Source: Spirochaetia bacterium
GTDB lineage: Bacteria; Spirochaetota; Spirochaetia; CADAEX01
Assembly (NCBI GenBank): GCA_024402405.1
Contig: JAKSTW010000004.1
Span: forward strand, 6,253 to 70,252
Reading direction: 5' to 3'
Length of the DNA: 64,000 bases
The notes below the pieces were generated by a model, which had not been told where the DNA came from, searched no databases, and was given only the letters and a program-made list of their open reading frames with translations. The translations under genes were made by a program, and so were the position numbers. This document shows positions 1 through 64,000 of this stretch, piece by piece; positions within the stretch are counted from its first letter, which is position 1, and every line of letters starts with the position of its first letter.

Positions 1-120
1 CTGTTCATCAGCGTCAGGACCGCAGAGAACCACAAGGCTAATATAATGCAGAAACTTGGGTGTAAGAATACTGTGGAACTGGTGCGTTTTGCCATAGATA
101 TCGGGCTGATAGATATATGA
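1..120 (+). CDS. 3' end of a LuxR/FixJ-type HTH (response-regulator-like) protein, partial
   Basis: Open frame from the window edge ending at TGA 118-120. C-terminal sequence ...NHKANIMQKLGCKNTVELVRFAIDIGLIDI resembles a GerE/LuxR HTH. Confidence 0.45.
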   Translation: MFISVRTAENHKANIMQKLGCKNTVELVRFAIDIGLIDI

Positions 121-1094
121 AAAAAATATTCAGATTCTGCTGCTGTATCTGTATGCTGATGCTGCTGTTCGCCTGCAGCGGAAAAACAGCTGGAGATAAC
201 AAGAAAAAGTATTTCAATCTTTTTACCATTAAATCCTCATATCTGCGGACTCCTTTTTATAATGCCGGAATTTCACTGGCATATATAATAAATAAAAATA
301 CTGAATATATTGCCATGAACAGTTCTTATGGACTTTCTGAGAATGAGAAGATACAGTCATTGGTTGATGGCAGTGCCAGTGTGGCTTTTATTTCTGGTCC
401 TGAGGCATATATGGCATATTCCGGACATCCGGATTACTGGGATGACTCACAGAATATCAGGGCTCTTTTCGGATTTATTCCTACTGTTTATAACTGTGTG
501 GCTTATAGATCAGCCGGTATAAAAACACTGGAAGATCTGTCTGGAAAGCAGATCGTCCTGGACTCTGTACAGACTGTTACCGGGAATCTCCTTGCCTATC
601 TTCTGGAACTGAATGGAATCACTGGTTCCAACACCCAGATTTACCGCATGAGAGAAACTATAGGAGAAAATCTGTTTAAAAGGCAGGATGTGGATGTCAT
701 GTGGTATCCAATGGGGCGTGAGCATGCTTTTTTCAGGGATATCAATGTGAAGAAAGATACAGGCGATGTATTTTATCTGATTCCCTGCCTGGAGAAGAAT
801 AAACTCAAAGAATTTTTATCTGTATATCCTGTTTTCTATACTGATTCCTTCAGCCACGGTTCAATTTCCTGTGAGAAGTCTCTGATGGCTTATTCATGCT
901 TGGCTTGTTCCGGGGATATGGATGATGAGCTGGCATACAGGATCACGAAACTCTGGTTTGAAAATATAGATTATATCGGCCAGTTCTTTGATTCATACCA
1001 TGAGGATGATGCCAGAATGTATGCCTGCAATGTGCCTCTCCCGTTTCATGCCGGTGCTGAACGGTACCTCCGTGAATCAGGACTTCTTAAGTAG
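117..1094 (+). CDS. TAXI-family TRAP transporter substrate-binding lipoprotein (putative)
   Basis: 325-aa ORF with signal peptide and lipobox (LLFACSG). Central segment MNSSYGLSENEKIQSLVDGSASVAFISGPEAYMAYSG matches the TAXI pattern (GGS-eN-..L..G.aD.A..qsD.aY.A..G). Confidence 0.5.
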   Translation: MKKIFRFCCCICMLMLLFACSGKTAGDNKKKYFNLFTIKSSYLRTPFYNAGISLAYIINKNTEYIAMNSSYGLSENEKIQSLVDGSASVAFISGPEAYMAYSGHPDYWDDSQNIRALFGFIPTVYNCVAYRSAGIKTLEDLSGKQIVLDSVQTVTGNLLAYLLELNGITGSNTQIYRMRETIGENLFKRQDVDVMWYPMGREHAFFRDINVKKDTGDVFYLIPCLEKNKLKEFLSVYPVFYTDSFSHGSISCEKSLMAYSCLACSGDMDDELAYRITKLWFENIDYIGQFFDSYHEDDARMYACNVPLPFHAGAERYLRESGLLK

Positions 1095-1270
1095 CTCATC
1101 TTCTTTCAGAAACAGGTGGCATTTGCATATTCCACTGGATATAAACTCATCACATGGGCACAGGGTAGTGTCATCTGTTTTAAGTCTGCATGGACAGTGT
1201 CCATTTTTATGCTGTATTCCGGCGATTATCTGCGCCACATAATCTTTGTCTGGGTTGAGTCTGAATCCTT

Positions 1271-1588
1271 TCATCTGAAGAAGCCCTCCAGCTTTGATTT
1301 AAGGGTTGCGGCAGGAAGGTAACCTTCAGTTCTGGCCATTGCTTTCCTGTCTTTGAATACGATCATGGTAGGTACTGCATCTATGTTGAATTTCTGTGAC
1401 AGTTCCGGACACTGATCGGTATCGATCTTGAGAATGTCCAGTTCAGGCATATCCTCTGCCAATAATTCCAGTTCCTTACCAAGCATTTTGCATGGACCGC
1501 ACCAGGTGGCGAAGAAATCCACAAGCACAACAGGTTTCGCTCCGGAGAGCATCTCATTGAAATTCTTATCCGATACAAACTTTATCAT
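1271..1588 (-). CDS. trxA: thioredoxin
   Basis: 105 aa with WCGPC active site and typical thioredoxin length and layout. Confidence 0.9.
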   Translation of the reverse strand: MIKFVSDKNFNEMLSGAKPVVLVDFFATWCGPCKMLGKELELLAEDMPELDILKIDTDQCPELSQKFNIDAVPTMIVFKDRKAMARTEGYLPAATLKSKLEGFFR

Positions 1589-1651
1589 AAGCGACTCCTT
1601 ATATTTAATATAATCATATTAAAGAAAGATGTTAATATTTGAATAATCTTA

Positions 1652-1680
1652 TTGACAAAGATTTTATGGGGCTATAAAAT
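1652..1680 (+). promoter_or_regulatory. sigma-70-like promoter for the tRNA cluster (TTGACA-17-TAAAAT)
   Basis: TTGACA at 1652-1657, 17-nt spacer, TAAAAT at 1675-1680, about 20 nt upstream of the first tRNA. Confidence 0.35.
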
Positions 1681-1701
1681 TCGTTATACTTATAATTAAA
1701 T

Positions 1702-1786
1702 GGAGAGGTGGCCGAGCGGTTGAAGGCGGCGGTCTTGAAAACCGTTGATGTGCTAGCTTACGTGGGTTCGAATCCGGCCTGCTCCG
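1702..1786 (+). tRNA. tRNA-Ser (anticodon TGA)
   Basis: Cloverleaf with long variable arm, anticodon loop cTTGAaa, GGTTCGAATCC T-arm. No encoded CCA. Confidence 0.85.
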
Positions 1787-1799
1787 TTTTTTTTTGTTT

Positions 1800-1886
1800 G
1801 GAGAGATGGCCGAGAGGCCGAAGGCGCTTCCCTGCTAAGGAAGTATACTGGTAACGGTATCGGCGGTTCGAATCCGCCTCTCTCCG
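1800..1886 (+). tRNA. tRNA-Ser (anticodon GCT)
   Basis: Long variable arm, anticodon loop cTGCTaa, GGTTCGAATCC T-arm. Confidence 0.85.
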
Positions 1887-1900
1887 TTTCTTTTATTTGT

Positions 1901-1974
1901 GTGCCCATAGCTCAGCTGGATAGAGCGCCAGATTGCGGATCTGAAGGTCGGAGGTTCGAATCCTCTTGGGCATA
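1901..1974 (+). tRNA. tRNA-Arg (anticodon apparently GCG; anticodon reading uncertain)
   Basis: D-arm TAGCTCAGCTGGATAGAGC and T-arm GGTCGGAGGTTCGAATCCTCC resemble bacterial tRNA-Arg. Anticodon loop tTGCGGa. Confidence 0.75.
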
Positions 1975-2006
1975 TTTTCCTCCGACCAAATAATATGAAA
2001 GTTTAT

Positions 2007-2693
2007 TTAATCACAGATAAGTGTTCCTGAAAACTTCTTGTCTTCAAGGATATTCTTGAGGTTTGGTATATTCTTGCCATCAGCCACAATGACATTGAGA
2101 TTCAGGTCTGCGGCTTTCTTTGCAGCGATAGGATCAAACGGCACATTCTTGCCCGGAACCCATTCATCACCTACCAGAGCCCGGAATTCTTTCCATGTCA
2201 TTCTGTCCATAGGAACAGCATCAGGATTTTTCTTAGGATCATCTGAATAGACTTTTGCGATATTTGAAAGATTGACAACAGTCTTTCCTCCGAATTTCTC
2301 AGCCAGGTATACTGCATCAAAATCGGTTGAGAAACCTGGTTTCCAACCTGCACCTACCAATATCCGACCTGTGAAGCTTATATCGGCTGACGGATCAGTG
2401 ACTACAGGATCTGTGCATAATGAGCCGAAGACTGATTTGACCAGCTGTGCATTCAATCTGGTTGCGGCAATACCTATCCAGTCCTGTACATCTGCCGGGC
2501 TTTCCTTAACGATCTCTCTGAATGCTTTCTGATAGATTCTTGCAGGAGCTCCGCCACCTATGACCAGTATAAGTTTTCTTTCCTTATCTGCGTCCAGATA
2601 ATTTTCCACAAGATCTCTGAATTTCTTTAAAAACTCTGTGTCGACTCCCTCAGGAGCCACAATAGAACCACCTAATGATAAAATTTTAACCAT
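2007..2693 (-). CDS. amino-acid-kinase-fold UMP kinase, archaeal-type subfamily (putative)
   Basis: 228 aa. Motifs GGS near N-terminus, VIGGGAPARIY, ATRLNA, and NLSNIAKVYSDDPKKNPDA resemble archaeal-type PyrH rather than bacterial PyrH. Confidence 0.5.
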   Translation of the reverse strand: MVKILSLGGSIVAPEGVDTEFLKKFRDLVENYLDADKERKLILVIGGGAPARIYQKAFREIVKESPADVQDWIGIAATRLNAQLVKSVFGSLCTDPVVTDPSADISFTGRILVGAGWKPGFSTDFDAVYLAEKFGGKTVVNLSNIAKVYSDDPKKNPDAVPMDRMTWKEFRALVGDEWVPGKNVPFDPIAAKKAADLNLNVIVADGKNIPNLKNILEDKKFSGTLICD

Positions 2694-2730
2694 GAGACAA
2701 ATATAGGATTAATAGTATTTTTGTTCAATC

Positions 2731-3537
2731 TTATTTTATGGCTGCCTGATATAATGGGTAAACCTGCTTGGCGATTACTTCCAGATCGCTGATCCTGGAT
2801 CCATGAGAAGGGTGAGTGCTCATTATCTCAGGTGTTTTTGAAGAGCTGAGCTTTTCCATTTTTTTCCAGATATTTACTGCCTCGTATGGATCATAACCGG
2901 CTCTTGCCATAAGTTCTGTTCCCATGTGGTCTGCTTCTGTCTCGTGTGATCTGGAGAATGGCAATGATATACCATACTGTGTTGCCATGGCCAGCAGACT
3001 GCTGCCTGTATTGCTTAAGCCGACGATCTGTGATGTTACAGAGATTCCCAGATTCAGCAGTGCTGACTGACTGGCCTGTTCCCTGCTGTGTTCCTTGAGC
3101 GCATGTGAGATCTCGTGACCCATTACAGCGGCCAGTTCTCCGTCTGTCAGCTTCAGGGAGTCTATGATCCCGGTATAAACTACGATTTTACCGCCAGGCA
3201 TGCACCAGGCATTTACAGTCGGATCTGTGATCACATTTACCTGCCAGTCCCAGTTTACTGCATCTGCCCTGAATACCGTGGTCTGTGCAATAAGACGGTC
3301 GGCTATGTTCTTTACCCTTGCAGTGACCTTTGCATCAGCATTGAGTTTTCCTGCCTTCTTAGCCTCAGCCAGAACCTGTGCATAGGATGAATTTGCACTT
3401 TCCTCCATAGTTTTCTCAGATATGAGAAGCAGCTGTCCTCTGTCTGCTCCTACGGAACCTGCTGATGTGGCTGAAGTCAGACATGATGTGAATATGAGTG
3501 AGACTGCAAGACAGAGTATGGAAAGAAAATATTTCAT
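2731..3537 (-). CDS. M48-family zinc metalloprotease lipoprotein (YggG/LoiP-like)
   Basis: 268 aa with signal peptide and lipobox and an HEISHALKEH (HExxH) motif. Confidence 0.7.
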   Translation of the reverse strand: MKYFLSILCLAVSLIFTSCLTSATSAGSVGADRGQLLLISEKTMEESANSSYAQVLAEAKKAGKLNADAKVTARVKNIADRLIAQTTVFRADAVNWDWQVNVITDPTVNAWCMPGGKIVVYTGIIDSLKLTDGELAAVMGHEISHALKEHSREQASQSALLNLGISVTSQIVGLSNTGSSLLAMATQYGISLPFSRSHETEADHMGTELMARAGYDPYEAVNIWKKMEKLSSSKTPEIMSTHPSHGSRISDLEVIAKQVYPLYQAAIK

Positions 3538-3594
3538 AGTTTGTACCTCGGTTTGAGTAAATAATATCCGATTATAAATTCTGTGAAAATACTT

Positions 3595-4980
3595 TTATCT
3601 TCTTTTTTCAGAAAGCTTTCTGGTCAATATGAAGGCTGATGTTATGATAAGCATGGTGAATATGAAGGCGTCACGATGGGCATGCAAATATGCGCTGCTG
3701 TCTCCGGATGCCATATATACCTGTTCTCGTGCGGCTATTATGGCAGTACCTGTGGCTATGCCAAGACTCTGCCCGAAATTTCTAAGTGTGCCTATCATTG
3801 CAGAGGCTGTTCCTGCTGAACCCTCAGGGACTGAACATAGTATGCATGCATTGATGGCTGCTACGCTGAATCCGTTGCCTGTTCCTATGAGAAGCATGGC
3901 AATGGAAGCTGTCAGTTTTCCGTAATTTGCATCAGAAAGACATATGAGTATTATGCTGGCACATATTATTGCAAGACCGATGGATGCTGATTTTTTGGTG
4001 CCGAGCCTGTCAGACAATGTGCCGCCTACCGGTGAGAATATCATCATGGTGACAGGACTGAGGAGCATTATCATACCTGCTTCTGTAGCAGTGAGTCCCA
4101 GCACTTTTATCAGGAAGAATGGCATCAGATAGATCACTGACTGCTGTGTGAAATAAGAGCAGATGCACACTGCATTGGCATACGTAAAATCTTTTATCTT
4201 AAACAGTTTCAATGGAAGAAGATAAACCTGGGAATTGAGTTCTGTCCTGATGAACAAGACAAGGGATGCAGCTGCTATGACCATACATGAGAGAAATTTT
4301 ACTGAAAGTCCACCCCAGGAATTGCTGTTGTTCAGGGCTGTGATGAAAGTTCCTGTAAAGACAGCAAAAAATACAGTTCCCTTTGTATCTATTTTAACCT
4401 TTGTGCTTGTTTTGCTGTCAGCCGGAAGAACCAGCATTGCTGCTATGAAGCCTGCGATACAGAAAGGAATATTCACATAAAATATGGAATGCCATGAGAA
4501 GAAGTCGATGAGAAAGCCTCCGCAGGTAGGGCCGGCAGCCAGACCGATTGAGACAAACACTGAATTGATGCCTATAGCTTTGCCGCATTCTTCTCTGCCG
4601 AATGTTCTTTTCACTATGGCCTGTGTGATGGATACCAGTATGCTGTATCCCAGACCTTGAAGAGATCGGAACAGTATCAGAAGTCCAAGGTTCCGGGAAC
4701 ACAGAGGAGCCAGCCAGGAGACTGCACCGAACAATGCAAATCCGAACATGAACTGCTTCCTGTAACCAAGCATATCGCCAAGACGACCGAAAAACAGCAG
4801 GGTACAGCATGGAATCAGGTTATATAACAGAGACAGCCAGCTTACTGATGCCTGCGAAACGCCGAATTGGCTGGCGATTGTCGGCAATGCCAGATTCATG
4901 CTGTTTATAGAAAAACCTGCTATGAAATTAGCGGCGCCGACTACCCAGAATATAAGCCATTTGGAATTCTTTATTTCCAT
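3595..4980 (-). CDS. MFS transporter (DHA2-like, 14-TM)
   Basis: 461 aa, highly hydrophobic with repeated TM segments and an MFS motif GRLGDMLGYRK. Confidence 0.7.
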   Translation of the reverse strand: MEIKNSKWLIFWVVGAANFIAGFSINSMNLALPTIASQFGVSQASVSWLSLLYNLIPCCTLLFFGRLGDMLGYRKQFMFGFALFGAVSWLAPLCSRNLGLLILFRSLQGLGYSILVSITQAIVKRTFGREECGKAIGINSVFVSIGLAAGPTCGGFLIDFFSWHSIFYVNIPFCIAGFIAAMLVLPADSKTSTKVKIDTKGTVFFAVFTGTFITALNNSNSWGGLSVKFLSCMVIAAASLVLFIRTELNSQVYLLPLKLFKIKDFTYANAVCICSYFTQQSVIYLMPFFLIKVLGLTATEAGMIMLLSPVTMMIFSPVGGTLSDRLGTKKSASIGLAIICASIILICLSDANYGKLTASIAMLLIGTGNGFSVAAINACILCSVPEGSAGTASAMIGTLRNFGQSLGIATGTAIIAAREQVYMASGDSSAYLHAHRDAFIFTMLIITSAFILTRKLSEKRR

Positions 4981-5852
4981 CTTTTTTTGCCGACTTTGAC
5001 CATCATATCAAGCTTGACAGAATATGGGAAAGTTTCTTTTATCTCTCTCATGGCTGCTTTGCGTATCTTGCCTATCATCTCGCCGCCTTTGCCTATGAGA
5101 ATACGCTTCTGGCTTTCGGTATCTACTGTCAGAAATGCCCTGACCCATAGTCTTTCCATGCCGTTCTCTTCCTGCATCTCCATATCTGCTATTTCTACAG
5201 TGATACAGTGGGGGATCTCATCCTGTGTGCGGTTGATGACTTTTTCTCTTATTATCTCACTTATTCTGAAATCGACTTCCTGATCTGTGTAGTATTCCGG
5301 AGGATACATCATGGGACCTTCCGGAGCAATGTCGAACAATGCATCCAACAGCTGCTCGGTTCCCGAACCTGTTTTTGCCGATACTGAGAATATCTGTGAC
5401 GGCTCTGCATTCAGCGCTTCCTGAAAAAATACGGATCTGTCATGAACTGCATCAGCCGCTTTGTCTCCTGCCTCTTCCATGATGGTGTCCAGCTTGTTCA
5501 GAACGATCACCAGTTTTTTTCCTGCTTTCCCTATTATTTCTGCCAGGGCTTTCTCTTCCTTGCCGGGCTCACGGGTCATATCTGTGACATAAAGTATTAT
5601 ATCTGACTCATCTACAGCTGAGAGCATGATCTCCTGAAGCTCTATGTTGGATTTTTTTTCGCTGTCGTAATAACCCGGTGTATCCAGAAATACGAACTGT
5701 CCGCGGTCAGCAGTATATATGCCTCTGATCTTGTTTTTTGTGGTCTGTGGTGTGCGGGATACAATAGATACTTTGTGTCCGCAGATATAATTTATTAAGG
5801 TTGATTTTCCTGCAGAGGGTCTGCCTGCAACAGTTATAAAAGCTGATTTCAT
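4971..5852 (-). CDS. era: GTPase Era
   Basis: G1 GRPSAGKST, G3 DTPG, NKLD, and a C-terminal KH domain. ORF-track start at 5888 trimmed to the Met preceding AFITVAGRPSAGKS. Confidence 0.88.
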   Translation of the reverse strand: MKSAFITVAGRPSAGKSTLINYICGHKVSIVSRTPQTTKNKIRGIYTADRGQFVFLDTPGYYDSEKKSNIELQEIMLSAVDESDIILYVTDMTREPGKEEKALAEIIGKAGKKLVIVLNKLDTIMEEAGDKAADAVHDRSVFFQEALNAEPSQIFSVSAKTGSGTEQLLDALFDIAPEGPMMYPPEYYTDQEVDFRISEIIREKVINRTQDEIPHCITVEIADMEMQEENGMERLWVRAFLTVDTESQKRILIGKGGEMIGKIRKAAMREIKETFPYSVKLDMMVKVGKKRWK

Positions 5853-5864
5853 TGATGATAGAGT

Positions 5865-5895
5865 AAAAAAAAACGGCCACTTTTTCAAGTAGCCG
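5865..5895 (-). terminator. rho-independent terminator after Hsp20
   Basis: On minus strand: stem cggctac/gtggccg followed by a 9-nt T-run (plus-strand A-run 5865-5873). Confidence 0.5.
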
Positions 5896-5921
5896 CCAAT
5901 TTCATGGGAGGAAATTGAAAA

Positions 5922-6353
5922 TCAGTTGATCTTTATTGTTCTTGGAAGTTCCTTCTCTTTTTTAGGTACTTCCAGTCTGAGAAGACCATTCTCAAAAGTT
6001 GCCTTGATTTTTTCAGCATCGATGTCTTCAGGCATTGAGAAAGATCTGAAATAACTTTCCTGTCTTTCACTCATGATATAATGTGCTTTATTCTCAGTCT
6101 GTTCTGCAGAGGTCTTTTTCTCTGCCTTGAGAGTCAGCCTGTTCTTATCCATTTTTACTTCCAGCTCTTCCTGTGTGAAACCCGGGAATTCAGTCTCGAA
6201 GATGTATTCTGACGGTGTTTCAGTGATATCTGTCAGAGGAACCCTGCTTTTTGTCTTTGCTGTCTCTGCAGGGGCGAAAAAATCATCGAAGAAAGTATCC
6301 CAGAAAGGGGTTGCTGCCTTGTGCATTGGTCTCATTGTCATAATGTCTGTCAT
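5922..6353 (-). CDS. small heat-shock protein, Hsp20/alpha-crystallin family
   Basis: About 143 aa with an alpha-crystallin domain. GGAGGA lies 7 nt upstream of the internal ATG at 6353, which is the likely true start. Confidence 0.85.
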   Translation of the reverse strand: MTDIMTMRPMHKAATPFWDTFFDDFFAPAETAKTKSRVPLTDITETPSEYIFETEFPGFTQEELEVKMDKNRLTLKAEKKTSAEQTENKAHYIMSERQESYFRSFSMPEDIDAEKIKATFENGLLRLEVPKKEKELPRTIKIN

Positions 6354-6405
6354 ATTTTTATCCTCCATAATGGTTTTATGTTTTTTGCTTTACACTAATA
6401 TGAGT

Positions 6406-6421
6406 TGCAAGAGTCGTGCCA
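6406..6421 (-). promoter_or_regulatory. sigma-54 (-24/-12) promoter, TGGCACG-N4-TTGCA
   Basis: Minus-strand reading TGGCACGACTCTTGCA, about 40-55 nt upstream of the Hsp20 start. Matches the TGGCACG-N4-TTGCW consensus exactly. Confidence 0.5.
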
Positions 6422-6508
6422 ACTTAAGATTATATTTTGTAAATCATTATTACATAATAAAATATTTTATTATGAGCCTTTGCGGTATTTTTTCTGACAG
6501 GCAATGAT

Positions 6509-6569
6509 ATTGTATCAGAATGACACTGTGGTAAAAAAACGATCTACCTGTGTATCATTCTGATACAAT
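6509..6569. promoter_or_regulatory. 15-bp perfect inverted repeat pair; candidate enhancer/UAS or operator
   Basis: ATTGTATCAGAATGA at 6509-6523 and its exact reverse complement at 6555-6569, with a 31-bp spacer. Lies 90-160 bp upstream of the sigma-54-like promoter. Confidence 0.35.
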
Positions 6570-6572
6570 GTA

Positions 6573-8066
6573 TTATTTTGACATACCATAATGGTGCGAT
6601 TCCAGTGCTGGTGCCAGTCTTCCATTTCTGAGGAATGAAATAGCTCCATGCCCACAGCAGATATAAAATTTATCCGCACCTTCTGACATATAACTTTCTG
6701 CAATTTCAGTCAGGTCTTCTCTTTCTTTTTTTGCCAGCTCCCTGTCTACATTCACGGAGGTGAGGAACAGATCTGCCAGCTGGTTGTATCTTGCCCTTTC
6801 CCTGGAGATGCTTTTCATGTTCAGCATACTGTCAGCAGTGAACAGAAGATTGCAGTCTGGTTCCAGCAGGAACAGCTGTCCGTACTGGTGTCCGCCATGG
6901 CTTTTCAGCACATAGAAATCCATGCCGCAGGCTTTCAGACGGCCTACAACAGGGAAGGCTCCTATTTTGTCCAGATCTGCTGGCTCAAAGTCCAGCTGCC
7001 GGTCAGGCGGAAGCCATCTGGAGAATGCGCCTATCATGGTTGTATAAATGTGTTCCAGCCGTGAATCCGCATTGATGGATTTATATGCTCTGTTTCCGCT
7101 TTTTATCAGGTCGATTGTTCCGCGGTATGAGTAAGGAACCATTTTCAGATATCCTGCACCGCCGCAGTGGTCTGAATCCCCATGAGATACAAACAGTTTT
7201 TTCGGTTTATCGTCCTGCCACAGGTCTAAAGAATGGAGCATTTTCATTATGTCATCGTGGTAGATTCCATATCCTGTGTCTATCATGAGAGTCTCATCCG
7301 GTGAGTCCAGCAGGTAGATATTTCCACCGCATGGTGGTTGGAAACAGTGCAGGGTTGTCTGTGGTGTCACCTGCAGTATCTGATGTTCTGCATAGAAATT
7401 TTCTCCGGAAGTTTTCAGCAGAGTCTCTCCGTTCTCATAGATCTTCAGGAAAACATCCTCAGGGTCATATCCCAGCTTTTTCAAACTGAATGCGATCTCA
7501 TTGATTTCTGTCAGAAATGATATGATAAGTCTGTCATCATGCCAGCCGGTGAATTTCCTTAGTTTATTTGCGTAGTTGATATAGAAAATAGTGCTGCCAA
7601 GATCATCATCTGAAGGAGTGTATTCCACAATGCTGAGCCTGAACTTCAGCTTGAGATGATCCAGAAATATTTTTATGTTCTGACTGTTATCAGCATTGAG
7701 CATAAGTGTCATCTGATCTTTCTTATGCTGATCTTTGCCGTCATATTCTATAAATGATATAGTGACATCTGATTTTGCTGCCAGTGAGAGAATTTTTGCA
7801 ACAGGATTTTTTTGTTTTGCAATATTGATTTTCAGCTTTATGAAGATAGGTTCCTGGATCGAGGTCAGCATGAATCCGGATTTTTTCAGTTCTTCCTGAA
7901 GTTCCAGAGAATTATTGTCAATATCGAAGAATACTATGTTATTGTCAATTTTGCTGTTGTATATCACTTTATTGATATTGCATTTATTGTGAGTGAGTAT
8001 GGATGTTATTTTTTTCAGTTTGCTGCTTTTATTTATTCTGGCAACAAAAGAAAAACTTGATGTCAT
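6573..8066 (-). CDS. MBL-fold metallo-hydrolase with a roughly 240-aa N-terminal domain of unknown function
   Basis: 497 aa. C-terminal half carries the SHGDSDHCGG metallo-beta-lactamase motif. N-terminal half has no recognisable motif. Confidence 0.5.
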   Translation of the reverse strand: MTSSFSFVARINKSSKLKKITSILTHNKCNINKVIYNSKIDNNIVFFDIDNNSLELQEELKKSGFMLTSIQEPIFIKLKINIAKQKNPVAKILSLAAKSDVTISFIEYDGKDQHKKDQMTLMLNADNSQNIKIFLDHLKLKFRLSIVEYTPSDDDLGSTIFYINYANKLRKFTGWHDDRLIISFLTEINEIAFSLKKLGYDPEDVFLKIYENGETLLKTSGENFYAEHQILQVTPQTTLHCFQPPCGGNIYLLDSPDETLMIDTGYGIYHDDIMKMLHSLDLWQDDKPKKLFVSHGDSDHCGGAGYLKMVPYSYRGTIDLIKSGNRAYKSINADSRLEHIYTTMIGAFSRWLPPDRQLDFEPADLDKIGAFPVVGRLKACGMDFYVLKSHGGHQYGQLFLLEPDCNLLFTADSMLNMKSISRERARYNQLADLFLTSVNVDRELAKKEREDLTEIAESYMSEGADKFYICCGHGAISFLRNGRLAPALESHHYGMSK

Positions 8067-10471
8067 TTTGTTCTCTCCATTATTTTTTCTGCGATCCTGA
8101 CGGCCTCTACACCGTTGGCAGAATAATATGCTCCCAGAGATTCAGCCCATTCTTTTGTGACTACTGCACCGCCCAGCATGAAAGTAGCCCTGATTCCTGC
8201 ATCTGCCGCTTTTTTCATGACCTCCGGCATTCTTATCATGGTCGTTGTCATAAGTGCAGACAGTGCTATTATATCAGGATCCTCTTTTTTTGCTGCCTCA
8301 ATTATTTTTTCTGCACTTACATCCTTGCCCAGATCAATAACACTAAAATCGTAATTTTTCAGCATCAGAATAACAATATTTTTCCCGATGTCATGTATGT
8401 CTCCCTCAACTGTTGCGAAAAGGATTTTGCCCTTGTTTCCCGAAGCTGCCGTCTCCAGCTTGGGTGCCAGAATGGAAAATGCCGATTTCATGGTTTCTGC
8501 ACTGGCTATAAGCTGCGGGAGGAAATATTCTTTCTTTTCGTACAGATCTCCGACTTTTATTATGGCTGGGATCATGATGCCTGTGAGGATGTCTGAAGGT
8601 TTCAGTCCCTTCTCCAATGTCTGTCTGACAGCCAGCTGAATGTCATCTCTGATTCCGTTGATTATGCCCTGGGAGAGTGCCTCTTCCGGGGATTCTGCTT
8701 TCTGCGGCGTGATTTGCTGTGATGGGGCACTGTTGGCTGATATGGCTATGTATTTTGTCCCATCTTTGTCTTTGCCATTGAGCAGGTCTGATGCATATTT
8801 TGTTCTCATCAGAACTTCTTCCATAGGATTTGCTATGACATGAGAAAGCCCGTTCTGGGAGGCCATTGCCAGAAATGCAGAGTTTATCCATTTCCTTTCA
8901 GGCAGTCCGAAAGAGATGTTTGAAAGTCCCAGTACTGTGCCGAAACCATTGGATGATGCCCATTTTATAGTCTTCAATGCTTCTGCTGCTGCCTCTGGAT
9001 CGGCTGATACGGTCATAGCCAGACCGTCTACCAGAATGTCTTTCTTCCTGAATCCGAATTTCTGTGCCTGTCTGTAGATATCTTCCACTATTGTGATGCG
9101 CTCTTCTGCTGTAGCAGGAATATGATTTCCTCTGATAGGTAAAAGTATGAACATGGCTCCGTATTTTGCAGCTTCCGGAAGAAGTGTTTTCAGCCGTGTC
9201 TCTTCGCCTGATATTGAGTTCAGAAGCGCCCGCCCCGGATAAAGTCTGAGTGCGCTGATCGCCGCTTCCGGATTGGTTGTATCGATTACCAGCGGAAGAT
9301 TGCTCTGAGGTGCCAGAAGTGAGATTATTGTCAGAAGTGTCTTCTTTTCATCTATGCCAGGCATACCTGCGTTCACATCCAGAAGTTCGGCTCCTGCATT
9401 TCTCTGTTCTCTGGCCATATTCTGCACTGTGGTGAAATTGCTGTCACGCAATTCTGCCTGCAATTTTTTCTTGCCTGTCGGGTTGATTCTCTCACCTATG
9501 ATATGCAGAGGGCTGTCACTGTATGTTATGAGTACTTCCCGTGAGCTGGTCAGCGCTAAATGATCCTTTGGAACCGCAGATATAGGACTGCATTCTGCCA
9601 TCTGTACTGCCAGCTGCTTTATATGATCCGGTGATGTTCCGCAGCAGCCGCCCATGAAGTTGACACCGGCCTGGGCGAATTTCTGCGCATAGGTACCGAA
9701 TTCCTGGCTGCCCATCGGAAATTTTGTTTTTCCATCCTCAATGAAAGGAAGCCCTGCATTGGGTTTGGCCACCAGCGGTATTTCGGCCAGAGGTTTCAGT
9801 CGCCTGATAATTTCCAGCATCTCCTTTGGTCCTGCGGAACAGTTGCTTCCGAAAGCATCTGTCCCCAGGCTCTGCAGTGTTATAAGTGCGGCCTCCGGTG
9901 TGGTTCCGTTCAGTGTGCGCCCGTTTGGCTCAAATGTCATTGTGGCTATGATGAATGCAGGACAGAGCTCTCTGATAGCTATGACCTGGGCTCTGGCCTC
10001 CTGGATGTCGATCTGGGTTTCCACCGCGAACATATCAACTCCGCCATCCAGAAGTCCCTGTATCTGACGTTTGAACTGCCGTACTGCCTCATCAAGATCC
10101 AGCTCGCCGAAAGGCTGTATGAATTTGCCGCATGGACCTATATTCCCGGCTAACAGCACAGGATGGTCGGCACTGTCCGCACATTTTCTGGCAACTGATG
10201 CCAGTTTCCTGTTCAGAGCCTCCACATCCTCATAGCCGTATTCCTGCAGTTTGAAAGTATTGCCTCCGAATGTCGGAGTGTAGATCACATCTGCTCCTGC
10301 GTTTATATATGCATTGTGTATGGCTTCCTGAACCTCCGGATGTTCTGCTGTCCACAGTTCCGGGCATGTTCCGGCGGGCATTCCCCGTTTCTGCAGCTCT
10401 GTTCCTGTGGCTCCGTCCAGAATCAGAATTTTTTTCTTCAAAATATCGGCAAGCTGTGTGGCTGTTTTCAT
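8063..10471 (-). CDS. metH: methionine synthase, short form (Hcy S-methyltransferase + pterin-binding + B12-binding domains)
   Basis: 802 aa. Zn site GGCCGT, pterin-binding TIM barrel, B12 motif DxHxxG (EGDIHDIGKNIV). Lacks the C-terminal AdoMet reactivation domain. Confidence 0.88.
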   Translation of the reverse strand: MKTATQLADILKKKILILDGATGTELQKRGMPAGTCPELWTAEHPEVQEAIHNAYINAGADVIYTPTFGGNTFKLQEYGYEDVEALNRKLASVARKCADSADHPVLLAGNIGPCGKFIQPFGELDLDEAVRQFKRQIQGLLDGGVDMFAVETQIDIQEARAQVIAIRELCPAFIIATMTFEPNGRTLNGTTPEAALITLQSLGTDAFGSNCSAGPKEMLEIIRRLKPLAEIPLVAKPNAGLPFIEDGKTKFPMGSQEFGTYAQKFAQAGVNFMGGCCGTSPDHIKQLAVQMAECSPISAVPKDHLALTSSREVLITYSDSPLHIIGERINPTGKKKLQAELRDSNFTTVQNMAREQRNAGAELLDVNAGMPGIDEKKTLLTIISLLAPQSNLPLVIDTTNPEAAISALRLYPGRALLNSISGEETRLKTLLPEAAKYGAMFILLPIRGNHIPATAEERITIVEDIYRQAQKFGFRKKDILVDGLAMTVSADPEAAAEALKTIKWASSNGFGTVLGLSNISFGLPERKWINSAFLAMASQNGLSHVIANPMEEVLMRTKYASDLLNGKDKDGTKYIAISANSAPSQQITPQKAESPEEALSQGIINGIRDDIQLAVRQTLEKGLKPSDILTGIMIPAIIKVGDLYEKKEYFLPQLIASAETMKSAFSILAPKLETAASGNKGKILFATVEGDIHDIGKNIVILMLKNYDFSVIDLGKDVSAEKIIEAAKKEDPDIIALSALMTTTMIRMPEVMKKAADAGIRATFMLGGAVVTKEWAESLGAYYSANGVEAVRIAEKIMERTK

Positions 10472-10482
10472 TGTCTTGATCC

Positions 10483-11094
10483 TTATATTATTCCTGTGAT
10501 GGCGATCACTGATTTCTCAGGCACCAGAATACAACTGGCTGTTATATCAATTCCTAATTTATCAAGTTCCAGAATCCTGTAAAGTGACTTCTGATTTTTT
10601 AATTCAAGATCACCGTATCCAGGGGAGAACCTTTTTCTGCTGACCTGCCCGCCCATGCGCTTCATCATTGTGGAGACATAGTGCATTATCCAGTCCAGAC
10701 CTGAGTCTGTGATCTCGCTGGCTGTTGCGTCATAAATAACTGCCTTTGACATATCTGTTTTCTGCAGGCTGCTGATCTCTTCCATTATTTTTCTGCCGGA
10801 TGTGGCTGCCATGATAAGTGCTTTCTCTGACTCCCGTGCCATGAGCATCGGAAGCTTTCCATCGATCCTGTCTCCTGTTTCCAGAAGAATGCCGGTCTCT
10901 GTAGGTGTAAAACTGCAGATCGAATATGCTCCGCGCAGATGTATGAAGGCCGCAGCCTCTTCCATTATGGTCTGAAAATTCTGGAGCTGGCAGCTGAGCA
11001 TGGAAGAAGAGCTTTTTCTGTATCCCAGCCGGCTGAGTATGCGGTTGTATGGTATGTCAATGTTTATTTCCACGAAATTCGTACTTACAGCCAT
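10483..11094 (-). CDS. stand-alone methionine-synthase reactivation (AdoMet-binding activation) domain protein (putative)
   Basis: 203 aa, immediately upstream of and co-oriented with the short metH. Size and position fit the separate activation-domain proteins seen with short MetH forms. Confidence 0.45.
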   Translation of the reverse strand: MAVSTNFVEINIDIPYNRILSRLGYRKSSSSMLSCQLQNFQTIMEEAAAFIHLRGAYSICSFTPTETGILLETGDRIDGKLPMLMARESEKALIMAATSGRKIMEEISSLQKTDMSKAVIYDATASEITDSGLDWIMHYVSTMMKRMGGQVSRKRFSPGYGDLELKNQKSLYRILELDKLGIDITASCILVPEKSVIAITGII

Positions 11095-11189
11095 ATTTTA
11101 TAGTAACATATTTCTGTTTCTAATCCTAGGTTGCTTTTAACTTTTGTTCGTGTTATCATTTCATAAAATTTTAAATTGGGAGTGTTTGA

Positions 11190-12251
11190 ATGACAGACAG
11201 GATGAAAGCTTGCAGAAAGTTGATGGTGGTTTTCTTTTTCCTGATTTTATGTGTCGCATCTTATTCCCAGGAAAATAAAACATCGGAGAATATGAAGAAA
11301 ATGGCAGAAAAATTAGGCGATGGAATTTATGCTGAGATGAGCACTGACAGGGGAGTGATCCTTCTGGCTCTGGAATATGAGAAAGTTCCTCTGACAGTCA
11401 TGAACTTTACAGGTCTTGCTGAGGGCAAGATCGATGGCGGTCAGGGAATCGGAACGCCTTTCTATGACGGACTGAAGTTCCACAGGGTCATTGATGAGTT
11501 CATGATCCAGGGTGGTGACCCAAGAGGAAATGGTACTGGCGGACCTGGATACAGTTTTCCTGATGAATTTGATGATTCACTGAAACACACCGGACCTGGA
11601 ATCCTTTCCATGGCCAACAGCGGTCCTGATACAAACGGAAGCCAGTTCTTCATCACACATGTGGAGACACCTTGGCTGGACGGACATCATGCAGTTTTCG
11701 GTCATGTGGTTGAGGGACAGGATGTGGTCAATGCCATCCGCCAGGGCGACAAGATCATTTCTGTGAAGATCATCAGAGTGGGTAAAAAGGCGGAGGAATT
11801 CAAGAATGACAACACCACATTCAAGGCAGAGCTGAAGGCTTATGCTGCAAAGGCTAAGGAAAGAGCTGCCGCAAAGCTTGCTGCTGACGAGAAATTCATT
11901 GAGAAGAAATGGCCTAATGCCATCAAGACCGAATCAGGTCTGAGATATATCGTGCAGAAACCTGGAAAAGGAACTGCATCTCCTAAAATGGGACAGCGTG
12001 TAGTGACACACTATCAGGGAAAACTTCTGGACGGACGTATGTTTGACAGCTCATACCAGAGAGGTCAGGCACTGGAGTTCTGTATCGGACAGGTTATTCC
12101 TGGCTGGAATGAGGCTCTTATGACCATGAAGAAAGGAGAGAAGAGAACTCTTATCATTCCTCCTGAACTTGGTTATGGCGAGAGAGGTGCAGGTGGAGTG
12201 ATTCCTCCTAATGCATATCTTGTATTTGAAGTTGAGCTGCTGGATTTCTGA
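11190..12251 (+). CDS. secreted peptidyl-prolyl cis-trans isomerase, cyclophilin-FKBP fusion
   Basis: 353 aa with signal peptide. N-terminal cyclophilin motifs ([31 protein letters not shown]) and a C-terminal FKBP domain ([13 protein letters not shown]...VIPGWNEAL). Confidence 0.8.
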
Positions 12252-12275
12252 ACCAGAGCTTGAATTTATATTTGA

Positions 12276-12303
12276 GGGCATCCTTATGGGATGCCTTTTT
12301 TTA
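12276..12303 (+). terminator. rho-independent terminator after the PPIase gene
   Basis: GGGCATCC-ttat-GGGATGCC hairpin followed by an 8-nt T-run. Confidence 0.55.
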
Positions 12304-12336
12304 TTGTATGTAATTTTTGTTTCACTAAAACAATAT

Positions 12337-12762
12337 ATGTATGGTATTGTGCCTGTTATAGCTACTATATATATGGTTGCTTTCGAAATTTATATTAAAT
12401 ATAATCATAAAGCTATGTGTAAATTCATTGGTATGGAATATTTTGCAGCTATAGCCATGGTTTCATTAAAAATGGAGGAAATTCCTTTAAAAATGTTAAA
12501 TGGGTATGGTATATCTGTAATGAAATCCTTTAAAGAGAATGATATAGAAGCGATAATTTTGTATTCAGAGAAATATATATCTAAATTAGTACGTGATTAT
12601 TCAGATTGTTTTGAATTGTCTAATGATGGAAAGTCTTTGAGAAAAATAGTTGATGATGATGTTCTTATTGAAAAGTTTTGGGCATATTTGTCTACTGATT
12701 TAATTCTTGCAATGATGAATACATTTAATAAGCAGCATAAAGTTATTAATGAAACCATTTAA
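12337..12762 (+). CDS. hypothetical small protein with hydrophobic N-terminus; first gene of the island operon
   Basis: The ORF-track start (12211) overlaps the upstream gene and its terminator. First in-frame ATG after the terminator is 12337 (MYGIVPVIATIYMVAFEIY...). Its 3' end overlaps the next gene by 14 nt, which suggests translational coupling. Confidence 0.35.
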   Translation: MYGIVPVIATIYMVAFEIYIKYNHKAMCKFIGMEYFAAIAMVSLKMEEIPLKMLNGYGISVMKSFKENDIEAIILYSEKYISKLVRDYSDCFELSNDGKSLRKIVDDDVLIEKFWAYLSTDLILAMMNTFNKQHKVINETI

Positions 12763-14488
12763 AATAAAAGATCCATTATATGGTTATATTGAAATAAAAG
12801 ATCCTGAAATTTGTGATATAATTAATTCGAGCCAATTTCACAGATTAAAACAAATAATTCAAACAAGCTATACATCTGTTTATCCATCAGCAACACACAA
12901 TAGGTTTATTCATTCTATTGGAGTTTATTATTTAGGTACTCTTGCTATTGAGTCATTAAAGATAGAATTAGAAAAATTAAATTGTTATAAAGAAGAAGAA
13001 TTAAAATCATATTATCAAATTTTTTTATTAGCCTGTTTGCTTCATGATGTGGGGCATTCTCCTTTTTCACATTCTGGAGAAAAATATTATATAAAAAAGA
13101 GAACAGAAAAGGGGATTCCTTGTATTTGGGAAAAACTTTTGGATGAATTAAAAGATGATGAATTTAATATCGATACAAGGGGAGAAATTCAAGGTGCAGA
13201 ACATGAAATAATGAGTTCCTTGTTAGCTATATCTCATTATCAAGAAATATTAAAAAAATATGATAAATCATTTTTTGTTAGGTGCATTATTGGTTTGAAA
13301 TATTCAAAAAATGATATTCGTAATTGTTTTATAGAACTGTTAAATTCAAATACAATTGATGTTGATAAATTGGATTATTTGCTTAGAGATAGTTTATATA
13401 CTGGATTTGCAACAGTTTCTATTGATTATAAGAGATTATTATCTTCTGTATGTATTATAACAGATAGAAATAATAAACCTAGTTTAGGTTTTACTAAAGC
13501 AGCATTAAGTACCCTTGAAAGTGTAATTTTAGCTCGCGATATGGAAAAGAAATGGATTCAAAATCATCCAGTAATTAAATATGAATCATTTCTTATTGAT
13601 CACATGATTTCAGCAGTAAATAAATATTATTCAGACTTGGGTATTGAAATTTTTAGCCTTGAAGCCCTAACTCCAGATGGAATTGCTTGTACGACAGGAA
13701 AATTTAAGACAAACAAATTGTCTGATACAGATATTGAAGTTATCAAGAAATGTAAACAAAATGAGCCATTAACTGAGACTGAAAAGATTGCTGAAAATAA
13801 TATTTTAAAAGAAATCATTGATGAAGAATGTTCAATTAAACTTTTATCTGATACAGATATAATAACAATTGCTAAAAACTGTATAAAAGACGATGAATGT
13901 GTAAAAGAATATTTTGATAGAAGCATACGAAAAAAAGCTTTATGGAAATCAGAAGCAGAGTATCTATTATACTTTAAATGTGGCATTATGAGTGAAAAAA
14001 CATTAGCTCAACTACAAGAAAAATTGTTTTCTATAGAAAATGAATTTAACACATTACAAAGTCCATTTATTAATAATAATTTGTTAGAGTATTTTAAAAA
14101 GGAATTGGAAAAAAATAATAAGCTTGTTTTTCTTAGGGAAGATGAAAAAAAGAAACGGGCTGACGAAATTAATAAAAAAATTCAATTAATACAATTTTTA
14201 AAAGAATACTCGAGGGATTGTAATGTTGATTTTAATTTTGCAATTATTTCTAGTGGGCAATTTAATACAGGATTTACCGAGATTGAATTTAAAAATATCC
14301 AAATTCGATTTGATGATGAACATATTGAACCACTTGAAAAAGTTGTACAATTGCTTGATTCAGAAAAGAAAAAGAATAAGTTCTTTTATTTATATGTAAA
14401 TTGTGCTGATATAAAAGGTAATAAAATTGACTTGAATAATTTTTTGACTGAGTTAAATGATTTTTGTGTGAGAAATCTGCTAGATTAA
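12749..14488 (+). CDS. SAMHD1/dGTPase-family HD-domain dNTP triphosphohydrolase with a roughly 300-aa C-terminal extension
   Basis: Motifs NRFIHSIGV, LLHDVGHSPFSH and DVDKLDYLLRD match the Dgt/SAMHD1 signature. C-terminal half is K/E-rich with an internal repeat (LSDTDIEVIKKCK / LSDTDIITIAKNCIK). Confidence 0.7.
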   Translation: MKPFKIKDPLYGYIEIKDPEICDIINSSQFHRLKQIIQTSYTSVYPSATHNRFIHSIGVYYLGTLAIESLKIELEKLNCYKEEELKSYYQIFLLACLLHDVGHSPFSHSGEKYYIKKRTEKGIPCIWEKLLDELKDDEFNIDTRGEIQGAEHEIMSSLLAISHYQEILKKYDKSFFVRCIIGLKYSKNDIRNCFIELLNSNTIDVDKLDYLLRDSLYTGFATVSIDYKRLLSSVCIITDRNNKPSLGFTKAALSTLESVILARDMEKKWIQNHPVIKYESFLIDHMISAVNKYYSDLGIEIFSLEALTPDGIACTTGKFKTNKLSDTDIEVIKKCKQNEPLTETEKIAENNILKEIIDEECSIKLLSDTDIITIAKNCIKDDECVKEYFDRSIRKKALWKSEAEYLLYFKCGIMSEKTLAQLQEKLFSIENEFNTLQSPFINNNLLEYFKKELEKNNKLVFLREDEKKKRADEINKKIQLIQFLKEYSRDCNVDFNFAIISSGQFNTGFTEIEFKNIQIRFDDEHIEPLEKVVQLLDSEKKKNKFFYLYVNCADIKGNKIDLNNFLTELNDFCVRNLLD

Positions 14489-14511
14489 ATTGGATTCAAT
14501 AGGGAGAAATT

Positions 14512-15234
14512 ATGCCAGCTGATATGAGACAATTGATAAATTGCCTTTCTGAAATGAAAAAAATATATCTGAATAATCCAACGGAAGCAGTGCGTGGGTC
14601 TAGTTTTATTTATAAATTGCATGAATATTGTGTAATGCAATTATATTCTGCAATAGATAATGCAAAAGATAAAGTGCAAATGATAAGGTTAAAAGATATG
14701 GCACAGCCTAGTGGTAAGCCACATTATCCTAGAACTTTAATTGAGCCTAATAAATATCAGCTTTTGCAGGAAGTAACATTATTTGGATCACATAAGAATA
14801 AGGATGAGGATATAGCTTTAATTCATTATGCAAATGGTCCTCAAATTGCTATTGGAATTAGAAGTCAGATGTCCTCTGTTGGAAAAAATATTGAGAATTA
14901 CTATGAGGGTATTATTGGTGAATGTATTTCACTCCATGATCGGTTTCCAATGGCAACTCTTGGATATGTCTATTTGTTGCCTAAAAATCCAATCAAACCT
15001 GGCCTGGCAGAAGAAATAGATTTAGTTCGAGCAGAAACACTGTTCAAAAAAATAATTGGTAGATTGGATTGGCATTCACCTAATGATAAATATGAACATT
15101 TTGCTTTCTTAAAAGTTGATTTTAAGCAAGATCCTCCTGCAATTATCCCTTCTGACCCAGCACTTAGTATTGAGACTTTTTTTGACCGGCTTATTGCAAC
15201 CCATAATGACAGAAATTTATATAATCAGCTTTGA
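14512..15234 (+). CDS. hypothetical protein (240 aa), third gene of the island operon; possible nuclease or effector
   Basis: Begins 23 nt after the HD gene. No recognisable motif. AT-rich codon usage matches the island. Confidence 0.4.
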   Translation: MPADMRQLINCLSEMKKIYLNNPTEAVRGSSFIYKLHEYCVMQLYSAIDNAKDKVQMIRLKDMAQPSGKPHYPRTLIEPNKYQLLQEVTLFGSHKNKDEDIALIHYANGPQIAIGIRSQMSSVGKNIENYYEGIIGECISLHDRFPMATLGYVYLLPKNPIKPGLAEEIDLVRAETLFKKIIGRLDWHSPNDKYEHFAFLKVDFKQDPPAIIPSDPALSIETFFDRLIATHNDRNLYNQL

Positions 15235-15242
15235 CAGAGTAA

Positions 15243-16853
15243 TTATAATATTTTCCGTCTTCTTTTGGGAATGCGCCAATTCCTTAGATTCTCAATTGAA
15301 TTTCTTATCTTGTCGATATTTTCATCTGATAAACCATATATTTCTTGCAGAACTATTTTATCACCTAATTTATAAGTAGCATCTATCCCATTTTCCAATA
15401 AACATTGATTAAGTTGATTATAAACCTTGGCAATTATATTATTTGGAATATCTTTTAATATTTTAATTTTGTCAATTTCTCCAGGAATTAAAACAAGGGT
15501 ACCTCCACCTAAAGAATGTACTAGTGTTTCAATTTGTAATAATGTTAAACTATTATACCATCTACAAATAATATTTTCTTTTGATATGCTATTATCTGTA
15601 ATAATTCCACTGAGCAGACTATTTGATACTAAAAATTTTGCTGAATTGCTTATGAGCCTGGGGATGTCTCCAAATACAGTTAATATTAAATCTGGTATTT
15701 CGATATTAGGGGTTATATACCATGGTGAACGTGAATTACATTTATATCCCTTATTAATTTCCATTTTTTCACCCTCTTTAATATATTGTTTCGTTCCTTC
15801 AGTCAGTAGCCTTGGATAAAAAAGAAAACTTTGGGGAATTATATTGGCGTTATCTACACCAATATGTGGATAAGAATTTATTTCCTTTGAATTTAATATG
15901 CTTGGAAGTAAATTTTGCGAAGAAATTTTATATTCTTGAATGGTTGTTATTGTAGGATGAAAATATTTTTTATTTCCACATACATAACCAATTTTAAATT
16001 TACATTCATTTTTTAATAAGTGGATTTCTTGATTGTTCTCTAAGCCTTGTATTAAATTTTGTGTATCTTCTGATAAGATTTTCTGTTCGAAAGGTTTTTC
16101 CATTTTTAATATCTCTGTTATTTTAATTGAAGCACTAATCATAGAAATATTATTGAACAAATCGCTGATATTGTTATAAATATTATAGTTAACAGAATTG
16201 CATTTTGCTCCTTTCTTATCTGCAAGAAATATTATTGTTTCTACATCAACTTCTGGAAAAAAATCATCATATAGCCGACAGATTGTTAATGATCCAAAAT
16301 TAACAGACAAATATTGCCAAAGGGGGAATGCATATCTTACATATGTCATTTCATAAGGCAAAACAAAGCCAAGTTTGCCATTTGTAGCTAACATCTCGCT
16401 TGCATGAACTACAAAAGGCATCCACAGGCTACCATTGCATGGGATATGGAGTTTATATTTTTTCATTATATTAAATATTTTTTTTTGATTATCATTGGTA
16501 AGATTTTTTAAACTTATGTATGGGGGATTTCCTATTATTGCATTTGGTTTTTTTTCTGGCCAGAAATCCAGATAATCAGAAAGGATGCCATGAATAATAT
16601 TATTTTTTGCCAAATATGAATTATATGGCTCAGATTGTAATTCAATACCTAATATTTGAGGGGAGGTGTTTCCAAAATTATTATAATATTTTATGGAGGC
16701 ATTAAGAAAACTACCGTCGCCAAATGATGGTTCTAATAATAATTCATTGCCAGTTTTTATTGCCCATCTTGCAATGTAATCAGCAATAGAAGAACATGTA
16801 TAAAAAGAGCCAGTTGCTTTTTTTGTTGATAGATTATTTTTTTTCATGCTCAT
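15243..16853 (-). CDS. N6-adenine DNA methyltransferase, gamma class (Type II/IIG-like) with C-terminal target-recognition region
   Basis: 536 aa. Motif X GSFYTC, motif I LEPSFGDGSFL, motif IV NPPY (IIGNPPYIS). Confidence 0.75.
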   Translation of the reverse strand: MSMKKNNLSTKKATGSFYTCSSIADYIARWAIKTGNELLLEPSFGDGSFLNASIKYYNNFGNTSPQILGIELQSEPYNSYLAKNNIIHGILSDYLDFWPEKKPNAIIGNPPYISLKNLTNDNQKKIFNIMKKYKLHIPCNGSLWMPFVVHASEMLATNGKLGFVLPYEMTYVRYAFPLWQYLSVNFGSLTICRLYDDFFPEVDVETIIFLADKKGAKCNSVNYNIYNNISDLFNNISMISASIKITEILKMEKPFEQKILSEDTQNLIQGLENNQEIHLLKNECKFKIGYVCGNKKYFHPTITTIQEYKISSQNLLPSILNSKEINSYPHIGVDNANIIPQSFLFYPRLLTEGTKQYIKEGEKMEINKGYKCNSRSPWYITPNIEIPDLILTVFGDIPRLISNSAKFLVSNSLLSGIITDNSISKENIICRWYNSLTLLQIETLVHSLGGGTLVLIPGEIDKIKILKDIPNNIIAKVYNQLNQCLLENGIDATYKLGDKIVLQEIYGLSDENIDKIRNSIENLRNWRIPKRRRKIL

Positions 16854-17178
16854 TATCTCGCTTTATATTGGTAGAAATAAAGACCTCTAAGAGTAATTTT
16901 ATAGTTTCCCTTTGCTCACCAGATAGATCATCGCAATTAATAATTATTCCATTAGCCTTTAAATATGAAGTTTTTATATCTGATAATCCAAGCAGATAAT
17001 CTGATGAAATATTAAAGTATTTGCAGATTAAAATTAAAATTTCTTGATTGGGAAATCGACTGTCAGATTCATATTGGGATATTGTTGCACAAGAAATTCC
17101 CAATATTTTGCCTAAATCAGTTTGCGACAGATTTGCTGTTTTCCTTAGAATTTTTAATCTTTCACCAAATATTTTCAT
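16834..17178 (-). CDS. XRE-family HTH transcriptional regulator (possible R-M controller)
   Basis: 114 aa. HTH QTDLGKILGISCATISQYESDSRFPN. Overlaps the methyltransferase start by 20 nt, so they are co-transcribed. Confidence 0.65.
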   Translation of the reverse strand: MKIFGERLKILRKTANLSQTDLGKILGISCATISQYESDSRFPNQEILILICKYFNISSDYLLGLSDIKTSYLKANGIIINCDDLSGEQRETIKLLLEVFISTNIKRDNEHEKK

Positions 17179-17270
17179 TTTAAATAAGAATAATACATAA
17201 TTTAACGAAATGCAATATTAATTTTGCATAATGAAAATAGATATGATTATTTGTTAACGACAAATATAAT

Positions 17271-17984
17271 TTAACTGTTAAATGTTTTTCTTGCCTCATG
17301 CATCCATTTTATCAGCATTATGACTGAGTTCATCAGATATATGCACCACATTATGAGGATTGCCGGGCTGCCTGTTCCATGCAGGCAGGAGATCGTCCAC
17401 ATTATGATTGACACTGTGTTTACCATCAGCCAGAGGATCCATGTCTGGGCATATCTTTTTATGGTGACGATCATGGCAATTATGCTGACCGCATTGGTGA
17501 ATGAATCAAGCAGCGGGAGCTTTCCTCCCAAGTATCTCAGCCAGAATGCATAAGACGCTGTTGCTGCTGCCACGGTAATGCCCAGCAGTGCGGTCTGCCT
17601 GCGGTTCATGCTCTTTTTTTTCACCTCATGAGTGCCCTGATCCATGTTCCTGCTCCAGACATATATTCCGTAGAATTCCATTGGGACAAAATACAGCAGG
17701 TTCAGCATCACTTCTCCATAGAAACAGGCTTTCAGGGCAATGAGTGCATACAGTACACGGCCTGTTCCTCCGATGATGTATGCGCTGAGCTTTCCCTTGC
17801 CTGTGAGCACGCTGGCGGAAATACCGCATATTGCAGCTGTTATGGCTGTCAGACTGTCTTTGTATAAACTGGCTATGATACCGACTGCTGTGGATGTGAG
17901 CAGGAGCCACAGTATCTCCCATCTGTGCCATCCGAGAAATTCATTCTTTATTATGTCATAAATTCTGCTGCTGGAATGCCTCAT
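17271..17984 (-). CDS. pnuC: nicotinamide riboside transporter PnuC family
   Basis: 237 aa, about 7 TM, N-terminal WHRWEILWLL-type region typical of PnuC. Confidence 0.7.
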   Translation of the reverse strand: MRHSSSRIYDIIKNEFLGWHRWEILWLLLTSTAVGIIASLYKDSLTAITAAICGISASVLTGKGKLSAYIIGGTGRVLYALIALKACFYGEVMLNLLYFVPMEFYGIYVWSRNMDQGTHEVKKKSMNRRQTALLGITVAAATASYAFWLRYLGGKLPLLDSFTNAVSIIAMIVTIKRYAQTWILWLMVNTVSIIMWTISCLHGTGSPAILIMWCIYLMNSVIMLIKWMHEARKTFNS

Positions 17985-18060
17985 CTTTTCTGAAAGTACA
18001 GGAACATTGGAATTTGGTCAACGCTTGCACCGCATATTGTTTTTTTGTTATGATTTCAGT

Positions 18061-19407
18061 ATGAAAACAAAAGGAAAAATTCCGCTTTCGGTACAAATCA
18101 TTTATGGCCTTGGGGTCAGTTATGCGATTTTTGACCAGATCTTTGCTCAGTGGGTACTGACCTATTATCTGCCTCCGCAGAAATTCAGTTTCTCTGCATT
18201 CATGTCACCGCTTTTTATCGCGCTGGCACTGATCATATCCAGGTTTGTTGATATGGTGTCAGATCCTCTGGTCGGGTACTGGTCTGACCGTACCAATACC
18301 AGATTCGGACGGCGTATACCGTTTATCTGTCTGGGGGCTGTTCCGCTGGCTCTCAGCACTGTTGCATTTTTCTTTCCTGTGAAATCAGGTGGTGCCAGCT
18401 CTTTTATGTTCCTGGCGTGTGTGGGCAGCCTGTTCTTTATTTTTTATACGATCGTAGGTGCGCCGTATAATGCGCTTATCACTGAGCTTTCCTCAAACAG
18501 GGATGACCGGCTGAATCTTTCCACATGGCAGGCAGTTTTCAGACTGGTATATTCTGCCATAGCAATGATCCTGCCCGGTATTCTGATTTCTGTGCTGGGA
18601 CATGGTGATGATGAGAAAGGGCTGCGCCTTATGGTCATCTTCCTTTCTCTGTTTGCCTTGGTGGGACTTTTCATTGTTTCTTTTGGTGTCAATGAGAAGA
18701 AATATTCCGGTGATGCAAAATCAGAATGCAGTCTGAAAGGATCCCTCAGACTGATCTTCAGTGAGAAGCCCTTCATCTGGTATCTTGCCGGTCTTACATT
18801 CTTCTTTATCGGATTCAATATTCTCAGGGCTACCATGAACTACTTTGTTGTGGATATCATGGGCAAAAGCACCGCTATGATAACTCCTGTTTCTGCCCTT
18901 TTCTTCGGCACCGCGGCGCTGTTCTTCTATCCGGTGAAGAAGTTTTCATACAGATTTGGCTACAGATTGCCTATGCTGCTGTCACTTCTTATGCTGGCAG
19001 TCCTCAGCTGTACGCTCTATCTTCTGGGAAGAGGTATTCCTGCGGGATGCGGATTTATTATTTTCGCGCTGTGCGGCATTCCTGTGGCAGGTGCCGCATT
19101 TATTTTTCCCCAGGCTATGCTCAGCGAGATAAGTGCTTATGTGTCATCAAAGACAGAAGAGAATATCGGGGGAATATTTTTCGGGATCCAGGGATTTTTC
19201 CTCAAGCTGGCATTTCTGGTCTCCATTGCCATTCTGCCTGCTGTGCTGGTGTGGGATGGCACAGTTCCGTTCATCCAGATGATGGTCAGTGTTCCTAAAC
19301 AGCCGGAGACAGTCGGTATCTACAGAAGTGCCTGCACTGCTGGTATCTGCTTTGTGCTGGCATTTATATGTTATTGGTTCTACAGGGAGAAGAAAGCTGA
19401 TGAGTGA
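18061..19407 (+). CDS. GPH-family (glycoside-pentoside-hexuronide:cation symporter) MFS transporter
   Basis: Motif DPLVGYWSDRTNTRFGRRIPFI. 12 TM. Start placed at MKTKGKIPLSV rather than the upstream ATG at 18007. Confidence 0.7.
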   Translation: MKTKGKIPLSVQIIYGLGVSYAIFDQIFAQWVLTYYLPPQKFSFSAFMSPLFIALALIISRFVDMVSDPLVGYWSDRTNTRFGRRIPFICLGAVPLALSTVAFFFPVKSGGASSFMFLACVGSLFFIFYTIVGAPYNALITELSSNRDDRLNLSTWQAVFRLVYSAIAMILPGILISVLGHGDDEKGLRLMVIFLSLFALVGLFIVSFGVNEKKYSGDAKSECSLKGSLRLIFSEKPFIWYLAGLTFFFIGFNILRATMNYFVVDIMGKSTAMITPVSALFFGTAALFFYPVKKFSYRFGYRLPMLLSLLMLAVLSCTLYLLGRGIPAGCGFIIFALCGIPVAGAAFIFPQAMLSEISAYVSSKTEENIGGIFFGIQGFFLKLAFLVSIAILPAVLVWDGTVPFIQMMVSVPKQPETVGIYRSACTAGICFVLAFICYWFYREKKADE

Positions 19408-19894
19408 CAGTGATTTTTCAGAAGTTGTACGCCTCAATAATCTTGGGTATGACCATTTTCTTAAAAAAGAATTTGATGAGGCCATAAAGTGTTATGATCA
19501 GGCGCTGGCTCTGTGTCATGAGAAAGAGCAGAAAGCCGGTATGCTCTATAACAAGGGAATGAGTCTGATGGAGTCCGGCAAGCATGACGAGGGAGCTGAG
19601 GTCTTGAACCAGGCTGCTTCCATGATGCGCGACAATGGTGAGTTCCTTAATGAATGCGGTCTCCTGTGCTTCAACAATAAGTGCAACTGTGAAGCAGGGT
19701 ATTTCTACGGGCTGGCGGAGAAAGCCGGCACTCCGGGCACCAGTCTGCTGAACAATATAGGGGTGCTGAATTTTGTCCAGGGAAATTATAAGAAGGCTGC
19801 CGATTATTTTCAGGCTGCACTGGAGGCAGACAGGAACAATTCAGATGCCCGGCTGAATCTGGAAGATACCAGGGAAGTTCTGGGTGATTGTTGA
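19402..19894 (+). CDS. TPR-repeat protein
   Basis: Start ATG overlaps the stop of the upstream transporter (ATGAGTGAC). TPR-like repeats (AIKCYDQALAL..., KAADYFQAALEAD). Confidence 0.5.
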
Positions 19895-19941
19895 TAGTAA
19901 AATTGAAATTTATTATATTTAATATATCGAGGTAAAAAGAA

Positions 19942-21813
19942 ATGGCATCACATCAGTTTCAGACAGAAGTATCTCAGCTTCTGCATCTGATCATTCATTC
20001 ACTTTATTCCAATAAGGAAATTTTCCTTAGGGAACTTATCTCCAATGCCTCTGATGCATTGGACAAACTTAAATATCTTTCACTTACTGATGATAAATAT
20101 AAAAGTTTGGATCAGGAATTCAGGATCGATATTAAATTTGATGAGGAGGCTCACACTCTTACGATCGCTGATACCGGTATCGGTATGAACGATGAGGAGC
20201 TGGCCCAGAACCTTGGAACCATAGCGAAGTCAGGAACCAAGAGCTTTTTGGCTAATCTCTCAGGAGATGCCAAAAAGGATTCCAACCTTATCGGACAGTT
20301 CGGAGTAGGCTTCTACTCAGCATATATGGTGGCTGATAAAATTGAGGTTCTTACCAAGAAACCGGGAGATTCCCAGGGCTGGAAGTGGACCAGTGACGGC
20401 AAGGGCGAGTTCGACATATCTCCTGCTGAGAAAGAGAATTACGGAACATCAATCACTCTTTATCTGAATGATGAGGGCAAGGAATACACTACCAGATGGC
20501 AGCTGGAGCTTCTTATAAAGAAATATTCAGACCATATCTCTTTCCCTATCTATCTGGAATATATGTCCGTGAGATATGAAGGAGACGAGAAGGATCCGAA
20601 GGAGATCAAAGAGAAGAAGATCGAGAAGATCAATTCCGGTTCAGCATTGTGGAAAAGATCCAAGTCTGAGCTTACAGATGCAGATTACAATGAGTTTTAC
20701 AAGACCATCTCCCATGATACTGAGGATCCTCTGTTCTATGTGCACACAAAGGCTGAGGGAACACTGGAATATACGACACTGTTCTTTATTCCTAAGAAGG
20801 CACCTTTTGATATGCTCCATGCTGATTACAAACCGGGCGTGAAGCTTTATGTCTCCAGAGTCTTCATAACCGATGATGACCAGGAGCTTATGCCTGTATA
20901 CCTGAGATTCCTCCGGGGTGTCATTGATTCTGAGGATCTGCCGCTGAACGTAAGCCGTGAGATCCTCCAGCAGAATAAGATCATGTCTTCTATCAGAAAT
21001 GCTTCTGTAAAGAAAGTGCTGGCCGAGCTGAAATCTCTCAGTGAGAGCAACAAAGAGAAATATAATGAGTTCATCAAACAGTACAATGTAGTTCTGAAAG
21101 AGGGAATCTGGTCTGACTGGGCTAACCGTGACACACTGCTGGATCTGGTGAGATTCAAGTCGACCGTTGCAGACGGATATACAAGCTTTGCTGATTATGT
21201 GGGACGTATGAAGGAAGGGCAGAAAGCCATCTATTACATTACCGGCGGAAATGAGCAGAGCCTGAAGGCTTCTCCGCTTATCGAGGCATATAAGGCAAAA
21301 GGATATGAAGTTCTGGTAATGGATGACCCTAGGATTGACGAGATAGTTCTTTCCGCACTTGGAAAATACAAGGATTATGACCTGAAGTCAGTGAACAAGT
21401 CAGGTTCTGCCGAGGAACTGAAGAGTGCTGAGGATGAGGCAAAGGCTGATGCACTCAAACCTGTGCTGGAAAAAATAAAGAATGTTCTTGGTGATAAGAT
21501 CAAGAAGGCAGTTGTGTCCAGCAGGCTCAGCGATTCACCTTCCTGTATAGTTGCAGATGAGAATGATCCTACCATGGAGATGCAGGAAATACTCCGTTCC
21601 ATCGGACAGCAGAAAGATGATTGTGCACCTGTTCTGGAGATCAATCCTGATCATGTCATTGTGAAGAGACTGGCTGATACCGATGATAAGGAGACAGTTG
21701 AGGATATCAGCTGGCTGCTTCTGGATGAGGCAAAGCTGGCTGAGGGTGCAAAACTGGATGACCCTGCCGGATTTATCAGAAGGATCAACAAACTGGCTGA
21801 AAAAGCCCTGTGA
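19942..21813 (+). CDS. htpG: molecular chaperone HtpG (Hsp90)
   Basis: 623 aa. N-terminal GHKL ATPase motifs (ELISNASDALDK, IGQFGVGFYS) and full-length Hsp90 architecture. Confidence 0.92.
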   Translation: MASHQFQTEVSQLLHLIIHSLYSNKEIFLRELISNASDALDKLKYLSLTDDKYKSLDQEFRIDIKFDEEAHTLTIADTGIGMNDEELAQNLGTIAKSGTKSFLANLSGDAKKDSNLIGQFGVGFYSAYMVADKIEVLTKKPGDSQGWKWTSDGKGEFDISPAEKENYGTSITLYLNDEGKEYTTRWQLELLIKKYSDHISFPIYLEYMSVRYEGDEKDPKEIKEKKIEKINSGSALWKRSKSELTDADYNEFYKTISHDTEDPLFYVHTKAEGTLEYTTLFFIPKKAPFDMLHADYKPGVKLYVSRVFITDDDQELMPVYLRFLRGVIDSEDLPLNVSREILQQNKIMSSIRNASVKKVLAELKSLSESNKEKYNEFIKQYNVVLKEGIWSDWANRDTLLDLVRFKSTVADGYTSFADYVGRMKEGQKAIYYITGGNEQSLKASPLIEAYKAKGYEVLVMDDPRIDEIVLSALGKYKDYDLKSVNKSGSAEELKSAEDEAKADALKPVLEKIKNVLGDKIKKAVVSSRLSDSPSCIVADENDPTMEMQEILRSIGQQKDDCAPVLEINPDHVIVKRLADTDDKETVEDISWLLLDEAKLAEGAKLDDPAGFIRRINKLAEKAL

Positions 21814-21840
21814 TATATCTTTAGTTGTAAAAACAACAGA

Positions 21841-21880
21841 GCCCTTTGCTGAAAGATTCAGCAGGGGGCTTTTTTATTTA
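21841..21880 (+). terminator. rho-independent terminator after htpG
   Basis: GCCCTTTGCTGAA...TTCAGCAGGGGGC hairpin followed by TTTTTTATTT. Confidence 0.5.
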
Positions 21881-21886
21881 TGCCTG
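21865..21886 (+). repeat. 22-bp direct repeat, copy 1 (GGGGCTTTTTTATTTATGCCTG)
   Basis: Exact 22-nt identity with 23292-23313. Confidence 0.7.
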
Positions 21887-21959
21887 CAATCAGTACACTT
21901 GGAAACAGCAATTTCTGCATTTTATATTCTATTTATTAGTGGAAAGTTGATGATGGTAT

Positions 21960-22325
21960 TTATTGTTTAATTCTGTCAAAAGCAGTATCGACTGCTGTTT
22001 TTAAATTGGCTATTATTTCTTGTCGAACCTGTTCTATATTTGCATTTGGAGAATATTCCTGAGAAAATAGCTCTATCGAGTGTATATTCAGCGCATATGC
22101 TATACGCTCCAACATTCTTGCAGAAGGAAATTTCTTACCCTGCTCTATGAGCGATATGTAGTTCGGAGCTGCTCCAACTTTCTCAGCTAGATCTGCCTGT
22201 GAAATTCCCATTCCTTTTCTGAGAGCTTTCATGTTCATGGAAAGGTGGTGCTGGAGTTCTGTCATATAACCTCTGGATATAATTTTAAAAATTATACACA
22301 TCATGGTTATAGATTGACAAAGCAC
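21960..22325 (-). CDS. XRE-family HTH transcriptional regulator
   Basis: HTH MGISQADLAEKVGAAPNYISLIEQGKKFP. Confidence 0.65.
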   Translation of the reverse strand: MLCQSITMMCIIFKIISRGYMTELQHHLSMNMKALRKGMGISQADLAEKVGAAPNYISLIEQGKKFPSARMLERIAYALNIHSIELFSQEYSPNANIEQVRQEIIANLKTAVDTAFDRIKQ

Positions 22326-22379
22326 TAATAGAGATATTATAACTAATGGTAATACAAATGTTTTTGTTTGGAGTGAATT

Positions 22380-23252
22380 GTGAATAAAAAAATGAAAAAA
22401 TTTTTGTTTTTGTGTTTTGCAATTTGTATCGCTGTTTTATTAGTTAATTGCAGTGATGGGGGCAAAGGTGGCGATGTTGTAGGAGGCGATGATATCCCAA
22501 ATTATCTCTGCTTCACGGCTGATGCTGACAGAAGTTTGATTTCTGCTGAAGTTTTTAATGGATATGTAGATCCGTTGCCAGTACTTGAGTATTCCATAGA
22601 TGGAGTAAACTGGAGAACATTTATTATAGGTGGAACTAGGGTAAAACTCAACAAAGGTGATAAAGTATATTTAAAAGCAAAAGATAAAAATGAGTCATTC
22701 TCAGAGTATGGTGATTATATAAGATTTTGCATGGAAGGTAGTATAGTAGCCAGTGGCAACATAATGAGCCTGCTGGACAGCACCTGTCAGTCTGTAGAGA
22801 TCCCATGTGATTATTGCTTTAATAATTTATTTGATAGATGTATTAGTTTGACTATTGCATCTATATTATTGCCTGCGACAAAGCTGACCAAGGGGTGTTA
22901 TTCGGCTATGTTCAACGACTGCTATAATTTAAGAACTGCACCTGAGCTACCTGCTGTCATATTGGCTGAACAGTGTTATGAATGTATGTTTTTGCAATGT
23001 GAAAGTCTTGAAACTGCGCCTAAATTGCCAGCGACTACACTGGCTAAAGGATGCTATGAGGGTATGTTTCATGAGTGTAGCAAGCTTACTGCCGTAGAAG
23101 TTTCATTTACGGATTGGAATGAGACAGAATATGCTACTGATGGTTGGCTTGATGGTGTGTCTGCTGCTGGAACATTTGTCTGTCCTGCAGAACTTGATAC
23201 CAGTACAAAAGATACCAGCCATGTACCGGAAAACTGGGCTGTAAATCCATAA
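22380..23252 (+). CDS. BspA-type leucine-rich-repeat surface lipoprotein
   Basis: Signal peptide and lipobox (LLVNCSD). Tandem repeats of about 23 aa (KGCYSAMFNDCYNLRTAPELPA / EQCYECMFLQCESLETAPKLPA / KGCYEGMFHECSKLTAVEV) typical of BspA-like LRRs. Confidence 0.7.
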   Translation: MNKKMKKFLFLCFAICIAVLLVNCSDGGKGGDVVGGDDIPNYLCFTADADRSLISAEVFNGYVDPLPVLEYSIDGVNWRTFIIGGTRVKLNKGDKVYLKAKDKNESFSEYGDYIRFCMEGSIVASGNIMSLLDSTCQSVEIPCDYCFNNLFDRCISLTIASILLPATKLTKGCYSAMFNDCYNLRTAPELPAVILAEQCYECMFLQCESLETAPKLPATTLAKGCYEGMFHECSKLTAVEVSFTDWNETEYATDGWLDGVSAAGTFVCPAELDTSTKDTSHVPENWAVNP

Positions 23253-23291
23253 GCATAGTTGATTACTTATACTGCCTATCGGTATTATTTT

Positions 23292-23313
23292 GGGGCTTTT
23301 TTATTTATGCCTG
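23292..23313 (+). repeat. 22-bp direct repeat, copy 2 (GGGGCTTTTTTATTTATGCCTG)
   Basis: Exact 22-nt identity with 21865-21886. Lacks the upstream hairpin arm present at copy 1. Confidence 0.7.
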
Positions 23314-23339
23314 TCCTCATCTTCTGACATTATTTTCCC

Positions 23340-23825
23340 TCAATCCTCAGCGCGGAGAAGGTCTATGAGCTTTCCTTTGGCAATATAGTCTTCACTCCAG
23401 GATGACATATCCAGCCTGATTGCTGCCATGTGTCCTGGTTTCATGATCGTTCCCATGCCCAGAAGACGTCCTGCCAGGCTTTCCAGCGCAGGATTGTGGG
23501 CCACTATCATGACTGTCTGTGCAGTTCCTGCGTTCTTTGCAAGAAATTCCATTATATCTTCTGCTCCGGCGGAGTACAGTTCCTCGCAGTTTCTGAGTTT
23601 CCCGGCATAACCTGAATTCTTTATGAAAATAGCCGCAGTTTCCTGTGCTCTGACTGCAGTGGATGCAAAGATGACCTGTGGCAGCTCATATCCTATCTCT
23701 TTGAAGAGTCTGGCAGTATCTGCTGCCCGTTTCCTGCCTGTGTCTGTCAGAATCCTGGTGAAATCTGACATCATTGATGGTTCAGCCTTTTCATGTCTGA
23801 ACAGATAAAGCGTAAGCATGATCAT
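23340..23825 (-). CDS. histidine-phosphatase-superfamily protein, SixA-like phosphohistidine phosphatase
   Basis: 161 aa. N-terminal LYLFRHEKA (RHG-like catalytic His) and a second His region VAHNPALESLAG. Confidence 0.55.
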   Translation of the reverse strand: MIMLTLYLFRHEKAEPSMMSDFTRILTDTGRKRAADTARLFKEIGYELPQVIFASTAVRAQETAAIFIKNSGYAGKLRNCEELYSAGAEDIMEFLAKNAGTAQTVMIVAHNPALESLAGRLLGMGTIMKPGHMAAIRLDMSSWSEDYIAKGKLIDLLRAED

Positions 23826-23828
23826 ATC

Positions 23829-24785
23829 CTATGAATTTCTTCCTGTTTTCCAGTGCCAGACTATTCTGCCTGTGCCGCCTGGGAAAGGGGAGAGTTTGTT
23901 GAAATCCGGGTTCCATTCTTCTGTGATCTCGTCTTCCTGTATGAACCCGTCCTCGATTCCATATTCATCCAGGTAAGAATAGACCATGTCCATTTCTGAC
24001 CTGTCCAGGATCCGCTGTGGGAAATCATCATATTCAGGAGATGCCGCTTTTGGTGAATACTGGAACATCACGGAAAGCAGTGCCTTGTCTTTCAGATTCT
24101 CGCTGTACCATTTCAGTACGCGTTCTGTCATTTCAAGGTACCCGGGAATCACCAGATGCCGTATTATGGTGCCGCTGATGATCTTGTCGTCTTTGAATAC
24201 AAGCGGCTTGGACTCTGCCATCTTGATGACTGACTCTTTTGCTCTTTCCGGGTAATCAGACGCATTGAAGAATACAGCTGCGAAATGATGGTTCAGTGTC
24301 TTCAGATCCGGGAGATATACATCAGTGAATGTGTTTACGATGTCCAGCATCTCCGCAGTCTCATATCCTGATGAATTCCACAGTACCGGTATTTTCAGTC
24401 CTTTTTCCCTGGCTTCAGCTATTCCTAAAGCTATGGACGGAATGAACTGAGTTCCGGTGACCAGATTTATATTCTCTGCCCCTGCATTCTGGAGATCCAT
24501 ACAGATGCCGGCAAACTCGGAGACAGACACCTCTTTCCCTATTCCTCCGCGGCTTATCTGATGGTTCTGACAGAACTTGCACTGCAGTGTGCATCCTGTG
24601 AAAAATATAGTGCCTGAGCCATTTTTGCCTGTGATCGGCGGTTCCTCACCTTTGTGCAGAAGTGCGCAGGCAATGCGTATCTGGTCGGATTCACGGCAGA
24701 ATCCGCAGGCTGAAGTCCTGTCTGTGCCGCAGCCACGTCCGCACAGATGGCATTTTCTGTATATGTCCAGTATATTGTCATTCAT
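23829..24785 (-). CDS. radical SAM enzyme (PflX/AmmeMemoRadiSam-type activase-like)
   Basis: CTLQCKFC (Cx3Cx2C) radical SAM motif. N-terminal Cys-rich CHLCGRGCG...CGFC. ORF-track N-terminus (to 24899) overlaps tRNA-Leu, so start reset to the ATG at 24785 (MNDNILDIY...). Confidence 0.65.
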   Translation of the reverse strand: MNDNILDIYRKCHLCGRGCGTDRTSACGFCRESDQIRIACALLHKGEEPPITGKNGSGTIFFTGCTLQCKFCQNHQISRGGIGKEVSVSEFAGICMDLQNAGAENINLVTGTQFIPSIALGIAEAREKGLKIPVLWNSSGYETAEMLDIVNTFTDVYLPDLKTLNHHFAAVFFNASDYPERAKESVIKMAESKPLVFKDDKIISGTIIRHLVIPGYLEMTERVLKWYSENLKDKALLSVMFQYSPKAASPEYDDFPQRILDRSEMDMVYSYLDEYGIEDGFIQEDEITEEWNPDFNKLSPFPGGTGRIVWHWKTGRNS

Positions 24786-24843
24786 ATTGAAGGTATTATT
24801 GATTGACAAAAAATTAAAGTCAATGTACTTTGATAACATACAT

Positions 24844-24928
24844 GCCGGTGTGGCGAAATTGGTAGACGCAGCAGACTCAAAATCTGCCGGTGGCAACACT
24901 GTATCGGTTCGAGTCCGATCACCGGTAA
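24844..24928 (+). tRNA. tRNA-Leu (anticodon CAA)
   Basis: Long variable arm, anticodon loop cTCAAaa, GGTTCGAGTCC T-arm. Confidence 0.85.
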
Positions 24929-25007
24929 CTTATATTTCCCTTTCCTATCCCTTTATTTTTTTTTCATATTATATTATATTAAAATCAGCAAATACTAAGG
25001 AGCTATT

Positions 25008-25682
25008 ATGAATATTCTTATTTTCGGACCTAACGGAAGCGGCAAGGGAACACTTGGCGCAAAAATCAAAGAGAAATATCCTGTTGCACACATTGAGTCT
25101 GGAGCGATCTTCAGAGAGAACATCAAGGGTGGCACAGAGCTTGGAAAAGCTGCTAAGGCTTATATCGACAGAGGAGACCTGGTTCCAGATGAGATCACAA
25201 TCCCTATGATCCTTGACAGACTCCAGAAAGATGACTGCAAGGGCGGCTGGCTTCTTGACGGTTTCCCAAGAAATAAGGTTCAGGCTGAGAAACTTGATGA
25301 GGCTCTCAAGGCAAAAGGAATCAAGCTTGACTATGTAGTTGAGATCCTTCTTGACAGACAGACAGCAAAGAACAGAATCATGGGAAGAAGACTCTGCGCT
25401 AATGACAACAACCATCCTAACAACATCTACATTGATGCAATCAAGCCTAACGGAGACAAGTGCCGTGTATGCGGCGGTGCTCTTTCCGCAAGAAATGATG
25501 ACCAGGATGAAGGCGCAATCACAAAACGCCATGACATCTACTACAACACAGACAATGGAACACTTGCTTCAGCATATTATTTCAAGAATATCGCTGCAAA
25601 AGATGGTTTCAAGTATGTGACACTGGATGGAAGCAAGAGCGTTCCTGAAGTTCTGGCTCAGATGCTCGCTGCTCTCAACTGA
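25008..25682 (+). CDS. adk: adenylate kinase
   Basis: 224 aa. P-loop GPNGSGKGT, and a LID region with Cys pair CRVCGG. Confidence 0.8.
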   Translation: MNILIFGPNGSGKGTLGAKIKEKYPVAHIESGAIFRENIKGGTELGKAAKAYIDRGDLVPDEITIPMILDRLQKDDCKGGWLLDGFPRNKVQAEKLDEALKAKGIKLDYVVEILLDRQTAKNRIMGRRLCANDNNHPNNIYIDAIKPNGDKCRVCGGALSARNDDQDEGAITKRHDIYYNTDNGTLASAYYFKNIAAKDGFKYVTLDGSKSVPEVLAQMLAALN

Positions 25683-25709
25683 TAGTTCCGTATAAACGGT
25701 AAATCAAAG

Positions 25710-25749
25710 CAGATATGCCTGTGGTTTTCAGGTGTATCTGCTTTTTTTA
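25710..25749 (+). terminator. rho-independent terminator after adk
   Basis: GCAGATA...TATCTGC stem followed by TTTTTTT. Confidence 0.45.
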
Positions 25750-25827
25750 TGTACATGATCACAGATCGATGTCATTGCATTTCTGATTTCAATAAAAAAA
25801 ATTTCTTAAAAAATTTTATTCATTTTA

Positions 25828-25856
25828 TTGTAAACGAAAAGCAGATGTTATATAAT
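25828..25856 (+). promoter_or_regulatory. sigma-70-like promoter TTGTAA-17-TATAAT
   Basis: TTGTAA at 25828-33, 17-nt spacer, TATAAT at 25851-56, about 55 nt upstream of the AGGAGG-preceded ATG at 25913. Confidence 0.4.
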
Positions 25857-25912
25857 TTTTCCCGTTGCAGAGATTGCGATAGTCTATGTGTGTTGATTCA
25901 GGAGGATTTCTT

Positions 25913-27106
25913 ATGAGTCGTATGGTGGGAACTGTTTCAAGAGGTCTCCGTGCCCCTATCATCAGGGAGGGAGATGATCTTGTTAAGATCGTTACAGATA
26001 CTGTGCTTGAGGCATCTAAGCAGGATGGCTTCAAGATTCATGACCGTGATGTTGTGGCTATGACTGAGGCTATTGTTGCCAGAGCCCAGGGCAATTATGC
26101 TGCTGTCAGCGATATTGCTGCTGATGTGAAAGCCAAACTTGGCGGCGGTACAGTGGGAGTCATTTTCCCTATCATGAGCCGTAACCGTTTTGCAATATGT
26201 CTGAGAGGAATAGCATCCGGTGCAAAGAAAGTGATCGTAATGCTTTCATATCCGTCTGACGAAGTTGGAAACCATCTGTTTGATCTTGACCTGCTGGATG
26301 AAAAAGGAGTTGATCCTTATAAGGATGTTCTTACAGAAAAGAAATACCATGAGCTGTTCGGTTATCCTAAGCATCAGTTCACCGGCATGGATTATGTTGA
26401 GTATTACAAGCAGCTGATCACTGAGAACGGCGCTGAGGCTGAGATCATTTTCGCCAACAACCCAAGGGCTATCCTTGCTTATACAAAGAATGTCATCTGT
26501 GCTGATATCCATACAAGAGCCAGGACCAAGAGAATTCTCAAGGCTGCCGGCGGGGAGAGGATCTACGGACTTGACGAGATCATGAACGCTCCTGTTAATG
26601 GCAGCGGATGCAATGAGAAATATGGTCTGCTGGGTTCCAACAAAGCTACTGAAGATAAAGTCAAACTGTTCCCTAGAGACTGCCAGGGACTGGTTGAGAA
26701 GATTCAGGCTGAACTGCTGAAGGCTACAGGAAAGCGTGTGGAAGTCATGGTCTATGGAGACGGTGCTTTCAAGGATCCTGTTGGTAAGATCTGGGAGCTT
26801 GCTGACCCTATTGTTTCCCCTGCATATACTTCTGGACTCGAAGGAACACCTAATGAGCTGAAGCTGAAATATCTGGCCGACAATGATTTCGCATCACTTT
26901 CCGGCGATGCGCTGAAGGATGCCATTAAGGGTGAGATCCGCAAGAAAGACGGAAATCTGGTTGGAAAGATGGTATCTGAGGGAACCACACCGAGACGTCT
27001 CACTGATCTGATCGGATCACTGTGTGACCTGACATCTGGAAGCGGTGACAAGGGAACTCCTATTGTTTACATCCAGGGATATTTTGACAACTACACAACA
27101 GACTGA
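25913..27106 (+). CDS. CofE-like (F420-0:gamma-glutamyl ligase family) protein with C-terminal extension
   Basis: N-terminal VGTVSRGLRAPIIREGDDLVKIV...VVAMTEAIVARAQGN resembles the CofE fold. Total 397 aa versus about 250 aa for CofE. Start reset to the ATG with AGGAGG 7 nt upstream. Confidence 0.5.
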   Translation: MSRMVGTVSRGLRAPIIREGDDLVKIVTDTVLEASKQDGFKIHDRDVVAMTEAIVARAQGNYAAVSDIAADVKAKLGGGTVGVIFPIMSRNRFAICLRGIASGAKKVIVMLSYPSDEVGNHLFDLDLLDEKGVDPYKDVLTEKKYHELFGYPKHQFTGMDYVEYYKQLITENGAEAEIIFANNPRAILAYTKNVICADIHTRARTKRILKAAGGERIYGLDEIMNAPVNGSGCNEKYGLLGSNKATEDKVKLFPRDCQGLVEKIQAELLKATGKRVEVMVYGDGAFKDPVGKIWELADPIVSPAYTSGLEGTPNELKLKYLADNDFASLSGDALKDAIKGEIRKKDGNLVGKMVSEGTTPRRLTDLIGSLCDLTSGSGDKGTPIVYIQGYFDNYTTD

Positions 27107-27127
27107 TTTGTTCTGAAGAATGATAAC

Positions 27128-27163
27128 AGCCACATGACATAAATTGTTATGTGGCTTTTTTTA
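27128..27163 (+). terminator. rho-independent terminator
   Basis: AGCCACAT...ATGTGGCT hairpin followed by TTTTTTT. Confidence 0.55.
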
Positions 27164-27178
27164 TGGTAATATATAGTT

Positions 27179-28537
27179 ATGAAGACTGCTGATCTGGAAT
27201 CCATACAGTTTGAGAAGATGACGAAAAAGCCTGTTCCGTGGCTTATCCTTTCTCTGTGTGCCCCTACCATTGTCAGTATGCTGACTACTTCGATCTATCA
27301 TACTGCAGATGCTTTCTTTGTCTCTCAGCTGGGAACCAGTGCCAGCGGTGCAGTCGGCATTGTGTTCTCACTCATGGCCATAATTCAGGCTGTTGGATTC
27401 TCGCTGGGAATGGGATGCGGAAGTCTTATTGCCAGAGCACTGGGCGCCAGAGACGAGGAAAAGGCTTCCATGTATGCCTCTTCAGCTTTTTTTGCTGCCA
27501 TGATATTCGGCATTACTCTGACTGTGCTTGGATTGCTGAATATTGACAGACTTATGCGGTTGCTTGGCTCCACACCTACGATTCTGCCGTATGCACGGGA
27601 TTATGCCAGATTCATCCTGCTTGGCGCTCCGATCATGTGTTCCTCCTTTGTCATGAACAATGTGCTGAGATCTGAGGGCAAAGCCGCTTTCTCAATGATA
27701 GGACTCACTGTTGGCGGCTTTCTGAATGTGGCTCTTGATCCTCTGCTGATTCTTTATATGGGGCTGGGTACTGCCGGTGCCGCTCTGGCTACTCTTATCA
27801 GCCAGTGTGTCAGCTTCTCGATTTTGCTTCAGTTTTTTATCAGAAAAAAAAGTATAACGAAACTTCAGCCTGGCTTTATATCACATGATTTCAGAAGTTA
27901 TGTGCAGATCGTAAAGAACGGATTCCCGTCACTTTGCCGGCAGGGACTGGCCAGTATATCCACGGTGATGCTGAATGTAAGTGCGGCTGCCTTCGGAGAT
28001 GCTGCAGTTGCCGCCATGTCGATTGTCACCAGGCTTATCATGTTTGTGGCTTCTATAATGATAGGAATAGGACAGGGATTCACGCCTGTTTCAGGATACA
28101 ATTACGGAGCCAAGCTGTATGCCCGGGTAAGACAGGCCTACTGGTTCACTGTGCGGCTTGGTTTTGTGGTGCTGCTGATCTTCTCCAGTGCACTGGTGAT
28201 ATGGGCTCCTGCTGTTATCAGAGCATTCCGTGATGATCCGGATGTCATAAGCATCGGTACAGTTGCGTTGAGATGGCAGGCCTGTGTGCTTCCGCTTCAT
28301 GCTTTGATCGTGGGGACCAATATGCTGATGCAGTCCACCGGACAGGCTCTTAAAGCCACTTTCCTGGCCTGTAACCGCCAGGGGGTCTATTTTATTCCTC
28401 TGATCATGATCCTTCCGAAATTTCTGGGACTGCATGGCGTTGAGATTACTCAGGCCTGCTCGGACTTCCTCAGTGTGCTGACTGCCATTCCATATGCCTT
28501 GCTTTTCATACGTTCACTTAAAAGGAGGGAAAAATAA
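27179..28537 (+). CDS. MATE-family multidrug/oligosaccharide efflux transporter
   Basis: 452 aa, 12 TM. Typical MATE N-terminal region (TIVSMLTTSIYHTADAFFVSQLG). Confidence 0.75.
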   Translation: MKTADLESIQFEKMTKKPVPWLILSLCAPTIVSMLTTSIYHTADAFFVSQLGTSASGAVGIVFSLMAIIQAVGFSLGMGCGSLIARALGARDEEKASMYASSAFFAAMIFGITLTVLGLLNIDRLMRLLGSTPTILPYARDYARFILLGAPIMCSSFVMNNVLRSEGKAAFSMIGLTVGGFLNVALDPLLILYMGLGTAGAALATLISQCVSFSILLQFFIRKKSITKLQPGFISHDFRSYVQIVKNGFPSLCRQGLASISTVMLNVSAAAFGDAAVAAMSIVTRLIMFVASIMIGIGQGFTPVSGYNYGAKLYARVRQAYWFTVRLGFVVLLIFSSALVIWAPAVIRAFRDDPDVISIGTVALRWQACVLPLHALIVGTNMLMQSTGQALKATFLACNRQGVYFIPLIMILPKFLGLHGVEITQACSDFLSVLTAIPYALLFIRSLKRREK

Positions 28538-29751
28538 TGCTGACCAGCCCTTTCCCTGAGAAAAAAGCCAGAAGAATATGCCTGAGACTGATGGAGCAGC
28601 TGGATAATGAGAAGACTTTTTCTCCTGGGACAGGACTGATGATAGGTGTGCTCTGCTGTGATGACAGTGATGGAAACCGTGTTGTATTGAAAGCTTTTTC
28701 CGGGCAGTACGATGGCTCCTGGGAACTGCCTGGCTGGGTAGGTCCTGCCTTTGATGTGGATAAGTTCTGGAAAATTGCAGACGAGGCTGACCGAAAGATA
28801 AAGTCCGGTATGCTGGGTGCTGAAGAGTGCAGGACTGTTTCCAGAAAAGCTCAGGAGGATATTTTCGCACTCTATGAGTTTCATTGTGCAGATGGCAGGA
28901 TCATATCTCTGCAGGATGTGTTCCAGAACAGAGGATTCCCAGGTGGAACCGGCGACTGCTGTGAGATAAAACTGCTGAATCATGCATTCCGAAATCATCT
29001 GCAGCCTGTTAGTATGGCACAGTTCTTTTATGGTCAGGAGAATCCGTCCGGGAACAGAAAACATGGAGAGTTCTATTCCCCTTGCGACGAAAAATGTGTA
29101 CCGATCCTGAGAGAAATGCTGGGACTGGATATACTGTATCTGGATCAGGATATTGTAGTGGTGAATAAGCCTGCTGGATTGCTTTCTGTTCCTGGCAAGG
29201 GAGAGGATAAGCAGGACTGTGTGGTAAGCCGAGTCAGACGGCTTTATCCATGGTGCGTGAGAAACCCTGCGGCTCACCGGCTGGATATGGATACATCGGG
29301 ACTTCTGGTGCTGGGGCTGACAGAGAATGCCCACAGACAGCTGTCCATGCAGTTTGAGGGACGCCAGGTGAAGAAAAAATATATTGCTGTTCTTGATGGA
29401 ATTTTGAAATATGACAGCGGGAGAATGGAACTTCCTTTCCGGCTGGATCCTGAGAACCGGCCTTATCAGGTTTATGACCCGGTGAATGGCCGTATGGGCG
29501 TGACATTATGGAGACGATTGCGGGTTTATGATGGAATGACCAGAGTAGAGTTCACACCTCTTACAGGGAGAACTCATCAGCTGAGGATCCATTCTGCCAG
29601 TCCTAAAGGGCTGGGCATTCCTATTGTAGGTGACCGGCTTTATGGCACAAGAACTGAAGGACAGAGACTGCTGCTCCATGCCGGGTATCTCCAGTTCGTT
29701 CATCCTGGAACCGGTAAGACCATGTGCTTTGAGGTTGAGGCACCTTTCTGA
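28537..29751 (+). CDS. RluA-family pseudouridine synthase with roughly 180-aa N-terminal domain of unknown function
   Basis: C-terminal half has VVVNKPAGLLSVPG and HRLDMDTSGLLVLG (catalytic Asp). N-terminal 180 aa has no recognisable motif and several Cys. Confidence 0.7.
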   Translation: MLTSPFPEKKARRICLRLMEQLDNEKTFSPGTGLMIGVLCCDDSDGNRVVLKAFSGQYDGSWELPGWVGPAFDVDKFWKIADEADRKIKSGMLGAEECRTVSRKAQEDIFALYEFHCADGRIISLQDVFQNRGFPGGTGDCCEIKLLNHAFRNHLQPVSMAQFFYGQENPSGNRKHGEFYSPCDEKCVPILREMLGLDILYLDQDIVVVNKPAGLLSVPGKGEDKQDCVVSRVRRLYPWCVRNPAAHRLDMDTSGLLVLGLTENAHRQLSMQFEGRQVKKKYIAVLDGILKYDSGRMELPFRLDPENRPYQVYDPVNGRMGVTLWRRLRVYDGMTRVEFTPLTGRTHQLRIHSASPKGLGIPIVGDRLYGTRTEGQRLLLHAGYLQFVHPGTGKTMCFEVEAPF

Positions 29752-29765
29752 GATATCAGCCTGAA

Positions 29766-30443
29766 TTATCTTCTTCTTTTTGACAGAAGTATGAATCTTG
29801 CCAGGTTGGCTACAGCTGTCAGTGCTGATGCCACATAAGTCATGGCCGCTGCTGTCAGAACTTTCTTGACACCTGCTAGCTCTTCCTCATTTAATGTGCC
29901 CGAACTCCTGAGTATTTTTATTGCTCTGGCTGATGCATCCATTTCCACAGGAAGTGTGACCAGATAGAAGAGAACTGCACATCCGAAAAGGATCAGACCA
30001 ATGTTGATGAGAAGACCATATCCCAGAATGATTCCCAGAATTGCCAGCATCGGACCAGCTCCTGAGCCGATATTTGCCAGAGGTACCAGTGAGCTTCTGA
30101 GCACCAGCGGACCATATCCTGTCTTGTGCTGGATGGCATGACCTGTCTCATGTGCTGCAACCCCGATGGCTGCTATTGATGTCTGCCCATATACTGGCTG
30201 TGATAATCTGAGGACTTTTGCTGACGGATCATAGTGGTCAGTGAGACTGCCCTGTATAGCCTGGATTTTCACATCATTTATCTTATTTGAATACATAAGA
30301 TATTCTGCTGCCTGGCGACCTGTGATCCCTTTTCTGCTTGCCACTTTTGAATATTTAGCAAATGTGGTTGTCACCAGATACTGAGCATACATTGAGAGAA
30401 GCAGTGTAGGAACTACTAGAATAATATAATAGATATCAACCAT
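29766..30443 (-). CDS. membrane-anchored neutral zinc metallopeptidase (pfam04228-like)
   Basis: N-terminal TM, HExxH motif AHETGHAIQH, and a C-terminal TM pair. Confidence 0.6.
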   Translation of the reverse strand: MVDIYYIILVVPTLLLSMYAQYLVTTTFAKYSKVASRKGITGRQAAEYLMYSNKINDVKIQAIQGSLTDHYDPSAKVLRLSQPVYGQTSIAAIGVAAHETGHAIQHKTGYGPLVLRSSLVPLANIGSGAGPMLAILGIILGYGLLINIGLILFGCAVLFYLVTLPVEMDASARAIKILRSSGTLNEEELAGVKKVLTAAAMTYVASALTAVANLARFILLSKRRR

Positions 30444-30448
30444 ATGCT

Positions 30449-31873
30449 TTAGATCTTATCAATAAGTATTGAACATTTGCCTGATGGTATAGGCAACCGC
30501 TTTTTCTTGCCGCCAAGAATATTGATGGTGAAGTAATAAAGTTTCTCTGATTCCATTCTGACTTCCCATCCTCTTCCGCTTTTGTTCACAAGAATTGTTA
30601 TCATGTTGCGCTTCAGTGACAGATCCTCAATTCCCATGATTTCCAGTATCGGTATGGTCCAGTCCACTGTCTTCCTTGGCAGACTGATATAAAGGCCGAT
30701 GACATTCTCGATCATCAGAGTGATGGTGCTGAGTGCGACATAGGACAGAAAATTTTTCCTGGGGAAATTTTTCTTACCTTCCCACTTTGATGGGGCTCCC
30801 TTTACCGGTGAATATGCCTCGTAGATATCTCCCTGTTTGTCTCCGTCAGGGTGCAGTGTGTCCAGTATGAAGTACAGATGGCGGATGGCACATTCTCTGG
30901 CGAAATCGTATCTCTCATATTTTTCCAGCCCTTTTATCAGCATGAATGTCATATGAGGATATACAGATCCGCAGTATCCTCTTCCTGCAGGATCAAAAGC
31001 CGGGGAGTCTGAAGCCAATGTCGGGAACGGATTCTCTGTTGCAAACGGACCATCGGAAAGGAGGTTTATCATTGCTGCAGCCTTGTCCTCGCTTGGAATC
31101 TGTGCCAGGAGGACCCAGTATGATGCAATGGTCTTTACCTTGACTTTCTCCTCATTCTTGTTGAGGTCGTAGTAAAAATTATCTTCCTCGTCCCACATCA
31201 GTGCATCAATTCTTGTCTTGAGGGAATAATATTTCTTCTTGTATTTGAAGCTGATTTCCTTATCATTGAGAATATCACCGATGGCAGACATATAGTATGC
31301 GTTGAGGGCCATCTGTGAGTTGAAGTCAATGAGGTATGCAGCCTTGTCTCTTGGAGTATTGTCCATCTGCTCAACTGCAAGGTGAACTTTGAAGAGTCCA
31401 TTCTTCTGCTGGAATTTTGACTCGATCCACTCATAATATTTTTCCAGCACAGGAATAACTTCCTTGAGCCGTTTCTTTACACCTATTTTATGATAGATAT
31501 TGAATTCTGCCCATGAGAACAGCGGAGGGAAAAGACATTCCGGATTGTCGCGGGTAAAGACCGGCATACCTGTTTCCTGATTATAAATTCCGCGGATCGC
31601 TCCTGATTCTTCCTGTTTGCCGTAGAAATTATCAAGTGCCTGAGTAGGGGAGAATATTGAATTGCTGTAGACCAGAAAAAAAGTTGAGAGACATGCCTCG
31701 TATTGATTTATGACTGTATTTTCCGGATAATTGTAATATTTGTTCTGAAAACCATTTTTCTTGGTTCCTTTTACCCAAAAATCATTGAGCCACAGCCAAG
31801 TTTTATTATATATATCTACAAAATCCTGATCATAAAAATGAATAATAGGGAATCCTGTTTTTAACACGGTCAC
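30449..31873 (-). CDS. glycoside hydrolase, six-hairpin (GH63/MGH-like) family (putative)
   Basis: 474 aa cytoplasmic protein. Aromatic/acidic-rich (alpha/alpha)6-type sequence. Family assignment by general resemblance only. Confidence 0.4.
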   Translation of the reverse strand: MTVLKTGFPIIHFYDQDFVDIYNKTWLWLNDFWVKGTKKNGFQNKYYNYPENTVINQYEACLSTFFLVYSNSIFSPTQALDNFYGKQEESGAIRGIYNQETGMPVFTRDNPECLFPPLFSWAEFNIYHKIGVKKRLKEVIPVLEKYYEWIESKFQQKNGLFKVHLAVEQMDNTPRDKAAYLIDFNSQMALNAYYMSAIGDILNDKEISFKYKKKYYSLKTRIDALMWDEEDNFYYDLNKNEEKVKVKTIASYWVLLAQIPSEDKAAAMINLLSDGPFATENPFPTLASDSPAFDPAGRGYCGSVYPHMTFMLIKGLEKYERYDFARECAIRHLYFILDTLHPDGDKQGDIYEAYSPVKGAPSKWEGKKNFPRKNFLSYVALSTITLMIENVIGLYISLPRKTVDWTIPILEIMGIEDLSLKRNMITILVNKSGRGWEVRMESEKLYYFTINILGGKKKRLPIPSGKCSILIDKI

Positions 31874-31975
31874 TCCTTATGTAAAGCAACATTTATTGTA
31901 CATCACAATTTTATTCCAGTCAAATTTTTTTATTTTTTTTATTGACATTTCGGGGTTAAGTTATATTTTATCAGT

Positions 31976-32329
31976 ATGACTACATGTGATTTTGCGGAAA
32001 AAGTACTGAAACTGAGCCCGGAAGTGCTGAAAAAGCGGACGATATTCATTAAATTTATTGTGTCAGGCGGAAATGTTGTCTTCGATCCTGAACTGTTTGT
32101 CTATTTTGAGGAGAATTATGGCGAGGACAGCCTGTATCATAAGGATATTGCAGGTGCCAATAATATTGACCTGGGAAAAGTTCAGGGCGGCGCATTTGTA
32201 GGAATCGGCTGGGATAAGGTCATTGTATCAGGTTTCAGCACGCAGTTTGGCGGAGTTGAAGAATTCCGCGAGAATGTGCTCAGGTATTTTGAGTCATATT
32301 TTGACTGTCCGGTGGAAATGAATATATAG
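31976..32329 (+). CDS. hypothetical protein (117 aa) immediately upstream of hydE
   Basis: ORF ends 10 nt before the hydE start. No recognisable motif. Confidence 0.3.
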   Translation: MTTCDFAEKVLKLSPEVLKKRTIFIKFIVSGGNVVFDPELFVYFEENYGEDSLYHKDIAGANNIDLGKVQGGAFVGIGWDKVIVSGFSTQFGGVEEFRENVLRYFESYFDCPVEMNI

Positions 32330-32338
32330 GATTCGGTT

Positions 32339-33322
32339 ATGGAGATCATGGATAAAAAAACAGAAGAACGGATCAGACAGGCAGATCTCATTACGGAAAA
32401 GGAATTTCATAAGAAAGTGTTTATCCGGGGAATAATAGAATTCTCCAATTATTGCCGCAAGAACTGCAGATACTGCGGAATCAGACGTGAAAATGCCGGG
32501 GTAAGCCGTTACCGTATGAGTCCGGATGAGATCGTGTCTGTGGCTGAAATGAATCTGCAGAAGGGTATAAAGACCATTGTGCTCCAGAGCGGCGAAGATC
32601 TTTCTTATACCAGGGAAGTGATGTCAGATATCATAAGAAGGATCAAGGCGCTGGATCCTGACTGTGCCATAACCCTGTCCATCGGAGAACGGAGCTGGGA
32701 GGATTATGCTGCTTTCAAGGAAGCTGGTGCTGACAGATTTCTCATGCGGTTTGAGACCAGTGACAGAGCACTTTTCAGACAGCTGCATCCTGACGATGAT
32801 TTTGATGTGCGAATGAGGGCATTGCAGGATCTGAGAGAACTTGGATATGAGGTGGGATCCGGATTCATGATCGGAATTCCTGGAGAAACTGCTGATGCTG
32901 ATGACCGCAATATAGATATGCTGGAGAAGATAGATGTTCATATGATAGGGGCCGGTCCTTTTCTTCCTGCTGCCGGTACTCCTATGGAGAATGAGAGGAT
33001 TTCTGCTGATCTGGAGCGGTGTCTGGATGTATATGCCAGAATCAGAATCCGGTTTCCGAAGGCTAATATGGCGGCTGCCACTGCCCTGGATGCACTGGAC
33101 AAAGGTGGGAGAAAACTTTCTCTCGCAGCAGGTGCAAATGTTGTGATGCCCAATACCACACCGCTGAAATACCGTGACAGTTATTCTATTTATGAGCGCA
33201 AAGGAAAACTGGATGACCACATGGCGGATGCTGAATACCTGGGGGTAGAGCTTGAACGGCTGGGATATGTCCCTATGTGGAATGAGCGAGGAGATTCACT
33301 GCTGGTAAAAAACAATGGATAA
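32339..33322 (+). CDS. hydE: [FeFe]-hydrogenase maturase HydE (radical SAM)
   Basis: CRKNCRYC radical SAM motif in the biotin-synthase-like fold. Strong overall resemblance to HydE (IIEFSNYCRKNCRYCGIRREN...GIKTIVLQSGED). Confidence 0.75.
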   Translation: MEIMDKKTEERIRQADLITEKEFHKKVFIRGIIEFSNYCRKNCRYCGIRRENAGVSRYRMSPDEIVSVAEMNLQKGIKTIVLQSGEDLSYTREVMSDIIRRIKALDPDCAITLSIGERSWEDYAAFKEAGADRFLMRFETSDRALFRQLHPDDDFDVRMRALQDLRELGYEVGSGFMIGIPGETADADDRNIDMLEKIDVHMIGAGPFLPAAGTPMENERISADLERCLDVYARIRIRFPKANMAAATALDALDKGGRKLSLAAGANVVMPNTTPLKYRDSYSIYERKGKLDDHMADAEYLGVELERLGYVPMWNERGDSLLVKNNG

Positions 33323-33405
33323 AAATGACTCGGGTCAGATTTTCTGAATGGAATTATCTGATCAGTCGGGAGGTCTGTGTTTATCACCGGCTTCCCGCTG
33401 ATGTT

Positions 33406-34791
33406 TTACTGATCTTTTCTGCAGAAGATTTTTTTACCGTCGCCCTTTTTGCCCGTGTAAATTCCGTGTTCAACGATTACTTTTCCGCGGAGGAGTACGG
33501 TCTCCGGTCTTCCTTTCTGTTCCATCCCCTCATAAATGCTGTAATCCACACCTTCCAGGCATGTGTTTGCACTCATTATTCCTCGATAGTCCGGATCGAA
33601 GATCACAATATCGGCATCATATCCGGGTGCTATATGGCCTTTTCCTGCAAGACCATTTATTCGGGCTGGATTTGTAGACATGATTTCCACAAATTTCTGT
33701 CTGGAGAGCTTTCCTTCACATACTCCGTATGTCCAGATGGCATTCAATCTGTTCTGGACTGAAGGTGCCCCGTTTGGAATATCTGCGAAAGTGCAGCCTT
33801 TTCCCATGCCCAGATGCTTCTGTACTGCCCAGTCAAATCCGCAATGATCGGAACTTACAGCATTCAGCCATCCGTTCCTTAAAGCTTCCCAGAGGTATGG
33901 CTGATGGTCTTTTGTGCGGAGAGCCGGCGAGCACACGAATTTAGCACCTTCATCATTTGGAAGAGCCAGAGATGACTCGTCAAAAAGAAGGTAATGTGCA
34001 CAGGTCTCACCAGCTACAGGAAGTCCTTTCTGCTGTGCCTCTTTGATGGCCGAAAGTGCCTCACGGCATGTCACATGGACGATATATACCGGTGCCTGAC
34101 ACATTTCAGCAAGGCGGATTGCTCTCTGTGTGGCTTCTCCCTCCACGATGGGCGGTCTTGACAGTGCATGATAATATGCTCCGGTCTTTCCTTCTGCGAT
34201 CAGTTTTTTTGTCAGATAATCCACCATATCAGCATTTTCAGCATGCAGCATCACGGTGACTCCTGCCTCTTTGCCAGCTGCAAGAGCACGTATTATTGTT
34301 TCATCATCAGCATGGAAAAACTGTCCTTTATATGCCATGAACAATTTCATTGTGATGCAGCCAATGCCAGGAAGATCCTTTATTTCTTCAAAGACCTCAG
34401 GACGTGCATCAGTAAGAACAGGATGGAACGCATAGTCCACCATGGAGATGCCCTTTACATAATTTCTGTCATAATCTGAAAGTGACTCAATGAGACCGCG
34501 GCCTTTTTCCTGATTCACGAACTCCACCACTGTGGTGGTACCTCCGACAGTACAGGCATTTGTGGTCTCGAATCCGCGTACACGGCTTCCTTTATATACG
34601 AAGGAATAATGTACATGCTGGTCAATTCCACCCGGCATCACATATTTTCCGCTGGCATCAATTACTCTGTCAGCTGTATTTTCAGGAAGATCCGTACCGA
34701 TGGCTGTTATTTTTTCACCATCTGTCAGAACATCGGCCCTGAATTCGTCTTCTGCTGTAAGAACTGTTCCATTTTTGATCAGTATTTTCAT
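33406..34791 (-). CDS. dihydropyrimidinase / D-hydantoinase
   Basis: 461 aa cyclic amidohydrolase. MKILIKNGTVLT start, metal-binding HxH (DQHVHY), and carboxylated-Lys region (MAYKG). Confidence 0.78.
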   Translation of the reverse strand: MKILIKNGTVLTAEDEFRADVLTDGEKITAIGTDLPENTADRVIDASGKYVMPGGIDQHVHYSFVYKGSRVRGFETTNACTVGGTTTVVEFVNQEKGRGLIESLSDYDRNYVKGISMVDYAFHPVLTDARPEVFEEIKDLPGIGCITMKLFMAYKGQFFHADDETIIRALAAGKEAGVTVMLHAENADMVDYLTKKLIAEGKTGAYYHALSRPPIVEGEATQRAIRLAEMCQAPVYIVHVTCREALSAIKEAQQKGLPVAGETCAHYLLFDESSLALPNDEGAKFVCSPALRTKDHQPYLWEALRNGWLNAVSSDHCGFDWAVQKHLGMGKGCTFADIPNGAPSVQNRLNAIWTYGVCEGKLSRQKFVEIMSTNPARINGLAGKGHIAPGYDADIVIFDPDYRGIMSANTCLEGVDYSIYEGMEQKGRPETVLLRGKVIVEHGIYTGKKGDGKKIFCRKDQ

Positions 34792-34792
34792 G

Positions 34793-36112
34793 TCAGAGTC
34801 CCTCCCTGTCCAGTTTCAGCACCGCATTGAGCAGAACTGTTGCTCCTCCGGTACACTGTCTTACAGAGGTGTGTTCTGGTTCGCAATGTGAAAGACCGCC
34901 GTCAGATGGTACAAAGATCATGGTGGTTGGCAGCATGTAGGATGCATACTGTGCATCATGACCAGCACCGGAATGAATGTCCATATGAGAAATACCGGTT
35001 TCTTCAGCTGCCTGCCGAACATAATTCACCAGTGCAGGGTTCCAGTAGACAGTGTCACGGTTCCAGCCCAGCTCCACTTCACAGCTGCACTGCTGCCATT
35101 TCCTTTCTGGAAGCCTGAACAGGATCTTGCGGACCTTATCCAGTACGGCCGGATCCTCATGGCGTACATCAATTGAAAAATCAAAATAGTCAGGAATCAC
35201 AGTGTTCACACATGGATGTATCACTACCTCTCCTGTTGTATAGACCAGATCATCAACACCCAGTCTGTCGATCTCTTCGTGCAGATAACACAGTGCCTCA
35301 GCAGCGGCATGAAACGCATCATGTCGTTTTTTCATTGGAAATGTGCCGGCATGAGCAGCAAACCCGTAAAATTTTATCCTGTAGATCATCTGTCCCAGCA
35401 CGCAGGTTACAACACCCAGATCCTTTCCGGCGTCTTCCAGAATAGGTCCCTGCTCGATATGAAGTTCAAACATTGCCAGATATCTGTCTGGTGACAGACG
35501 GTTTTCTTTTTTGCCGAGATATCTGAATGCGGAGAGCTTCTTGCCGAACTCAGTTTTGCGGTCTACGATGGAGACAGATTTCAGCATCTTGTCTTCTTTA
35601 AAATTATCTCTGAATCGTTCCGGCATGAAATCGTGGCATACGATCCCGGAACACATCATACATGGAGGAAATTCAGATCCTTCCTCATTAGTCCAGATCA
35701 TTGCGGTAAGAGGATGTGTATGCGGGATGTGTTCTGCTGCCACAGTCTCCAGCACTTCCATGGCACCCATCACGCCCAGAATTCCATCGTAATTACCGCC
35801 ATTCTTGACTGAATCACAGTGGGAACCCATTACGATCCGCTTTGCCTGAGGATCGCTTCCCGGTAGGGTGGCATACATATTGGCCAGATCATCTGTTTCA
35901 ATCACTGCTCCGATTTTTTCCATGCGCCGCACGAACTCATCACGTGCCGACTCATCCTCTTTGGAGAGAGCATATCGTGTGATTCCACCATGTCCGGCAT
36001 CACCGAATTTAGAAAATGTCATTATTTTGTCATGCATCCTTTCCGCACTGCACTGATATATCATAAAATCCTCCTGAAATATAATGATATCATAGGTCAC
36101 TGTGATCCGCAA
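34793..36112 (-). CDS. M20-family amidohydrolase (N-carbamoyl-L-amino-acid hydrolase / allantoate amidohydrolase type)
   Basis: Zn-binding motifs (GSHCDSV, NEEGSEF, IHSGAGHDA). Forms an operon with the hydantoinase. True start probably an internal Met. Confidence 0.72.
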   Translation of the reverse strand: MRITVTYDIIIFQEDFMIYQCSAERMHDKIMTFSKFGDAGHGGITRYALSKEDESARDEFVRRMEKIGAVIETDDLANMYATLPGSDPQAKRIVMGSHCDSVKNGGNYDGILGVMGAMEVLETVAAEHIPHTHPLTAMIWTNEEGSEFPPCMMCSGIVCHDFMPERFRDNFKEDKMLKSVSIVDRKTEFGKKLSAFRYLGKKENRLSPDRYLAMFELHIEQGPILEDAGKDLGVVTCVLGQMIYRIKFYGFAAHAGTFPMKKRHDAFHAAAEALCYLHEEIDRLGVDDLVYTTGEVVIHPCVNTVIPDYFDFSIDVRHEDPAVLDKVRKILFRLPERKWQQCSCEVELGWNRDTVYWNPALVNYVRQAAEETGISHMDIHSGAGHDAQYASYMLPTTMIFVPSDGGLSHCEPEHTSVRQCTGGATVLLNAVLKLDREGL

Positions 36113-36152
36113 TATTATCCGCTGTTATGTAAATGACTCTGATGCCGCAAAT

Positions 36153-36184
36153 AAAAAAAGCGTTCCATTTCGGAACGCTTTTTA
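36153..36184. terminator. bidirectional hairpin terminator (A-run/stem/T-run) downstream of serA
   Basis: AAAAAAAGCGTTCC-atttc-GGAACGCTTTTT. Confidence 0.5.
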
Positions 36185-36205
36185 TGTCTGAGATCACATT
36201 GATCT

Positions 36206-37387
36206 TCAGATAAGTCTTACGGAGATCACACCTTCTGCGGACTCAAGCTTTGTGATCACTCTCTGGAGCATCTCATCAGAAACATCGCATTTACTGTCGA
36301 TTTCAACAATGTTATAAGCATATCCATTCTTATTTTTGTTGATATATTCGGCAATGTTGATTTTCTCGCTTGCCATGATCGTGGAAAGCTGTCCGATCAC
36401 ATTAGGAATATCCTTGTTGATGATGGTGAGTCTCTTTCTTCCGGTATATGGCATCTCACAGTTAGGGAAGTTCACAGAGTTCTTGATATTTCCGAACTCA
36501 AGATAATCTTTCAGTTCTGTTGCTGCCATTGCCGCACAGTTGTCCTCGGCTTCTTCGGAGGATGCTCCCAGGTGAGGGATAGCAATTACATTGTTCATGT
36601 TGATGAGCTCTGCATCAGGGAAGTCTGTCATGTACTTTGATATGATTCCTGCTTCGATGGCAGCCTTAAGGTCATCATTCTTTACCAGTCCGCCGCGGGC
36701 AAAGTTGAGAAGTACAGTTCCCTTCTTCATGATTGCAAACTTGTCTGCATTGAACATTCCCTTTGTACCGTCAGTCAGAGGAACATGCACTGTGATATAG
36801 TCTGATTCAGCGATGAGTGTGTCCAGGCTGATTGCCTTCCTGATCTCTCTTGAGAGACCCCATGCGGCGTCAACAGAAATATATGGGTCGAATCCGATTA
36901 CGTTCATTCCCAGTGCTGCTGCGCTGTTGGCAACCATGACTCCGATTGCACCCAGTCCGATGACGCCCAGTGTCTTGCCTTTCAGCTCGTGTCCTACAAA
37001 CTGTCCTTTGCCTTTTTCTACCAGCTGTGGAACCTCGTCACCCTTGTCTGCCAGTGTCTTGCACCAGTCAATGGCTGCAGGAATGTTTCTGGAGGCAATG
37101 AACATGGATGCGATGACAAGTTCCTTTACGCTGTTTGCATTGGCACCAGGAGTGTTGAATACAACTATACCTTTTTCTGTGCATTTATCTATAGGAATGT
37201 TGTTTACGCCTGCACCTGCTCTTGCTACTGCCAGCAGTGAAGCAGGGAGCTCCATATCATGCATCTTGAAGCTTCTGAGAATGATTCCATCAGGATTTGC
37301 CATCTCTGATGCTGTCTCGTATTTGTCTCTGTCCAGCAGGGAAAGTCCTGCCACTGAAATTTTATTAAGTGTCTGAATCTTATACAT
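36206..37387 (-). CDS. serA: D-3-phosphoglycerate dehydrogenase with C-terminal ACT domain
   Basis: 393 aa. NAD-binding GVIGLGAIG, catalytic region, and an ACT domain. Confidence 0.85.
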   Translation of the reverse strand: MYKIQTLNKISVAGLSLLDRDKYETASEMANPDGIILRSFKMHDMELPASLLAVARAGAGVNNIPIDKCTEKGIVVFNTPGANANSVKELVIASMFIASRNIPAAIDWCKTLADKGDEVPQLVEKGKGQFVGHELKGKTLGVIGLGAIGVMVANSAAALGMNVIGFDPYISVDAAWGLSREIRKAISLDTLIAESDYITVHVPLTDGTKGMFNADKFAIMKKGTVLLNFARGGLVKNDDLKAAIEAGIISKYMTDFPDAELINMNNVIAIPHLGASSEEAEDNCAAMAATELKDYLEFGNIKNSVNFPNCEMPYTGRKRLTIINKDIPNVIGQLSTIMASEKINIAEYINKNKNGYAYNIVEIDSKCDVSDEMLQRVITKLESAEGVISVRLI

Positions 37388-37389
37388 AA

Positions 37390-38481
37390 TCAGTTTTCCT
37401 TTGCAAATTTTTTCATGAATTCGACCAGTGCTTTGACGCCATCCAGTGTCATTGCATTGTAGATACTTGCTCTCATTCCACCTACCAGACGGTGTCCTGC
37501 CAGGTTCACAAGTCCTGCGGCTGCAGCTTCCTTGACAAATTTCTTGTTGATGGCATCAGCTGCCTCACCTGTGTACTTTGTCAGGAAAGGAACGTTCATA
37601 AGTGATCTGCTGCCCTTGTCGACTGTAGCATGGTAGAAATCGTTGTTGTCCAGATAATTGTAGAGATAATCTGCCTTCTCCTTATTGCGTTTCAGCATTC
37701 CTTCTGCTCCGCCGTTCCTGTCGATCCAGTGAAGAACTTTTCCGACCACGTAGATAGCATGGCAAGGAGGTGTGTTGTACATGCTCTCTCCGTCAACATG
37801 TGTCTTGTAGGAGAGCATTGTAGGAGTTCCCGGCAGAGGATTCTCAGTGATCAGATCTTCTCTGATGATTACTACTGTGGCACCTGCAGGTCCCAGGTTC
37901 TTCTGTGCTCCTGCGAAGAGAACACCAAACTTTGTCACATCCAGTGGCTCACTGAGGATGCATGATGAAATATCTGCAACCAGCGGAATATTTCCTGTGT
38001 CCGGAATATATTCATAATGGGTTCCCATGATCGTATTGTTGAAGCAGATATATGCATAATCGTAATCTCCCTCAATTTTCTCAACTTTTGGAATGTAACA
38101 GAATCCTCTGTCCTCGGAAGATGCTATCTCATCAACTGTGATGAATTTTTTTGCTTCAGCTGCGGCTTTCTTTGCCCATACACCTGTTCTGATATATGCT
38201 GCCTTCTTATATTTTGTTCCCAGGTTCAGAGGGATCATTGCAAACTGAGTTGAACCGCCACCCTGAAGGAAAAGGATCTTGTAGTTCTCAGGAACATTCA
38301 TGAGCTTTCTTACCATTGCTTCTGCATCCTGAATGATCGGCTTATATGCCGCAGAGCGGTGGCTCATTTCCATGACTGACTGGCCTGTTCCATTGTAGTT
38401 GAGCATCTCGGCTGCGCATTCTTTCAAAACTTCTTCAGGCAGGCATGAAGGACCTGCGGAAAAATTGTAAACTCTATCCAT
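37390..38481 (-). CDS. serC: phosphoserine aminotransferase
   Basis: 363 aa class-V aminotransferase with N-terminal FSAGP-type motif (NFSAGPS). Confidence 0.88.
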   Translation of the reverse strand: MDRVYNFSAGPSCLPEEVLKECAAEMLNYNGTGQSVMEMSHRSAAYKPIIQDAEAMVRKLMNVPENYKILFLQGGGSTQFAMIPLNLGTKYKKAAYIRTGVWAKKAAAEAKKFITVDEIASSEDRGFCYIPKVEKIEGDYDYAYICFNNTIMGTHYEYIPDTGNIPLVADISSCILSEPLDVTKFGVLFAGAQKNLGPAGATVVIIREDLITENPLPGTPTMLSYKTHVDGESMYNTPPCHAIYVVGKVLHWIDRNGGAEGMLKRNKEKADYLYNYLDNNDFYHATVDKGSRSLMNVPFLTKYTGEAADAINKKFVKEAAAAGLVNLAGHRLVGGMRASIYNAMTLDGVKALVEFMKKFAKEN

Positions 38482-38484
38482 ATT

Positions 38485-39111
38485 CTACTCCTTTTGGATA
38501 CTTGGTATCATTGCTGAAAGAAATCTTAATTCTTCAGTAAAATGTACATTCCTAACAATTATATCTTTATCTCCCAATATAGCGGAAGAAAAATTCAGAA
38601 TTCCCTTTATGCCGCCTTCCTTCATCCTCTGAAGGGTGCTTTCTGCGGCCTGGGCAGGTACGGCTATTATGCCGAAATCAATATTCATCTCCTTTATCCT
38701 GTCTGTCATCTCGCAGGCAGGGAAAAGCGGTACGGAAGTCCTCATGACCTCCAGTCTGTTTATGTTGCTGTCAAATCCTGCAACTATCATATACTGGCCA
38801 TTCTCAATGACCGGGTTCTTTATGAAAGAACTTCCCAGCAGTCCTATCCCGGCTATACATACCCTGACCGGTCTGTCAAACCTGAACAGATCTTTTATGA
38901 AATCCGCAAGTTCTCCGGCGCTGTATCCCTGGGTGGAACTTTTCAGCTTTCCGGCCAGACTCAGGTCTTTTCTTATTGTGCAGGCAGAGATCTTTGTGAG
39001 CTTTTCCAGGCTGGAAGAGGTCAGAATTTCGTTTCTGTCCATTCCTTCCAGAACCCTGTAAAGCAGACAAAGCCTTGTTATTGCCTGTACCGGCAGATTT
39101 TCCTTCGCCAT
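38485..39111 (-). CDS. rex: redox-sensing transcriptional repressor Rex
   Basis: 208 aa. N-terminal winged helix (AITRLCLLYRVL) and Rossmann NAD(H) site (VCIAGIGLLGSS). 3 nt upstream of serC. Confidence 0.85.
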   Translation of the reverse strand: MAKENLPVQAITRLCLLYRVLEGMDRNEILTSSSLEKLTKISACTIRKDLSLAGKLKSSTQGYSAGELADFIKDLFRFDRPVRVCIAGIGLLGSSFIKNPVIENGQYMIVAGFDSNINRLEVMRTSVPLFPACEMTDRIKEMNIDFGIIAVPAQAAESTLQRMKEGGIKGILNFSSAILGDKDIIVRNVHFTEELRFLSAMIPSIQKE

Positions 39112-39120
39112 AAACTTCCC

Positions 39121-39137
39121 TTGTGAAAATTTTCACA
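39121..39137. promoter_or_regulatory. Rex operator (TTGTGAAAATTTTCACA)
   Basis: 16-bp perfect palindrome TGTGAAAATTTTCACA. Matches the Rex consensus TTGTGAA-N4-TTCACAA in 17 of 18 positions. Lies 10 nt upstream of the rex start codon. Confidence 0.6.
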
Positions 39138-39195
39138 GACAGTATATGAAATTTATCTTTGATTGTCAATATACAATATGATATAATACCACAAT

Positions 39196-40431
39196 ATGAA
39201 AAAAATAGTTGTTTTATTTTTGATTTTTTTTGCGTCCGTATCTGCATTCAGCCAGGATATGACTTCCTATGCTTACAGTGATGGTGCGGCGCGGATCGTT
39301 CAGGATGGAGAAAACAGCATTATTTATCTTGGAACATCTGTGAATGATGGTTCCTGCATCACGCTGAAATTTTCCAAAGAGACTGCCTCAGCCGCAGCTT
39401 CTTTTTATAACGGTGAGAAATTCAGCTCTTTCTCATGCTCAAATCTTGTCCCTGTCCATGAGGCCACTTTTTATTTTGCAGCTCTTGGATTTGTTCCTGA
39501 CAAGATCGTCGTTAATTTTAAGGATGATAGATCTGCAATAACAGGACTGAGTGTAAAAACATTTGAGAATTCTGATTTCCCGCCATTGTCTCCGCTGCCT
39601 GCTGATCTCAGTCAGATTCTTGCCGTGGATGAGCATACATGGCGGTACAGCGACTGGGAAGTGTATCAGTGGGAGAGTTTCCCGGGCATTCTGGTGTTTG
39701 ATACATTGAACTATGATATTCAGAGCAATATTTTCAAGCGGCTCTCATTTTTTGTGGAAAAAAGAGGATTTACCGGCAGGATCCACAGTTTCAGCACACT
39801 TTCCGGCAAGGCTGACTGGAACGGACATAATTATCTGTCTGCAGATCTTGCTGAGTTTTTCAATGAAGCTGAGAGAACTGGAATCGTGCTGACTTCCGGA
39901 GAGCGATATCTCCGTGAACTGCTGCTTTCCTGCGGAATCATTGAGAAGTCGGATTCAGGTTATACCGGCAATGATCATACGGGTGTTATCTCCATTTCCA
40001 GAGAGTCGGGTTCTTATCTGCGTGGCCTGCTGCTGACCCACGAGGGATTTCATGGGCTGTATTATGCGGTTCCTGCTGTAAGAGAGCTCGTGGAGGATGG
40101 ATGGGACAGTCTGGCTGATCCTTCCAGAGAGATCTGGCTTGATTATCTGAGGACTTCAAAAGGCTGGAATTATAATTATGAGGATATGTATCTGGTGAAG
40201 AATGAACTGTTTGGCTATATGATGCAGCAGCGTTATTTCGCTGAATATTTTGATAATTTTCTTTACCCGAGAGTTCTGAAGAATTGCAGTGAGAAGAGTG
40301 CGTATTATTCTGAGCACAAGGATGAGATACGTACTGATATGATAAAACTTGCTGAGAATTTGAATTCTTTTCTTGGGACAGGTCTCGGACTTTCAGCCGG
40401 AAATCTTATTTATATCAGAGAGATCAAGTGA
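39196..40431 (+). CDS. secreted hypothetical protein (411 aa)
   Basis: Signal peptide MKKIVVLFLIFFASVSAFSQD. No recognisable catalytic motif. Confidence 0.4.
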   Translation: MKKIVVLFLIFFASVSAFSQDMTSYAYSDGAARIVQDGENSIIYLGTSVNDGSCITLKFSKETASAAASFYNGEKFSSFSCSNLVPVHEATFYFAALGFVPDKIVVNFKDDRSAITGLSVKTFENSDFPPLSPLPADLSQILAVDEHTWRYSDWEVYQWESFPGILVFDTLNYDIQSNIFKRLSFFVEKRGFTGRIHSFSTLSGKADWNGHNYLSADLAEFFNEAERTGIVLTSGERYLRELLLSCGIIEKSDSGYTGNDHTGVISISRESGSYLRGLLLTHEGFHGLYYAVPAVRELVEDGWDSLADPSREIWLDYLRTSKGWNYNYEDMYLVKNELFGYMMQQRYFAEYFDNFLYPRVLKNCSEKSAYYSEHKDEIRTDMIKLAENLNSFLGTGLGLSAGNLIYIREIK

Positions 40432-41050
40432 TATGTCTTGGGCAGAGGTCTGAGAGAAAGCACCTGTCACATTCCGGATTTCTTGCATGGCAGCATTCTC
40501 TTCCGTGAAGGTTTGCTGTCATGGAAAATCTGTACTGCATGGCAGGCGGTATAATTCTTCTTATGTCCATCTCCACTTTTTCCGGTTCTTTGCTGTCTGT
40601 AAGTCCCAGCCTGTAAGTTACACGTTTGAAATGAGTGTCAACTATCACTGCCGGCTGGCTGAACACAGTTCCTACCACCACATTGGCTGTTTTTCTCCCT
40701 ACACCAGGAATCTTGACTAATTCTTCTATTTTGTCAGGCACCCGGCCATCATATTTTTCCAGCAGCATTTTTGCCGCCTCTTTTATATTCCGGGCTTTTG
40801 CGTGAAAGAATCCAGTGGCATGAATTATTTTTTCAAGCTGTGCTATGTCTGCCTCAGCCATAAGCTGTGGGGTAGGGAAGTTTCTGAAAAGCTCCGGGGC
40901 CACTCTCATTACCTGCTGATCTGTGGTCTGTGCGCTGAGAATCACACATATAAGCAGTTCGAAATTGTTTCTGAATTTCAGGAACTGTATATCTGCCGGG
41001 TATTTTTCATCCAGCCTGCGAAGGATTTCATCTGTATTTTTGCACATCAT
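40424..41050 (-). CDS. nth: endonuclease III (DNA glycosylase/AP lyase)
   Basis: HhH-GPD fold (IPGVGRKTANVV) and a 4Fe-4S loop CHARNPECDRCFLSDLC. Confidence 0.85.
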   Translation of the reverse strand: MMCKNTDEILRRLDEKYPADIQFLKFRNNFELLICVILSAQTTDQQVMRVAPELFRNFPTPQLMAEADIAQLEKIIHATGFFHAKARNIKEAAKMLLEKYDGRVPDKIEELVKIPGVGRKTANVVVGTVFSQPAVIVDTHFKRVTYRLGLTDSKEPEKVEMDIRRIIPPAMQYRFSMTANLHGRECCHARNPECDRCFLSDLCPRHIT

Positions 41051-41115
41051 AAAAAGAAAATATCATTTCTTACTTGACCCTGTAAAGAGAATTCTTTATA
41101 CTGTTAAATATATTA

Positions 41116-41188
41116 CGGAATGTGGCCCAGTGGCTAGGGCACCTGCTTTGGGAGCAGGGTATCGTGGGTTCGAGTCTCACCATTCCGA
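41116..41188 (+). tRNA. tRNA-Pro (anticodon TGG)
   Basis: Acceptor CGGAATG/CATTCCG, anticodon loop tTTGGGa, GGTTCGAGTCTC T-arm. Confidence 0.85.
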
Positions 41189-41192
41189 CTAA

Positions 41193-41219
41193 TCTCTCCC
41201 TCGAGGAGAGATTTTTTTT
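41193..41219 (+). terminator. rho-independent terminator after tRNA-Pro
   Basis: TCTCTCC-ctcga-GGAGAGA hairpin followed by TTTTTTTT. Confidence 0.6.
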
Positions 41220-41222
41220 GCC

Positions 41223-43361
41223 CTAATTCCTTGTCAGGATCCAGCACTTATGTATTTTTGTATTTCTTGCATAATCGAAAGGTATGCTGCTCTTTGTGAT
41301 ATCTTCGACATTAAATGATTCTGACAGGCTGTCATCCAGCTCGAATTTCCTTGAGTTTGTGGAAAATATTATTTTTCCTCCATTGTTCAGACTGTTTCCT
41401 GCCAGTCTCAATAGGGAGGCATGATCCCGCTGTATGTCGAATATATTTTCCCTGCTCTTTGAATTGGAGAAAGTAGGGGGATCAATGAAGATCAGATCAA
41501 ATTTCTGCTGGTTCTTCTGAAGAAATTCTATTGAATCGCATTTTATGAAATCATGCTCTTTGGGATTCAGACCATTGAGCTGAAAATTCCGCTGTCCCCA
41601 ATCCAGGTAGGTCGATGATGTATCCACACTGACTGCCTTGACAGCTCCGCCTGTTACTGCATATATGGATGCTGTGCATGTGTATGCGAACAGGTTCAAG
41701 AATTTTTTGCCCTGGCTTTCCTGCTTTATGAGACTGCGCACATCCCGGTGATCAAGGAAAATTCCGGTATCCAGATAGTCGTAGAAGTTCACATAGAATT
41801 TTATTCCGTTTTCCTGCATTATCTCGAACTTGCCTGTATTGCTGTTCTTCTCATATTGCATTGCTCCGTGCTGTTTTTCCCTGCGTCGGATAAATATATT
41901 TTCCCTGTCTGTATACTGGGTAAGGACCTGCTCCATTTCTTTTATCCGCCGTTTTGTCTTTGTCGGGTCTATATATGCAGGAGCCGCATATTCCTGAAGA
42001 TAGATCCATTTGTCCTCATAAAAATCAATGGCTGCGGAATAATCAGGCATATCCGCGTCATAGATCCTGTAGCTTGTCACACCCAGCCTTCTGGCTGTTT
42101 TTCTCATCAGCTTAAGGTTTTTGGCTATCCTGTTGGCGAACATCTGTGCTGCCGGAGAGAGTTCATGCTCATGCTCTTCCCTGTACTCAGGATCCAGTGA
42201 GAATACTGCAGAGATACATTCCAGCGGACCATTGTACAATTTGTTTACTTTGGTTGCTTTAAGTCCTGTCTTTCTGGCCAGTTCCTGATCTCCGGTTATG
42301 AAGAATCCCTTCCATCCGTTGAAACGTTCCTTGAAAATGTTTCCCATATCAGCATACAGCTGTTTCAGCTGCTCTTTTTCGCCCAGACGCTCGCCGTATG
42401 GCGGATTCACGCCGATCAACCCAGGGGCACCTGCATTATCAGGGATGGAGAGTTTGTGTATTTCCTTCTTTGATATCCTTATTTTATCCAGAAGTTCCGG
42501 ATACATGGAGAAAGCCTTTGAGACATTTTTCCTGGCAGCGTTGACAGAATCAGTGCTGTAGTCGAAACCGAACACATTCGGTACTGATGGTATGGATTGG
42601 GTTATGAGCTCTGTAGCTTCCTGCCGTATTTCCTCCCAGAGATTCCGGTTGAATTTTCTCCAGTTCTTGAAGCAGAAATAGTTCCGGTCGAAAGCAGGCG
42701 GAATATTTGCAGCCATCATCACTGACTCGATCACCAGTGTTCCTGAGCCGCACATTGGATCTATGAAGCTGCCTCCTGATGCTGCCACGTCCTGCCAGTT
42801 TCCACGGTACAGCAATGCTGCTGCCGCATTTTCCTTGAGTGGAGCCTCCACATGGGCTATCCTGTATCCTCTTCTGTGCAGTGAGTCACCGGCCATATCC
42901 AGACTGACAGTGCCTCTGTCCCTGTTTATGAAAAAATTTATTCTGATATCCGGCTGTTCTGTCTCTACATCAGGACGTTTTCCGGTCTTTTTCCTGAAAC
43001 TGTCAGCTATTCCGTCTTTTACTACCAGTGACAGATATGCATTGTTCCTGAAGTTTGCTGTCGCCAGGACAGTATCTACCGCAAAAGTCCTTGACAGTGA
43101 GAAGATGCTGTCCCAGTCATAGTTGACTACATTCTTATATATGTCTTTCTCGTTTTTTACAGTGAATTCCATAAGATTCAGCAGTACTTTCGATGCCACC
43201 CTGGACCAGAGGCATACTTTCAGACCATCTTTCTGAGTTCCTCTGAAAGAGACATTTCCCTGTCCCATTGTATATTTCCTGATTCCAAGAGCTTCCAGCT
43301 CTTTTGCGATAAGGTTCTCGTAGCCGTTGGCCGAGGTCACTGTAAAATTGAAAAGTTCCAT
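41223..43361 (-). CDS. rlmL: bifunctional 23S rRNA methyltransferase RlmKL (m2G2445/m7G2069)
   Basis: 712 aa. N-terminal THUMP and class I MTase (DPMCGSGT), C-terminal second SAM-MTase domain (VNPPYG, DPPTFSNS). Confidence 0.75.
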   Translation of the reverse strand: MELFNFTVTSANGYENLIAKELEALGIRKYTMGQGNVSFRGTQKDGLKVCLWSRVASKVLLNLMEFTVKNEKDIYKNVVNYDWDSIFSLSRTFAVDTVLATANFRNNAYLSLVVKDGIADSFRKKTGKRPDVETEQPDIRINFFINRDRGTVSLDMAGDSLHRRGYRIAHVEAPLKENAAAALLYRGNWQDVAASGGSFIDPMCGSGTLVIESVMMAANIPPAFDRNYFCFKNWRKFNRNLWEEIRQEATELITQSIPSVPNVFGFDYSTDSVNAARKNVSKAFSMYPELLDKIRISKKEIHKLSIPDNAGAPGLIGVNPPYGERLGEKEQLKQLYADMGNIFKERFNGWKGFFITGDQELARKTGLKATKVNKLYNGPLECISAVFSLDPEYREEHEHELSPAAQMFANRIAKNLKLMRKTARRLGVTSYRIYDADMPDYSAAIDFYEDKWIYLQEYAAPAYIDPTKTKRRIKEMEQVLTQYTDRENIFIRRREKQHGAMQYEKNSNTGKFEIMQENGIKFYVNFYDYLDTGIFLDHRDVRSLIKQESQGKKFLNLFAYTCTASIYAVTGGAVKAVSVDTSSTYLDWGQRNFQLNGLNPKEHDFIKCDSIEFLQKNQQKFDLIFIDPPTFSNSKSRENIFDIQRDHASLLRLAGNSLNNGGKIIFSTNSRKFELDDSLSESFNVEDITKSSIPFDYARNTKIHKCWILTRN

Positions 43362-43452
43362 AGTTTAACGATAACTTTTTTTCCTGTCTGAAACAAGAAG
43401 GTTGATAATTCAGATGTTGTATTTTGTGCTGAATTCTTTTATGCTTTCAGTT

Positions 43453-45828
43453 ATGGAAAAGAAATTACCTGATATTCTTGCTCCGGCAGGAGATATGGAT
43501 TGTGCCAAAGCCGCCATACTGGCCGGGGCTGATGCTTTATATATCGGTCTCAGAAAATTCAACGCCAGAGAACGTGCAGTGAACATAGGAATTCCTGAAC
43601 TTAAGGAAATCATTTCTATTGCCCATGCCAGAAATGTGAAAGTTTATGTCACCATGAATACCCTTCTGACAGAAGCTGAGCTCCCTGAGGCTTTTCAGAC
43701 CGCATCTGAGATTTACAGCTCCGGTGCTGATGCTCTTATTGTACAGGATCCCGGACTGATCTGGCTTCTTCATCAGTATATACCTGATCTGGAACTCCAT
43801 GCATCAACCCAGATGACCACCCATAACTGCTGCCAGCTGGATTATCTTAAAAGCCTCGGAATAAAAAATGTGAATTTTGCCAGGGAACTTTCTTGTTCTG
43901 AACTTAAAAAAGCTGTTTCTTATGCCGGGGATCTGGGAATCAGAACTGAGATCTTTGTCCACGGGGCATACTGCATATCATGTTCCGGCATCTGCTATAT
44001 GAGTTCTTTTATTTCCGCTCAGGCTGGAAACCGTGGCAAATGTCTTCAGCCATGCAGACGCAGGTACAGCCTGAAACCTGGCGGAGAGAAAAAATATTTT
44101 TTCAGTCTTAAAGATAATAATGCGCTGGATAATCTGGAGCAGATCATGGATTCCGGAGCTGAGGCTCTGAAAATAGAGGGACGGATCAAGAATTACAGTT
44201 ATGTTTATACCACTGTCTCTGCATGGCGTGAGCATCTGGACAGCTTGCTGCATCCGGGGGATATCTCTTTTCAGTCTGATGTGAGCAAGGTTTTCAACAG
44301 AGGATTCAGTACCGGATATTTTGATGGCAGGATCTCGCCTGCTATGTTTGTTGAGTCTCCGTTGGATCAGGCTATGGTACAAGCTGGTACAGTCCTTTCG
44401 TTCAATGCAGACCAGCAGCTTCTGACAGTGGATAATAAATGTGCAGATATTGAAGTCGGCGCACGGATAAATATTTATACTGCTGAAAATGCCTTTGTCT
44501 GCGGTGCTGTGGTGAGAGAGGCCGTGGACGACAGCCGGTTTGTTATTACCATCGAGAATCTGCTTCATGGCAAGATTCTGAGAGGCCAGCTGGTTACATT
44601 GTTTCCGGAACCATCCAGAATGGCGGAATTAAAGACTGATATCAACAGTCTTAAGGCTGAGAATGTGCCGTTTGATGTGGCTGTCTCAGGTTCTGCAGGG
44701 CAGCCTCTGAAAGCTGTTTTTTCTGCAGCTGGCAGATCTGTGACTGTGGAGAGTGCTGTCTTGCTGGAGAATGCAAAAAATGTAGGACTGACTTTGGATA
44801 ATGTAAAGGAACAGTTCGAGAAGACTGGCGGACAGCTGTGTGTGCTGGGCGATATGTCTGATGCAGGTCTTCAGCCTGATCTCTTCCTGCCTGTAAGGGA
44901 ATTGAACCGTATGCGCAGGGAAGGGCTTGAGAGGCTGTTCACCAGGGAGGCTGTTTCCGAATATCCGGTGAAAAAGGCATATCATTTCGGTAAAAGAAAA
45001 GCAGCTGTTCTGGTTTCTTCTCCTGGAGATGCCATGCTGTTTGCTGATAAGGCTGATTTTGTCTTTATGGAAGTTTTTCCTGGAATGGACTGTGGTATAT
45101 TCAATGAAAAAAATCATGTATATCCATGGTTCCCGCCGTTTATTCCGGACAGTCAGGTGGACTTCTACATTTCTGTCCTTGAACAAAAGCCTGAATATCT
45201 GGTTTCTGATAACGCCGGGCTGGGACTGATGGCTTCAAAATATGGATGCCGCTGGATAGCCGGACCGATGCTGAACAGTGCGAACAGTTTCGCATTCGAG
45301 GCTTATAGCAAGAGCTGCGGTGCCTGGGGCGGGTTCATGTCTGATGAGCTTAACGAGGAACAGCTGGCAGATATATCAGCTCCTGGAAATTTTTCAGTCT
45401 TCATGCGTATTTTCGGCCCTGTCACCATGATGACCACCAGACAGTGTCTGCTGGCTTCTGCAGGCAGATGTCGCAGCGGAAGAAATATGTTCACTGATGA
45501 GTGTGTCCGCAATTGTCATGGCTGGGAAAAATTTTATGATGAGAAGAATATTCCTTTTCATATTGTGAAGAGCCGTGGATATGTGAACAGGGTATTCAAT
45601 GATTCTGTGCTGTTCTTGCCTGAGGCATGTTCATATATCAATGCTGATTATTTTCTGGTGGATCTCAGAAGTTTCCCTTTCTGCAATTATACAGAGAAAG
45701 AAAAGATGGAGATCTTTGATTTCTTCCGAAATACTGTGCAGCACGGCAGGGCTGACAGAAATTCTGCTGAAAATGTGAAAAAAATTGCAGGAAAAGTGAC
45801 CAGAGGAAATTATCAGAGGGGATTTTAA
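43453..45828 (+). CDS. peptidase U32-family protein (collagenase-like), long form
   Basis: N-terminal U32 domain (LAPAGDMDCAKAAILAGADALYIG, E-x-F-x-HGA). About 790 aa with C-terminal extensions. Start placed at MEKKLPDILAPAG. Confidence 0.7.
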   Translation: MEKKLPDILAPAGDMDCAKAAILAGADALYIGLRKFNARERAVNIGIPELKEIISIAHARNVKVYVTMNTLLTEAELPEAFQTASEIYSSGADALIVQDPGLIWLLHQYIPDLELHASTQMTTHNCCQLDYLKSLGIKNVNFARELSCSELKKAVSYAGDLGIRTEIFVHGAYCISCSGICYMSSFISAQAGNRGKCLQPCRRRYSLKPGGEKKYFFSLKDNNALDNLEQIMDSGAEALKIEGRIKNYSYVYTTVSAWREHLDSLLHPGDISFQSDVSKVFNRGFSTGYFDGRISPAMFVESPLDQAMVQAGTVLSFNADQQLLTVDNKCADIEVGARINIYTAENAFVCGAVVREAVDDSRFVITIENLLHGKILRGQLVTLFPEPSRMAELKTDINSLKAENVPFDVAVSGSAGQPLKAVFSAAGRSVTVESAVLLENAKNVGLTLDNVKEQFEKTGGQLCVLGDMSDAGLQPDLFLPVRELNRMRREGLERLFTREAVSEYPVKKAYHFGKRKAAVLVSSPGDAMLFADKADFVFMEVFPGMDCGIFNEKNHVYPWFPPFIPDSQVDFYISVLEQKPEYLVSDNAGLGLMASKYGCRWIAGPMLNSANSFAFEAYSKSCGAWGGFMSDELNEEQLADISAPGNFSVFMRIFGPVTMMTTRQCLLASAGRCRSGRNMFTDECVRNCHGWEKFYDEKNIPFHIVKSRGYVNRVFNDSVLFLPEACSYINADYFLVDLRSFPFCNYTEKEKMEIFDFFRNTVQHGRADRNSAENVKKIAGKVTRGNYQRGF

Positions 45829-45863
45829 TTGACTTATAAGTATAAATTCGGTAAAGTTTCGTT

Positions 45864-46349
45864 ATGCCAAAAGTAATTTTTCCTGGATCCTTTGATCCTG
45901 TGACCAATGGACACCTTAATGTAATCGACCGTGCTGTAAAAATCTTTGACAAGGTTGAAGTTGTAATATCAGTAAATCCCCAGAAAAATTATTTCTTTTC
46001 TGTAGAAGAGCGGTTTGAAATGTTATCAGCGCTGACAGCCCATTATGATAATGTGCATATCTCTGTATGGGATAAGCTTATAGTTGATTTTGCCGATAAG
46101 GTAGGCATATATCTTTTTATCCGCGGTGTCAGATCTCTCAATGATTTTGCCTATGAGTTTGAGCTTTCTCTTATGAACAGGGGACTGAACCATAAGATCG
46201 ACACTGTGTTCATTCCGACTGATTCGGAGTACTCGCTGCTCAGATCTTCTGCCATAAAAGAGCTTGCATATTTTGGCGGTGATGTCTCCAAGATGGTTCC
46301 TCCTATTGTGGAGAAAGCCCTGAAGGCAAAATTCAATACGGGGACTTGA
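45864..46349 (+). CDS. coaD: phosphopantetheine adenylyltransferase
   Basis: [19 protein letters not shown] (T/HxGH motif), 161 aa. Confidence 0.85.
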
Positions 46350-46428
46350 CAATATATTGACGATAAGTTAAATTTTCATAACTGTCTAATTGTAATTTGG
46401 AATATTTTTATATAAAGAGGTAATAAAA

Positions 46429-46617
46429 ATGGCTGTACCTAAAAGAAAGCCTTCAAAAGCAAGAAGTAGAAGAAGAGAAGCTATAAACATGAGACTTGAA
46501 AGTCCTGCACTTACAGAATGCTCAACATGCGGAAATAAGGTGGCTCGCCATCAGGTTTGTCCTAAATGTGGATTCTATAAGGGTAAACAGTATCTGGATC
46601 TGGAAGAAATGGCTTGA
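46429..46617 (+). CDS. rpmF: 50S ribosomal protein L32
   Basis: MAVPKRKPSKARSRRR N-terminus and a CxxC...CxxC zinc ribbon. 62 aa. Confidence 0.85.
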   Translation: MAVPKRKPSKARSRRREAINMRLESPALTECSTCGNKVARHQVCPKCGFYKGKQYLDLEEMA

Positions 46618-46641
46618 TAGCCTGAGCTGGGAGTAATACTT

Positions 46642-46878
46642 ATGGATGAAATATTCGAAAAAGTAAAGAAGATCATAGCTGATAAACTTGAGATAGATGA
46701 AAGCAGGATCACTATGGATGCTTCATTCCGCCAGGATTTGGGAGCTGATAGTCTGGATACTTACGAACTTATTTACGCATTGGAAGAGGAACTTGGAATA
46801 CAGATTCCTGATGAAAAAGCCAACGAGTTTGAGACAGTAGGTAACGCTGTAGAATTTATTAAGACTGCAGTAAAATAA
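46642..46878 (+). CDS. acpP: acyl carrier protein
   Basis: 78 aa with DLGADSLD phosphopantetheine attachment motif. Confidence 0.9.
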   Translation: MDEIFEKVKKIIADKLEIDESRITMDASFRQDLGADSLDTYELIYALEEELGIQIPDEKANEFETVGNAVEFIKTAVK

Positions 46879-46883
46879 TTTCA

Positions 46884-47657
46884 GTGTTTAATTCTCAAAA
46901 AAAAATTAATATCAGAGCTCCCAGAATAGAAGCCAGACGGCGGAGGGAGCTTTTATTATTTCAGAGTCAGGTTGGCCTGAAATTTAAAAACCTTGATTTA
47001 TTGAATCTCGCATTCTGTCATCGTTCTTATGTCAATGAGAGCAATGAGGATATCGACAACAATGAGAAGCTGGAATTTCTTGGCGATTCTGTGCTGGGCA
47101 TGGTTGTCAGTGAATATCTTTATAATTTTCTCATGGGCAAGGCAGAGGGAGAGCTGGCCCGTGTCAAATCATTTGTCGTCAGCGAGAATACTCTCAGTAA
47201 AATTGCAAAAGTCATAAGAATCGATAATTTTATTCTCATTGGAAAAGGTGAGGAATATTCTGGCGGACGAGAGAAGAAGGCCATCCTTGCGGATTGTATG
47301 GAGGCTATGTTCGGTGCATATTACCTGGATTCCGGACTGAAGCCTGTGAAAGAGTTCATACTGAGCTATCTGGTTCCTGAGATCATGTGTGTCATTGAAA
47401 ACAAGCACGAGAAAGATTATAAGACACTTCTTCAGGAATTTGTCCAGAAAAAATATAAGACATGTCCGAAATATAAGATGATCAAGAAGACTGGTCCTGA
47501 TCATGACCGTACATTTGTGGTTGAGGTTCATATAAAGGATGATGTGTTCGGACCTGGTGAAGGAAAAAATAAAAAGGCTGCTGAGCAGAGTGCTGCTGCC
47601 ATAGCTTATAAAGAATATATAAAAGTCACATCCACTGAAAATTCTGAAAAAGAGTAA
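46884..47657 (+). CDS. rnc: ribonuclease III
   Basis: EKLEFLGDSVL signature and a C-terminal dsRBD. Begins 6 nt after acpP. Confidence 0.85.
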   Translation: MFNSQKKINIRAPRIEARRRRELLLFQSQVGLKFKNLDLLNLAFCHRSYVNESNEDIDNNEKLEFLGDSVLGMVVSEYLYNFLMGKAEGELARVKSFVVSENTLSKIAKVIRIDNFILIGKGEEYSGGREKKAILADCMEAMFGAYYLDSGLKPVKEFILSYLVPEIMCVIENKHEKDYKTLLQEFVQKKYKTCPKYKMIKKTGPDHDRTFVVEVHIKDDVFGPGEGKNKKAAEQSAAAIAYKEYIKVTSTENSEKE

Positions 47658-48959
47658 CTATTCCTTATGAAAATTTCTGGCCGGAGGCATTCTTTTCTCA
47701 AGTTCTGCCATCTGACCAGCGACTTTTTTGATCTCGTCCCTTAGAATAAAGATACAGTCTGTTTTATGTGCTTTTCCGGTTACAATATCCTCTGCCAGTG
47801 AATGACAGTTAGGTGCCCCGCAGGAACCGCAGTCCAATCCCGGAAGCATGGAATCTATTTTCTCGATCTCATCCATCATCTGCAATGCCTCAGAAACATC
47901 CTCGCTGAGCTTGAGGATCGGACGTGAGTAGATCTCTTTTGTCCAGGAGATATCAAAACCAGGATTCAGATTGATATCTTCCTCATTATTTTTCAGTGGC
48001 ACCGAAGCAACCAGTCTTTTTACTCTGGATCTGGCTATGTAAGGATTCTCTACCGTGAGAGTACCACCCACACATCCTCCTGGACATGCCATGGCTTCTA
48101 TGAAATCTATATGATGGAAATCCTCATTTTCAATCTGCTCCAGCACTTTTATCACATGCTCTATGCCATCTACTGCTATGCTCTTTGGAGATCTGACAGC
48201 TTCACTCTCGCCGTCACTGTGGGCCCAGCGTATTCCGGTACCGGATGCTTTGGAAAGCTTTTCAGGCTTGTCGATTGTTTTGATCAGCCTGTGCATTGCC
48301 GGAAAAATATCTTTCTGTGCTATTACCCCATCAACTGCTGACTGCTCATTTCCCAGAGGAGATCTGACACTGGTGATCTTTGCAGGACATGGAGATATGA
48401 AAAACACACCTATATTCTTCTTATCCGGATAAAGTTGTTTTTTTACTATTCTGGCGGCGATTTCCATCGGAGTCTGAAGCTTTATGACGTGTTCAATAAG
48501 GCTTGGAAATCTTACCTGGATAAGTCTGACTACTGCAGGACATGAAGATGATATAAGAGGCCGAGGATAATTTCCCTTTTTTATAAGATCTGCTGTAGCC
48601 TGAGATGCTATCTCTGCCGCACTGGCAACTTCATATACATCATCAAAGCCGAGCTTTTTCAATGCTGTCAGGATCACGTCTGTCGGTGTGTTCTTGAATT
48701 GACCATATAGACTTGGAGCTGGAATTGCCACTTTGAAATCATAATTTCTGATTATGTCCAGTGGATCACTGACTGCTTTTTTTGCATGGGAAGGGCATTT
48801 TCTGATACATTCACCGCAGTCGATGCAACGTTCTGTAATGATCATGGCCTTTGCATCTCTTACTCTTATAGCCTCAGTAGGACATTTTGAAATGCAGTTT
48901 GTGCATCCTTTGCATAGTGTTTTATCCAAGGTAACAGAGTGAAAGTATTCTCTTGCCAT
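47658..48959 (-). CDS. [FeFe]-hydrogenase-like protein, non-canonical (putative sensory/regulatory class), with N-terminal 2[4Fe-4S] and C-terminal RnfB-like Cys motif
   Basis: CKGCTNCISKCP and CIDCGECIRKCP ferredoxin motifs. H-cluster-like motifs SSSCPAV (L1), SPCPAK (L2) and EAMACPGGCVGG (L3). C-terminal DCGSCGAPNCHSLAEDIV. Confidence 0.7.
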   Translation of the reverse strand: MAREYFHSVTLDKTLCKGCTNCISKCPTEAIRVRDAKAMIITERCIDCGECIRKCPSHAKKAVSDPLDIIRNYDFKVAIPAPSLYGQFKNTPTDVILTALKKLGFDDVYEVASAAEIASQATADLIKKGNYPRPLISSSCPAVVRLIQVRFPSLIEHVIKLQTPMEIAARIVKKQLYPDKKNIGVFFISPCPAKITSVRSPLGNEQSAVDGVIAQKDIFPAMHRLIKTIDKPEKLSKASGTGIRWAHSDGESEAVRSPKSIAVDGIEHVIKVLEQIENEDFHHIDFIEAMACPGGCVGGTLTVENPYIARSRVKRLVASVPLKNNEEDINLNPGFDISWTKEIYSRPILKLSEDVSEALQMMDEIEKIDSMLPGLDCGSCGAPNCHSLAEDIVTGKAHKTDCIFILRDEIKKVAGQMAELEKRMPPARNFHKE

Positions 48960-48963
48960 TATA

Positions 48964-49377
48964 TCATCCTAATTTTTCTATGATTTTTACTGTGGTTCCT
49001 TTTCCCGGAACAGAATTTATTTCCATCTCGTCTGAATTGCGTTTTATGTTTGGAAGTCCCATTCCCGCTCCGAATCCCATTTCTCTGATGGCATCAGTGG
49101 CTGTTGAATATCCTTCCTGCATGGCAAGTCCTATGTCTGCTATGCCGGGACCGTGATCGACCAGTATACATATTATGTTTTCTGGAGTGATGTCGATAGT
49201 TATATTACCGCCGCCGCCATGGATTACCATGTTGATCTCAGCCTCATATAATGCTATGACTGTTTTTTTTATTATAGAGTTGTCGACCCCAATCTGCTGG
49301 AGCTTTTTCTTTAATGTGCTGGAGGCGATGCCAGCCAGATCCATGTCATTTCCAGGTATGGAAAAATTCAACTGCAT
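48964..49377 (-). CDS. GHKL-family ATPase / RsbW-SpoIIAB-like anti-sigma-factor serine kinase
   Basis: 137 aa. N-box EAEINMVIHG, G1 DHGPGI, G2 GFGAGMGL. 4 nt from both neighbours. Confidence 0.7.
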   Translation of the reverse strand: MQLNFSIPGNDMDLAGIASSTLKKKLQQIGVDNSIIKKTVIALYEAEINMVIHGGGGNITIDITPENIICILVDHGPGIADIGLAMQEGYSTATDAIREMGFGAGMGLPNIKRNSDEMEINSVPGKGTTVKIIEKLG

Positions 49378-49381
49378 AAAA

Positions 49382-50566
49382 TCACCATCTAAAATTCATA
49401 ACTGGCGGATATGCTTTCTTTACAGATAAGAACAGAAAAAATCCGCCTGCGGCCCCAACTGCGTTCTGCAGTATATTCATCGGAATTTCTGAAATTGCGG
49501 CTCCTGGTCCCACGATGAAATATCCTGTAAAAAAATATCCTGCTACCATTATAACAGCTCCTGCAAAGAAAACAAGAAATTTTGATAAAAATAGTGAAAT
49601 TTTATTCATGTTCCTGTTGAAGATATTGAATGTGAACCCGATTGCAAATCCCTGCAGTCCATGTATCAGCAGTGAGAATAATGCCCACTGGGAATATCCG
49701 CTGAGTATGTCTGCGATTGCTGTCCCTAATCCTCCTGCTATAAAACCGGCGGCAGGACCGAATGTGATGGCTGAGAAAAATATTGCCATATCACCGAAAT
49801 TCAGGTATCCCCTTGTGGGTCCTATTGGAATTCGTATGAGTATGGTCATGACCACGACTATTGCTGTGAGTATGGCAGAAGCTGCGATTCTGAACGAAAA
49901 GGTCTTCATTGCTGCATTGCCTGTTTTTCTTCCGGTCTGATTTCTGATGCCTCGTGTCTCCAGTGCCATTGCCAGAGTCGGAATATTTTTTATTGCCTGT
50001 ATCAGTACTGAGGCCAGGATCGGAAGGGTGCTTCTGAACCTGCCGATGAAATTCCATCTGCCTGGATCAGCGCAGCCCTCTGTCTTTCTCATTTTATGTG
50101 CATTTTCTGTATTTCTGTATATCCTGATAAGGTAGGGAATATATCTGGATGCAATCGATATTGTAAGTGCAAATTTGAACGGTAGGCCGAAAAAACGTAA
50201 TGTCTGGATGAAGACATCCTGCGATGTTGTTCTGAAATAAAGATAAAAGAGGGCAGTGATCCCGAAAAACCGTATTATGATCCTTGATGTCTCATACAGA
50301 CCTGTCTGTGTCAGCCATATGAAATTACCGGTCTGTATTACCGGTGTTCCGCTGCGGAAAAAAAGCGGGGTAAGGACAGCTGTCAGAATCACCAGTGGAA
50401 GTATTGCTCTGAATATCTTCAGGAAATCTTTCCAGCCGCATATGCTGATGCCTGCCGGTAACAGAGGCAGAAACAGCAGCAGATAGTGAAGCGGGGAAAA
50501 AAAAAAAAAAAAAAGAACAGAGTACAATATGAGAAAAATAAATTTAAGTCTCGGATCTGTTCTCAA
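49382..50566 (-). CDS. ECF transporter transmembrane protein: EcfT(CbiQ)-like N-terminal part fused in-frame to an S-component-like C-terminal part
   Basis: N-terminal about 225 aa has EcfT features (ASRYIP..., ALETRGI). C-terminal about 170 aa is a 5-6-TM S-component-like module (MKTFSFRIAASAILTAIVVV...). Apparent TTG start. Contains an 18-nt T-run at 50497-50514. Confidence 0.55.
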   Translation of the reverse strand: MRTDPRLKFIFLILYSVLFFFFFSPLHYLLLFLPLLPAGISICGWKDFLKIFRAILPLVILTAVLTPLFFRSGTPVIQTGNFIWLTQTGLYETSRIIIRFFGITALFYLYFRTTSQDVFIQTLRFFGLPFKFALTISIASRYIPYLIRIYRNTENAHKMRKTEGCADPGRWNFIGRFRSTLPILASVLIQAIKNIPTLAMALETRGIRNQTGRKTGNAAMKTFSFRIAASAILTAIVVVMTILIRIPIGPTRGYLNFGDMAIFFSAITFGPAAGFIAGGLGTAIADILSGYSQWALFSLLIHGLQGFAIGFTFNIFNRNMNKISLFLSKFLVFFAGAVIMVAGYFFTGYFIVGPGAAISEIPMNILQNAVGAAGGFFLFLSVKKAYPPVMNFRW

Positions 50567-52047
50567 AGGATCTCTCCTGGCAGAAAAGAATAATTTAATA
50601 TATTTTCCAGTTTGTCACCCGGTTCCTCAAATTTACCGTTGTTCATGAAATATATGGAATCTGCATTGGATACAGCCAGTTTGAAGTCATGTGTTATTAT
50701 CATGATGGCCGGATCTTTGTCGGAATTTCTGAACTGCCTGATGATGTTTGTGTATTCTGTAAAGGAAATCCCTGAATCTGCCTCATCTATGATTATTATA
50801 TCTTTGTTCAGCAAGTAATAGATCGCTGCCTGCAGTTTCTTCTTCTGACCATAACTCATAAGTACCGGTGATGCGGTCACAGATTCTATGCCGAAAATTT
50901 TTACAGCATCGGATATCTGTTCCGGATCAGTGCTTTTATTTCTGAGCTTCAGGCCATATTCCAGTTCCTCCTGTACAGTGGGAAGAAAAAGCTGGTAATC
51001 CGGATTCTGGAAGAGATATGATACATTTCTGTTCAGTTTGCCCGGATCTGTTTCTTTTCCCATAAAGCTTATTTTGCCTGCTGATGGGATCAGAAGTCCT
51101 GCTATGAGTTTTGATAATGTGGATTTTCCGCATCCGTTGGTACCTATTACCGCAGTAGTTTTTCCTCTGTGCAGAGAAAAATCCTCTATTTCAATGCTGA
51201 ATTTGGAATCTGGATAGGCGAATTTTATATTCTGAAGTCTGATGACAGGATCGCATTCCGGTTTCTTCAGGAATTTATCTCGCAATACCGATATCTCAGG
51301 CATGTGAAGATTTATGAACAGTCCAAGTTCCGATGCTCTTTCATATAGTTTATTGTCAGCCGGCTGAAAATGTTCTATGGTGCCGTGGCTGAATATAAAA
51401 AAATCAGAGGCAAATTCCCTATATATATCCAGCATTTTAGATGTCAGTATAAGAACAGTTTTTCCTGAGCTTTTAAGTGTCTCCAGAATTTCTTTTCTGG
51501 CATAAATATCTATTTCTTCCAGTGTCTCATCCAGTATCCACAGCTGAGGATCCACTGCATGCAATACGGCCAGCATAAGTCGGCGTTTCTGTCCGCCTGA
51601 AAGGCTGCTTGGAACCTGTTCCCTGAGTTCTTCTATATGCATCTTCGATAATGCATTCTGTACTTTCGTGCTGATTTCTTCTGGCGGGAGTTCCATATTC
51701 TCCAGCGGAAAACTGATTTCTTTTTCTGCAGTAGAGCATATTATCTGTTCATCCGGATTCTGAAATACGATTCCGACTTTGTTCAGCATATCTGAGCTGT
51801 GTAATTCTGTGAGTTCTGCATCATCCAGTCTGATGCTGCCTGAGAGTGTGCCTCCGGTATATGACGGAACCAGGGATGTTATTATTCTGGATAATGTTGT
51901 TTTACCGCTTCCGGGAGGAGCCAGAAAAACAGACACAGTGCCTTTCTGCAGGGAAAAAGAGAGAGAATCAAACAGTAACGGGCTTTCCAGTCCCTGATAA
52001 GATGGATATCTGAATGACAGATTATTTACTGAAAAATATACCGGCAT
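50563..52047 (-). CDS. ECF/CbiO-type ABC ATPase, duplicated (A-A' fusion)
   Basis: Two ABC domains. Walker A APPGSGKTT and GTNGCGKST. Signatures LSGGQKRRL and MSYGQKKKL. Stop overlaps the next gene's start. Confidence 0.75.
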   Translation of the reverse strand: MPVYFSVNNLSFRYPSYQGLESPLLFDSLSFSLQKGTVSVFLAPPGSGKTTLSRIITSLVPSYTGGTLSGSIRLDDAELTELHSSDMLNKVGIVFQNPDEQIICSTAEKEISFPLENMELPPEEISTKVQNALSKMHIEELREQVPSSLSGGQKRRLMLAVLHAVDPQLWILDETLEEIDIYARKEILETLKSSGKTVLILTSKMLDIYREFASDFFIFSHGTIEHFQPADNKLYERASELGLFINLHMPEISVLRDKFLKKPECDPVIRLQNIKFAYPDSKFSIEIEDFSLHRGKTTAVIGTNGCGKSTLSKLIAGLLIPSAGKISFMGKETDPGKLNRNVSYLFQNPDYQLFLPTVQEELEYGLKLRNKSTDPEQISDAVKIFGIESVTASPVLMSYGQKKKLQAAIYYLLNKDIIIIDEADSGISFTEYTNIIRQFRNSDKDPAIMIITHDFKLAVSNADSIYFMNNGKFEEPGDKLENILNYSFLPGEIL

Positions 52048-52109
52048 GGTTCTCTGAAAGAAAAAAAGTCTCCCTGACGGGAGACTTCAAAATCATAAGA
52101 TTTTTATGA

Positions 52110-52283
52110 TCAGTCAGCAAGAATAGCATCTGCTGGGCATGCGTCCTTGCAAGTACCGCAAGAAATGCATTTTGCAGCGTCAATTGCTCTCTTTCCGTCT
52201 TTTTCGCTGATAGCTTCGTTTGGACATTCACCCTCACAAGCACCGCAGTTCAGACATTCATCTGCCTTAATTGAATAAGCCAT
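52110..52283 (-). CDS. 2[4Fe-4S] clostridial-type ferredoxin (57 aa; not in ORF track)
   Basis: Hand translation MAYSIKADECLNCGACEGECPNEAISEKDGKRAIDAAKCISCGTCKDACPADAILAD. Two Cx2Cx2Cx3CP motifs. GAGGAG RBS 7 nt upstream. Confidence 0.8.
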   Translation of the reverse strand: MAYSIKADECLNCGACEGECPNEAISEKDGKRAIDAAKCISCGTCKDACPADAILAD

Positions 52284-52313
52284 AACTGTCTCCTCATTAA
52301 TTTTGTTTTTACT

Positions 52314-52341
52314 ATTCTACACTATAGGTTATTTTTGTCAA
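52314..52341 (-). promoter_or_regulatory. sigma-70-like promoter (TTGACA-16-TAGAAT) for the ferredoxin-ECF-kinase-hydrogenase-like operon
   Basis: Minus-strand TTGACA (52336-41) and TAGAAT (52314-19), about 25 nt upstream of the ferredoxin ATG. Confidence 0.4.
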
Positions 52342-52482
52342 TCCAGTATCTTTATACCTAAAAAAACTGCTTCTGAAGTAAAAACTATACGGTATTTATA
52401 TTGAATTCAAGCTATAGAAAATAATGATCCCTATCAAATGAAGAATACCAATTTCAGAGTCATTGTGGTCATTTGTAAAGTG

Positions 52483-52512
52483 AAAAAAATTACCCGGGAC
52501 GGAATTCCCGGG
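52483..52512 (-). terminator. rho-independent terminator (minus-strand orientation)
   Basis: CCCGGGA-cggaat-TCCCGGG hairpin followed on the minus strand by TAATTTTTTT. Confidence 0.4.
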
Positions 52513-52545
52513 ATTTAACAAGATAAAATTGAAAACAGAACTTTA

Positions 52546-52632
52546 TTATTTCTTATGTCTGTTCTTTCTCAGTTGTTTCTTTCTTTTATGAGTTGCAATT
52601 TTATGTCTTTTCCGTTTTCTTCCGCAAGGCAC
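52546..52632 (-). CDS. candidate small ORF encoding a 28-aa highly basic peptide (VPCGRKRKRHKIATHKRKKQLRKNRHKK)
   Basis: GGAG 7 nt upstream of a GTG start. Ends about 30 nt before the minus-strand terminator at 52483-52512. Not in ORF track (<60 aa). Confidence 0.3.
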   Translation of the reverse strand: MPCGRKRKRHKIATHKRKKQLRKNRHKK

Positions 52633-52777
52633 AGCTAGACTCCTTTAAATGAAATTAAATGTATTATGATATTTGGAAAAGATTCCGTCAAGTCCTCTTA
52701 TCTCTAATAATTTTATTCTTTTTTTTTAATTTGGTATATAGTATAGTCTGAAAAAACTGAATTATTTTGGGGCTTGT

Positions 52778-53725
52778 ATGAATTTTCTTATAATTAATAC
52801 TGGCGGAACTATAGTTTCTTCTGATCACGGTGCCGGTTTATCTCCTTATTCTGATATATCTTATGGCATGATGAACTGTCCTGCGGCAGATCTGATGTCG
52901 GTGGACAGCACCAATATGGATCCGGATTTCTGGCTGAAGATCTCAGATAAGATACGCTCAGAATCATCATCTTATGACGGATTTCTCATACTGCATGGAA
53001 CTGACACCATGGCTTATACGGCATCGGCCATTTCTTTCATCCTCAGAGATGTGGAAAAACCTGTGGTTCTGACTGGTGCCAGTGTACCTCTGGGCACTTC
53101 TGGCGGCGACGGTGAAGGGAATATGTCCTGCAGCTTTTCAGTTCTGGAAAAGATGGTGGGTATGAATATTAATTCTGTCGTGGTCTGCTTTAGTGGAAAT
53201 ACTGTGCTTGGATGCCGTGCCTCAAAGAACAGTATGAAAGGAAATATCACTTTCGGTATGTCCGGAATTGCATTTCCAACAGACCGTGCCATGTATACAG
53301 AGTCTTTCAGACAGGGTTTTGACCGCAATATCCTTTCAGTGAAACTTTTTCCGGGATACAGAGCTGATTGGTTGGAAAAACAACTGGATATTCTGCCTGA
53401 TGTCCATGGACTTGTGATCGATACTTTCGGTGCCGGAGGCTTGCCATATAAGAGGGAGAATCTGCTGCCAGCTGTACGAAAGGCTGTATCCCGAAAAATT
53501 CCTGTGGTACTGACATCCCAGGTACCTGGACAGGCAGTTGATCTGAAACTGTATAATGTGGGTGTGCAGGCAATGGAAGCAGGAGCCATCAGCAGCTATG
53601 ACATGACATTTGAGACTGCGGTCACAAAGCTTATGTGGCTGTGTCATTCTTTCAGTTATGATGATATTATAAAATTATTTCATCATTCATTCTGCGGCGA
53701 GATTTCTGTCTGTGCAAGATCCTGA
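52778..53725 (+). CDS. ansA: L-asparaginase, type I (cytoplasmic)
   Basis: INTGGTIVS and HGTDTMAYTASA motifs. 315 aa. Confidence 0.8.
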   Translation: MNFLIINTGGTIVSSDHGAGLSPYSDISYGMMNCPAADLMSVDSTNMDPDFWLKISDKIRSESSSYDGFLILHGTDTMAYTASAISFILRDVEKPVVLTGASVPLGTSGGDGEGNMSCSFSVLEKMVGMNINSVVVCFSGNTVLGCRASKNSMKGNITFGMSGIAFPTDRAMYTESFRQGFDRNILSVKLFPGYRADWLEKQLDILPDVHGLVIDTFGAGGLPYKRENLLPAVRKAVSRKIPVVLTSQVPGQAVDLKLYNVGVQAMEAGAISSYDMTFETAVTKLMWLCHSFSYDDIIKLFHHSFCGEISVCARS

Positions 53726-53746
53726 TAAATATGATATGATTTAAGT

Positions 53747-54283
53747 ATGAGAATTATAGCTATATCAGGCAGTCCTAGAATGGACGGAACAACAAATGCG
53801 ATCATACAGAAACTTATGGAGAATGCTGCCGCAAAGGGACATTTCTGTGAGTTTTATATCCTCAACCGATTTGAGCTGCATGGCTGTCAGGCATGTCGTT
53901 ATTGCCGTACTGAGGGTGACAGGTGCGGAATTGATGATAAGATCTCACAGATCCTGGACAAGATTTATGATGCGGATATGCTGATCGTAGGCTCTCCTGT
54001 TTATATGGGAGATGTGACAGGACAGCTGAAAATTTTTATGGACAGGCTGTATTCCATGAAAGATTCATCAGGAAAACCGCGTCTTTCTGATAAAAAGGGC
54101 ATTCTGGTTTTCTCCCAGGGCGCTTCAGGGAAAGAATATTATAAGGATATGTTCAGCCGTGTGAAAAAGACTTTTGATGGGTACAACATAAAGATTCAGA
54201 ATATGATTGTGAATGATTCTGCTGACATCAGCCAGGACAGCGAGCTGCAGTCTGAGATAGAATCTGTATGTGCGGATCTGTAA
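53747..54283 (+). CDS. iron-sulfur flavoprotein / NADPH-dependent FMN reductase family
   Basis: Flavodoxin-like fold (MRIIAISGSPR) with compact Cys motif CQACRYCRTEGDRC typical of Isf proteins. Confidence 0.65.
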   Translation: MRIIAISGSPRMDGTTNAIIQKLMENAAAKGHFCEFYILNRFELHGCQACRYCRTEGDRCGIDDKISQILDKIYDADMLIVGSPVYMGDVTGQLKIFMDRLYSMKDSSGKPRLSDKKGILVFSQGASGKEYYKDMFSRVKKTFDGYNIKIQNMIVNDSADISQDSELQSEIESVCADL

Positions 54284-54729
54284 GAGCCTCCATTGACGCA
54301 TCCAGTATAATTTATCTTCTGAAGACCGGGGTATTGGGAACGGCAGCATCGGCAATTCATTTTTATGCATCGCCGCAGGTGATCGATGAAGTGGGATGGC
54401 CATCCCTGCCGGTGAGATCTGTGGTTCCCAAGGGTGATTTCAGTTCCAATGATGAATCTGTCCTGATACTGGCAGAGGAGCTTGGGGTTCCTGTTATTTC
54501 GGAAGATAAGAAGATCCTGCTGGCAGCCAGAGAACATGGTATTCCATTCTATAATGCTGCCATGGTGCTGAATTATCTGCTGAAAATTGAGAAAATAAAT
54601 ATTACACAGTATGATGAGTTTTTCAGTGAGCTTGTAAAAGTTGCACGATACAGCCGGGATGTCATAGAATATGCTGTCCGTGACAAAGAACAGATACTGC
54701 GGGAACTGGAAAGCCGGAAAGGTAAATAA
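54268..54729 (+). CDS. PIN-like domain protein (DUF3368-like), orphan
   Basis: N-terminal IDASSIIYLLKTG...SPQVIDEV pattern resembles PIN-like/DUF3368. Overlaps upstream gene by 16 nt. No cognate antitoxin nearby. Confidence 0.35.
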   Translation: MCGSVRASIDASSIIYLLKTGVLGTAASAIHFYASPQVIDEVGWPSLPVRSVVPKGDFSSNDESVLILAEELGVPVISEDKKILLAAREHGIPFYNAAMVLNYLLKIEKINITQYDEFFSELVKVARYSRDVIEYAVRDKEQILRELESRKGK

Positions 54730-54774
54730 AAAAGGGGAAGATAACTCTTCCCCCTGATTTTTCAGATGAAGTGA

Positions 54775-55305
54775 TCAGTGGCAGTGTCCGCAGTCGCATC
54801 CATCATCGTGGCAGTCATCACAGCCACAGTCGCATTCATATTCGATATCGCCTCTCTCGATTTCCTCAGGAGTTGCATCTCTGACGTCAAGGATTTTGAT
54901 GTCAAAATCCAGATCCAGGTCTGCATAAGGATGGTTTCCATCCAGTTTGACCTGTCCATCTTTTATCTCTACTACCTCGAATACGATTTCTTCCTCTGAG
55001 TCATCATCACTTGGCATGAGGATCTGCTGGCCGACTTCCGGCTTGTCCTCACCGAACTCCTCAATATGAAATGAGACCACCAGAGTGTCATCATATTCTC
55101 CGAATGCATCTTCCATCTTGATGAATGTCTTCACCGTATCTCCAGGTTCCTTGCCTTCCAGTGCTGCTTCCAGTGCAGGAAGAAAATTACCATAACCATG
55201 AAGGTAACAGCTGGTACCCTGTTCTTTTGTATCTTCCAGTATGTTGCCTTTGCCGTCTTTAAGAATGCAGTCAAAAGTGACGACCTTGTCTTTTTCTATT
55301 TTCAT
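54775..55305 (-). CDS. slyD: FKBP-type peptidyl-prolyl isomerase SlyD with Cys/His-rich metal-binding tail
   Basis: FKBP and IF domain, plus C-terminal tail CDCGCDDCHDDGCDCGHCH. Confidence 0.78.
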   Translation of the reverse strand: MKIEKDKVVTFDCILKDGKGNILEDTKEQGTSCYLHGYGNFLPALEAALEGKEPGDTVKTFIKMEDAFGEYDDTLVVSFHIEEFGEDKPEVGQQILMPSDDDSEEEIVFEVVEIKDGQVKLDGNHPYADLDLDFDIKILDVRDATPEEIERGDIEYECDCGCDDCHDDGCDCGHCH

Positions 55306-55385
55306 TGATTTCTCCTGTTTTGTCTCAGTTTGAAAAATTATACTTCATAATGCTGATATTTACCAGCATAAAATGCTTTATGGTC

Positions 55386-56021
55386 TCAGAATCCCAGTTC
55401 CTCACCTACCAGAAGCACTTTTATTCTTCCCGGCACTCTTGAAAATCTGGTTATCACTGTCTGGCAGCAGATGCAGCCTGTATTGAGACAGTGACCGCAT
55501 GAACCGGTCTGGGAGCATAATGTGTTCTGCTTCAGCCTTATGGCATTCACCGGTGCTGCCAGATTCTTCACTCTGTCCATAGCAGAATCTTCATCCTTCA
55601 CCACTTTGTTCATGCCTGCTACTATGATCACATTTTCAGGGCCATAGATAAGGGCTGCCACACGGTTGCCATTGCCGTCTATGTTCACAAGCTTTCCATC
55701 CATTGTTATGGCATTGGAGCTCATAAAATAATAATCAGCTGAAAGTGCCTGATGAAAGATTTCCTGCATCTGTCTGCGGTCTTTTGCTGTATCTCTGTCC
55801 AGAGCCTGGAATCTGCCGGATTTCAGAAAATCCAGTATACCTGTCTGATCCAGCGTCACTGAGCCGCCCCAGGATACGGTTGAGTTTTCAGGAATGTTTG
55901 CCTTGAGGTAATCAAGGACCTGAGCGGTGGTCTCAAAATAGTGAGCTTCCATCTGTCTTTTTTCCATCATCGGAATGATCTGTTCTGCGCATATTTTGTA
56001 ATATTCTGATTTTGCTGTCAT
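55386..56021 (-). CDS. LUD-domain (YkgG/LutC-like, DUF162) protein with C-terminal Cys cluster
   Basis: LUD-type sequence. C-terminus CSQTGSCGHCLNTGCICC. Confidence 0.5.
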   Translation of the reverse strand: MTAKSEYYKICAEQIIPMMEKRQMEAHYFETTAQVLDYLKANIPENSTVSWGGSVTLDQTGILDFLKSGRFQALDRDTAKDRRQMQEIFHQALSADYYFMSSNAITMDGKLVNIDGNGNRVAALIYGPENVIIVAGMNKVVKDEDSAMDRVKNLAAPVNAIRLKQNTLCSQTGSCGHCLNTGCICCQTVITRFSRVPGRIKVLLVGEELGF

Positions 56022-56023
56022 TT

Positions 56024-57709
56024 TTATTTCCTTAAATTAACATCATATATACTATAACCTAAAAATTCCCTCAGGATTGAATCAAATGGAACCAATATTG
56101 AAGGCATTCTCAGAAAGTTCTTAAGCAGATACTGCAGTCTTCTGGCAGTCATATATTCTGGCTGATCTGGTTTGACGGACATGAGCAGAGGAGTTGCTAT
56201 TGGTCCCAGGATGGCAAGCTCGTAATCAAGAGCTGAGTTGAATGCCATATCTGCATTACTCTGGAATGGGAAGATATTCTTGTCCTCTCCCTTCCTGACT
56301 GCTTCCCACATAGAAAGTGTTGTAGTGGCAGAATTGCCTCTGGTCTTATAGTCTCTGACCAGACGGCGTATAAGTCTGTTGTCTGTGGTATGGATCCTGT
56401 TGTGGTCATCCAGATTCAGCTGTGTCAATGCTGATATATAGATCTTGAATTTGTTTTCTTTCGGAATATTATAAGTGAGTTTATCATTCAGGCCGTGGAT
56501 GCCTTCAACCAGCAGGATCGAGTTTGGCTCTGCCTTCAGCCTGGTACCCTTGTATTCTCTCAGACCTGTGATAAAGTTATAGGTAGGAATATTTATCTCT
56601 TTACCTTTGAAGAAATTATTAAGATCTTTGTTCAGCAGTTCTATATCTATGGCTTCTATGCATTCAAAATCATAATTGCCGTTCTCATCTTTAGGTGTCT
56701 CCAGCTTTGGAACAAAATAGTCATCCAGAGAAAGCTGCTGTGGCTTGAAACCCAGTATCTGAAGCTGTGTGGAGAGCCTCTTGATGAAGGTTGTCTTTCC
56801 GGAAGATGAAGGCCCGGCTATCATTATGACTTTGACTGTGCCTTTTCTTGAATATATCTCTTCCGCAATGATGGCGATCTTTTTTGTCTGCAGCACCTCA
56901 CTCATAAGGATGATATCTCTTTCATGACCTGCAGCGATATGAGCGTTTAACTCGCCTACATTGCTGAAATTCTGTAAGGTCGCTCTCATTCTGTATTCCT
57001 TGAAAATGGATGTAAGTACCGGAATATCCTTGAAAATAGGAATTTTATCTATGGTTCCTTCTTTTGGAAACTGAACCAGAAAACCAATATTGTAGCACAT
57101 GAATTTATAATGAGACAGATATTTGGTGGATGGAATCATAGGACCATGGGCTAGGTCAGAGTAATTCCTGCATTTTGAAATACGGATTATAGGTGAATTT
57201 GTATATTGCAGAAGCATGGCCGCACCATCTATTTTCTGGGTCCTGAAAAGTTCTTCAGCTTCAGAATAGGCAAGCTGAGACTGAATTATCGGCTCGTCTT
57301 TTTCTACTATTTCTGAAAATTTCTCATCAAGAAGCGACAGGTCATCAGCACTTACATCCATGATATGTTCAAAATAAAAAGTATAGCAGTCGCCTATGGT
57401 GTTGCCCACTATGAGCTTACGGTCCGGAAACACCTCTTTTGCCACCATTGCCAGTATGAAACAGAATGTGTGCCTGTATATATCGCTTCCGATCTTTGAA
57501 TCAAGATAGATTGGTTCCACAACAGAGTTTACGATCAGCCGGTAATGGATTCCTCCCGGTATATTGTTTATTTTTATACCTACCAGAGTGCGGTCCTTGT
57601 CAATTATGTTCAGTCCTTTCGCCGCATCGATGGCTTTTATTCCCAATGTGAATTTCTTTGAATTTCCATTTATATCCGAAACTGTAATTTCTTTTAATAA
57701 ATCAGACAT
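56024..57709 (-). CDS. uridine kinase / phosphoribulokinase-family kinase fused to ThrRS-like N-terminal (TGS-type) domains
   Basis: P-loop IAGPSSSGKTTF in the C-terminal half. About 270-aa N-terminal extension. Confidence 0.6.
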   Translation of the reverse strand: MSDLLKEITVSDINGNSKKFTLGIKAIDAAKGLNIIDKDRTLVGIKINNIPGGIHYRLIVNSVVEPIYLDSKIGSDIYRHTFCFILAMVAKEVFPDRKLIVGNTIGDCYTFYFEHIMDVSADDLSLLDEKFSEIVEKDEPIIQSQLAYSEAEELFRTQKIDGAAMLLQYTNSPIIRISKCRNYSDLAHGPMIPSTKYLSHYKFMCYNIGFLVQFPKEGTIDKIPIFKDIPVLTSIFKEYRMRATLQNFSNVGELNAHIAAGHERDIILMSEVLQTKKIAIIAEEIYSRKGTVKVIMIAGPSSSGKTTFIKRLSTQLQILGFKPQQLSLDDYFVPKLETPKDENGNYDFECIEAIDIELLNKDLNNFFKGKEINIPTYNFITGLREYKGTRLKAEPNSILLVEGIHGLNDKLTYNIPKENKFKIYISALTQLNLDDHNRIHTTDNRLIRRLVRDYKTRGNSATTTLSMWEAVRKGEDKNIFPFQSNADMAFNSALDYELAILGPIATPLLMSVKPDQPEYMTARRLQYLLKNFLRMPSILVPFDSILREFLGYSIYDVNLRK

Positions 57710-57805
57710 ATCAGTTCTCCTAACCGTTCTGAAGTATAATTCCTATTATATGCTGTTGTCAAATGAGGTGATTTTAGATATTCTTTTTACCATAAAGGGA
57801 GAAGT

Positions 57806-59740
57806 ATGAAAAAGAATCTTACCAGAAAAATAATTGAAAGACACCTCGTTTCCGGAGAAATGACTGCCGGAAAGGAGATCGGAATAAAAATAGATCAGAC
57901 ACTGACACAGGATGCTACAGGAACAATGGTATACCTGCAGTTCGAGGCCATAGGAATAAAGAGAGTCAGAACAGAACTTTCTGTATCTTATGTGGATCAT
58001 AACACGATTCAGACAGACTTCAAAAATCCTGATGACCATCTTTTCCTGCAGAGCTTTGCAAAGAAATATGGTCTTTATTTTTCACGGCCAGGCAATGGGA
58101 TCTGCCACCAGGTGCATCTGGAGAGATTCGGACTTCCTGGCAAGACACTGCTGGGTTCTGATTCACACACACCTACGGGCGGCGGTCTGGGAATGCTGGC
58201 TATAGGTGCCGGCGGACTTGATATTGCCTGTGCCATGGCCGGAGCTCCGTTCACACTGACTATGCCGAAAGTTATAGGTATCCATCTGACCGGTGCTCTC
58301 CAGCCTATGTGCAGTGCCAAGGATGTGATTCTGGAATTGCTGCGCCGCTGTACTGTCAAGAACGGTGTGGGCAAGGTGTTCGAGTATTACGGCGAGGGCG
58401 TTAAGACCCTTTCTGTGCCTCAGCGTGCCACAATAACCAATATGGGCGCCGAGCTGGGTGTCACAACTTCTGTTTTCCCAAGCGATGAGATCACACGTGA
58501 ATGGCTGAAACTTCAGGAACGTGAGTCTGGCTGGGTGGAACTTAAGGGCGATGAGGGCTGCAGCTATGACGAGATCATCGAGATCGACCTGAATAAGATC
58601 GAGCCTATGGTGGCACAGCCGCATATGCCTGACCTGGTCGTTCCTGTGCGTGAGATCGAGGGTAAGCCTATTGTACAGGCTGCCATCGGATCATGTACAA
58701 ACTCATCAATAAATGATCTTGGTATTGCAGCTGATATTCTGGATGGACGGACAGTGGCTCCGAATGTATCTCTCGGGGTATCTCCGGGATCCAAGCAGGT
58801 TTATACCAGCGCCATTGAGGCCGGCATCATAAAGAAGCTGGTCAAAAGCGGCGCCAGAATTCTGGAGAGTGCGTGCGGACCTTGCATCGGAATGGGATTT
58901 GCTCCTGCTTCCAAGGGTGCCAGCATAAGAACTTTCAACAGAAACTTCAAGGGACGCAGCGGTACAGCTGATGCTGAGATCTATCTGGCATCTCCGGAGA
59001 CTGCTGCTGCATCGGCACTTTTCGGATGCATTACAGACCCTAGAAAAGTTCCGGTGAAGATGACAGATTATACATCAAAGACTGAGATCAATGACAATAT
59101 GATCATTCCTCCTGCTCCTGCAGATAAATTTGACAGTCTTGAAATCATCAGAGGACCTAACATCAAGCCTTGTCCTAAGGCTGTGCCTGCTCCTGCTGAG
59201 TTTGAGGCTGAGATTCTCATCAAGACAGGGGATAATATCACCACTGACCATATCATGCCTGCCGGAACCAGAGTTCTTCCATACCGTTCCAACATTCCGG
59301 AGATCGCAAAGTTCGTATTCGAGGCAGTAAGTCCTGGATTCTATGACAGGGCAAAAAAGGCAGGAACAGGTGTCATCATTGGAGGTGAGAACTATGGACA
59401 GGGTTCTTCCCGTGAACATGCGGCGCTGGCACCTATGTATCTTGGTGTCAAGGCTGTCATAACAAAGAGCTTTGCCAGAATACACAAAGCCAACCTGGTG
59501 AATTTCGGTATTGCACCTCTCACTTTTGAAAATCCTGCTGACTATGATCTGCTGGAACAGGGAATGAGTCTTTATTTCCCAAGCTTCATGGATGATATCA
59601 GAAATGGAAAGAGGGTGAAGGCTGTGGACAGAAAGAGCGGCCGTGAATTCTATTTCCTCCATGATCTCGAGGAGAAGGGTGTGAGCCTTATTGAGGCTGG
59701 CGGAATGCTGAACTACATTTTCAAGAGGCAGAATGGCTGA
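57806..59740 (+). CDS. aconitate hydratase (aconitase-family, about 640-aa single-chain form)
   Basis: Fe-S ligand regions (SDSHTPTGGGLGMLAIGAGG; CGPCIGM) and a swivel domain (GDNITTDHIMPAG...SSREHAALAP). Confidence 0.78.
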   Translation: MKKNLTRKIIERHLVSGEMTAGKEIGIKIDQTLTQDATGTMVYLQFEAIGIKRVRTELSVSYVDHNTIQTDFKNPDDHLFLQSFAKKYGLYFSRPGNGICHQVHLERFGLPGKTLLGSDSHTPTGGGLGMLAIGAGGLDIACAMAGAPFTLTMPKVIGIHLTGALQPMCSAKDVILELLRRCTVKNGVGKVFEYYGEGVKTLSVPQRATITNMGAELGVTTSVFPSDEITREWLKLQERESGWVELKGDEGCSYDEIIEIDLNKIEPMVAQPHMPDLVVPVREIEGKPIVQAAIGSCTNSSINDLGIAADILDGRTVAPNVSLGVSPGSKQVYTSAIEAGIIKKLVKSGARILESACGPCIGMGFAPASKGASIRTFNRNFKGRSGTADAEIYLASPETAAASALFGCITDPRKVPVKMTDYTSKTEINDNMIIPPAPADKFDSLEIIRGPNIKPCPKAVPAPAEFEAEILIKTGDNITTDHIMPAGTRVLPYRSNIPEIAKFVFEAVSPGFYDRAKKAGTGVIIGGENYGQGSSREHAALAPMYLGVKAVITKSFARIHKANLVNFGIAPLTFENPADYDLLEQGMSLYFPSFMDDIRNGKRVKAVDRKSGREFYFLHDLEEKGVSLIEAGGMLNYIFKRQNG

Positions 59741-60968
59741 TTCTGAGAGAGAAAGGATAATCAGATATCTTGATCAGTCTTTCACAGAGCCGGTGAGGGA
59801 TCCTGTCTGGGGAAATATAATGTTCTCCAGGGATTTCAGGGAAATAATATCATCACCGGTTCTGCAGAAAATGAACAGGATCAGACAGCTGGGGCCAACC
59901 TATCTGGTTTATCCGGGGGCAGTGCATACCAGATTCAACCACAGTCTGGGAGTCTATCATATAGGCTATCGGATAATCCGGCAGCTGCTGACTTTCAGTG
60001 TGTGTCCTGAGCTGAGCCTTGACGGTGTCCGAGGATTCCTATGTGCCTGCCTTCTTCATGATCTGGGACATTTTCCGTATACACATTCACTGAAGGAACT
60101 TCCGCTGAAAGAACATGAGGTCCTGACTGGTGAATATATTATGGCAGAGCCGCTGAAAAGCCTGATCGGGAGAGCTTTGGAAATCGATCCTTATATTCCT
60201 GCATCCATAGTGGATGAGAATCTGAAAACAGACAGTCGGGAAATTCACTTCTTCAGAAATATACTTTCAGGAGTTCTGGATCCTGACAAGCTTGATTATC
60301 TGACCAGGGATGCCTGGTTCTGCGGTGTTCCTTATGGAACCCAGGATATAGATTTTGTGATAAGTGCCATTTATCCTCATCCTGAATGCGGCATAAGCAT
60401 TCTTCCTGCCGGAATACCGGCTGTGGAGAACATACTGTTCTCAAAATATCTTATGTACAGGACTGTCTATTGGCATAAGACTGTACGGTGTGCTACTGGA
60501 ATGATAAAAAAAGCCATAATCAGGGCGTTGGATGATGGAAGTCTGAATCCCGAGCAGCTGTATGGTCTGGATGACGAGTCTCTGTTTCAGACATGCAGCG
60601 GAAAACTTTTCAGAATGGTGCATGAACGGCAGCTGTACAAGATGGTGTCTGAAACAGTTTTTGATGATTCAGATCCTGTGCATGTCTCTCTCATGGACCT
60701 GCAGAGACGGAGCGAGCTGGAAGAAAAAATCGTGGATGATATCAGAAATCAGGGGATTTCCTGTGATGACGATTCTGTTTTCATAGATGTGCCTGAGCGA
60801 ATAAATTTTGAGACTTCATTGCCTGTATTTGAGAATGGCAGCTTCAGGACATTCTCTGGCAGCAGAGGGCTTGAGAATTTTTCCAGATCACTGCGTATGC
60901 TCAGGGTGTTTGCTGCTCCTGAAGTTGCAGAACAGTTGAAAAAGATCAAGGATATCAGATGGATCTGA
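59733..60968 (+). CDS. HD-domain phosphohydrolase, SAMHD1/dGTPase-like (core paralogue)
   Basis: TRFNHSLGV, LLHDLGHFPYTH and DPDKLDYLTRD motifs. 411 aa. Confidence 0.65.
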   Translation: MADSERERIIRYLDQSFTEPVRDPVWGNIMFSRDFREIISSPVLQKMNRIRQLGPTYLVYPGAVHTRFNHSLGVYHIGYRIIRQLLTFSVCPELSLDGVRGFLCACLLHDLGHFPYTHSLKELPLKEHEVLTGEYIMAEPLKSLIGRALEIDPYIPASIVDENLKTDSREIHFFRNILSGVLDPDKLDYLTRDAWFCGVPYGTQDIDFVISAIYPHPECGISILPAGIPAVENILFSKYLMYRTVYWHKTVRCATGMIKKAIIRALDDGSLNPEQLYGLDDESLFQTCSGKLFRMVHERQLYKMVSETVFDDSDPVHVSLMDLQRRSELEEKIVDDIRNQGISCDDDSVFIDVPERINFETSLPVFENGSFRTFSGSRGLENFSRSLRMLRVFAAPEVAEQLKKIKDIRWI

Positions 60969-61726
60969 AAGATATCGAAGATATGCAGCCATGGCTCATG
61001 CGTATCGTGAAAGAGACCGGGCGGGGAATCAACCGTTTTGATATGATCGGAGACGGTGACAAAGTGCTGCTGGCTATATCCGGAGGGAAAGATTCCCTGG
61101 CCTTGGCTTTCACTCTGGCTGTGCGTCAGAAGTGGCTGCCTATAAAATACCAGCTCCATGCCATGCGCATTGACTGGAACCAGTATCCTATGCCGGAAGA
61201 GCACGACCGGAAAATGGCAGAGTTCTTTGACCTGCTTAAGATCCCGTACCATGTGGAGCACGCTGATATGTTTCCTCCGTCTTTCAGAGGTGATTTCAAC
61301 TGCTATCTCTGTGCCCGAAACCGGAAAAGGATGCTTTTTGACAAGGCTGCTGAGCTGGGATTTTCAAAAATAGCCACCGGACACCACATGGATGATATTG
61401 TAGCCACCACTCTCATCAATCTGTGCTACCGGGGAAATTTTTCTACCATGATGCCTGTACAGCAGTTTTTCAGTGGCAAGCTGACACTGATCCGTCCTAT
61501 GTGCATGGTGCATGAGTCCAAGATCAGACTTATGGCAGAACGTCTTGCATTTCCGGTATATAACACAGACTGTCCGTTCAAAGAGACAAATATGCGGCTG
61601 AAGATAAGGCCTATAATAAATATGCTGTCCCAGGACAACCGGCGTCTCCGTGAGCATATCTTTGAGGCACCGTGGAACATCAACGAGGAGTATCTGCCCG
61701 GGAATCTGGGAAAAGGAGAAAAATAG
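60959..61726 (+). CDS. PP-loop ATPase of the TtcA/TilS family (tRNA thiolation/modification)
   Basis: SGGKDS PP-loop and CYLCARNRKR Cys pair. 255 aa. Confidence 0.65.
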   Translation: MDLKDIEDMQPWLMRIVKETGRGINRFDMIGDGDKVLLAISGGKDSLALAFTLAVRQKWLPIKYQLHAMRIDWNQYPMPEEHDRKMAEFFDLLKIPYHVEHADMFPPSFRGDFNCYLCARNRKRMLFDKAAELGFSKIATGHHMDDIVATTLINLCYRGNFSTMMPVQQFFSGKLTLIRPMCMVHESKIRLMAERLAFPVYNTDCPFKETNMRLKIRPIINMLSQDNRRLREHIFEAPWNINEEYLPGNLGKGEK

Positions 61727-62904
61727 ATTTGGAAAAGAAGAGACTGATTTCTGACGGAGCTGTTCTTTCTGCCCTTCATATGGTGAATGATGGGTATCTG
61801 GCCTGTCTGCCGCTGTTTCTTCCATTCATATCTGAAAGTATTGCCATTTCACTTTCTCAGGCTGGTTTCCTGGGAAGTGTACTCCACCTGTCCAGCATCC
61901 TGCTGGCATTTCCTGCAGCGTTCTTGGGGGCACGGTTGGGAAGTTTCCATACTCTGGGTTATGCCGCGCTGTTTACTTTTCTCTCTTATATTCTTATGTT
62001 CTTTGCCAGAAACTATGACTGGATCCTTGCGGCATTTCTGGCAGGCAGTCTGGGATTCGGTGTGTTCCATCCTGTGGCATTTGCTGCGGTGGCCAAGACC
62101 AGCGATTCAAAGCTGGGGACAAAAATGGGAAATTTCACTGCCAATGGTGATATAGGACGTATCGCTCTTTCAGCATTGCTGACATTTCTCATTGCCAGAA
62201 TCTCATGGGGAAATACAGCCTTGGTATATTCTTTCCTGCCTCTGCTGTGTGGCCTTGCAATTCTGCTGTGCGGACGGTACAGACATGAGGCTGTGCTTGC
62301 TGATGGTGCAGCCAGGAAGGGAAAACAGAAAATTTTTGTCATCCCTGGCAAGCGTCTGGCACTTCTTTTTGCAGTCATTTTTACTGATGGTTTTGCAGTT
62401 GCATCATTGTTTCTGTTCCTGCCATTCCTTTTTCAGTCCAAGGGTTTTGACACAGCCATAATAGGTTCTCTCACCGGTGTTTTCTTCATAGGAAATTATC
62501 TGGGCAAGATGGTGTGCGGCAGGATAGTAGAGCTGAAAGGGGTCAAAAAAGTGTTCCTGTGTGCTGAGTTCTGTCTGGCTCTCACGGTATTCAGCCTCTC
62601 ATTTGTTGACAATATGTATCTGCTGATCGTGCTGCTGGTGGTCATGGGAATCCTTTCCAAAGGGACAGTGCCGGTGCTCAGCACATTCCTGGCTGATACT
62701 GCCAAAGAGATGGGAGTCAATATAGACGGTGTCTATTCAATGTATTCATTTATCCTGGGGATTGCAGAGACTGTGTCGCCGCTGGTGCTGGGCATGGTGG
62801 CCGCATCTTTCGGAATAGGAAAAATGTTTATTGTATGCTCTGTGATCTCTGCCTGCACTGTGATGCTGGGACTGTTCCTGACAGAACCGGAGAATGACAA
62901 ATAA
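61672..62904 (+). CDS. MFS transporter
   Basis: 12 TM. The ORF-track start overlaps the upstream gene. True start likely a downstream TTG or ATG (around 61729-61780). Confidence 0.55.
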   Translation: MEHQRGVSARESGKRRKIDLEKKRLISDGAVLSALHMVNDGYLACLPLFLPFISESIAISLSQAGFLGSVLHLSSILLAFPAAFLGARLGSFHTLGYAALFTFLSYILMFFARNYDWILAAFLAGSLGFGVFHPVAFAAVAKTSDSKLGTKMGNFTANGDIGRIALSALLTFLIARISWGNTALVYSFLPLLCGLAILLCGRYRHEAVLADGAARKGKQKIFVIPGKRLALLFAVIFTDGFAVASLFLFLPFLFQSKGFDTAIIGSLTGVFFIGNYLGKMVCGRIVELKGVKKVFLCAEFCLALTVFSLSFVDNMYLLIVLLVVMGILSKGTVPVLSTFLADTAKEMGVNIDGVYSMYSFILGIAETVSPLVLGMVAASFGIGKMFIVCSVISACTVMLGLFLTEPENDK

Positions 62905-62983
62905 AGTACCGGATGTTATTTACGCGATTCTCTGATTTGAAGTATAGTGTGTTAGATCAATATACTTACAGGAGCGTGAAATC

Positions 62984-63433
62984 ATGAAAAAAGCAATTAT
63001 TGTTTTGATGTGTGTATCAGTATTATTTATTCTCAGCGGATGCTGTACTTCTGCCAAAGAGGTTATATCCACAGAAAATGCACCGGCTGCAATAGGTCCT
63101 TACAATCAGGCCATTGTATATGGTGACACTGTTTATTGTTCAGGTCAGATCGCCATTGATCCTAAGACCAATGAATTTATCGGCGGCGATATAGTTGCCC
63201 AGACTAACCGTGTGTTTGAGAATATCAGGGGACTGCTGGCTGCCTGCGGAAGCGGCATGGATAAGGTCGTCAAATGCGATGTTTATCTGAAGGATATCAA
63301 TGACTTTGCGACAATGAATGAGATATATGCCTCATACTTCGAGGGATGTGATTATCCTGCCCGCAGTGCCATGGAAGTTGCGAACCTTCCGAAGGGAGCA
63401 CTGATAGAAATAGAGGTTGTGGCAACAAGATAA
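62984..63433 (+). CDS. RidA/YjgF-family (enamine/imine deaminase) protein with signal peptide and lipobox
   Basis: Mature part AIGPYNQAIVYGDTVYCSGQIAIDP...PARSAMEVANLPKGALIEIEVVA is classic RidA. Preceded by MKKAIIVLMCVSVLFILSGC. Confidence 0.75.
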   Translation: MKKAIIVLMCVSVLFILSGCCTSAKEVISTENAPAAIGPYNQAIVYGDTVYCSGQIAIDPKTNEFIGGDIVAQTNRVFENIRGLLAACGSGMDKVVKCDVYLKDINDFATMNEIYASYFEGCDYPARSAMEVANLPKGALIEIEVVATR

Positions 63434-63469
63434 AAGCCGGGAGATACCGGATAGAAACGGCTGGAAGCT

Positions 63470-64000
63470 ATGAAGAAAAACGCAGGAATCATATTTATCA
63501 TAATAGTGGCTCTGGTGCTTATATCGGTATTTCTTTGTGTCAATGACAGAGAATATGACGGAACATCTGTCCGGATTGAGAATGTCACAGTTCTCAGTCT
63601 GTCGGGAACATGGTTTGAGATGGGCCGACAGTATGGCAATCTTGCCAGGAAGCAGCTGACTGATGTATTTGCTTTCTGTACCAGCATGATCGAGATCAAA
63701 GAGGGAAATGCTGACAGAACGTCAGAGATCGTAGCCCGGCAGGTTGAGCAGATGCCGTATACCATCAGGGAGTTTTTCCGTGGAGCTTCGGAGACATCGG
63801 GACTTACAGCAGACCAGCTGTATATTGTGAATGCTGTTGAACGAATAGCCGGATTGCCGCAGCACTGCAGTATGGCTGCAGTCTGGGGTGATTATGCTGA
63901 GAAACAGATGATCGTGGGCCGCAACTATGATTACGGAGATATCTTTTCCAGACTGCATGATGATATAATGGTCACTGTCTTCAACCCGGCGGACGGAGCG
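63470..64000 (+). CDS. Ntn-hydrolase, C45/acyltransferase-like family (putative), 5' partial (runs off window)
   Basis: Open frame with GGAAG RBS and signal-peptide-like N-terminus. QHCSMAAVWG segment resembles the autoprocessing Cys region of C45/AAT-family proteins. Not in ORF track because it has no stop. Confidence 0.4.
   Translation, partial: MKKNAGIIFIIIVALVLISVFLCVNDREYDGTSVRIENVTVLSLSGTWFEMGRQYGNLARKQLTDVFAFCTSMIEIKEGNADRTSEIVARQVEQMPYTIREFFRGASETSGLTADQLYIVNAVERIAGLPQHCSMAAVWGDYAEKQMIVGRNYDYGDIFSRLHDDIMVTVFNPADGA

Follow-up and report, generated by a model that had tools for sequence, protein, structure and literature searches.

The AT-rich island between the PPIase and pnuC genes is most probably a chance juxtaposition of two independent modules, each acquired horizontally, a reading to which we give a probability of about 70%. 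Module A (12415-14488) comprises a small winged-helix-like protein and a SAMHD1/EF1143-type HD phosphohydrolase. Module B (14512-17178) would be a type II restriction-modification (R-M) system, made up of a 240-aa endonuclease candidate, a convergent methyltransferase and an XRE-family regulator. Positions are those of the window, the whole 64-kb stretch of DNA that was analysed, and the features are as follows:

11190-12251: PPIase (cyclophilin + FKBP), left flank of the island
12274-12298, plus strand: intrinsic-terminator-like hairpin of the PPIase gene, from a terminator scan; left edge of the island
12317-12333, plus strand: short inverted repeat TTGTTT-CACTA-AAACAA in the 117-nt leader of the small gene, read from the sequence
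12415-12762, plus strand: small partner gene (gene 1), 115 aa, winged-helix-like, from homologue alignments and an AF2 model
12749-14488, plus strand: 579-aa SAMHD1/EF1143-type HD phosphohydrolase, from Pfam HD and PDB profile matches
14512-15234, plus strand: 240-aa type II restriction endonuclease candidate (gene 3), from PADLOC REase_II and synteny
15243-16853, minus strand: 536-aa gamma-class N6-adenine DNA methyltransferase (Eco57I/TaqI-like), from Pfam and PADLOC
16834-17178, minus strand: 114-aa XRE-family HTH regulator (Pfam HTH_3, E 2.6e-13)
17210-17229, minus strand: 20-bp near-palindrome ATGCAAAATTAATATTGCAT, 9/10 arm positions matching, read from the sequence
17271-17984, minus strand: PnuC (Pfam NMN_transporter, E 1e-38)

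The island (12300-17270) has a GC content of 27.9%, against 44.2% in the remaining window, and is the lowest-GC 5-kb stretch of the whole. The sliding GC value stays at 0.23-0.35 between about 12250 and 17250, against 0.42-0.53 in the flanks; GC3 is 0.15-0.22 for the island genes and 0.46-0.57 for those of the PPIase and PnuC. The first-pass annotation, which gave 30-37% against about 50%, was thus roughly right in direction but not in its exact values. It had also placed the island correctly, between a terminator and a core gene. On the left, directly 3' of the PPIase stop codon, stands a hairpin with an 11-bp stem that includes five G-C pairs, followed by a T run (TTTTTATT); GC drops from there onward, and the other border is pnuC. 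The evidence supports a horizontally acquired island of defence type, as had been proposed.

Do the three plus-strand genes form one system? They had been described as a single defence operon in which a dNTPase, embedded between two unknown proteins, faces a methyltransferase/XRE pair, an architecture thought to be new for nucleotide depletion. The local layout fits this well enough: the genes lie on the same strand, gene 1 and the HD gene share 14 nt (12749-12762) and 23 nt separate the HD and 240-aa genes (14489-14511), both as reported, and all five island genes have the same foreign GC content. The scan found no terminator-like site between the HD and 240-aa genes, so that the latter may be co-transcribed with, or read through from, module A in this genome. 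Against this, gene 3 is preceded by a Shine-Dalgarno sequence of its own (AGGGAG, 5 nt from the ATG) and matches a type II restriction-enzyme model, and it does not travel with the HD pair. We searched 119 fetched loci with HMMs for the small protein, the N- and C-terminal parts of the HD protein, R and M. The small gene was recovered with the HD gene, but gene 3 was not: of 53 non-redundant full-length HD loci from elsewhere, none encodes a homologue of either the 240-aa protein or the methyltransferase. Among the 119 loci, R and M homologues occurred only in the window and in six others (L014-L019), and none of these six contains an HD gene. There, in three distinct genomic contexts and two gene orders (convergent and co-directional), the 240-aa homologues always adjoin an orthologous Eco57I-type N6A methyltransferase. 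The co-occurrence test largely refutes the single-operon interpretation, which we regard as highly improbable. Because co-occurrence fails, the dNTPase facing a methyltransferase/XRE pair is best seen not as a new architecture but as an R-M system and a two-gene HD module placed side by side. The linkage of the HD and 240-aa genes is a local accident of insertion, conserved nowhere else.

The 240-aa protein, previously listed as unknown, matches the REBASE-derived PADLOC REase_II model PDLC03558 (E 1.3e-12, residues 112-211). This match, the adjacency to a methyltransferase and the absence of an HD gene from the six loci make it a candidate restriction endonuclease that would form an R-M system with the convergent methyltransferase as its cognate partner. 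Its 398 homologues all lack annotation; searches of Pfam, NCBIfam and the PDB gave no relative, and a PD-(D/E)XK motif could not be clearly made out. These features, and the restriction of the PADLOC match to about 100 residues, would also suit some other methyltransferase accessory (a specificity, regulatory or anti-restriction protein) with no nuclease activity, leaving the methyltransferase effectively an orphan. This is quite improbable, given the model match and the strict pairing with a methyltransferase, both convergent and in tandem and with a small regulator alongside, the classical arrangement of a type II system. Restriction enzymes of this type are, moreover, well known for having no detectable sequence relatives.

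The remainder of module B conforms to its first description as an N6A methyltransferase and XRE pair convergent with the plus-strand genes. The methyltransferase carries motif I (EPSFGDGSF) and motif IV (GNPPY), matches Pfam M_Eco57I_C (3e-17), N6_Mtase (1.5e-11) and Eco57I (2e-8) and, over its full length, PADLOC MTase_II model PDLC03267 (E 4.8e-91), and is 47-48% identical, full length, to the methyltransferases adjoining the 240-aa homologues. The XRE gene overlaps it by 20 nt and is translationally coupled to it, and its product is presumably the controller of the R-M module. The near-palindrome, whose centre lies about 41 nt 5' of the XRE start codon, is a candidate operator. In its separate, convergent R and M genes, its NPPY methyltransferase with an Eco57I-type C-terminal domain, its small HTH regulator and its upstream palindrome, the module resembles controller-type type II systems of the Eco57I/TaqI-like kind. 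It differs in that the regulator gene precedes and is coupled to M, not R as in the textbook C-protein arrangement. The match of the regulator to PADLOC Control_protein is weak (E 8e-5), its score against NCBIfam RstR is 67 bits (cut-off 80), and in the sibling R-M loci a 63-aa RHH-like gene stands in its place. If this assignment holds, the methyltransferase would shield host DNA, the endonuclease would cut unmodified incoming DNA, and the XRE protein would probably time or limit expression.

In module A, the central protein proved to be of the SAMHD1 type, as first proposed. Its best solved relatives in the PDB are 2q14, EF1143 (2o6i) and SAMHD1 (E 1e-22 to 1e-31; profile matches 1e-24 to 1e-31), with which the motifs HNRFxHS, HDxGHxPFSH, HE and DxDKxDYxxRD align; the triad noted earlier (RFIHSIGV, HDVGHSPFSH, DVDKLDYLLRD) is found in full in the 579-aa protein. 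H55, H99-D100, H103, H108, H152-E153, D204/D206, Y210 and R213-D214 are invariant across the family. By alignment, the SAMHD1-type catalytic residue set is complete, and the protein is predicted to be a dNTP triphosphohydrolase. Metal-binding and catalytic motifs are shared throughout with SAMHD1, EF1143 and the BT protein 2q14 (COG1078-type), and the N-terminal 'DPxxGxI...IIDxxxFQRLR' of SAMHD1 allosteric site 1 is recognisable. A housekeeping Dgt was considered and rejected: the relatives are SAMHD1-type, and against the Dgt and anti-phage dGTPase models of NCBIfam the protein reaches 19-46 bits, far under their cut-offs of 152-439. The protein has more than 2000 homologues and belongs to a long SAMHD1-type subfamily (530-580 aa). 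It is about 100-150 aa longer than the solved bacterial members and differs from them in its C-terminal region, about 260 aa that are specific to the subfamily (motifs LLSDxD, RxxRxxxWKxExE, FNSGF and FFY), for which no relative was detected in Pfam or PDB.

Its partner had been taken for a small hydrophobic protein. The hydrophobic stretch, upstream of 12415, is not conserved and lies partly over the terminator, and all homologues begin at 12415 (MCKFIGMEY), which gives a soluble, acidic product of 115 aa (pI 5.1; family median 4.9). There are 59 cluster representatives among the 1.84 billion proteins searched, with no match in Pfam, PADLOC, NCBIfam or PHROGs and no sequence match in the PDB. 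The AF2 model is confident (pLDDT 95.7, pTM 0.87) and predicts a winged-helix-like fold, which one gut myovirus protein shares. From such a fold in an acidic protein, DNA binding cannot be told from protein binding. The inverted repeat at 12317-12333 is possibly an operator, but a weak candidate, such repeats being common in AT-rich DNA.

The two genes belong together. The partner directly adjoins the HD gene, in the same orientation, in all 37 non-redundant loci that match the C-terminal region strongly and have enough flanking sequence, and it does so too in 9 of 13 divergent loci. Of these loci, 42 have it upstream and four downstream. Generic SAMHD1-like members are without it: in 53 such loci the sole small-protein match was L046, where the HD gene is cut by the contig end. 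Genomic pairing appears obligate in the long subfamily, in support of a conserved unit whose two genes are translationally coupled. No third conserved gene stands beside the pair in a census of 150 flanking proteins, and the gene 3' of the HD gene is different in every context. The distribution is patchy and mobile-looking: the pair occurs across at least seven phyla and on four IMG/VR viral contigs. Some neighbours are an IetAS-like AAA + S8 protease pair, PDC-S01, HipA, a KAP NTPase, AAA_15/21 proteins, RmrA and integrases; many others are glycosyltransferases, acetyltransferases and housekeeping genes, and the defence context is only moderate. The pair is absent from PADLOC 2.0, Pfam and NCBIfam and was not found in the literature searched; it is conserved and apparently undescribed.

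What does the pair do? The HD protein would hydrolyse dNTPs, and the small protein would bind it and set its activity, whether as an inhibitor or antitoxin, a sensor or an autoregulator of the operon. It is reasonable to see in the two a candidate phage defence that depletes nucleotides under regulation, with a logic like that of Clover or of a toxin-antitoxin module. On the other hand, the pair could be an accessory enzyme of nucleotide metabolism or signalling under a small winged-helix transcription factor, with no immune role. Lone SAMHD1-type HD genes, apparently housekeeping, are widespread (the N-only loci L057-L098), the fold is typical of transcription factors, polysaccharide or biosynthetic genes surround several loci (L007, L010), and an inverted repeat lies upstream. 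This is nevertheless unlikely, considering the patchy distribution, the foreign GC content here, the viral carriage and the frequency of defence, toxin-antitoxin or mobile genes nearby. An acidic family would be unusual for a DNA-binding winged helix, and a protein complex would explain the strict one-to-one coupling, the overlapping frames and the occasionally inverted gene order better than a regulator and its target would.

Winged-helix antitoxins such as AbiEi exist, and a small acidic gene upstream of, and overlapping, a larger enzyme gene, in mobile contexts and sometimes near toxin-antitoxin genes (HipA in L001), might instead mark an addiction module that stabilises mobile DNA, with an HD toxin, a small labile antitoxin and no dedicated anti-phage role. 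That is less probable still: the small gene is downstream in four loci. Addiction is also compatible with abortive-infection defence, so that it overlaps with the preferred explanation, a regulated nucleotide-depletion defence.

For such a defence the closest analogue would be Clover, built from different protein families. Clover consists of a Dgt-type dGTPase, CloA, and CloB, a Pol-beta nucleotidyltransferase that makes p3diT, and sets the precedent of a dNTPase that has a regulator of its own (PMC12265719). Both are two-gene units of an HD-superfamily dNTP triphosphohydrolase and a dedicated accessory gene, and the logic proposed for the island pair is the same, a dangerous effector kept in check by its partner. 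Unlike CloA, the island protein is SAMHD1/EF1143-type and scores far under the Dgt and anti-phage dGTPase models; unlike CloB, its 115-aa partner has no enzyme signature. The stand-alone anti-phage dGTPase (Tal et al. 2022; NCBIfam NF041026, PADLOC dGTPase) and the octameric Vdg (PMC13519002) are single-gene systems of the Dgt clade, likewise HD-superfamily proteins for which dNTP depletion against phage has been proposed or shown. The island protein differs from both in always having a partner gene and in its distinct C-terminal region, and it matches them over only about 90 N-terminal residues (29.5 bits, cut-off 400; PADLOC E 4e-10, residues 24-113). If the two-module reading is true, the island would hold an ordinary R-M system next to a candidate new variant of nucleotide-depletion defence.

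The island is sharply bounded and, as the first-pass annotation had described it, AT-rich. Sliding GC content drops to 0.23–0.35 at about 12250–17250, against 0.42–0.53 on both flanks; the interval 12300–17270 has a GC content of 27.9% versus 44.2% in the remaining window, and is the lowest 5-kb stretch of the 64 kb. GC3 is 0.15–0.22 in the five island genes, against 0.46 and 0.57 in the genes for the PPIase and PnuC, respectively. Neither direct or inverted repeats nor a target-site duplication were found flanking the island, and no empty PPIase–PnuC site was found, the sole record with the PPIase gene being the source assembly. The island and its edges are made up of the following features:

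12274–12298, terminator-like hairpin just 3' of the stop codon of the cyclophilin-FKBP PPIase gene, left edge of the island
12415–12762, plus strand, small partner gene, 115 aa
12749–14488, plus strand, HD gene, 579 aa
14512–15234, plus strand, candidate restriction gene (R), 240 aa
15243–16853, minus strand, methyltransferase gene (M), 536 aa
16834–17178, minus strand, XRE gene, 114 aa
17210–17229, 20-bp near-palindrome, about 41 nt 5' of the XRE start codon
17271, pnuC stop codon, right edge of the island

How many systems does the island hold? The three plus-strand genes had been read as one operon encoding a single system. The spacing reported for them, a 14-nt overlap followed by a 23-nt gap, is correct. 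However, the three-gene system was not borne out, since homologues of the 240-aa protein pair with a methyltransferase at loci that have no HD gene. The island very probably has a modular architecture, with two modules that each have their own conserved membership: an HD pair, consisting of the small gene and the HD gene, and a restriction–modification (R-M) module.

The R-M half is routine. Judged from sequence, R, the convergent M and a putative small regulator are laid out in the way typical of type II R-M systems, with R as the candidate restriction enzyme. The 240-aa protein, previously listed as unknown, matches the PADLOC type II restriction-enzyme model PDLC03558 (E 1.3e-12). It has no match in Pfam or NCBIfam, sequence and profile searches of the PDB with its family gave no relative, and no PD-(D/E)XK motif is assignable in the conserved D100 and R117-S-Q region of the family; all 398 homologues detected are unannotated. 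M matches the PADLOC type II methyltransferase model (MTase_II) over its full length (E 4.8e-91) and has the Pfam domains N6_Mtase, Eco57I and M_Eco57I_C. Its translation contains the SAM-binding motif I (EPSFGDGSF) and, in motif IV (GNPPY), the catalytic NPPY, as in a stand-alone DNA methyltransferase.

The genomic context of three homologues of the 240-aa protein, with 54–69% identity, was examined. In one chromosomal context (loci L014–L017) and in a second, located by serine recombinases (L018), the homologue is convergent with an Eco57I-type methyltransferase of 530–532 aa; in a third (L019), the two genes share a strand, the homologue immediately preceding a 571-aa methyltransferase of the same type. 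All of these methyltransferases are 47–48% identical to M over the full length. Homologues of R and M adjoin in all three contexts and in two orientations, as would be the case for a cognate restriction gene, and the HD gene is absent from 6/6 of these loci. The placement of R directly 3' of an HD gene was not seen elsewhere among the loci examined. Since the gap to the HD gene is so short and contains no terminator-like site, R is possibly read through from the HD operon, in addition to having its own Shine–Dalgarno sequence. (L019, on a termite-gut metagenome contig, has a second apparent restriction module next to the R-M genes, an EcoRI-type methylase followed by a GmrSD_N/HNH protein at L019:1879–3995, and the region looks like a small defence cluster.)

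The XRE gene overlaps the start of M by 20 nt and is coupled to M, not to R. Its product has a Pfam HTH_3 match and a weak match to the PADLOC Control_protein model (E 8e-5 to 2e-3), with other HTH models scoring better. Controller (C) proteins of R-M systems are small HTH proteins that bind a palindromic C-box upstream of their own gene and usually control R. In L014–L018, the slot of the XRE gene just upstream of the methyltransferase is occupied by a 63-aa protein (L014:7402–7593; L018:7385–7576) with a weak ribbon–helix–helix match (RHH_9, E 0.002–0.013); it looks as if the regulator has been exchanged for a non-homologous protein within this R-M family. When the host part of the window was analysed for avoided palindromes, no candidate recognition site containing adenine emerged. 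GGCC is strongly under-represented outside 12300–17270 (100 observed vs 185 expected under a maximal-order Markov model, z = −6.2), and CTAG and TTAA are likewise low there. The adenine methyltransferase of the island cannot have GGCC as its site; a HaeIII-like (GGCC) restriction system encoded elsewhere in the genome may account for the scarcity.

The HD pair is the other module. The HD protein has more than 2000 homologues of 530–580 aa. At each of nine loci with an HD protein of 44–61% identity (L001–L009), a gene of 100–110 aa overlaps the start of the HD gene; in the close neighbourhoods, the gene 3' of HD differs each time (a 334-aa protein, an opposite-strand DUF3606 gene, a formyltransferase, a 180-aa protein). 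The small proteins of these loci are 44–63% identical to the upstream ORF of the window, and all start at the position of MCKFIGMEY, which places the start codon of the window gene at 12415. Contrary to what had been proposed, the first protein is not hydrophobic: its supposed hydrophobic N-terminal extension is not conserved and lies partly over the terminator.

Using an alignment of the HD family, 79 loci were fetched from GTDB species representatives and 21 from IMG/VR, and all loci collected up to then were scanned with HMMs for the small protein, the N-terminal part of HD and its subfamily-specific C-terminal part. A strong C-terminal match was seen at 40 non-redundant loci; 37 of these had enough flank, and the small gene was adjacent and on the same strand in 37/37. 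It was also present in 9/13 more divergent loci. The small gene precedes the HD gene in 42 loci and follows it in 4 (L010-type, L020 and L021). Among 53 loci with generic, shorter SAMHD1-like genes, the sole match to the small protein was at L046, where the HD gene is cut by the contig end. A census of 150 flanking proteins yielded no third conserved gene, and no fusion of the small domain to HD was found among 120 HD homologues. Hosts of the pair include Lachnospiraceae, other Clostridia, Bacteroides, Treponema, Fusobacterium, Adlercreutzia, Saccharibacteria and a Verrucomicrobia MAG. Four viral contigs carry it as well. The cultured phage and plasmid collections gave generic N-terminal HD matches only. 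The 143.8-kb IMG/VR contig 3300029305_011225 has HD-family matches with identical statistics at both ends (L100 and L101), which would fit a phage genome that carries the HD pair and is terminally redundant or circularly permuted.

By sequence, the HD protein has a complete SAMHD1-type active site. Its best solved relatives are a Bacteroides phosphohydrolase (2q14), E. faecalis EF1143 (2o6i), a fungal SAMHD1 (9mr6; PMC12042053) and human SAMHD1, at E-values of 1e-22 with the single sequence, down to 1e-31 with the family profile. The metal-binding quartet H...HD...D is represented by H55, H99-D100 and D204/D206, which are invariant in a 14-sequence family alignment and align with the motifs of SAMHD1, EF1143 and 2q14. 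The catalytic and substrate-site residues H103, H108, H152-E153, Y210 and R213-D214 are also invariant; going by the alignment, we take H210, H215, H233-E234, Y315 and D319 to be the matching residues in SAMHD1. The HD motifs had been given correctly. HDVGHSPFSH, (P)HEIMS and DKLDYLLRD are all present and invariant, and the invariant motifs of the family read HNRFxHS, HDxGHxPFSH, an HE dyad and DxDKLDYLxRD. The N-terminal segment DPxxGYI...IIDxxxFxRLR, part of allosteric site 1 in SAMHD1, is recognisable in the HD protein as well. Enzymes of the SAMHD1/EF1143 type convert dNTPs to deoxynucleoside and triphosphate, and undergo nucleotide-regulated oligomerisation.

The protein is not a Dgt-type enzyme, which should give a full-length match above the curated cut-off. 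It scores 46.2 bits against a cut-off of 152 for TIGR01353 and 29.5 against 400 for NF041026; no NCBIfam dGTPase model, the anti-phage one included, matches beyond residues 22–134, the scores being 19–46 bits against cut-offs of 152–439, and the PADLOC dGTPase model matches only residues 24–113. The last ~260 residues contain the conserved motifs LLSDxD, RxxRxxxWKxExE, FNSGF and FFY, and have no relative in Pfam, nor in the PDB by sequence or profile. The idea that this region contains a copy of the small domain was rejected, as hhalign found nothing. A 17-nt direct repeat in the HD gene (13718–13734 and 13844–13860, 16/17 identical) encodes LSDTDI twice and flanks an insertion of ~48 aa (residues ~318–365) that is common to a few relatives (the homologues P0003 and P0011) and absent in most. 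It looks as if part of the HD gene around the conserved LLSDxD motif has been duplicated internally.

The small partner is a soluble protein with a pI of 5.1. Searches of Pfam, PADLOC, NCBIfam and PHROGs gave no match to it, and PDB searches by sequence and profile gave nothing significant. (An eS17 match at E 0.02, from PDB searches with the 240-aa family, the small family and the HD C-terminal region, was put down to chance.) An exhaustive search of 1.84 billion cluster representatives yielded 59 relatives, nearly all of them stand-alone proteins of 90–170 aa. AlphaFold gave a pLDDT of 45 from the single sequence and a confident model only when the representatives from the exhaustive search were included; this model has a winged-helix-like fold with no close relative. 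The family has an acidic median pI of 4.9, and its fold would be compatible with binding to either DNA or protein. The conserved N-terminal Met-Cys raised the possibility of an N-terminal-nucleophile enzyme. This was rejected: several members have S, H, Y, T, A, D or I in place of Cys2, and the protein is too small. In two relatives of 249–252 aa (P0274 and P0283), the winged-helix-like domain forms the N-terminal part and is joined to a conserved C-terminal extension of ~130 aa without a Pfam match.

What might the pair do? Of the earlier description, the defence-type character of the island, the SAMHD1-type enzyme and the coupling of the first gene were borne out. The base composition of the HD pair is foreign and its distribution patchy, and its neighbours are frequently mobile, defence or toxin–antitoxin genes, including IetAS-like AAA and S8 protease genes, PDC-S01, HipA, a KAP NTPase, AAA_15/21 proteins, RmrA and integrases. 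However, many other neighbours are glycosyltransferases or housekeeping genes, so that the evidence from the neighbourhood is only moderate. We put the odds of a defence role at about even. At three loci (L003:6049–9315, L005:6363–8926 and L006:5686–8952), an AAA ATPase and subtilase (Peptidase_S8) pair lies at a distance of about 2.7 kb from the HD pair; it matches the PADLOC IetS model (E 4.7e-258) and is an IetAS-type defence system.

In a defence role, the HD protein would hydrolyse dNTPs, and the pair would thereby starve phage DNA replication of dNTPs. The small protein may bind the HD protein and restrain or trigger it, or may autoregulate the operon. In type II toxin–antitoxin systems, a small protein neutralises a toxic enzyme from the same operon by direct binding; the likeness of the HD pair to such systems lies in gene layout only, namely the overlap and the small, acidic upstream gene. 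The most far-reaching interpretation, to which we give a probability of roughly 0.35, is that the small protein and the long SAMHD1-type HD protein form a new two-component system against phages or mobile elements, in which the small protein would be a protein-level switch (an inhibitor or sensor) and SAMHD1-like dNTP depletion would be set free upon infection. Such a system would be widespread in anaerobes of the gut, rumen and mouth (Lachnospiraceae, Bacteroides, Treponema, Fusobacterium, Saccharibacteria and others), and some phages of these hosts would have it too.

To our knowledge, nucleotide-depletion defence in bacteria has so far been tied to Dgt-type dGTPases, acting alone or with the nucleotidyltransferase CloB. 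Clover comes closest as a precedent: its CloB makes a nucleotide that restrains the Dgt-type CloA (PMC12265719). The HD pair, by analogy, would reach a similar result with different parts: a Clover partner should be a nucleotidyltransferase of the Pol-beta superfamily with a [D/E]h[D/E] site, whereas the model of the small protein is winged-helix-like. A minimal nucleotidyltransferase like CloB was also considered for the small protein and rejected, since the fold differs and the motif is lacking. The HD pair is absent from PADLOC-DB 2.0 and was not found in the literature searched, although priority is not fully checkable. On sequence grounds, it is a candidate for nucleotide-depletion defence with an accessory regulator.

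The R-M half adds an unannotated family of candidate restriction enzymes, through which about 400 "hypothetical" proteins can now be labelled. Of more use is the HD half: its enzyme belongs to a different branch of the HD superfamily from the Dgt-type dGTPases, the one with human SAMHD1, and in dozens of unrelated anaerobes it is strictly tied to a small partner. If the pair is not a defence system, the strict pairing would still define a candidate regulator–enzyme complex. If the proposed two-component system is real, no bacterial counterpart of SAMHD1 described so far would come closer, and the pair would stand apart from the Dgt-type defence enzymes. As a defence system, it would provide a direct bacterial model for the restraint and release of SAMHD1-type enzymes, and a new defence family for the phage biology of the gut microbiome.

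Follow-up and report, generated by a model that had tools for sequence, protein, structure and literature searches.

An exact 22-bp direct repeat flanks a low-GC XRE-LRR lipoprotein islet in a strain-variable slot next to the htpG terminator of a rumen spirochaete

Introduction

The locus studied here raises the question of how a 1.4-kb segment carrying an XRE regulator and an LRR lipoprotein gene came to lie between htpG and a SixA-like phosphatase gene. An earlier note on this DNA had described an exact 22-bp direct repeat bordering the segment and had considered it consistent with target duplication or recombination at the htpG terminator. We have examined the repeat and its two contexts, the content and origin of the insert and the state of the locus in related sequences.

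Results

The repeat is exact, beyond chance and not a widespread motif

In the 64-kb window, i.e. the whole stretch of DNA that was analysed, the 22-mer GGGGCTTTTTTATTTATGCCTG occurs exactly twice, both times on the + strand and at the two borders of the XRE-LRR segment, exactly as the earlier note had it (Table 1). No third copy was detected in the window even with 3 mismatches allowed, and the number of copies expected by chance is 0.00 (100 shuffles), so the claim that the repeat is beyond chance also holds. No other exact direct repeat in the window is as long, the runners-up measuring 19 and 17 nt, and identity between the copies stops at 22 nt on both sides. As read from the sequence, it is without the dyad symmetry typical of recombinase core sites. 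A perfect inverted repeat of 15 nt, with one arm in htpG (21515-21529) and the other in the LRR gene (22765-22779), is no more than chance would give (E 0.08) and was discarded.

A ubiquitous terminator motif, named in the earlier note as an outcome that would speak against its reading, was not what the searches returned. The 22-mer has 0 exact matches in genome contigs (596 Gb; 185,579 species genomes), 0 in viral contigs and 2 in metagenome contigs, both in ordinary terminators of unrelated organisms, one after an L25 gene and the other after a tRNA. These two matches are treated as chance or convergence, and the 22-mer as a widespread motif was rejected.

The same islet with the same repeats is found in strain L085 (ENA ERZ27247192), which is 99% identical and covers both junctions, while contigs L001 and L002 (Logan SRR17543905) each cover one junction. 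Copy 1 is unchanged in L085 and copy 2 is one T shorter there (T-run 6 vs 5). Two independent assemblies thus reproduce the arrangement, and the contigs of those samples do not break at the repeat. Only the T-rich, low-complexity part of the 22-mer would speak for a chance identity or an artefact of assembly. Both are effectively refuted by the shuffles, by the recurrence of the structure in Logan contigs of a different run and in an ENA assembly made independently, and by the length of the repeat, since 22 nt is below assemblers' k-mers and contigs do not break there.

Table 1. Features of the islet and its flanks (positions in the window)
Feature	Position	Strand	Description
htpG (Hsp90 chaperone), left core flank	19942-21813	+	Pfam HSP90 9.7e-123; GC 44.3%
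Bidirectional intrinsic terminator hairpin of htpG	21838-21872	both	16-bp stem, 7 GC pairs, T-run
Direct repeat copy 1	21865-21886	+	3' arm of the hairpin, T-run and ATTTATGCCTG tail; attL-like junction
AT-rich spacer, copy 1 to XRE stop, left islet end	21887-21959		GC 30%
XRE/Cro-C1-type HTH regulator	21960-22265	-	101 aa; HTH_3 4.6e-11
Divergent control region	22266-22379		114 bp; back-to-back promoters, conserved CTAWTAG-type boxes
LRR lipoprotein, BspA/LRR_5 family	22380-23252	+	290 aa from GTG 22380; 286 aa if ATG 22392
39-bp tail, LRR stop to copy 2, right islet end	23253-23291		GC 31%
Direct repeat copy 2	23292-23313	+	Orphan, without hairpin arm; attR-like junction, breakpoint between alleles
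Gene X remnant	23301-23339	-	Shine-Dalgarno GAGGG; ATG 23330-23328; six native codons MSEDED
SixA-like histidine phosphatase, right core flank	23340-23825	-	His_Phos_1 1.1e-7; GC 47.9%

Copy 1 completes the htpG terminator and copy 2 stands without a hairpin

The terminator hairpin begins 24 nt past the htpG stop and also lies downstream of the minus-strand XRE gene. On the + strand it folds at -28.3 kcal/mol (z -3.8), and the minus-strand hairpin also folds and is followed by UGUUGUUUUU. Copy 1 provides the hairpin 3' arm and the T-tail, in agreement with its description in the earlier note as the 3' half of the htpG terminator. The absence of the upstream arm at copy 2 was likewise verified. 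There, folding is no better than that of shuffles over 87 nt (z +0.2 and +0.6 for the two strands), and copy 2 fails as a Rho-independent terminator, offering a T-run alone (MFE -9.9 kcal/mol, z +0.21); a terminator scan called nothing at copy 2. When a single-copy site is reconstructed, it takes the fold of a terminator (-29.5 kcal/mol, z -4.2). A structured RNA or attC-like element was considered and rejected, since the Rfam search for structured RNA gave nothing below E = 0.6, all scores being far under the gathering scores, and the copy-2 region folds like shuffles.

Copy 2 sits where a terminator is expected, 39 nt past the LRR stop and 26 nt past the SixA stop, and the two unrelated metagenome terminators that carry the exact 22-mer indicate a terminator-like type of sequence. 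Both observations would suit a history in which the islet, or a larger ancestor comprising XRE, LRR and the gene X described below, is old at this locus and the repeat is a local duplication of the terminator tail serving LRR or SixA as a second functional terminator or a regulatory element. Such a history is very unlikely: having no hairpin on either strand, copy 2 cannot be an intrinsic terminator, the length of its T-run varies between strains, and the composition of the insert is foreign.

The islet encodes a putative repressor and a divergent LRR lipoprotein

The islet comprises 21887-23291 plus one repeat copy, giving a period of 1427 bp, and its coding content is the XRE repressor and the divergently transcribed LRR lipoprotein, with nothing else. 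Of its core flanks, the left one is MCQ2603727.1 'molecular chaperone HtpG [Spirochaetia bacterium]' in NCBI. The phosphatase on the right fits the His_Phos_1 superfamily and scores 58 bits against TIGR00249 sixA (9.7e-16), under the cut-off of 74.5, and is best called SixA-like rather than SixA. No more than 4 homologues of it were detected, the close ones being 99% and 89% identical.

With 43 bits against HTH_3, for which the Pfam gathering cut-off is 23, the XRE protein belongs to this family; its best NCBIfam similarity is to the RstR family repressor (1.6e-10, under the cut-off). It is identical to the NCBI entry 'helix-turn-helix transcriptional regulator [Spirochaetia bacterium]' (P0125), and its nine homologues, of 101 aa, are 64-73% identical. 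The control region contains the boxes CTAATAG (22325-22331) and CTAATGG (22343-22349) and a minus-strand promoter, TTGTCA-18-TATAAT (11/12). About 80 nt upstream of XRE, boxes included, are conserved with three related loci (L090, L098, L106), and CTAWTAG occurs once in the 64 kb vs 6.9 occurrences expected. We infer that the boxes are a candidate operator, to which the XRE protein would bind, repressing its own gene and that of the LRR lipoprotein.

The LRR protein shows a signal peptide, the lipobox LLVNC and a Gly-rich linker, read from the translation as MNKKMKKFLFLCFAICIAVLLVN-C-SDGGKGG. It therefore has the make-up of a bacterial lipoprotein, on a lipobox read by eye, and the aligned Cys and the Gly-rich linker are kept in most aligned homologues. 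Many of its 5207 homologues carry PF13306. The window protein itself has no Pfam hit at E <= 0.01, and it aligns over its full length, at 41-51% identity, with family members of which 10/12 hit PF13306 (best 1e-8). The BspA-type LRR assignment of the earlier note is thus borne out by homology, the protein itself lying below the Pfam threshold. The repeats, of 26 residues (LPATTLxxxCYxxMFxxCxxLxxAPx), are present in 3-4 copies. The AF2 model has a pLDDT of 89.8, and the best PDB match, a Bacteroides ovatus LRR protein, is not significant (E 0.13). The islet protein therefore shares the 26-residue repeats and the lipoprotein or secreted nature of BspA-type LRR surface proteins (PF13306), but it is the shortest member aligned, reaches no Pfam threshold and matches no solved structure significantly. 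It is a probable adhesin or ligand-binding protein.

The insert is accessory DNA without a recombinase of its own

The XRE-LRR segment has a GC content of 36.9% and a GC3 of 30-33%, compared with 44-48% and ~48% for htpG and SixA. In neither of the two closest GTDB species does the segment follow htpG; in L003 and L004, a different gene stands after htpG. In relatives, the XRE block (XRE plus ~80-90 nt upstream, ~72% DNA identity) is found at another locus, in an island beside tRNA-Arg/Ser/Ser and with different lipoprotein genes. Scars of integrative elements, in the form of 18-25-bp tRNA fragments, are present in this island; in the window, the corresponding tRNA locus is empty. Low GC and GC3, absence in the two nearest species and a different location in relatives support the earlier note in its view of an inserted cassette, the segment being accessory DNA that was probably acquired horizontally.

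A recurrent unit with repeat flanks, for which the earlier note had suggested a search of the genome for 22-mers next to other LRR cassettes, found no support. The XRE-lipoprotein modules of relatives have no flanking repeats and no common word of >=10 nt save one chance 10-mer, and the spacer 21887-21959 shows no homology to DNA downstream of XRE in related loci. Since these modules lack flanking repeats, the islet is not an instance of a recurrent 'LRR cassette plus 22-mer' element, and there is no family-level evidence for mobility by this route. A phage or plasmid origin was rejected: no relatives of XRE, LRR or gene X turned up in viral contigs, no DNA similarity to phages was seen, and for gene X neither a plasmid match nor a Pfam hit was obtained.

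No transposase or integrase was found among the 30 ORFs scanned (positions 117-53725), the islet ends bear no terminal inverted repeats, and no attC-like structure follows the LRR gene, both strands being unstructured. The islet is thus not an integron gene cassette (no attC, no repeated cassette ends, no integrase in the scanned ORFs), nor a DDE transposon or IS (no inverted repeats, no transposase, a repeat of 22 bp). A perfect direct repeat immediately bordering the insert is what would be left if a DDE transposase or a casposase-like enzyme, supplied in trans, had cut the target in a staggered way. Target duplications of IS elements and transposons are typically 2-14 bp long, a range far exceeded by 22 bp; this length, the missing inverted repeats, the lack of a transposase in the islet or the scanned ORFs and the occurrence of the module elsewhere without flanking repeats make such a target-site duplication highly improbable. 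For DDE IMEs, 8 bp is quoted (PMC5704250). Of the two origins offered by the earlier note, target duplication, taken as the work of a transposase, is therefore unlikely, and recombination is retained as the best, albeit tentative, reading.

The right junction is a breakpoint between alleles

As far as the last bases of copy 2, the conspecific contig L109 matches the window at 99.5% identity; it then carries a different low-GC gene, here called gene X. The divergence of L109 falls at 23311/23312, and L111 and L110 end at 23313 and 23317, respectively; three independent samples thus diverge or end 0-6 nt from the right end of copy 2, and their breakpoints mark this end as a recombination hot spot. 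The window retains a remnant of gene X, in which MSEDED is followed by RHK and a stop read from copy 2 (9 codons in total). In L109, which extends 232 nt beyond SixA, gene X has the same start and an ORF of at least 74 codons and is translationally coupled to SixA; the junction sequence of this allele B is CTTGCTTTCTGTCCTCATC. The 5' stump of gene X and the divergence of L109 together identify copy 2 as a truncation junction in a strain-variable slot. With this stump still in the window, the present structure cannot have formed without some adjoining DNA being lost or replaced as well. Another contig, L086, ends 50 nt after SixA, at a different terminator.

The earlier note had proposed a search of the DNA downstream of htpG in relatives for an empty site with one repeat copy. 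No single-copy site turned up among the htpG relatives in GTDB, the SixA homologues and their cluster members, or the 12 contigs inspected; allele B was found instead. An accessory segment does lie between htpG and the SixA-like gene, as claimed, but the simple intergenic target implied by that claim is at odds with gene X in L109. The predicted sequences are TTCAGCAGGGGGCTTTTTTATTTATGCCTGTCCTCATC for the empty site (hairpin-22mer-TCCTCATC), GGTATTATTTTGGGGCTTTTTTATTTATGCCTGCAATCAGTAC for a circular or attP junction and TATTATTTT-22mer-CAATCAG for the excision junction.

The 39-bp tail of the islet has weak collinear similarity to codons 8-20 of the L109 gene X, in a region picked post hoc (9/2000 shuffles reach the score), and a search of the whole region was not significant (18/300 shuffles); homology of the tail to gene X was left unproven.

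A second strain-specific island, at 12306-17296, also lies right after a terminator T-run and has no long repeat. Here, the tails of terminators that separate convergent genes may simply tolerate insertions.

Discussion

Possible origins: integration into the terminator tail or illegitimate repair

We tentatively favour the reading that the repeat pair is an attL/attR-type scar of recombinational integration into the terminator tail, by an element that has decayed or was mobilised in trans, with loss of adjacent DNA. It is in line with a repeat that is unique and the longest of the window, an insert of low GC and GC3 that nearest species lack, the breakpoints at copy 2 and the absence of both terminal inverted repeats and a recombinase. 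The terminator fold of the reconstructed single-copy site, a repeat length that suits att identity blocks and the presence of the XRE block of relatives in an island with tRNA scars also speak for it. For the mechanism and the order of events, we infer the following. A circular form of the incoming DNA would have recombined reciprocally with the htpG terminator tail, leaving the 22-bp copies as attL-like and attR-like junction repeats. The geometry would be that of tyrosine- or serine-integrase elements, which rebuild the 3' end of their target from the att identity block; in this case the hairpin 3' arm and the T-run would be rebuilt, so that htpG keeps its terminator. A copy 1 within a functional-looking hairpin and an orphan copy 2 are expected under this geometry, because one copy is the native target end and the other is insert-borne or created. 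The recombinase missing from the islet would have been lost by decay, as in a CIME-like remnant, or would have acted in trans. Then or simultaneously, a deletion ending exactly at the repeat would have brought the right junction up against the 5' end of gene X, and SixA and the LRR gene would thereby have been left without a hairpin terminator. Against this reading, the data searched contained no empty site, circular junction or cognate integrase, the 22-mer was not met in the species genomes or viral contigs and is without dyad symmetry, and the modules of relatives are not flanked by repeats.

The 5' stump of gene X demands at least one additional step that is not site-specific, and an illegitimate or replicative origin is therefore a serious competitor, even if a rather doubtful one. 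Foreign DNA would have replaced the body of gene X in one event, in which the hairpin and T-run provoked template switching or break repair and 20-22 nt of the terminator tail were copied again, so that the repeat would be a by-product and not a recombinase site; ordinary homologous recombination in the flanking DNA would later have spread the allele. Copy 2 does end, within a shared CTG, at the point where L109 diverges, the 5' stump of gene X persists, both alternative inserts are low-GC foreign DNA in the same slot, neither a recombinase nor terminal inverted repeats were found, and the 22-mer was not seen again in the genome and viral collections. The island at 12306-17296, following a T-run without a long repeat, would also agree with repair. 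However, the novel joints GCCTG|CAATC and TATTTT|GGGGC show no microhomology, and a clean templated duplication of 22 nt round a 1.4-kb insert would be unusual for bacterial illegitimate recombination.

Relation to known systems

CIMEs are cis-mobilizable, decayed ICEs or IMEs that keep attL and attR but are without integration and transfer genes, and for which an accretion model is proposed; the direct repeats of integrated elements measure ~8-60 bp, one of them overlapping the 3' end of the target (PMC5704250). Like such remnants, the islet is a small insert without recombinase and with direct repeats, one of which overlaps the 3' end of a target that stays functional (the exact 22-bp copy 1 completes the htpG hairpin), and its site accumulates different elements. 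As to the recombinase itself, the islet holds XRE and LRR only, none was seen in the 30 ORFs, and the 22-mer is absent from the genome and viral collections. Unlike CIMEs, the islet is only 1.4 kb long and has as its target an intrinsic terminator tail, where a tRNA or protein gene would offer its 3' end; the searches gave no related element with an integrase, no empty attB and no tandem accretion.

The ssrA islands of Dehalococcoides (vcr-GI and relatives) are low-GC, synteny-breaking and strain-variable, lie in a region of high plasticity and are flanked by an RNA gene end and a 20-bp direct repeat of that end; usually an integrase of the serine recombinase family, DsiB, is next to attL, and the repeat occurs many times per genome (PMC3146451). 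The islet is also low-GC, repeat-flanked and strain-variable, but it has no integrase and a single repeat pair in the available sequence.

The small HTH_3 gene divergent from a surface lipoprotein gene, with repeated palindromic boxes overlapping the promoters of a short control region, resembles the pairs of a cI/Cro- or RstR-like repressor and a moron in prophages and islands. In contrast to phage repressor pairs, no phage genes lie near the islet and no similarity to phage or viral collections was seen; the XRE block of relatives is joined to unrelated lipoprotein genes, which rather resembles a chromosomal locus of variable surface proteins.

A broader and distinctly unlikely reading would make the islet one of a family of XRE-anchored, swappable lipoprotein modules of rumen spirochaetes, relocated by an undescribed recombinase acting in trans through 20-25-bp segments of structured RNAs. 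As proposed, a conserved block of ~390 bp (repressor and operator) would be joined to unrelated lipoprotein genes; the partners of the XRE block are LRR, FGE-sulfatase/lectin-like and unknown proteins of ~460 aa. Candidate crossover sites would be the 3' arm of the terminator in the window and the tRNA-Ser anticodon arm by the XRE stop in L098/L099.

Significance

Taken as a whole, the islet appears to be a small non-autonomous, horizontally acquired unit in a strain-variable slot, with the htpG terminator on one side and the SixA-like gene on the other. It is a genuine, if rather ordinary, scar of a gain of genes and does not overturn current understanding. If the att-type reading is true, integration can use the tail of an intrinsic terminator, and a remnant of as little as 1.4 kb and without integrase can persist as a strain-variable unit, which gives an uncultured rumen spirochaete an adhesin-like lipoprotein under the control of a repressor. 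The locus offers a natural polymorphism with three alleles, namely the XRE-LRR islet, gene X and, in a sister species, a probable empty state; its breakpoint is known to the nucleotide, and existing metagenome reads could resolve its alleles. The joining of one XRE/operator block to unrelated lipoprotein genes may tell more about surface variation in spirochaetes than the repeat does.

The 22-bp repeat and the htpG terminator

The 22-mer GGGGCTTTTTTATTTATGCCTG occurs twice on the plus strand, on either side of an insert carrying an XRE regulator gene and a leucine-rich repeat (LRR) lipoprotein gene. It is the longest exact direct repeat of the 64-kb window, the runners-up being 19 and 17 nt long, and identity ends abruptly on either side of the 22 nt. 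No third copy was found in the window at up to three mismatches, and shuffles predict none. The repeat is not a product of chance. Copy 1 provides the 3' arm and the T-run of a 16-bp hairpin (-28.3 kcal/mol, z -3.8) whose distance from the htpG stop codon is 24 nt. The same hairpin forms on the minus strand, where it is followed by a U-rich stretch, indicating that the htpG terminator is bidirectional; we infer that it has been kept and also serves the minus-strand XRE gene. The 87 nt surrounding copy 2 show no folding beyond that of shuffles, with z +0.2 and +0.6 for the two strands. As the LRR and SixA-like genes converge on this hairpin-less region, read-through and antisense overlap would be expected there. 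The earlier note had placed both copies, assigned copy 1 to the htpG terminator and described copy 2 as hairpin-less, correctly in every detail.

The repeat-flanked structure recurs in independent assemblies. Contig L085 (ENA ERZ27247192; 99.1% identity across 8.4 kb) covers both repeat junctions, and two contigs from Logan SRR17543905, L001 and L002, cover one junction each. Between the window and L085, positions 21812-21864 hold 14 differences in 53 nt, compared with about 0.8% elsewhere. Among them are the htpG stop codon (TGA vs TAA), positions of the hairpin loop and, in the stem, two T/G indels that compensate each other, and they stop precisely at the start of copy 1; this could be the edge of a recombination tract or rapid terminator evolution.

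Outside this locus, the exact 22-mer was found neither in one genome per species from 185,579 species nor in viral contigs. Its two matches in JGI metagenome contigs are terminators of unrelated organisms, one past an L25 gene and one past a tRNA. The sequence type is terminator-like and the JGI matches are unrelated to the window locus; with so few occurrences, the 22-mer is not a common motif, whereas a ubiquitous terminator motif would have spoken against an insertion.

Coordinates of the islet, its surroundings and other features of the window
Feature	Position	Strand	Remarks
htpG terminator hairpin	21838-21872		
Repeat copy 1	21865-21886	+	
Unique insert	21887-23291		
XRE-type regulator	21960-22265	minus	101 aa; HTH_3 4.6e-11
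Control region, 114 bp	between XRE and LRR genes		near-consensus minus-strand promoter; CTAWTAG-type boxes
CTAWTAG heptamer	22325-22331		
Near copy CTAATGG	22343-22349		18 nt from CTAWTAG box
LRR lipoprotein	22380-23252	+	290 aa; signal peptide, lipobox LLVNC, Gly-rich linker
Repeat copy 2	23292-23313	+	
Stump of gene X	23301-23339		ATG at 23330-23328
SixA-like phosphatase	23340-23825		
Longest radical-SAM ORF	23829-24899		356 aa from GTG
tRNA-Leu(CAA)	24843-24929		
Segment missing from L085	12306-17296		5 kb; GC 27.9%
Homopolymeric A run	50497-50514		18 nt

Composition and gene content of the islet

The unique insert has a GC content of 36.9%, with GC3 values of 30% for the LRR gene and 33% for the XRE gene. 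The corresponding figures are 44% (GC3 49%) for htpG, 48% (GC3 48%) for the SixA-like gene and 42.9% for the whole window. NCBI names give the source as an uncultured rumen Spirochaetia bacterium, and the nearest GTDB species by HtpG are yak and goat forestomach MAGs (80% and 79% identity). In both, a convergent 418-aa gene lies 13 nt past htpG and is followed by a radical-SAM gene; the XRE-LRR pair and the SixA-like gene are both missing from this locus. The 418-aa gene, which takes the place of the SixA-like gene, is outer-membrane-like. The SixA-like phosphatase had four relatives in a search of 5.8 billion proteins (99%, 89%, 36% and 27% identity). With so few relatives, and a different gene in the nearest species, the right flank of the islet is itself lineage-specific, although its GC content is core-like.

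The LRR protein has more than 5,000 homologues, many labelled PF13306 or "leucine-rich repeat protein". It aligns over its full length with eleven of them (41-51% identity), is the shortest of the 12 and contains three to four 26-residue repeats of the type LPATTLxxxCYxxMFxxCxxLxxAPx. The protein itself has no Pfam match, but 10 of the 12 aligned sequences match PF13306, so that its proposed membership of the BspA family is supported through homology and not through a direct model match. Its AlphaFold model is confident (pLDDT 89.8); no solved structure matched significantly, the best being a Bacteroides ovatus LRR protein (E 0.13). In L085, a nonsense change (GAG to TAG at 22704, codon 109) splits the gene into two called ORFs, indicating that it is dispensable in at least one strain.

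For the XRE protein, the closest NCBIfam resemblance, under the cut-off, is to RstR-type repressors. The architecture of the locus suggests that it may regulate the lipoprotein gene. The control region between the XRE and LRR genes contains the single copy of the palindromic heptamer CTAWTAG in the 64-kb window, where 6.9 would be expected, and both box positions are kept in the XRE loci of relatives.

A conserved XRE block with varied lipoprotein partners

Nine XRE homologues (64-73% identity, all 101 aa) were found in rumen metagenome contigs. Their setting in 19 contigs is an island that has an amino-acid-kinase gene on one side and, on the other, a tRNA-Arg/tRNA-Ser/tRNA-Ser cluster next to thioredoxin; toxin-antitoxin genes are also found in it. 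Each is divergent from a lipoprotein gene that varies by contig, encoding either proteins without a known domain (455-462 aa) or a Flg_new + FGE-sulfatase protein (322 aa), always with a lipobox and a poly-Gly linker. The FGE-sulfatase domain type is reminiscent of variable lipoproteins belonging to diversity-generating retroelements; the surroundings of the relatives' XRE loci showed no reverse transcriptase.

DNA homology between the window and these relatives covers only the XRE gene and about 80 nt upstream (window ~22015-22347), its limits being the XRE stop and a point about 33 nt short of the LRR start. Among the relatives, a 393-bp XRE block is homologous and both its flanks are non-homologous (contigs L090-L108, e.g. 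L090 4505-6306, L098 2569-3962, L106 4514-6306). The equivalent tRNA locus of the window (tRNAs 1701-1975, kinase 2007-2693) has no island. Together, these data indicate a conserved repressor-plus-operator unit joined to varied lipoprotein genes, which occupies another chromosomal site here.

In L098 and L099, 25 bp that match the anticodon arm of tRNA-Ser(GCU) without a mismatch lie 9 nt past the XRE stop, 757 bp away from the intact tRNA, and a degenerate 5' half of that tRNA comes next (25-bp sequence at L098 3972-3996 and 4729-4753 and at L099 5923-5947). The islands also hold inverted 18-20-bp fragments of the tRNA-Arg 3' end (L098 4350-4367, L092 1606-1625 and L093 3557-3576). These fragments look like scars of integrative elements, in a geometry unlike that of one simple integration.

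An alternative allele at copy 2

The search for an empty site with a single repeat copy, suggested in the earlier note, recovered none among the strains and relatives examined: L085 has the islet and L109 (Logan SRR17543914) has another insert. The islet of L085 differs from ours at six positions in 1,449 nt and the right flank, comparably, at 15 in 2,416, so that the islet is older than the split of the two strains or moved together with its flanks. Copy 2 of L085 has five T, vs six in the window. L086, from a sister species (86% DNA identity in SixA), shows a different plus-strand terminator ending 6 nt from the SixA stop, at the contig end.

From 24792 down to 23311, L109 matches the window at 99.5% identity; it then diverges within copy 2, sharing only the final TG of the 22-mer. 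Its specific DNA (GC 36.8%; allele-specific stretch at L109 1454-1685) holds gene X, an ORF on the SixA strand (MSEDEDRKQEIIGRWNQY...) of at least 74 codons that starts 10 nt past the SixA stop behind a GAGGG Shine-Dalgarno sequence. No relatives of this DNA or of gene X were detected. The window retains a stump comprising the Shine-Dalgarno sequence, the ATG and six codons, then RHK-stop contributed by copy 2. Most likely, the window allele descends from one with an intact gene X; that gene X arose in L109 as a fortuitous in-frame extension of a native mini-ORF is less likely. Two conspecific contigs, from other samples, stop within 0-6 nt of the same point, L111 at 23313 and L110 at 23317, which is assembly-graph behaviour at a polymorphic branch. 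The divergence of L109 and these contig ends identify copy 2 as a recombination breakpoint in a slot with at least two alternative foreign inserts.

Other features of the window

The segment at 12306-17296, absent from the otherwise 99%-identical L085, resembles a restriction-modification or defence islet. Its products are an HD-domain protein (579 aa), an unknown protein (240 aa), an Eco57I-like N6 DNA methyltransferase (536 aa) and a second XRE (114 aa), and the segment lies directly past the T-run of a PPIase gene terminator, between convergent genes, with no long flanking repeat. The longest radical-SAM ORF has a 5' extension that overlaps the tRNA-Leu(CAA); since L085 has this gene called with 318 aa, its true start is probably downstream of the tRNA. 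The A run, close to where minus-strand ORFs 49382-50566 and 50563-52047 meet, could be prone to slippage.

Origin of the repeat

Transposition with target duplication is unlikely, the repeat measuring 22 bp vs the usual 2-14 bp, and is also disfavoured by an insert without terminal inverted repeats. Neither the islet nor the 30 surrounding ORFs (positions 117-53725) contain a transposase or integrase. No attC-like structure is present, which excludes an integron cassette, and the missing hairpin excludes copy 2 as a second functional terminator.

Elements inserted by an integrase have identity blocks of 8-60 bp at their ends, and one of these blocks keeps the target's 3' end intact; cis-mobilizable elements, decayed forms which keep attL and attR and have lost their recombination genes, are well documented, and further elements accrete at such sites (PMC5704250). 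A close formal analogue is found in the Dehalococcoides islands, which have ssrA at one edge and a 20-bp repeat of its 3' end at the other (PMC3146451). We tentatively regard an att-type scar as the best fit for the repeat, in which the identity block would give the htpG terminator back its 3' arm and T-run. The tRNA fragments of 18-25 bp in the relatives' XRE-block islands favour it, as does the coincidence of the alternative-allele breakpoint with the repeat edge, as a recombinase hot spot or a deletion next to the repeat would produce. Against it stand the failure to find an empty site, a circle junction or a cognate recombinase, the lack of flanking repeats around the relatives' XRE-lipoprotein modules, and the gene X stump, which would require an additional deletion or replacement step. 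A serious rival, less probable than the att-type scar, is a single repair event, illegitimate or by template switching, at the terminator's hairpin and T-run, which would have imported foreign DNA and copied the terminator tail.

The insertion first proposed is supported in part; a target duplication, at a terminator lying between htpG and the SixA-like gene, is too simple an account. The segment is a small genomic islet bounded by a non-chance repeat, horizontally acquired and strain-variable, for which an att-type or repair mechanism is proposed.

Follow-up and report, generated by a model that had tools for sequence, protein, structure and literature searches.

An operon encoding an ECF importer, a kinase and a putative sensory [FeFe]-hydrogenase lies behind a separate ferredoxin cistron in a Spirochaetia bacterium

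The sensory role of the putative sensory [FeFe]-hydrogenases has been assigned from their domain content and gene neighbours (PMC8163306, PMC8924675). Group C HydS proteins, as in Thermotoga maritima and Ruminococcus albus, are low-turnover enzymes without the proton-relay cysteine that carry a PAS domain and are tied to protein phosphorylation, with Ser/Thr kinase and phosphatase genes adjoining. The group D (M2e) protein TamHydS from the firmicute Thermoanaerobacter mathranii is described as having two N-terminal [4Fe-4S] motifs, four H-domain cysteine ligands, no cysteine at the CpI-299 position, serine in place of M353 and a C-terminal Cx2Cx4Cx16C motif; a PAS domain is absent, and the adjoining gene encodes a histidine kinase-like ATPase (PMC8163306). 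In Firmicutes, such pairs occur in the order DRTGG-kinase-HydS-DRTGG-PHP-NuoE-HATPase-NuoF-HydA, upstream of a HydABC-type hydrogenase, as in C. thermocellum (L083). Small GHKL serine kinases are part of the RsbU-RsbV-RsbW and SpoIIE-SpoIIAA-SpoIIAB partner switches, and modules of this kind with targets other than sigma factors have been documented (PMC13555669, PMC8256260). As for energy-coupling factor (ECF) importers, ECF-HmpT/PdxU2 of Lactobacillus brevis (PDB 4HZU) imports pyridoxamine (PMC4860826).

Here, we describe a locus with likenesses to all these systems, in a 64-kb stretch of DNA from a Spirochaetia bacterium (the window). A sequence-only reading had proposed that five minus-strand genes form a single tightly coupled operon. 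All five ORFs were found at 47658-52283, domain searches returned the proposed identities (ferredoxin, ECF ATPase, T/S membrane protein, kinase and hydrogenase-like protein), and the junctions were reproduced as a 4-nt overlap and two 4-nt gaps, with a 62-nt gap behind the ferredoxin gene. The features, in order of position, are:

52314..52341, minus strand: TTGACA-16-TAGAAT, a sigma-70-type promoter-like site preceding the ferredoxin gene, 11/12 matches
52110-52283, minus strand: ferredoxin, clostridial-type 2x[4Fe-4S], 57 aa (Fer4, E = 7e-15; NF058577 FdxA_fam, 73.6 bits, cut-off 65)
52055..52088, minus strand: intrinsic terminator (stem-loop 52088-52065 plus tail) with a 10-bp stem, GUCA loop and U7
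50563-52047, minus strand: EcfA-EcfA' fused ECF ATPase (ecfAA'), 494 aa, two ABC_tran domains (TIGR04520, E = 1e-80; TIGR04521, E = 1e-73)
49382-50566, minus strand: ecfT/S in-frame fusion, 394 aa (CbiQ at residues 2-207, PF07155 at 226-384)
48964-49377, minus strand: RsbW/SpoIIAB-type serine kinase, GHKL fold, 137 aa (HATPase_c_2, E = 9e-9; HATPase_c), partner of HydS
47658-48959, minus strand: HydS, group D (M2e) putative sensory [FeFe]-hydrogenase, 433 aa (2xFer4, Fe_hyd_lg_C and PF04060)
46884..47657, plus strand: rnc (RNase III), convergent, the 3' limit of the four-gene unit

The stop codons of rnc and hydS abut at 47657/47658, and rnc is convergent to the hydS end also in L088, L090, L091 and L174, the last being an independent second assembly that is 99.3% identical to the window (0.7% of positions differ). 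We lean towards an explanation in which a tightly spaced four-gene operon (ecfAA', ecfT/S, the kinase gene and hydS), probably translationally coupled, lies behind a self-terminated ferredoxin gene, and in which the transporter and the sensor pair are linked by co-expression and not by control of the transporter.

The proposed five-gene operon held for these four genes and failed for the ferredoxin gene. Promoter-like and terminator-like sites occur at chance level over the whole region (15 found vs 17.3 expected, and 7 vs 5.1, respectively); we therefore put weight only on the strongest single sites. The TTGACA-16-TAGAAT promoter named in the sequence-only reading is indeed present (52341-52314) and is the top promoter-like site of a 6.4-kb scan, which returned no other site between it and the ecfAA' start. 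The same reading had found no terminator in the 62-nt gap. That gap, however, contains a strong one, GAAGUCUCCC-GUCA-GGGAGACUUU followed by U7, whose stem of 10 pairs has a folding energy of -16.2 kcal/mol and which stops some 8 nt short of the ecfAA' ATG; the entire gap folds at z = -3.6 relative to shuffles, and L174 keeps the hairpin, with one more U in the tract. Because this terminator is strong and conserved, the ferredoxin gene is a separate cistron and not part of the block. No relative, among about 90 related loci, has a ferredoxin gene upstream of the block, and the five-gene order is not conserved in relatives while the four-gene part is. The four-gene operon of this genome has no recognisable promoter of its own, and read-through past the terminator of the ferredoxin gene is probably the sole way in which it can be transcribed.

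HydS carries two Fer4 matches, Fer4_10, Fe_hyd_lg_C (E = 4.5e-39) and PF04060 (E = 5e-12), and a domain search found no PAS domain in it. Eighteen homologues show no variation at its N-terminal cluster cysteines (C16/19/22/26 and C45/48/51/55) or at the H-cluster ligands C140, C191, C292 and C296, which align with those of the Desulfovibrio enzyme. The proton-relay cysteine (CpI C299) is replaced by Ser139 (SSSCP here vs TSCCP in the alignment) and M353 by Ser189 (SPCPAK vs MPCIAK), and C377/380/385/402 form a C-terminal Cx2Cx4Cx16C. By the group D (M2e) features given in PMC8163306, including the absence of C299 and a Ser or Thr in place of M353, HydS is a TamHydS-type putative sensory [FeFe]-hydrogenase. 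It shares every trait of TamHydS listed above, as judged against the published description, including the kinase-like neighbour; it differs in its spirochaete host, in keeping Met at the M497 position (Leu in TamHydS) and in having an ECF transporter and rnc as neighbours, whereas TamHydS has an AraC regulator or a group A hydrogenase. With group C it has in common the missing relay cysteine, a likely low turnover and the tie to phosphorylation, but it has no PAS domain, other active-site substitutions and, as its kinase, a separate small RsbW-type protein. Because all cluster ligands are kept and the proton-relay cysteine is missing, HydS seems made for reading out H2 or redox state, not for turnover, in line with the work on TamHydS.

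The kinase shows the N-box EAEINMVIH, G1 DHGPG and G2 GFGAGMG, and matches the SpoIIAB model at E = 1e-13 with 51 bits, below the cut-off of 135. It is 57% identical to the HydS-partner kinase of C. thermocellum, and HydS is about 55% identical to its counterpart there, with the same order and spacing and the kinase gene immediately 5' of hydS; a Thermoanaerobacteraceae homologue (L046), 53% identical to HydS, has the same neighbours. Unlike in the Firmicute cluster, there are no DRTGG proteins or PHP phosphatase at the spirochaete locus and no HydA, NuoE or NuoF homologues in the 64-kb window, and in its sister lineages STAS and PP2C genes take the corresponding places. Upstream of hydS, on its strand, 80/80 genome loci have a kinase homologue, directly adjacent in all but one, and the pairing is thus universal among related loci. 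The sensor-kinase pair is therefore not the novelty that had been supposed: it is the group D HydS module already described (PMC8163306), and its two genes would form the conserved signalling core of this group. What the spirochaete clade adds is this pair outside the usual Firmicute hydrogenase operon.

In three sister lineages (L088, L090 and L091) the operon begins with genes for a response-regulator PP2C phosphatase and a STAS protein carrying the usual DS[ST] phosphorylation motif. Because of this operon head, a partner-switching circuit is likely, in which the state of HydS would set the activity or binding of the kinase, the kinase would phosphorylate the STAS protein, and the PP2C phosphatase would reverse the phosphorylation. 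Thus, the presence of the pair beside textbook STAS and PP2C proteins offers a concrete path from HydS through the kinase to STAS phosphorylation. The resemblance to the RsbU-RsbV-RsbW and SpoIIE-SpoIIAA-SpoIIAB switches lies in a GHKL serine kinase with the size and motifs of SpoIIAB and, in the sister loci, in the DS[ST]-bearing STAS protein and receiver-PP2C phosphatase; the differences are the proposed sensor input, here a hydrogenase-like protein, and the genes around it. No sigma factor gene was found among the five genes here or among the operon genes of relatives, and tblastn with the sister-lineage proteins found no STAS or PP2C homologue in the 64-kb window. Comparison with the sister lineages indicates that the phosphatase and STAS genes were lost from the locus in this genome.

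The other half of the operon has all the parts of an ECF importer: two ABC ATPase domains, a CbiQ-type T and a membrane S component (TIGR04520/TIGR04521, CbiQ, PF07155, PF12822). It would be an importer of a subfamily that is Spirochaetia-specific and is also found on its own in other genomes. One ATP site of EcfAA' is degenerate, with no His in the NBD1 H-loop (LILTSK) and MSYGQ as the NBD2 signature. In the next gene, the T part (residues ~1-215, nt 49922-50566) and the S part (residues ~221-394, nt 49382-49906) are fused, and when the gene is aligned with those of relatives, in which T and S are separate, T proves to have lost its last TM helix. L174 has the same gene of 394 aa, and no further T/S fusion was found; the fusion is unique to this strain. 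A profile search for the S family, proposed as a route to the substrate, gave the PF07155 family but no specific equivalog: no NCBIfam equivalog was reached, and the source databases carry a generic name only. The sole PDB match of the S part is chain S of 4HZU (PdxU2/HmpT, E = 3e-20), in two outgroup loci (L093 and L173) the gene behind S encodes YggS, which acts in PLP homeostasis, and no riboswitch is present as a substrate clue. These matches suggest that the substrate is probably of the vitamin B6 type. ECF-HmpT/PdxU2 resembles the importer in its S component of the same Pfam family, its CbiQ-type T with ASR.../ETRG coupling-helix motifs and its two ABC ATPase domains. The importer here differs in having A and A' in one protein, one degenerate ATP site and a T/S fusion without the last T helix, and its substrate is a prediction.

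The sequence-only reading was to be refuted if the gene order proved peculiar to one strain; the four-gene order is not, and the reading survives on this point. EcfAA'-T-(S)-kinase-HydS occurs in about 10 Spirochaetia lineages (the window, L001/L088/L089, L090, L002, L003, L004/L081/L082, L085, L086, L087 and L092), and the junction from S or T to the kinase gene is at most 16 nt in every one of these loci. The flanks vary, with fabDGF, a cyclase, PP2C-STAS or the ferredoxin gene upstream and CNNM or rnc downstream, and the identity matrices of HydS, kinase, AA', T and S recover the same two subclades, indicating congruent divergence. The link between the ECF genes and the pair is clade-specific but real, and we take it to descend vertically from the common ancestor of a small clade. 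In the literature searched we found no paper describing it, which agrees with the claim that the linkage was undescribed. The halves also occur apart: the sensor pair occurs without ECF genes in at least 70 loci, EcfAA'-T-S stands without the kinase-HydS pair in L093, L172 and L173, and the L091 locus has PP2C-STAS-kinase-HydS but lacks ECF genes. Neither half, then, needs the other in neighbouring lineages, and we read the link between them as shared transcription that would have been passed on vertically. Nothing beyond co-transcription speaks for the earlier suggestions that uptake is H2-gated or that the importer supplies the sensor with a cofactor, and L091 has dropped the ECF genes while keeping the rest. 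If the transporter is not a target, the locus is still a clean natural experiment, since the module can be dissected by comparing lineages that have or lack the ECF genes, S, or STAS and PP2C.

Some observations sit uneasily with co-expression alone. The short junctions are kept although the ECF proteins of the block have diverged to 45-50% identity and the flanks have changed, and hitch-hiking alone usually gives less persistence. Moreover, the ECF genes lie between the STAS and kinase genes in L090 and L088, with STAS overlapping ecfAA' by 22 nt in L090 and 4 nt from it in L088, which would fit a direct functional tie, and other transport genes (CNNM/CorC, LysO) recur beside the pair in other spirochaetes. 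It is tempting to speculate that the transporter is the regulated output, such that the unphosphorylated STAS protein, or the kinase as an anti-factor, binds EcfAA' and gates uptake by H2 or redox state through HydS. The absence of a sigma factor gene from the operon and the non-sigma targets documented for other partner switches agree with this. MlaB, a STAS protein bound to the ABC ATPase MlaF in MlaFEDB, offers a precedent for this kind of ABC ATPase regulation, and in L088 and L090 the STAS gene and ecfAA' are immediate neighbours; MlaF, however, belongs to another ABC family and has no kinase or phosphatase with it. Against control of the transporter stand L091, which retains the whole circuit without ECF genes, and the window, whose 64 kb contain the ECF, kinase and HydS genes but neither STAS nor PP2C. 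The ECF subfamily also works alone elsewhere, and its ATPase has no feature specific to the linked clade: the degenerate ATP-site motifs are conserved in the clade and are found in stand-alone ECF ATPases without the sensor pair as well. We consider this regulated-output explanation doubtful, and its fuller form, that the clade built the ECF importer into a PP2C-STAS-kinase-HydS partner switch for H2 or redox with the ATPase as target, a little more doubtful still; the importer is one candidate output of HydS signalling. In this scenario, H2 or redox sensing would be connected to micronutrient uptake in gut and rumen spirochaetes, no ECF transporter would have been seen to be gated post-translationally before, and a group D sensory [FeFe]-hydrogenase would for the first time be given a physiological output.

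In this particular genome the unit could instead be a silent, decaying remnant behind the terminator that has lost PP2C, STAS, its promoter and the last T helix. From the terminator to the ecfAA' ATG there is no promoter-like site, the ribosome-binding site of ecfAA' is weak, the phosphatase and STAS genes of the sister lineages are missing, and the unique fusion lacks a helix that all relatives have. The T/S gene also carries an 18-T homopolymer at 50497-50514 and, between the window and L174, 8 nonsynonymous codons to 1 synonymous, vs 1 to 12 in hydS (Fisher p ~2e-4). Nevertheless, all four ORFs are intact across 4.4 kb in both assemblies, and the differences in hydS and in ecfAA' (4 synonymous, 1 nonsynonymous) are mostly synonymous; these two genes are under purifying selection between the two strains. 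In ECF transporters the coupling helix of T and the N-terminus of S are both cytoplasmic, and a fusion joining them has a plausible topology. In addition, a highly expressed ferredoxin gene and a leaky terminator could yield enough transcript. We consider decay improbable.

Least of all do we expect that the transporter brings a cofactor or precursor for the sensor or for hydrogen metabolism, for although co-transcription is conserved and the PdxU2/HmpT-type S with YggS behind it makes vitamin B6 a candidate, HydS has Fe-S clusters and the H-cluster as its cofactors, and no ECF-supplied vitamin is known for either, more than 70 loci have the pair without ECF genes, and both L088, which has lost S, and L091, which has lost the entire transporter, retain the sensor.

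The minus-strand locus at 47658-52341 carries five genes, identified by Pfam and NCBIfam profile matches, and the ORF listing places each of them where the sequence-only reading had put it:

52110-52283, minus strand: ferredoxin, 57 aa, 2x[4Fe-4S]; NCBIfam FdxA_fam above its cut-off
50563-52047, minus strand: ecfAA', fused ECF ATPase, 494 aa; two ABC_tran domains; ECF ATPase models E = 1e-80 and 1e-73
49382-50566, minus strand: ecfT/S, 394 aa; CbiQ at residues 2-207, PF07155 S-component family at residues 226-384
48964-49377, minus strand: RsbW-like kinase, 137 aa; HATPase_c_2, best model SpoIIAB
47658-48959, minus strand: hydS, 433 aa; two Fer4 motifs, Fe_hyd_lg_C and a PF04060 Fe-S domain

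The junctions it described also hold (a 4-nt overlap between ecfAA' and ecfT/S, 4-nt gaps on either side of the kinase gene, and 62 nt after the ferredoxin gene), as does the TTGACA-16-TAGAAT promoter at 52341-52314, which is the region's best promoter match with 11 of 12 positions. It erred in treating the five genes as a single operon whose 62-nt gap is terminator-free: a textbook intrinsic terminator sits in this gap. The terminator scan returned GAAGUCUCCC-GUCA-GGGAGACUUU followed by seven U, ending about 8 nt from the ecfAA' ATG; the hairpin alone folds with -16.2 kcal/mol, and the gap gives z = -3.6 against shuffled controls. The promoter scan detected no promoter-like site between the ferredoxin promoter and the ecfAA' ATG. 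An internal promoter before the kinase gene was also considered and rejected: the scan shows no promoter-like site around the 3' end of T/S, and the number of such sites in the region is what chance would give. Transcription of the four genes in this genome would come from read-through from the ferredoxin promoter. The arrangement is no assembly accident, since L174, an independent Logan assembly 99.3% identical to the window (72 mismatches over 10.77 kb), repeats the ferredoxin-terminator-ecfAA'-T/S-kinase-hydS-rnc layout and has the same hairpin.

At the other end of the locus, the stop codons of rnc (plus) and hydS (minus) adjoin at 47655-47660, and neither gene has a terminator. The convergent transcripts would overlap, generating double-stranded RNA beside the gene for RNase III, itself a double-stranded-RNA cutter. 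This arrangement is kept in the related loci L088, L090 and L091 (14-nt overlap), and in L174.

By its sequence, HydS is a group D (M2e) putative sensory [FeFe]-hydrogenase. Across an alignment of 18 homologues the invariant cysteines are C16/19/22/26, C45/48/51/55, C140, C191, C292, C296 and C377/380/385/402. Aligned with the Desulfovibrio enzyme, TSCCP becomes SSSCP, which replaces the proton-relay Cys by Ser139 and retains the ligand Cys140; MPCIAK becomes SPCPAK, with Ser189 at the M353 equivalent; and the EAMACPGGC motif is intact. The C-terminal cysteines are spaced Cx2Cx4Cx16C, and no PAS domain is present. The M2e subclass, characterised as TamHydS, is defined by these active-site, C-terminal and no-PAS features (PMC8163306), and HydS shares with it every sequence-level feature of the published definition. 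There is no solved group D structure, and the best PDB matches to HydS are group A enzymes. A histidine kinase-like ATPase gene also adjoins the hydrogenase gene in the TamHydS work (PMC8163306). Each of 80 genome loci with relatives of HydS has a kinase homologue upstream in the same orientation, and in only one of them is it not the immediate neighbour; the window's kinase is 57% identical to its Clostridium thermocellum counterpart. The sensor-kinase pair is therefore a known, very widespread two-gene module, and is not itself new.

Most of these loci are Firmicute (Clostridia), where the pair lies within a DRTGG-kinase-HydS-DRTGG-PHP cluster, usually followed or preceded by NuoE-HATPase-NuoF-HydA, a HydABC-type hydrogenase. 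In more distant spirochaetes (HydS about 55% identical), the pair occurs by itself, and its unrelated neighbours include genes for a receiver domain, SpoU, enolase and LysO exporters. By contrast with the Firmicute cluster, the partners in the window's clade are STAS and PP2C proteins, and this replacement of DRTGG and PHP is new. The window's own locus has lost PP2C and STAS, and no homologue of either, or of DRTGG, PHP, NuoE, NuoF or HydA, occurs elsewhere in the 64 kb.

About 4 kb upstream, on the same strand (56024-57709, minus), lies the gene for a 561-aa uridine-kinase/PRK-family protein. Over 515 aa it shares 43% identity with the product of the C. thermocellum gene directly upstream of DRTGG-kinase-HydS, and 15 Firmicute loci have a member of the family upstream of the pair; its presence near the locus may reflect old synteny or a functional tie.

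What is new at this locus is the conserved operonic union of an ECF transporter with the HydS-kinase pair in one spirochaete clade. ECF genes upstream of the pair are confined to the window's own clade, in which HydS is 63-82% identical. The gene order, which the sequence-only reading had allowed might be unique to this strain, is not, as EcfAA'-T-(S)-kinase-HydS recurs across the clade:

Gene order at ECF-linked loci of the clade (handles denote loci in other genomes or assemblies)
L004/L081/L082, L085, L086: fabD-fabG-fabF, then EcfAA'-T-S-kinase-HydS-CNNM
L087: cyclase, then EcfAA'-T-S-kinase-HydS-CNNM
L002, L003, L092: EcfAA'-T-S-kinase-HydS
L090: RR-PP2C, STAS, EcfAA'-T-S-kinase-HydS, then convergent rnc
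L001/L088/L089: as L090, without S

In all linked loci the last ECF gene meets the kinase gene with something between an 11-nt overlap and a 16-nt gap. Pairwise identities yield the same two subclades for HydS, kinase, AA', T and S alike, the rate of evolution being about twofold higher in the ECF proteins. This congruence places the ECF-kinase-HydS block in the common ancestor, from which it was vertically inherited. A metagenome scan with the EcfAA' alignment added only L092 and L093 as further close relatives, the other matches being generic ECF ATPases at no more than 30% identity. The suggestion that such a link was undescribed stands as well, in that we found no paper on an ECF transporter tied to partner-switching proteins or to a sensory hydrogenase.

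Other genes also accompany the block. In the second subclade a CNNM/CorC-type gene directly follows hydS (L002-L004, L082, L085-L087; 4-nt overlap in L087), and a class III nucleotide cyclase gene lies upstream (at 1-3 kb in L082, L085 and L086; 2579-4612 in L087). The cyclase gene overlaps ecfAA' directly in L087, and fabD-fabG-fabF intervene in the other three. Transport genes recur directly downstream of the pair in spirochaetes, of the CNNM/CorC type or as split LysO, the latter in two more distant lineages (L011 and L017, 11.3-12.4 kb).

How far does this union reach into function? By analogy with TamHydS, HydS would report H2 or redox state, and the kinase would phosphorylate the STAS protein, with the PP2C phosphatase reversing this; we propose this circuit because of the gene content of L088, L090 and L091 and the FLDST motif of STAS. 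We lean, by a modest margin over even odds, towards a reading in which the ECF genes are co-transcribed with the sensor pair and the sensor does not act on the transporter. The main alternative, that the EcfAA' ATPase is itself the target of the partner switch, gains from the ECF genes lying between those for STAS and the kinase, and from the persistence of the ECF-kinase-HydS block. However, the two parts come apart: in L091 (a sister of L088; HydS 86% identical) the locus reads PP2C-STAS-kinase-HydS, with the ECF genes absent; the window has no STAS gene; and EcfAA'-T-S stands without the sensor pair in L093, L172 and L173, more distant members of the same ECF subfamily. Given these observations, we regard the ATPase as target as unlikely, at perhaps one chance in a few. 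The S gene, moreover, has been lost in L088. EcfAA' does have unusual motifs: the NBD1 H-loop lacks His and the NBD2 signature reads MSYG, both in the same composite ATP site. A feature specific to the sensor-linked clade was sought here and rejected as evidence of coupling: the degenerate motifs are common to linked and stand-alone transporters, and are therefore a subfamily trait and no adaptation to the sensor. Local decay of the unit in this genome seems improbable, and a transporter supplying a cofactor to the sensor more improbable still. For the question of where the signal of group D sensory hydrogenases goes, the locus is a tractable way in.

Apart from a strain-specific T/S fusion, the transporter is an ordinary member of its class. 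Profile searches for the S family, as had been proposed, assigned it to PF07155; no NCBIfam equivalog or database name fixes its substrate. Its single PDB match is 4HZU chain S (E = 3e-20), the Lactobacillus brevis HmpT/PdxU2 component, shown to carry pyridoxamine (PMC4860826; PMC9997740). In two outgroup loci the gene after S encodes an Ala_racemase_N protein of about 235 aa, of the YggS PLP-homeostasis type. These two findings point weakly to a B6 vitamer as substrate. No riboswitch was found upstream of the ECF genes in the window or four relatives at gathering thresholds, the only sub-threshold match being a Phe leader that overlaps the ferredoxin-ecfAA' terminator.

The fusion is an in-frame deletion: T lacks its final transmembrane helix, S lacks its first residues, and about 15 residues connect the ETRG coupling helix to TM1 of S. 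It is unique and strain-specific: among word-index matches (44 for T) both domains occur only in an identical NCBI MAG protein, all 120 S matches are 150-215 aa long, and no T-S double match appears among the best 150 of 1.84 billion protein representatives. Between the window (49382-50566) and L174 (4435-5619), ecfT/S has 8 nonsynonymous and 1 synonymous codon differences, against 1 and 12 in hydS and 1 and 4 in ecfAA' (Fisher p about 2e-4). The fusion protein may be under relaxed constraint, or the window may carry a sequencing artefact here. Three of the eight fall in an 18-T homopolymer (50497-50514, minus strand) coding FFFFF, where L174 has mixed sequence coding FFLPL, the family consensus; the tract is either an assembly artefact or slippage-prone.

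Elsewhere in the window, a 28-aa Arg/Lys-rich ORF (52546-52632, minus; MPCGRKRKRHKIATHKRKKQLRKNRHKK) is preceded by a promoter-like site of its own, TTGACG-17-CATAAT (52691-52663), and by a good ribosome-binding site, and is followed by a terminator (52512-52493). The ORF has no Pfam or NCBIfam match, and we take it to resemble small basic ribosome-associated proteins. A low-GC island at about 12200-17200 (29% vs about 44% elsewhere) encodes an HD-domain protein, an Eco57I-like N6 DNA methylase, an HTH protein and two ORFs without family, and is probably an acquired restriction-modification or defence island. Finally, a SlyD-like FKBP isomerase (54775-55305, minus) ends in a Cys/His/Asp-rich C-terminal tail (CDCGCDDCHDDGCDCGHCH) of the type that binds metal in SlyD.
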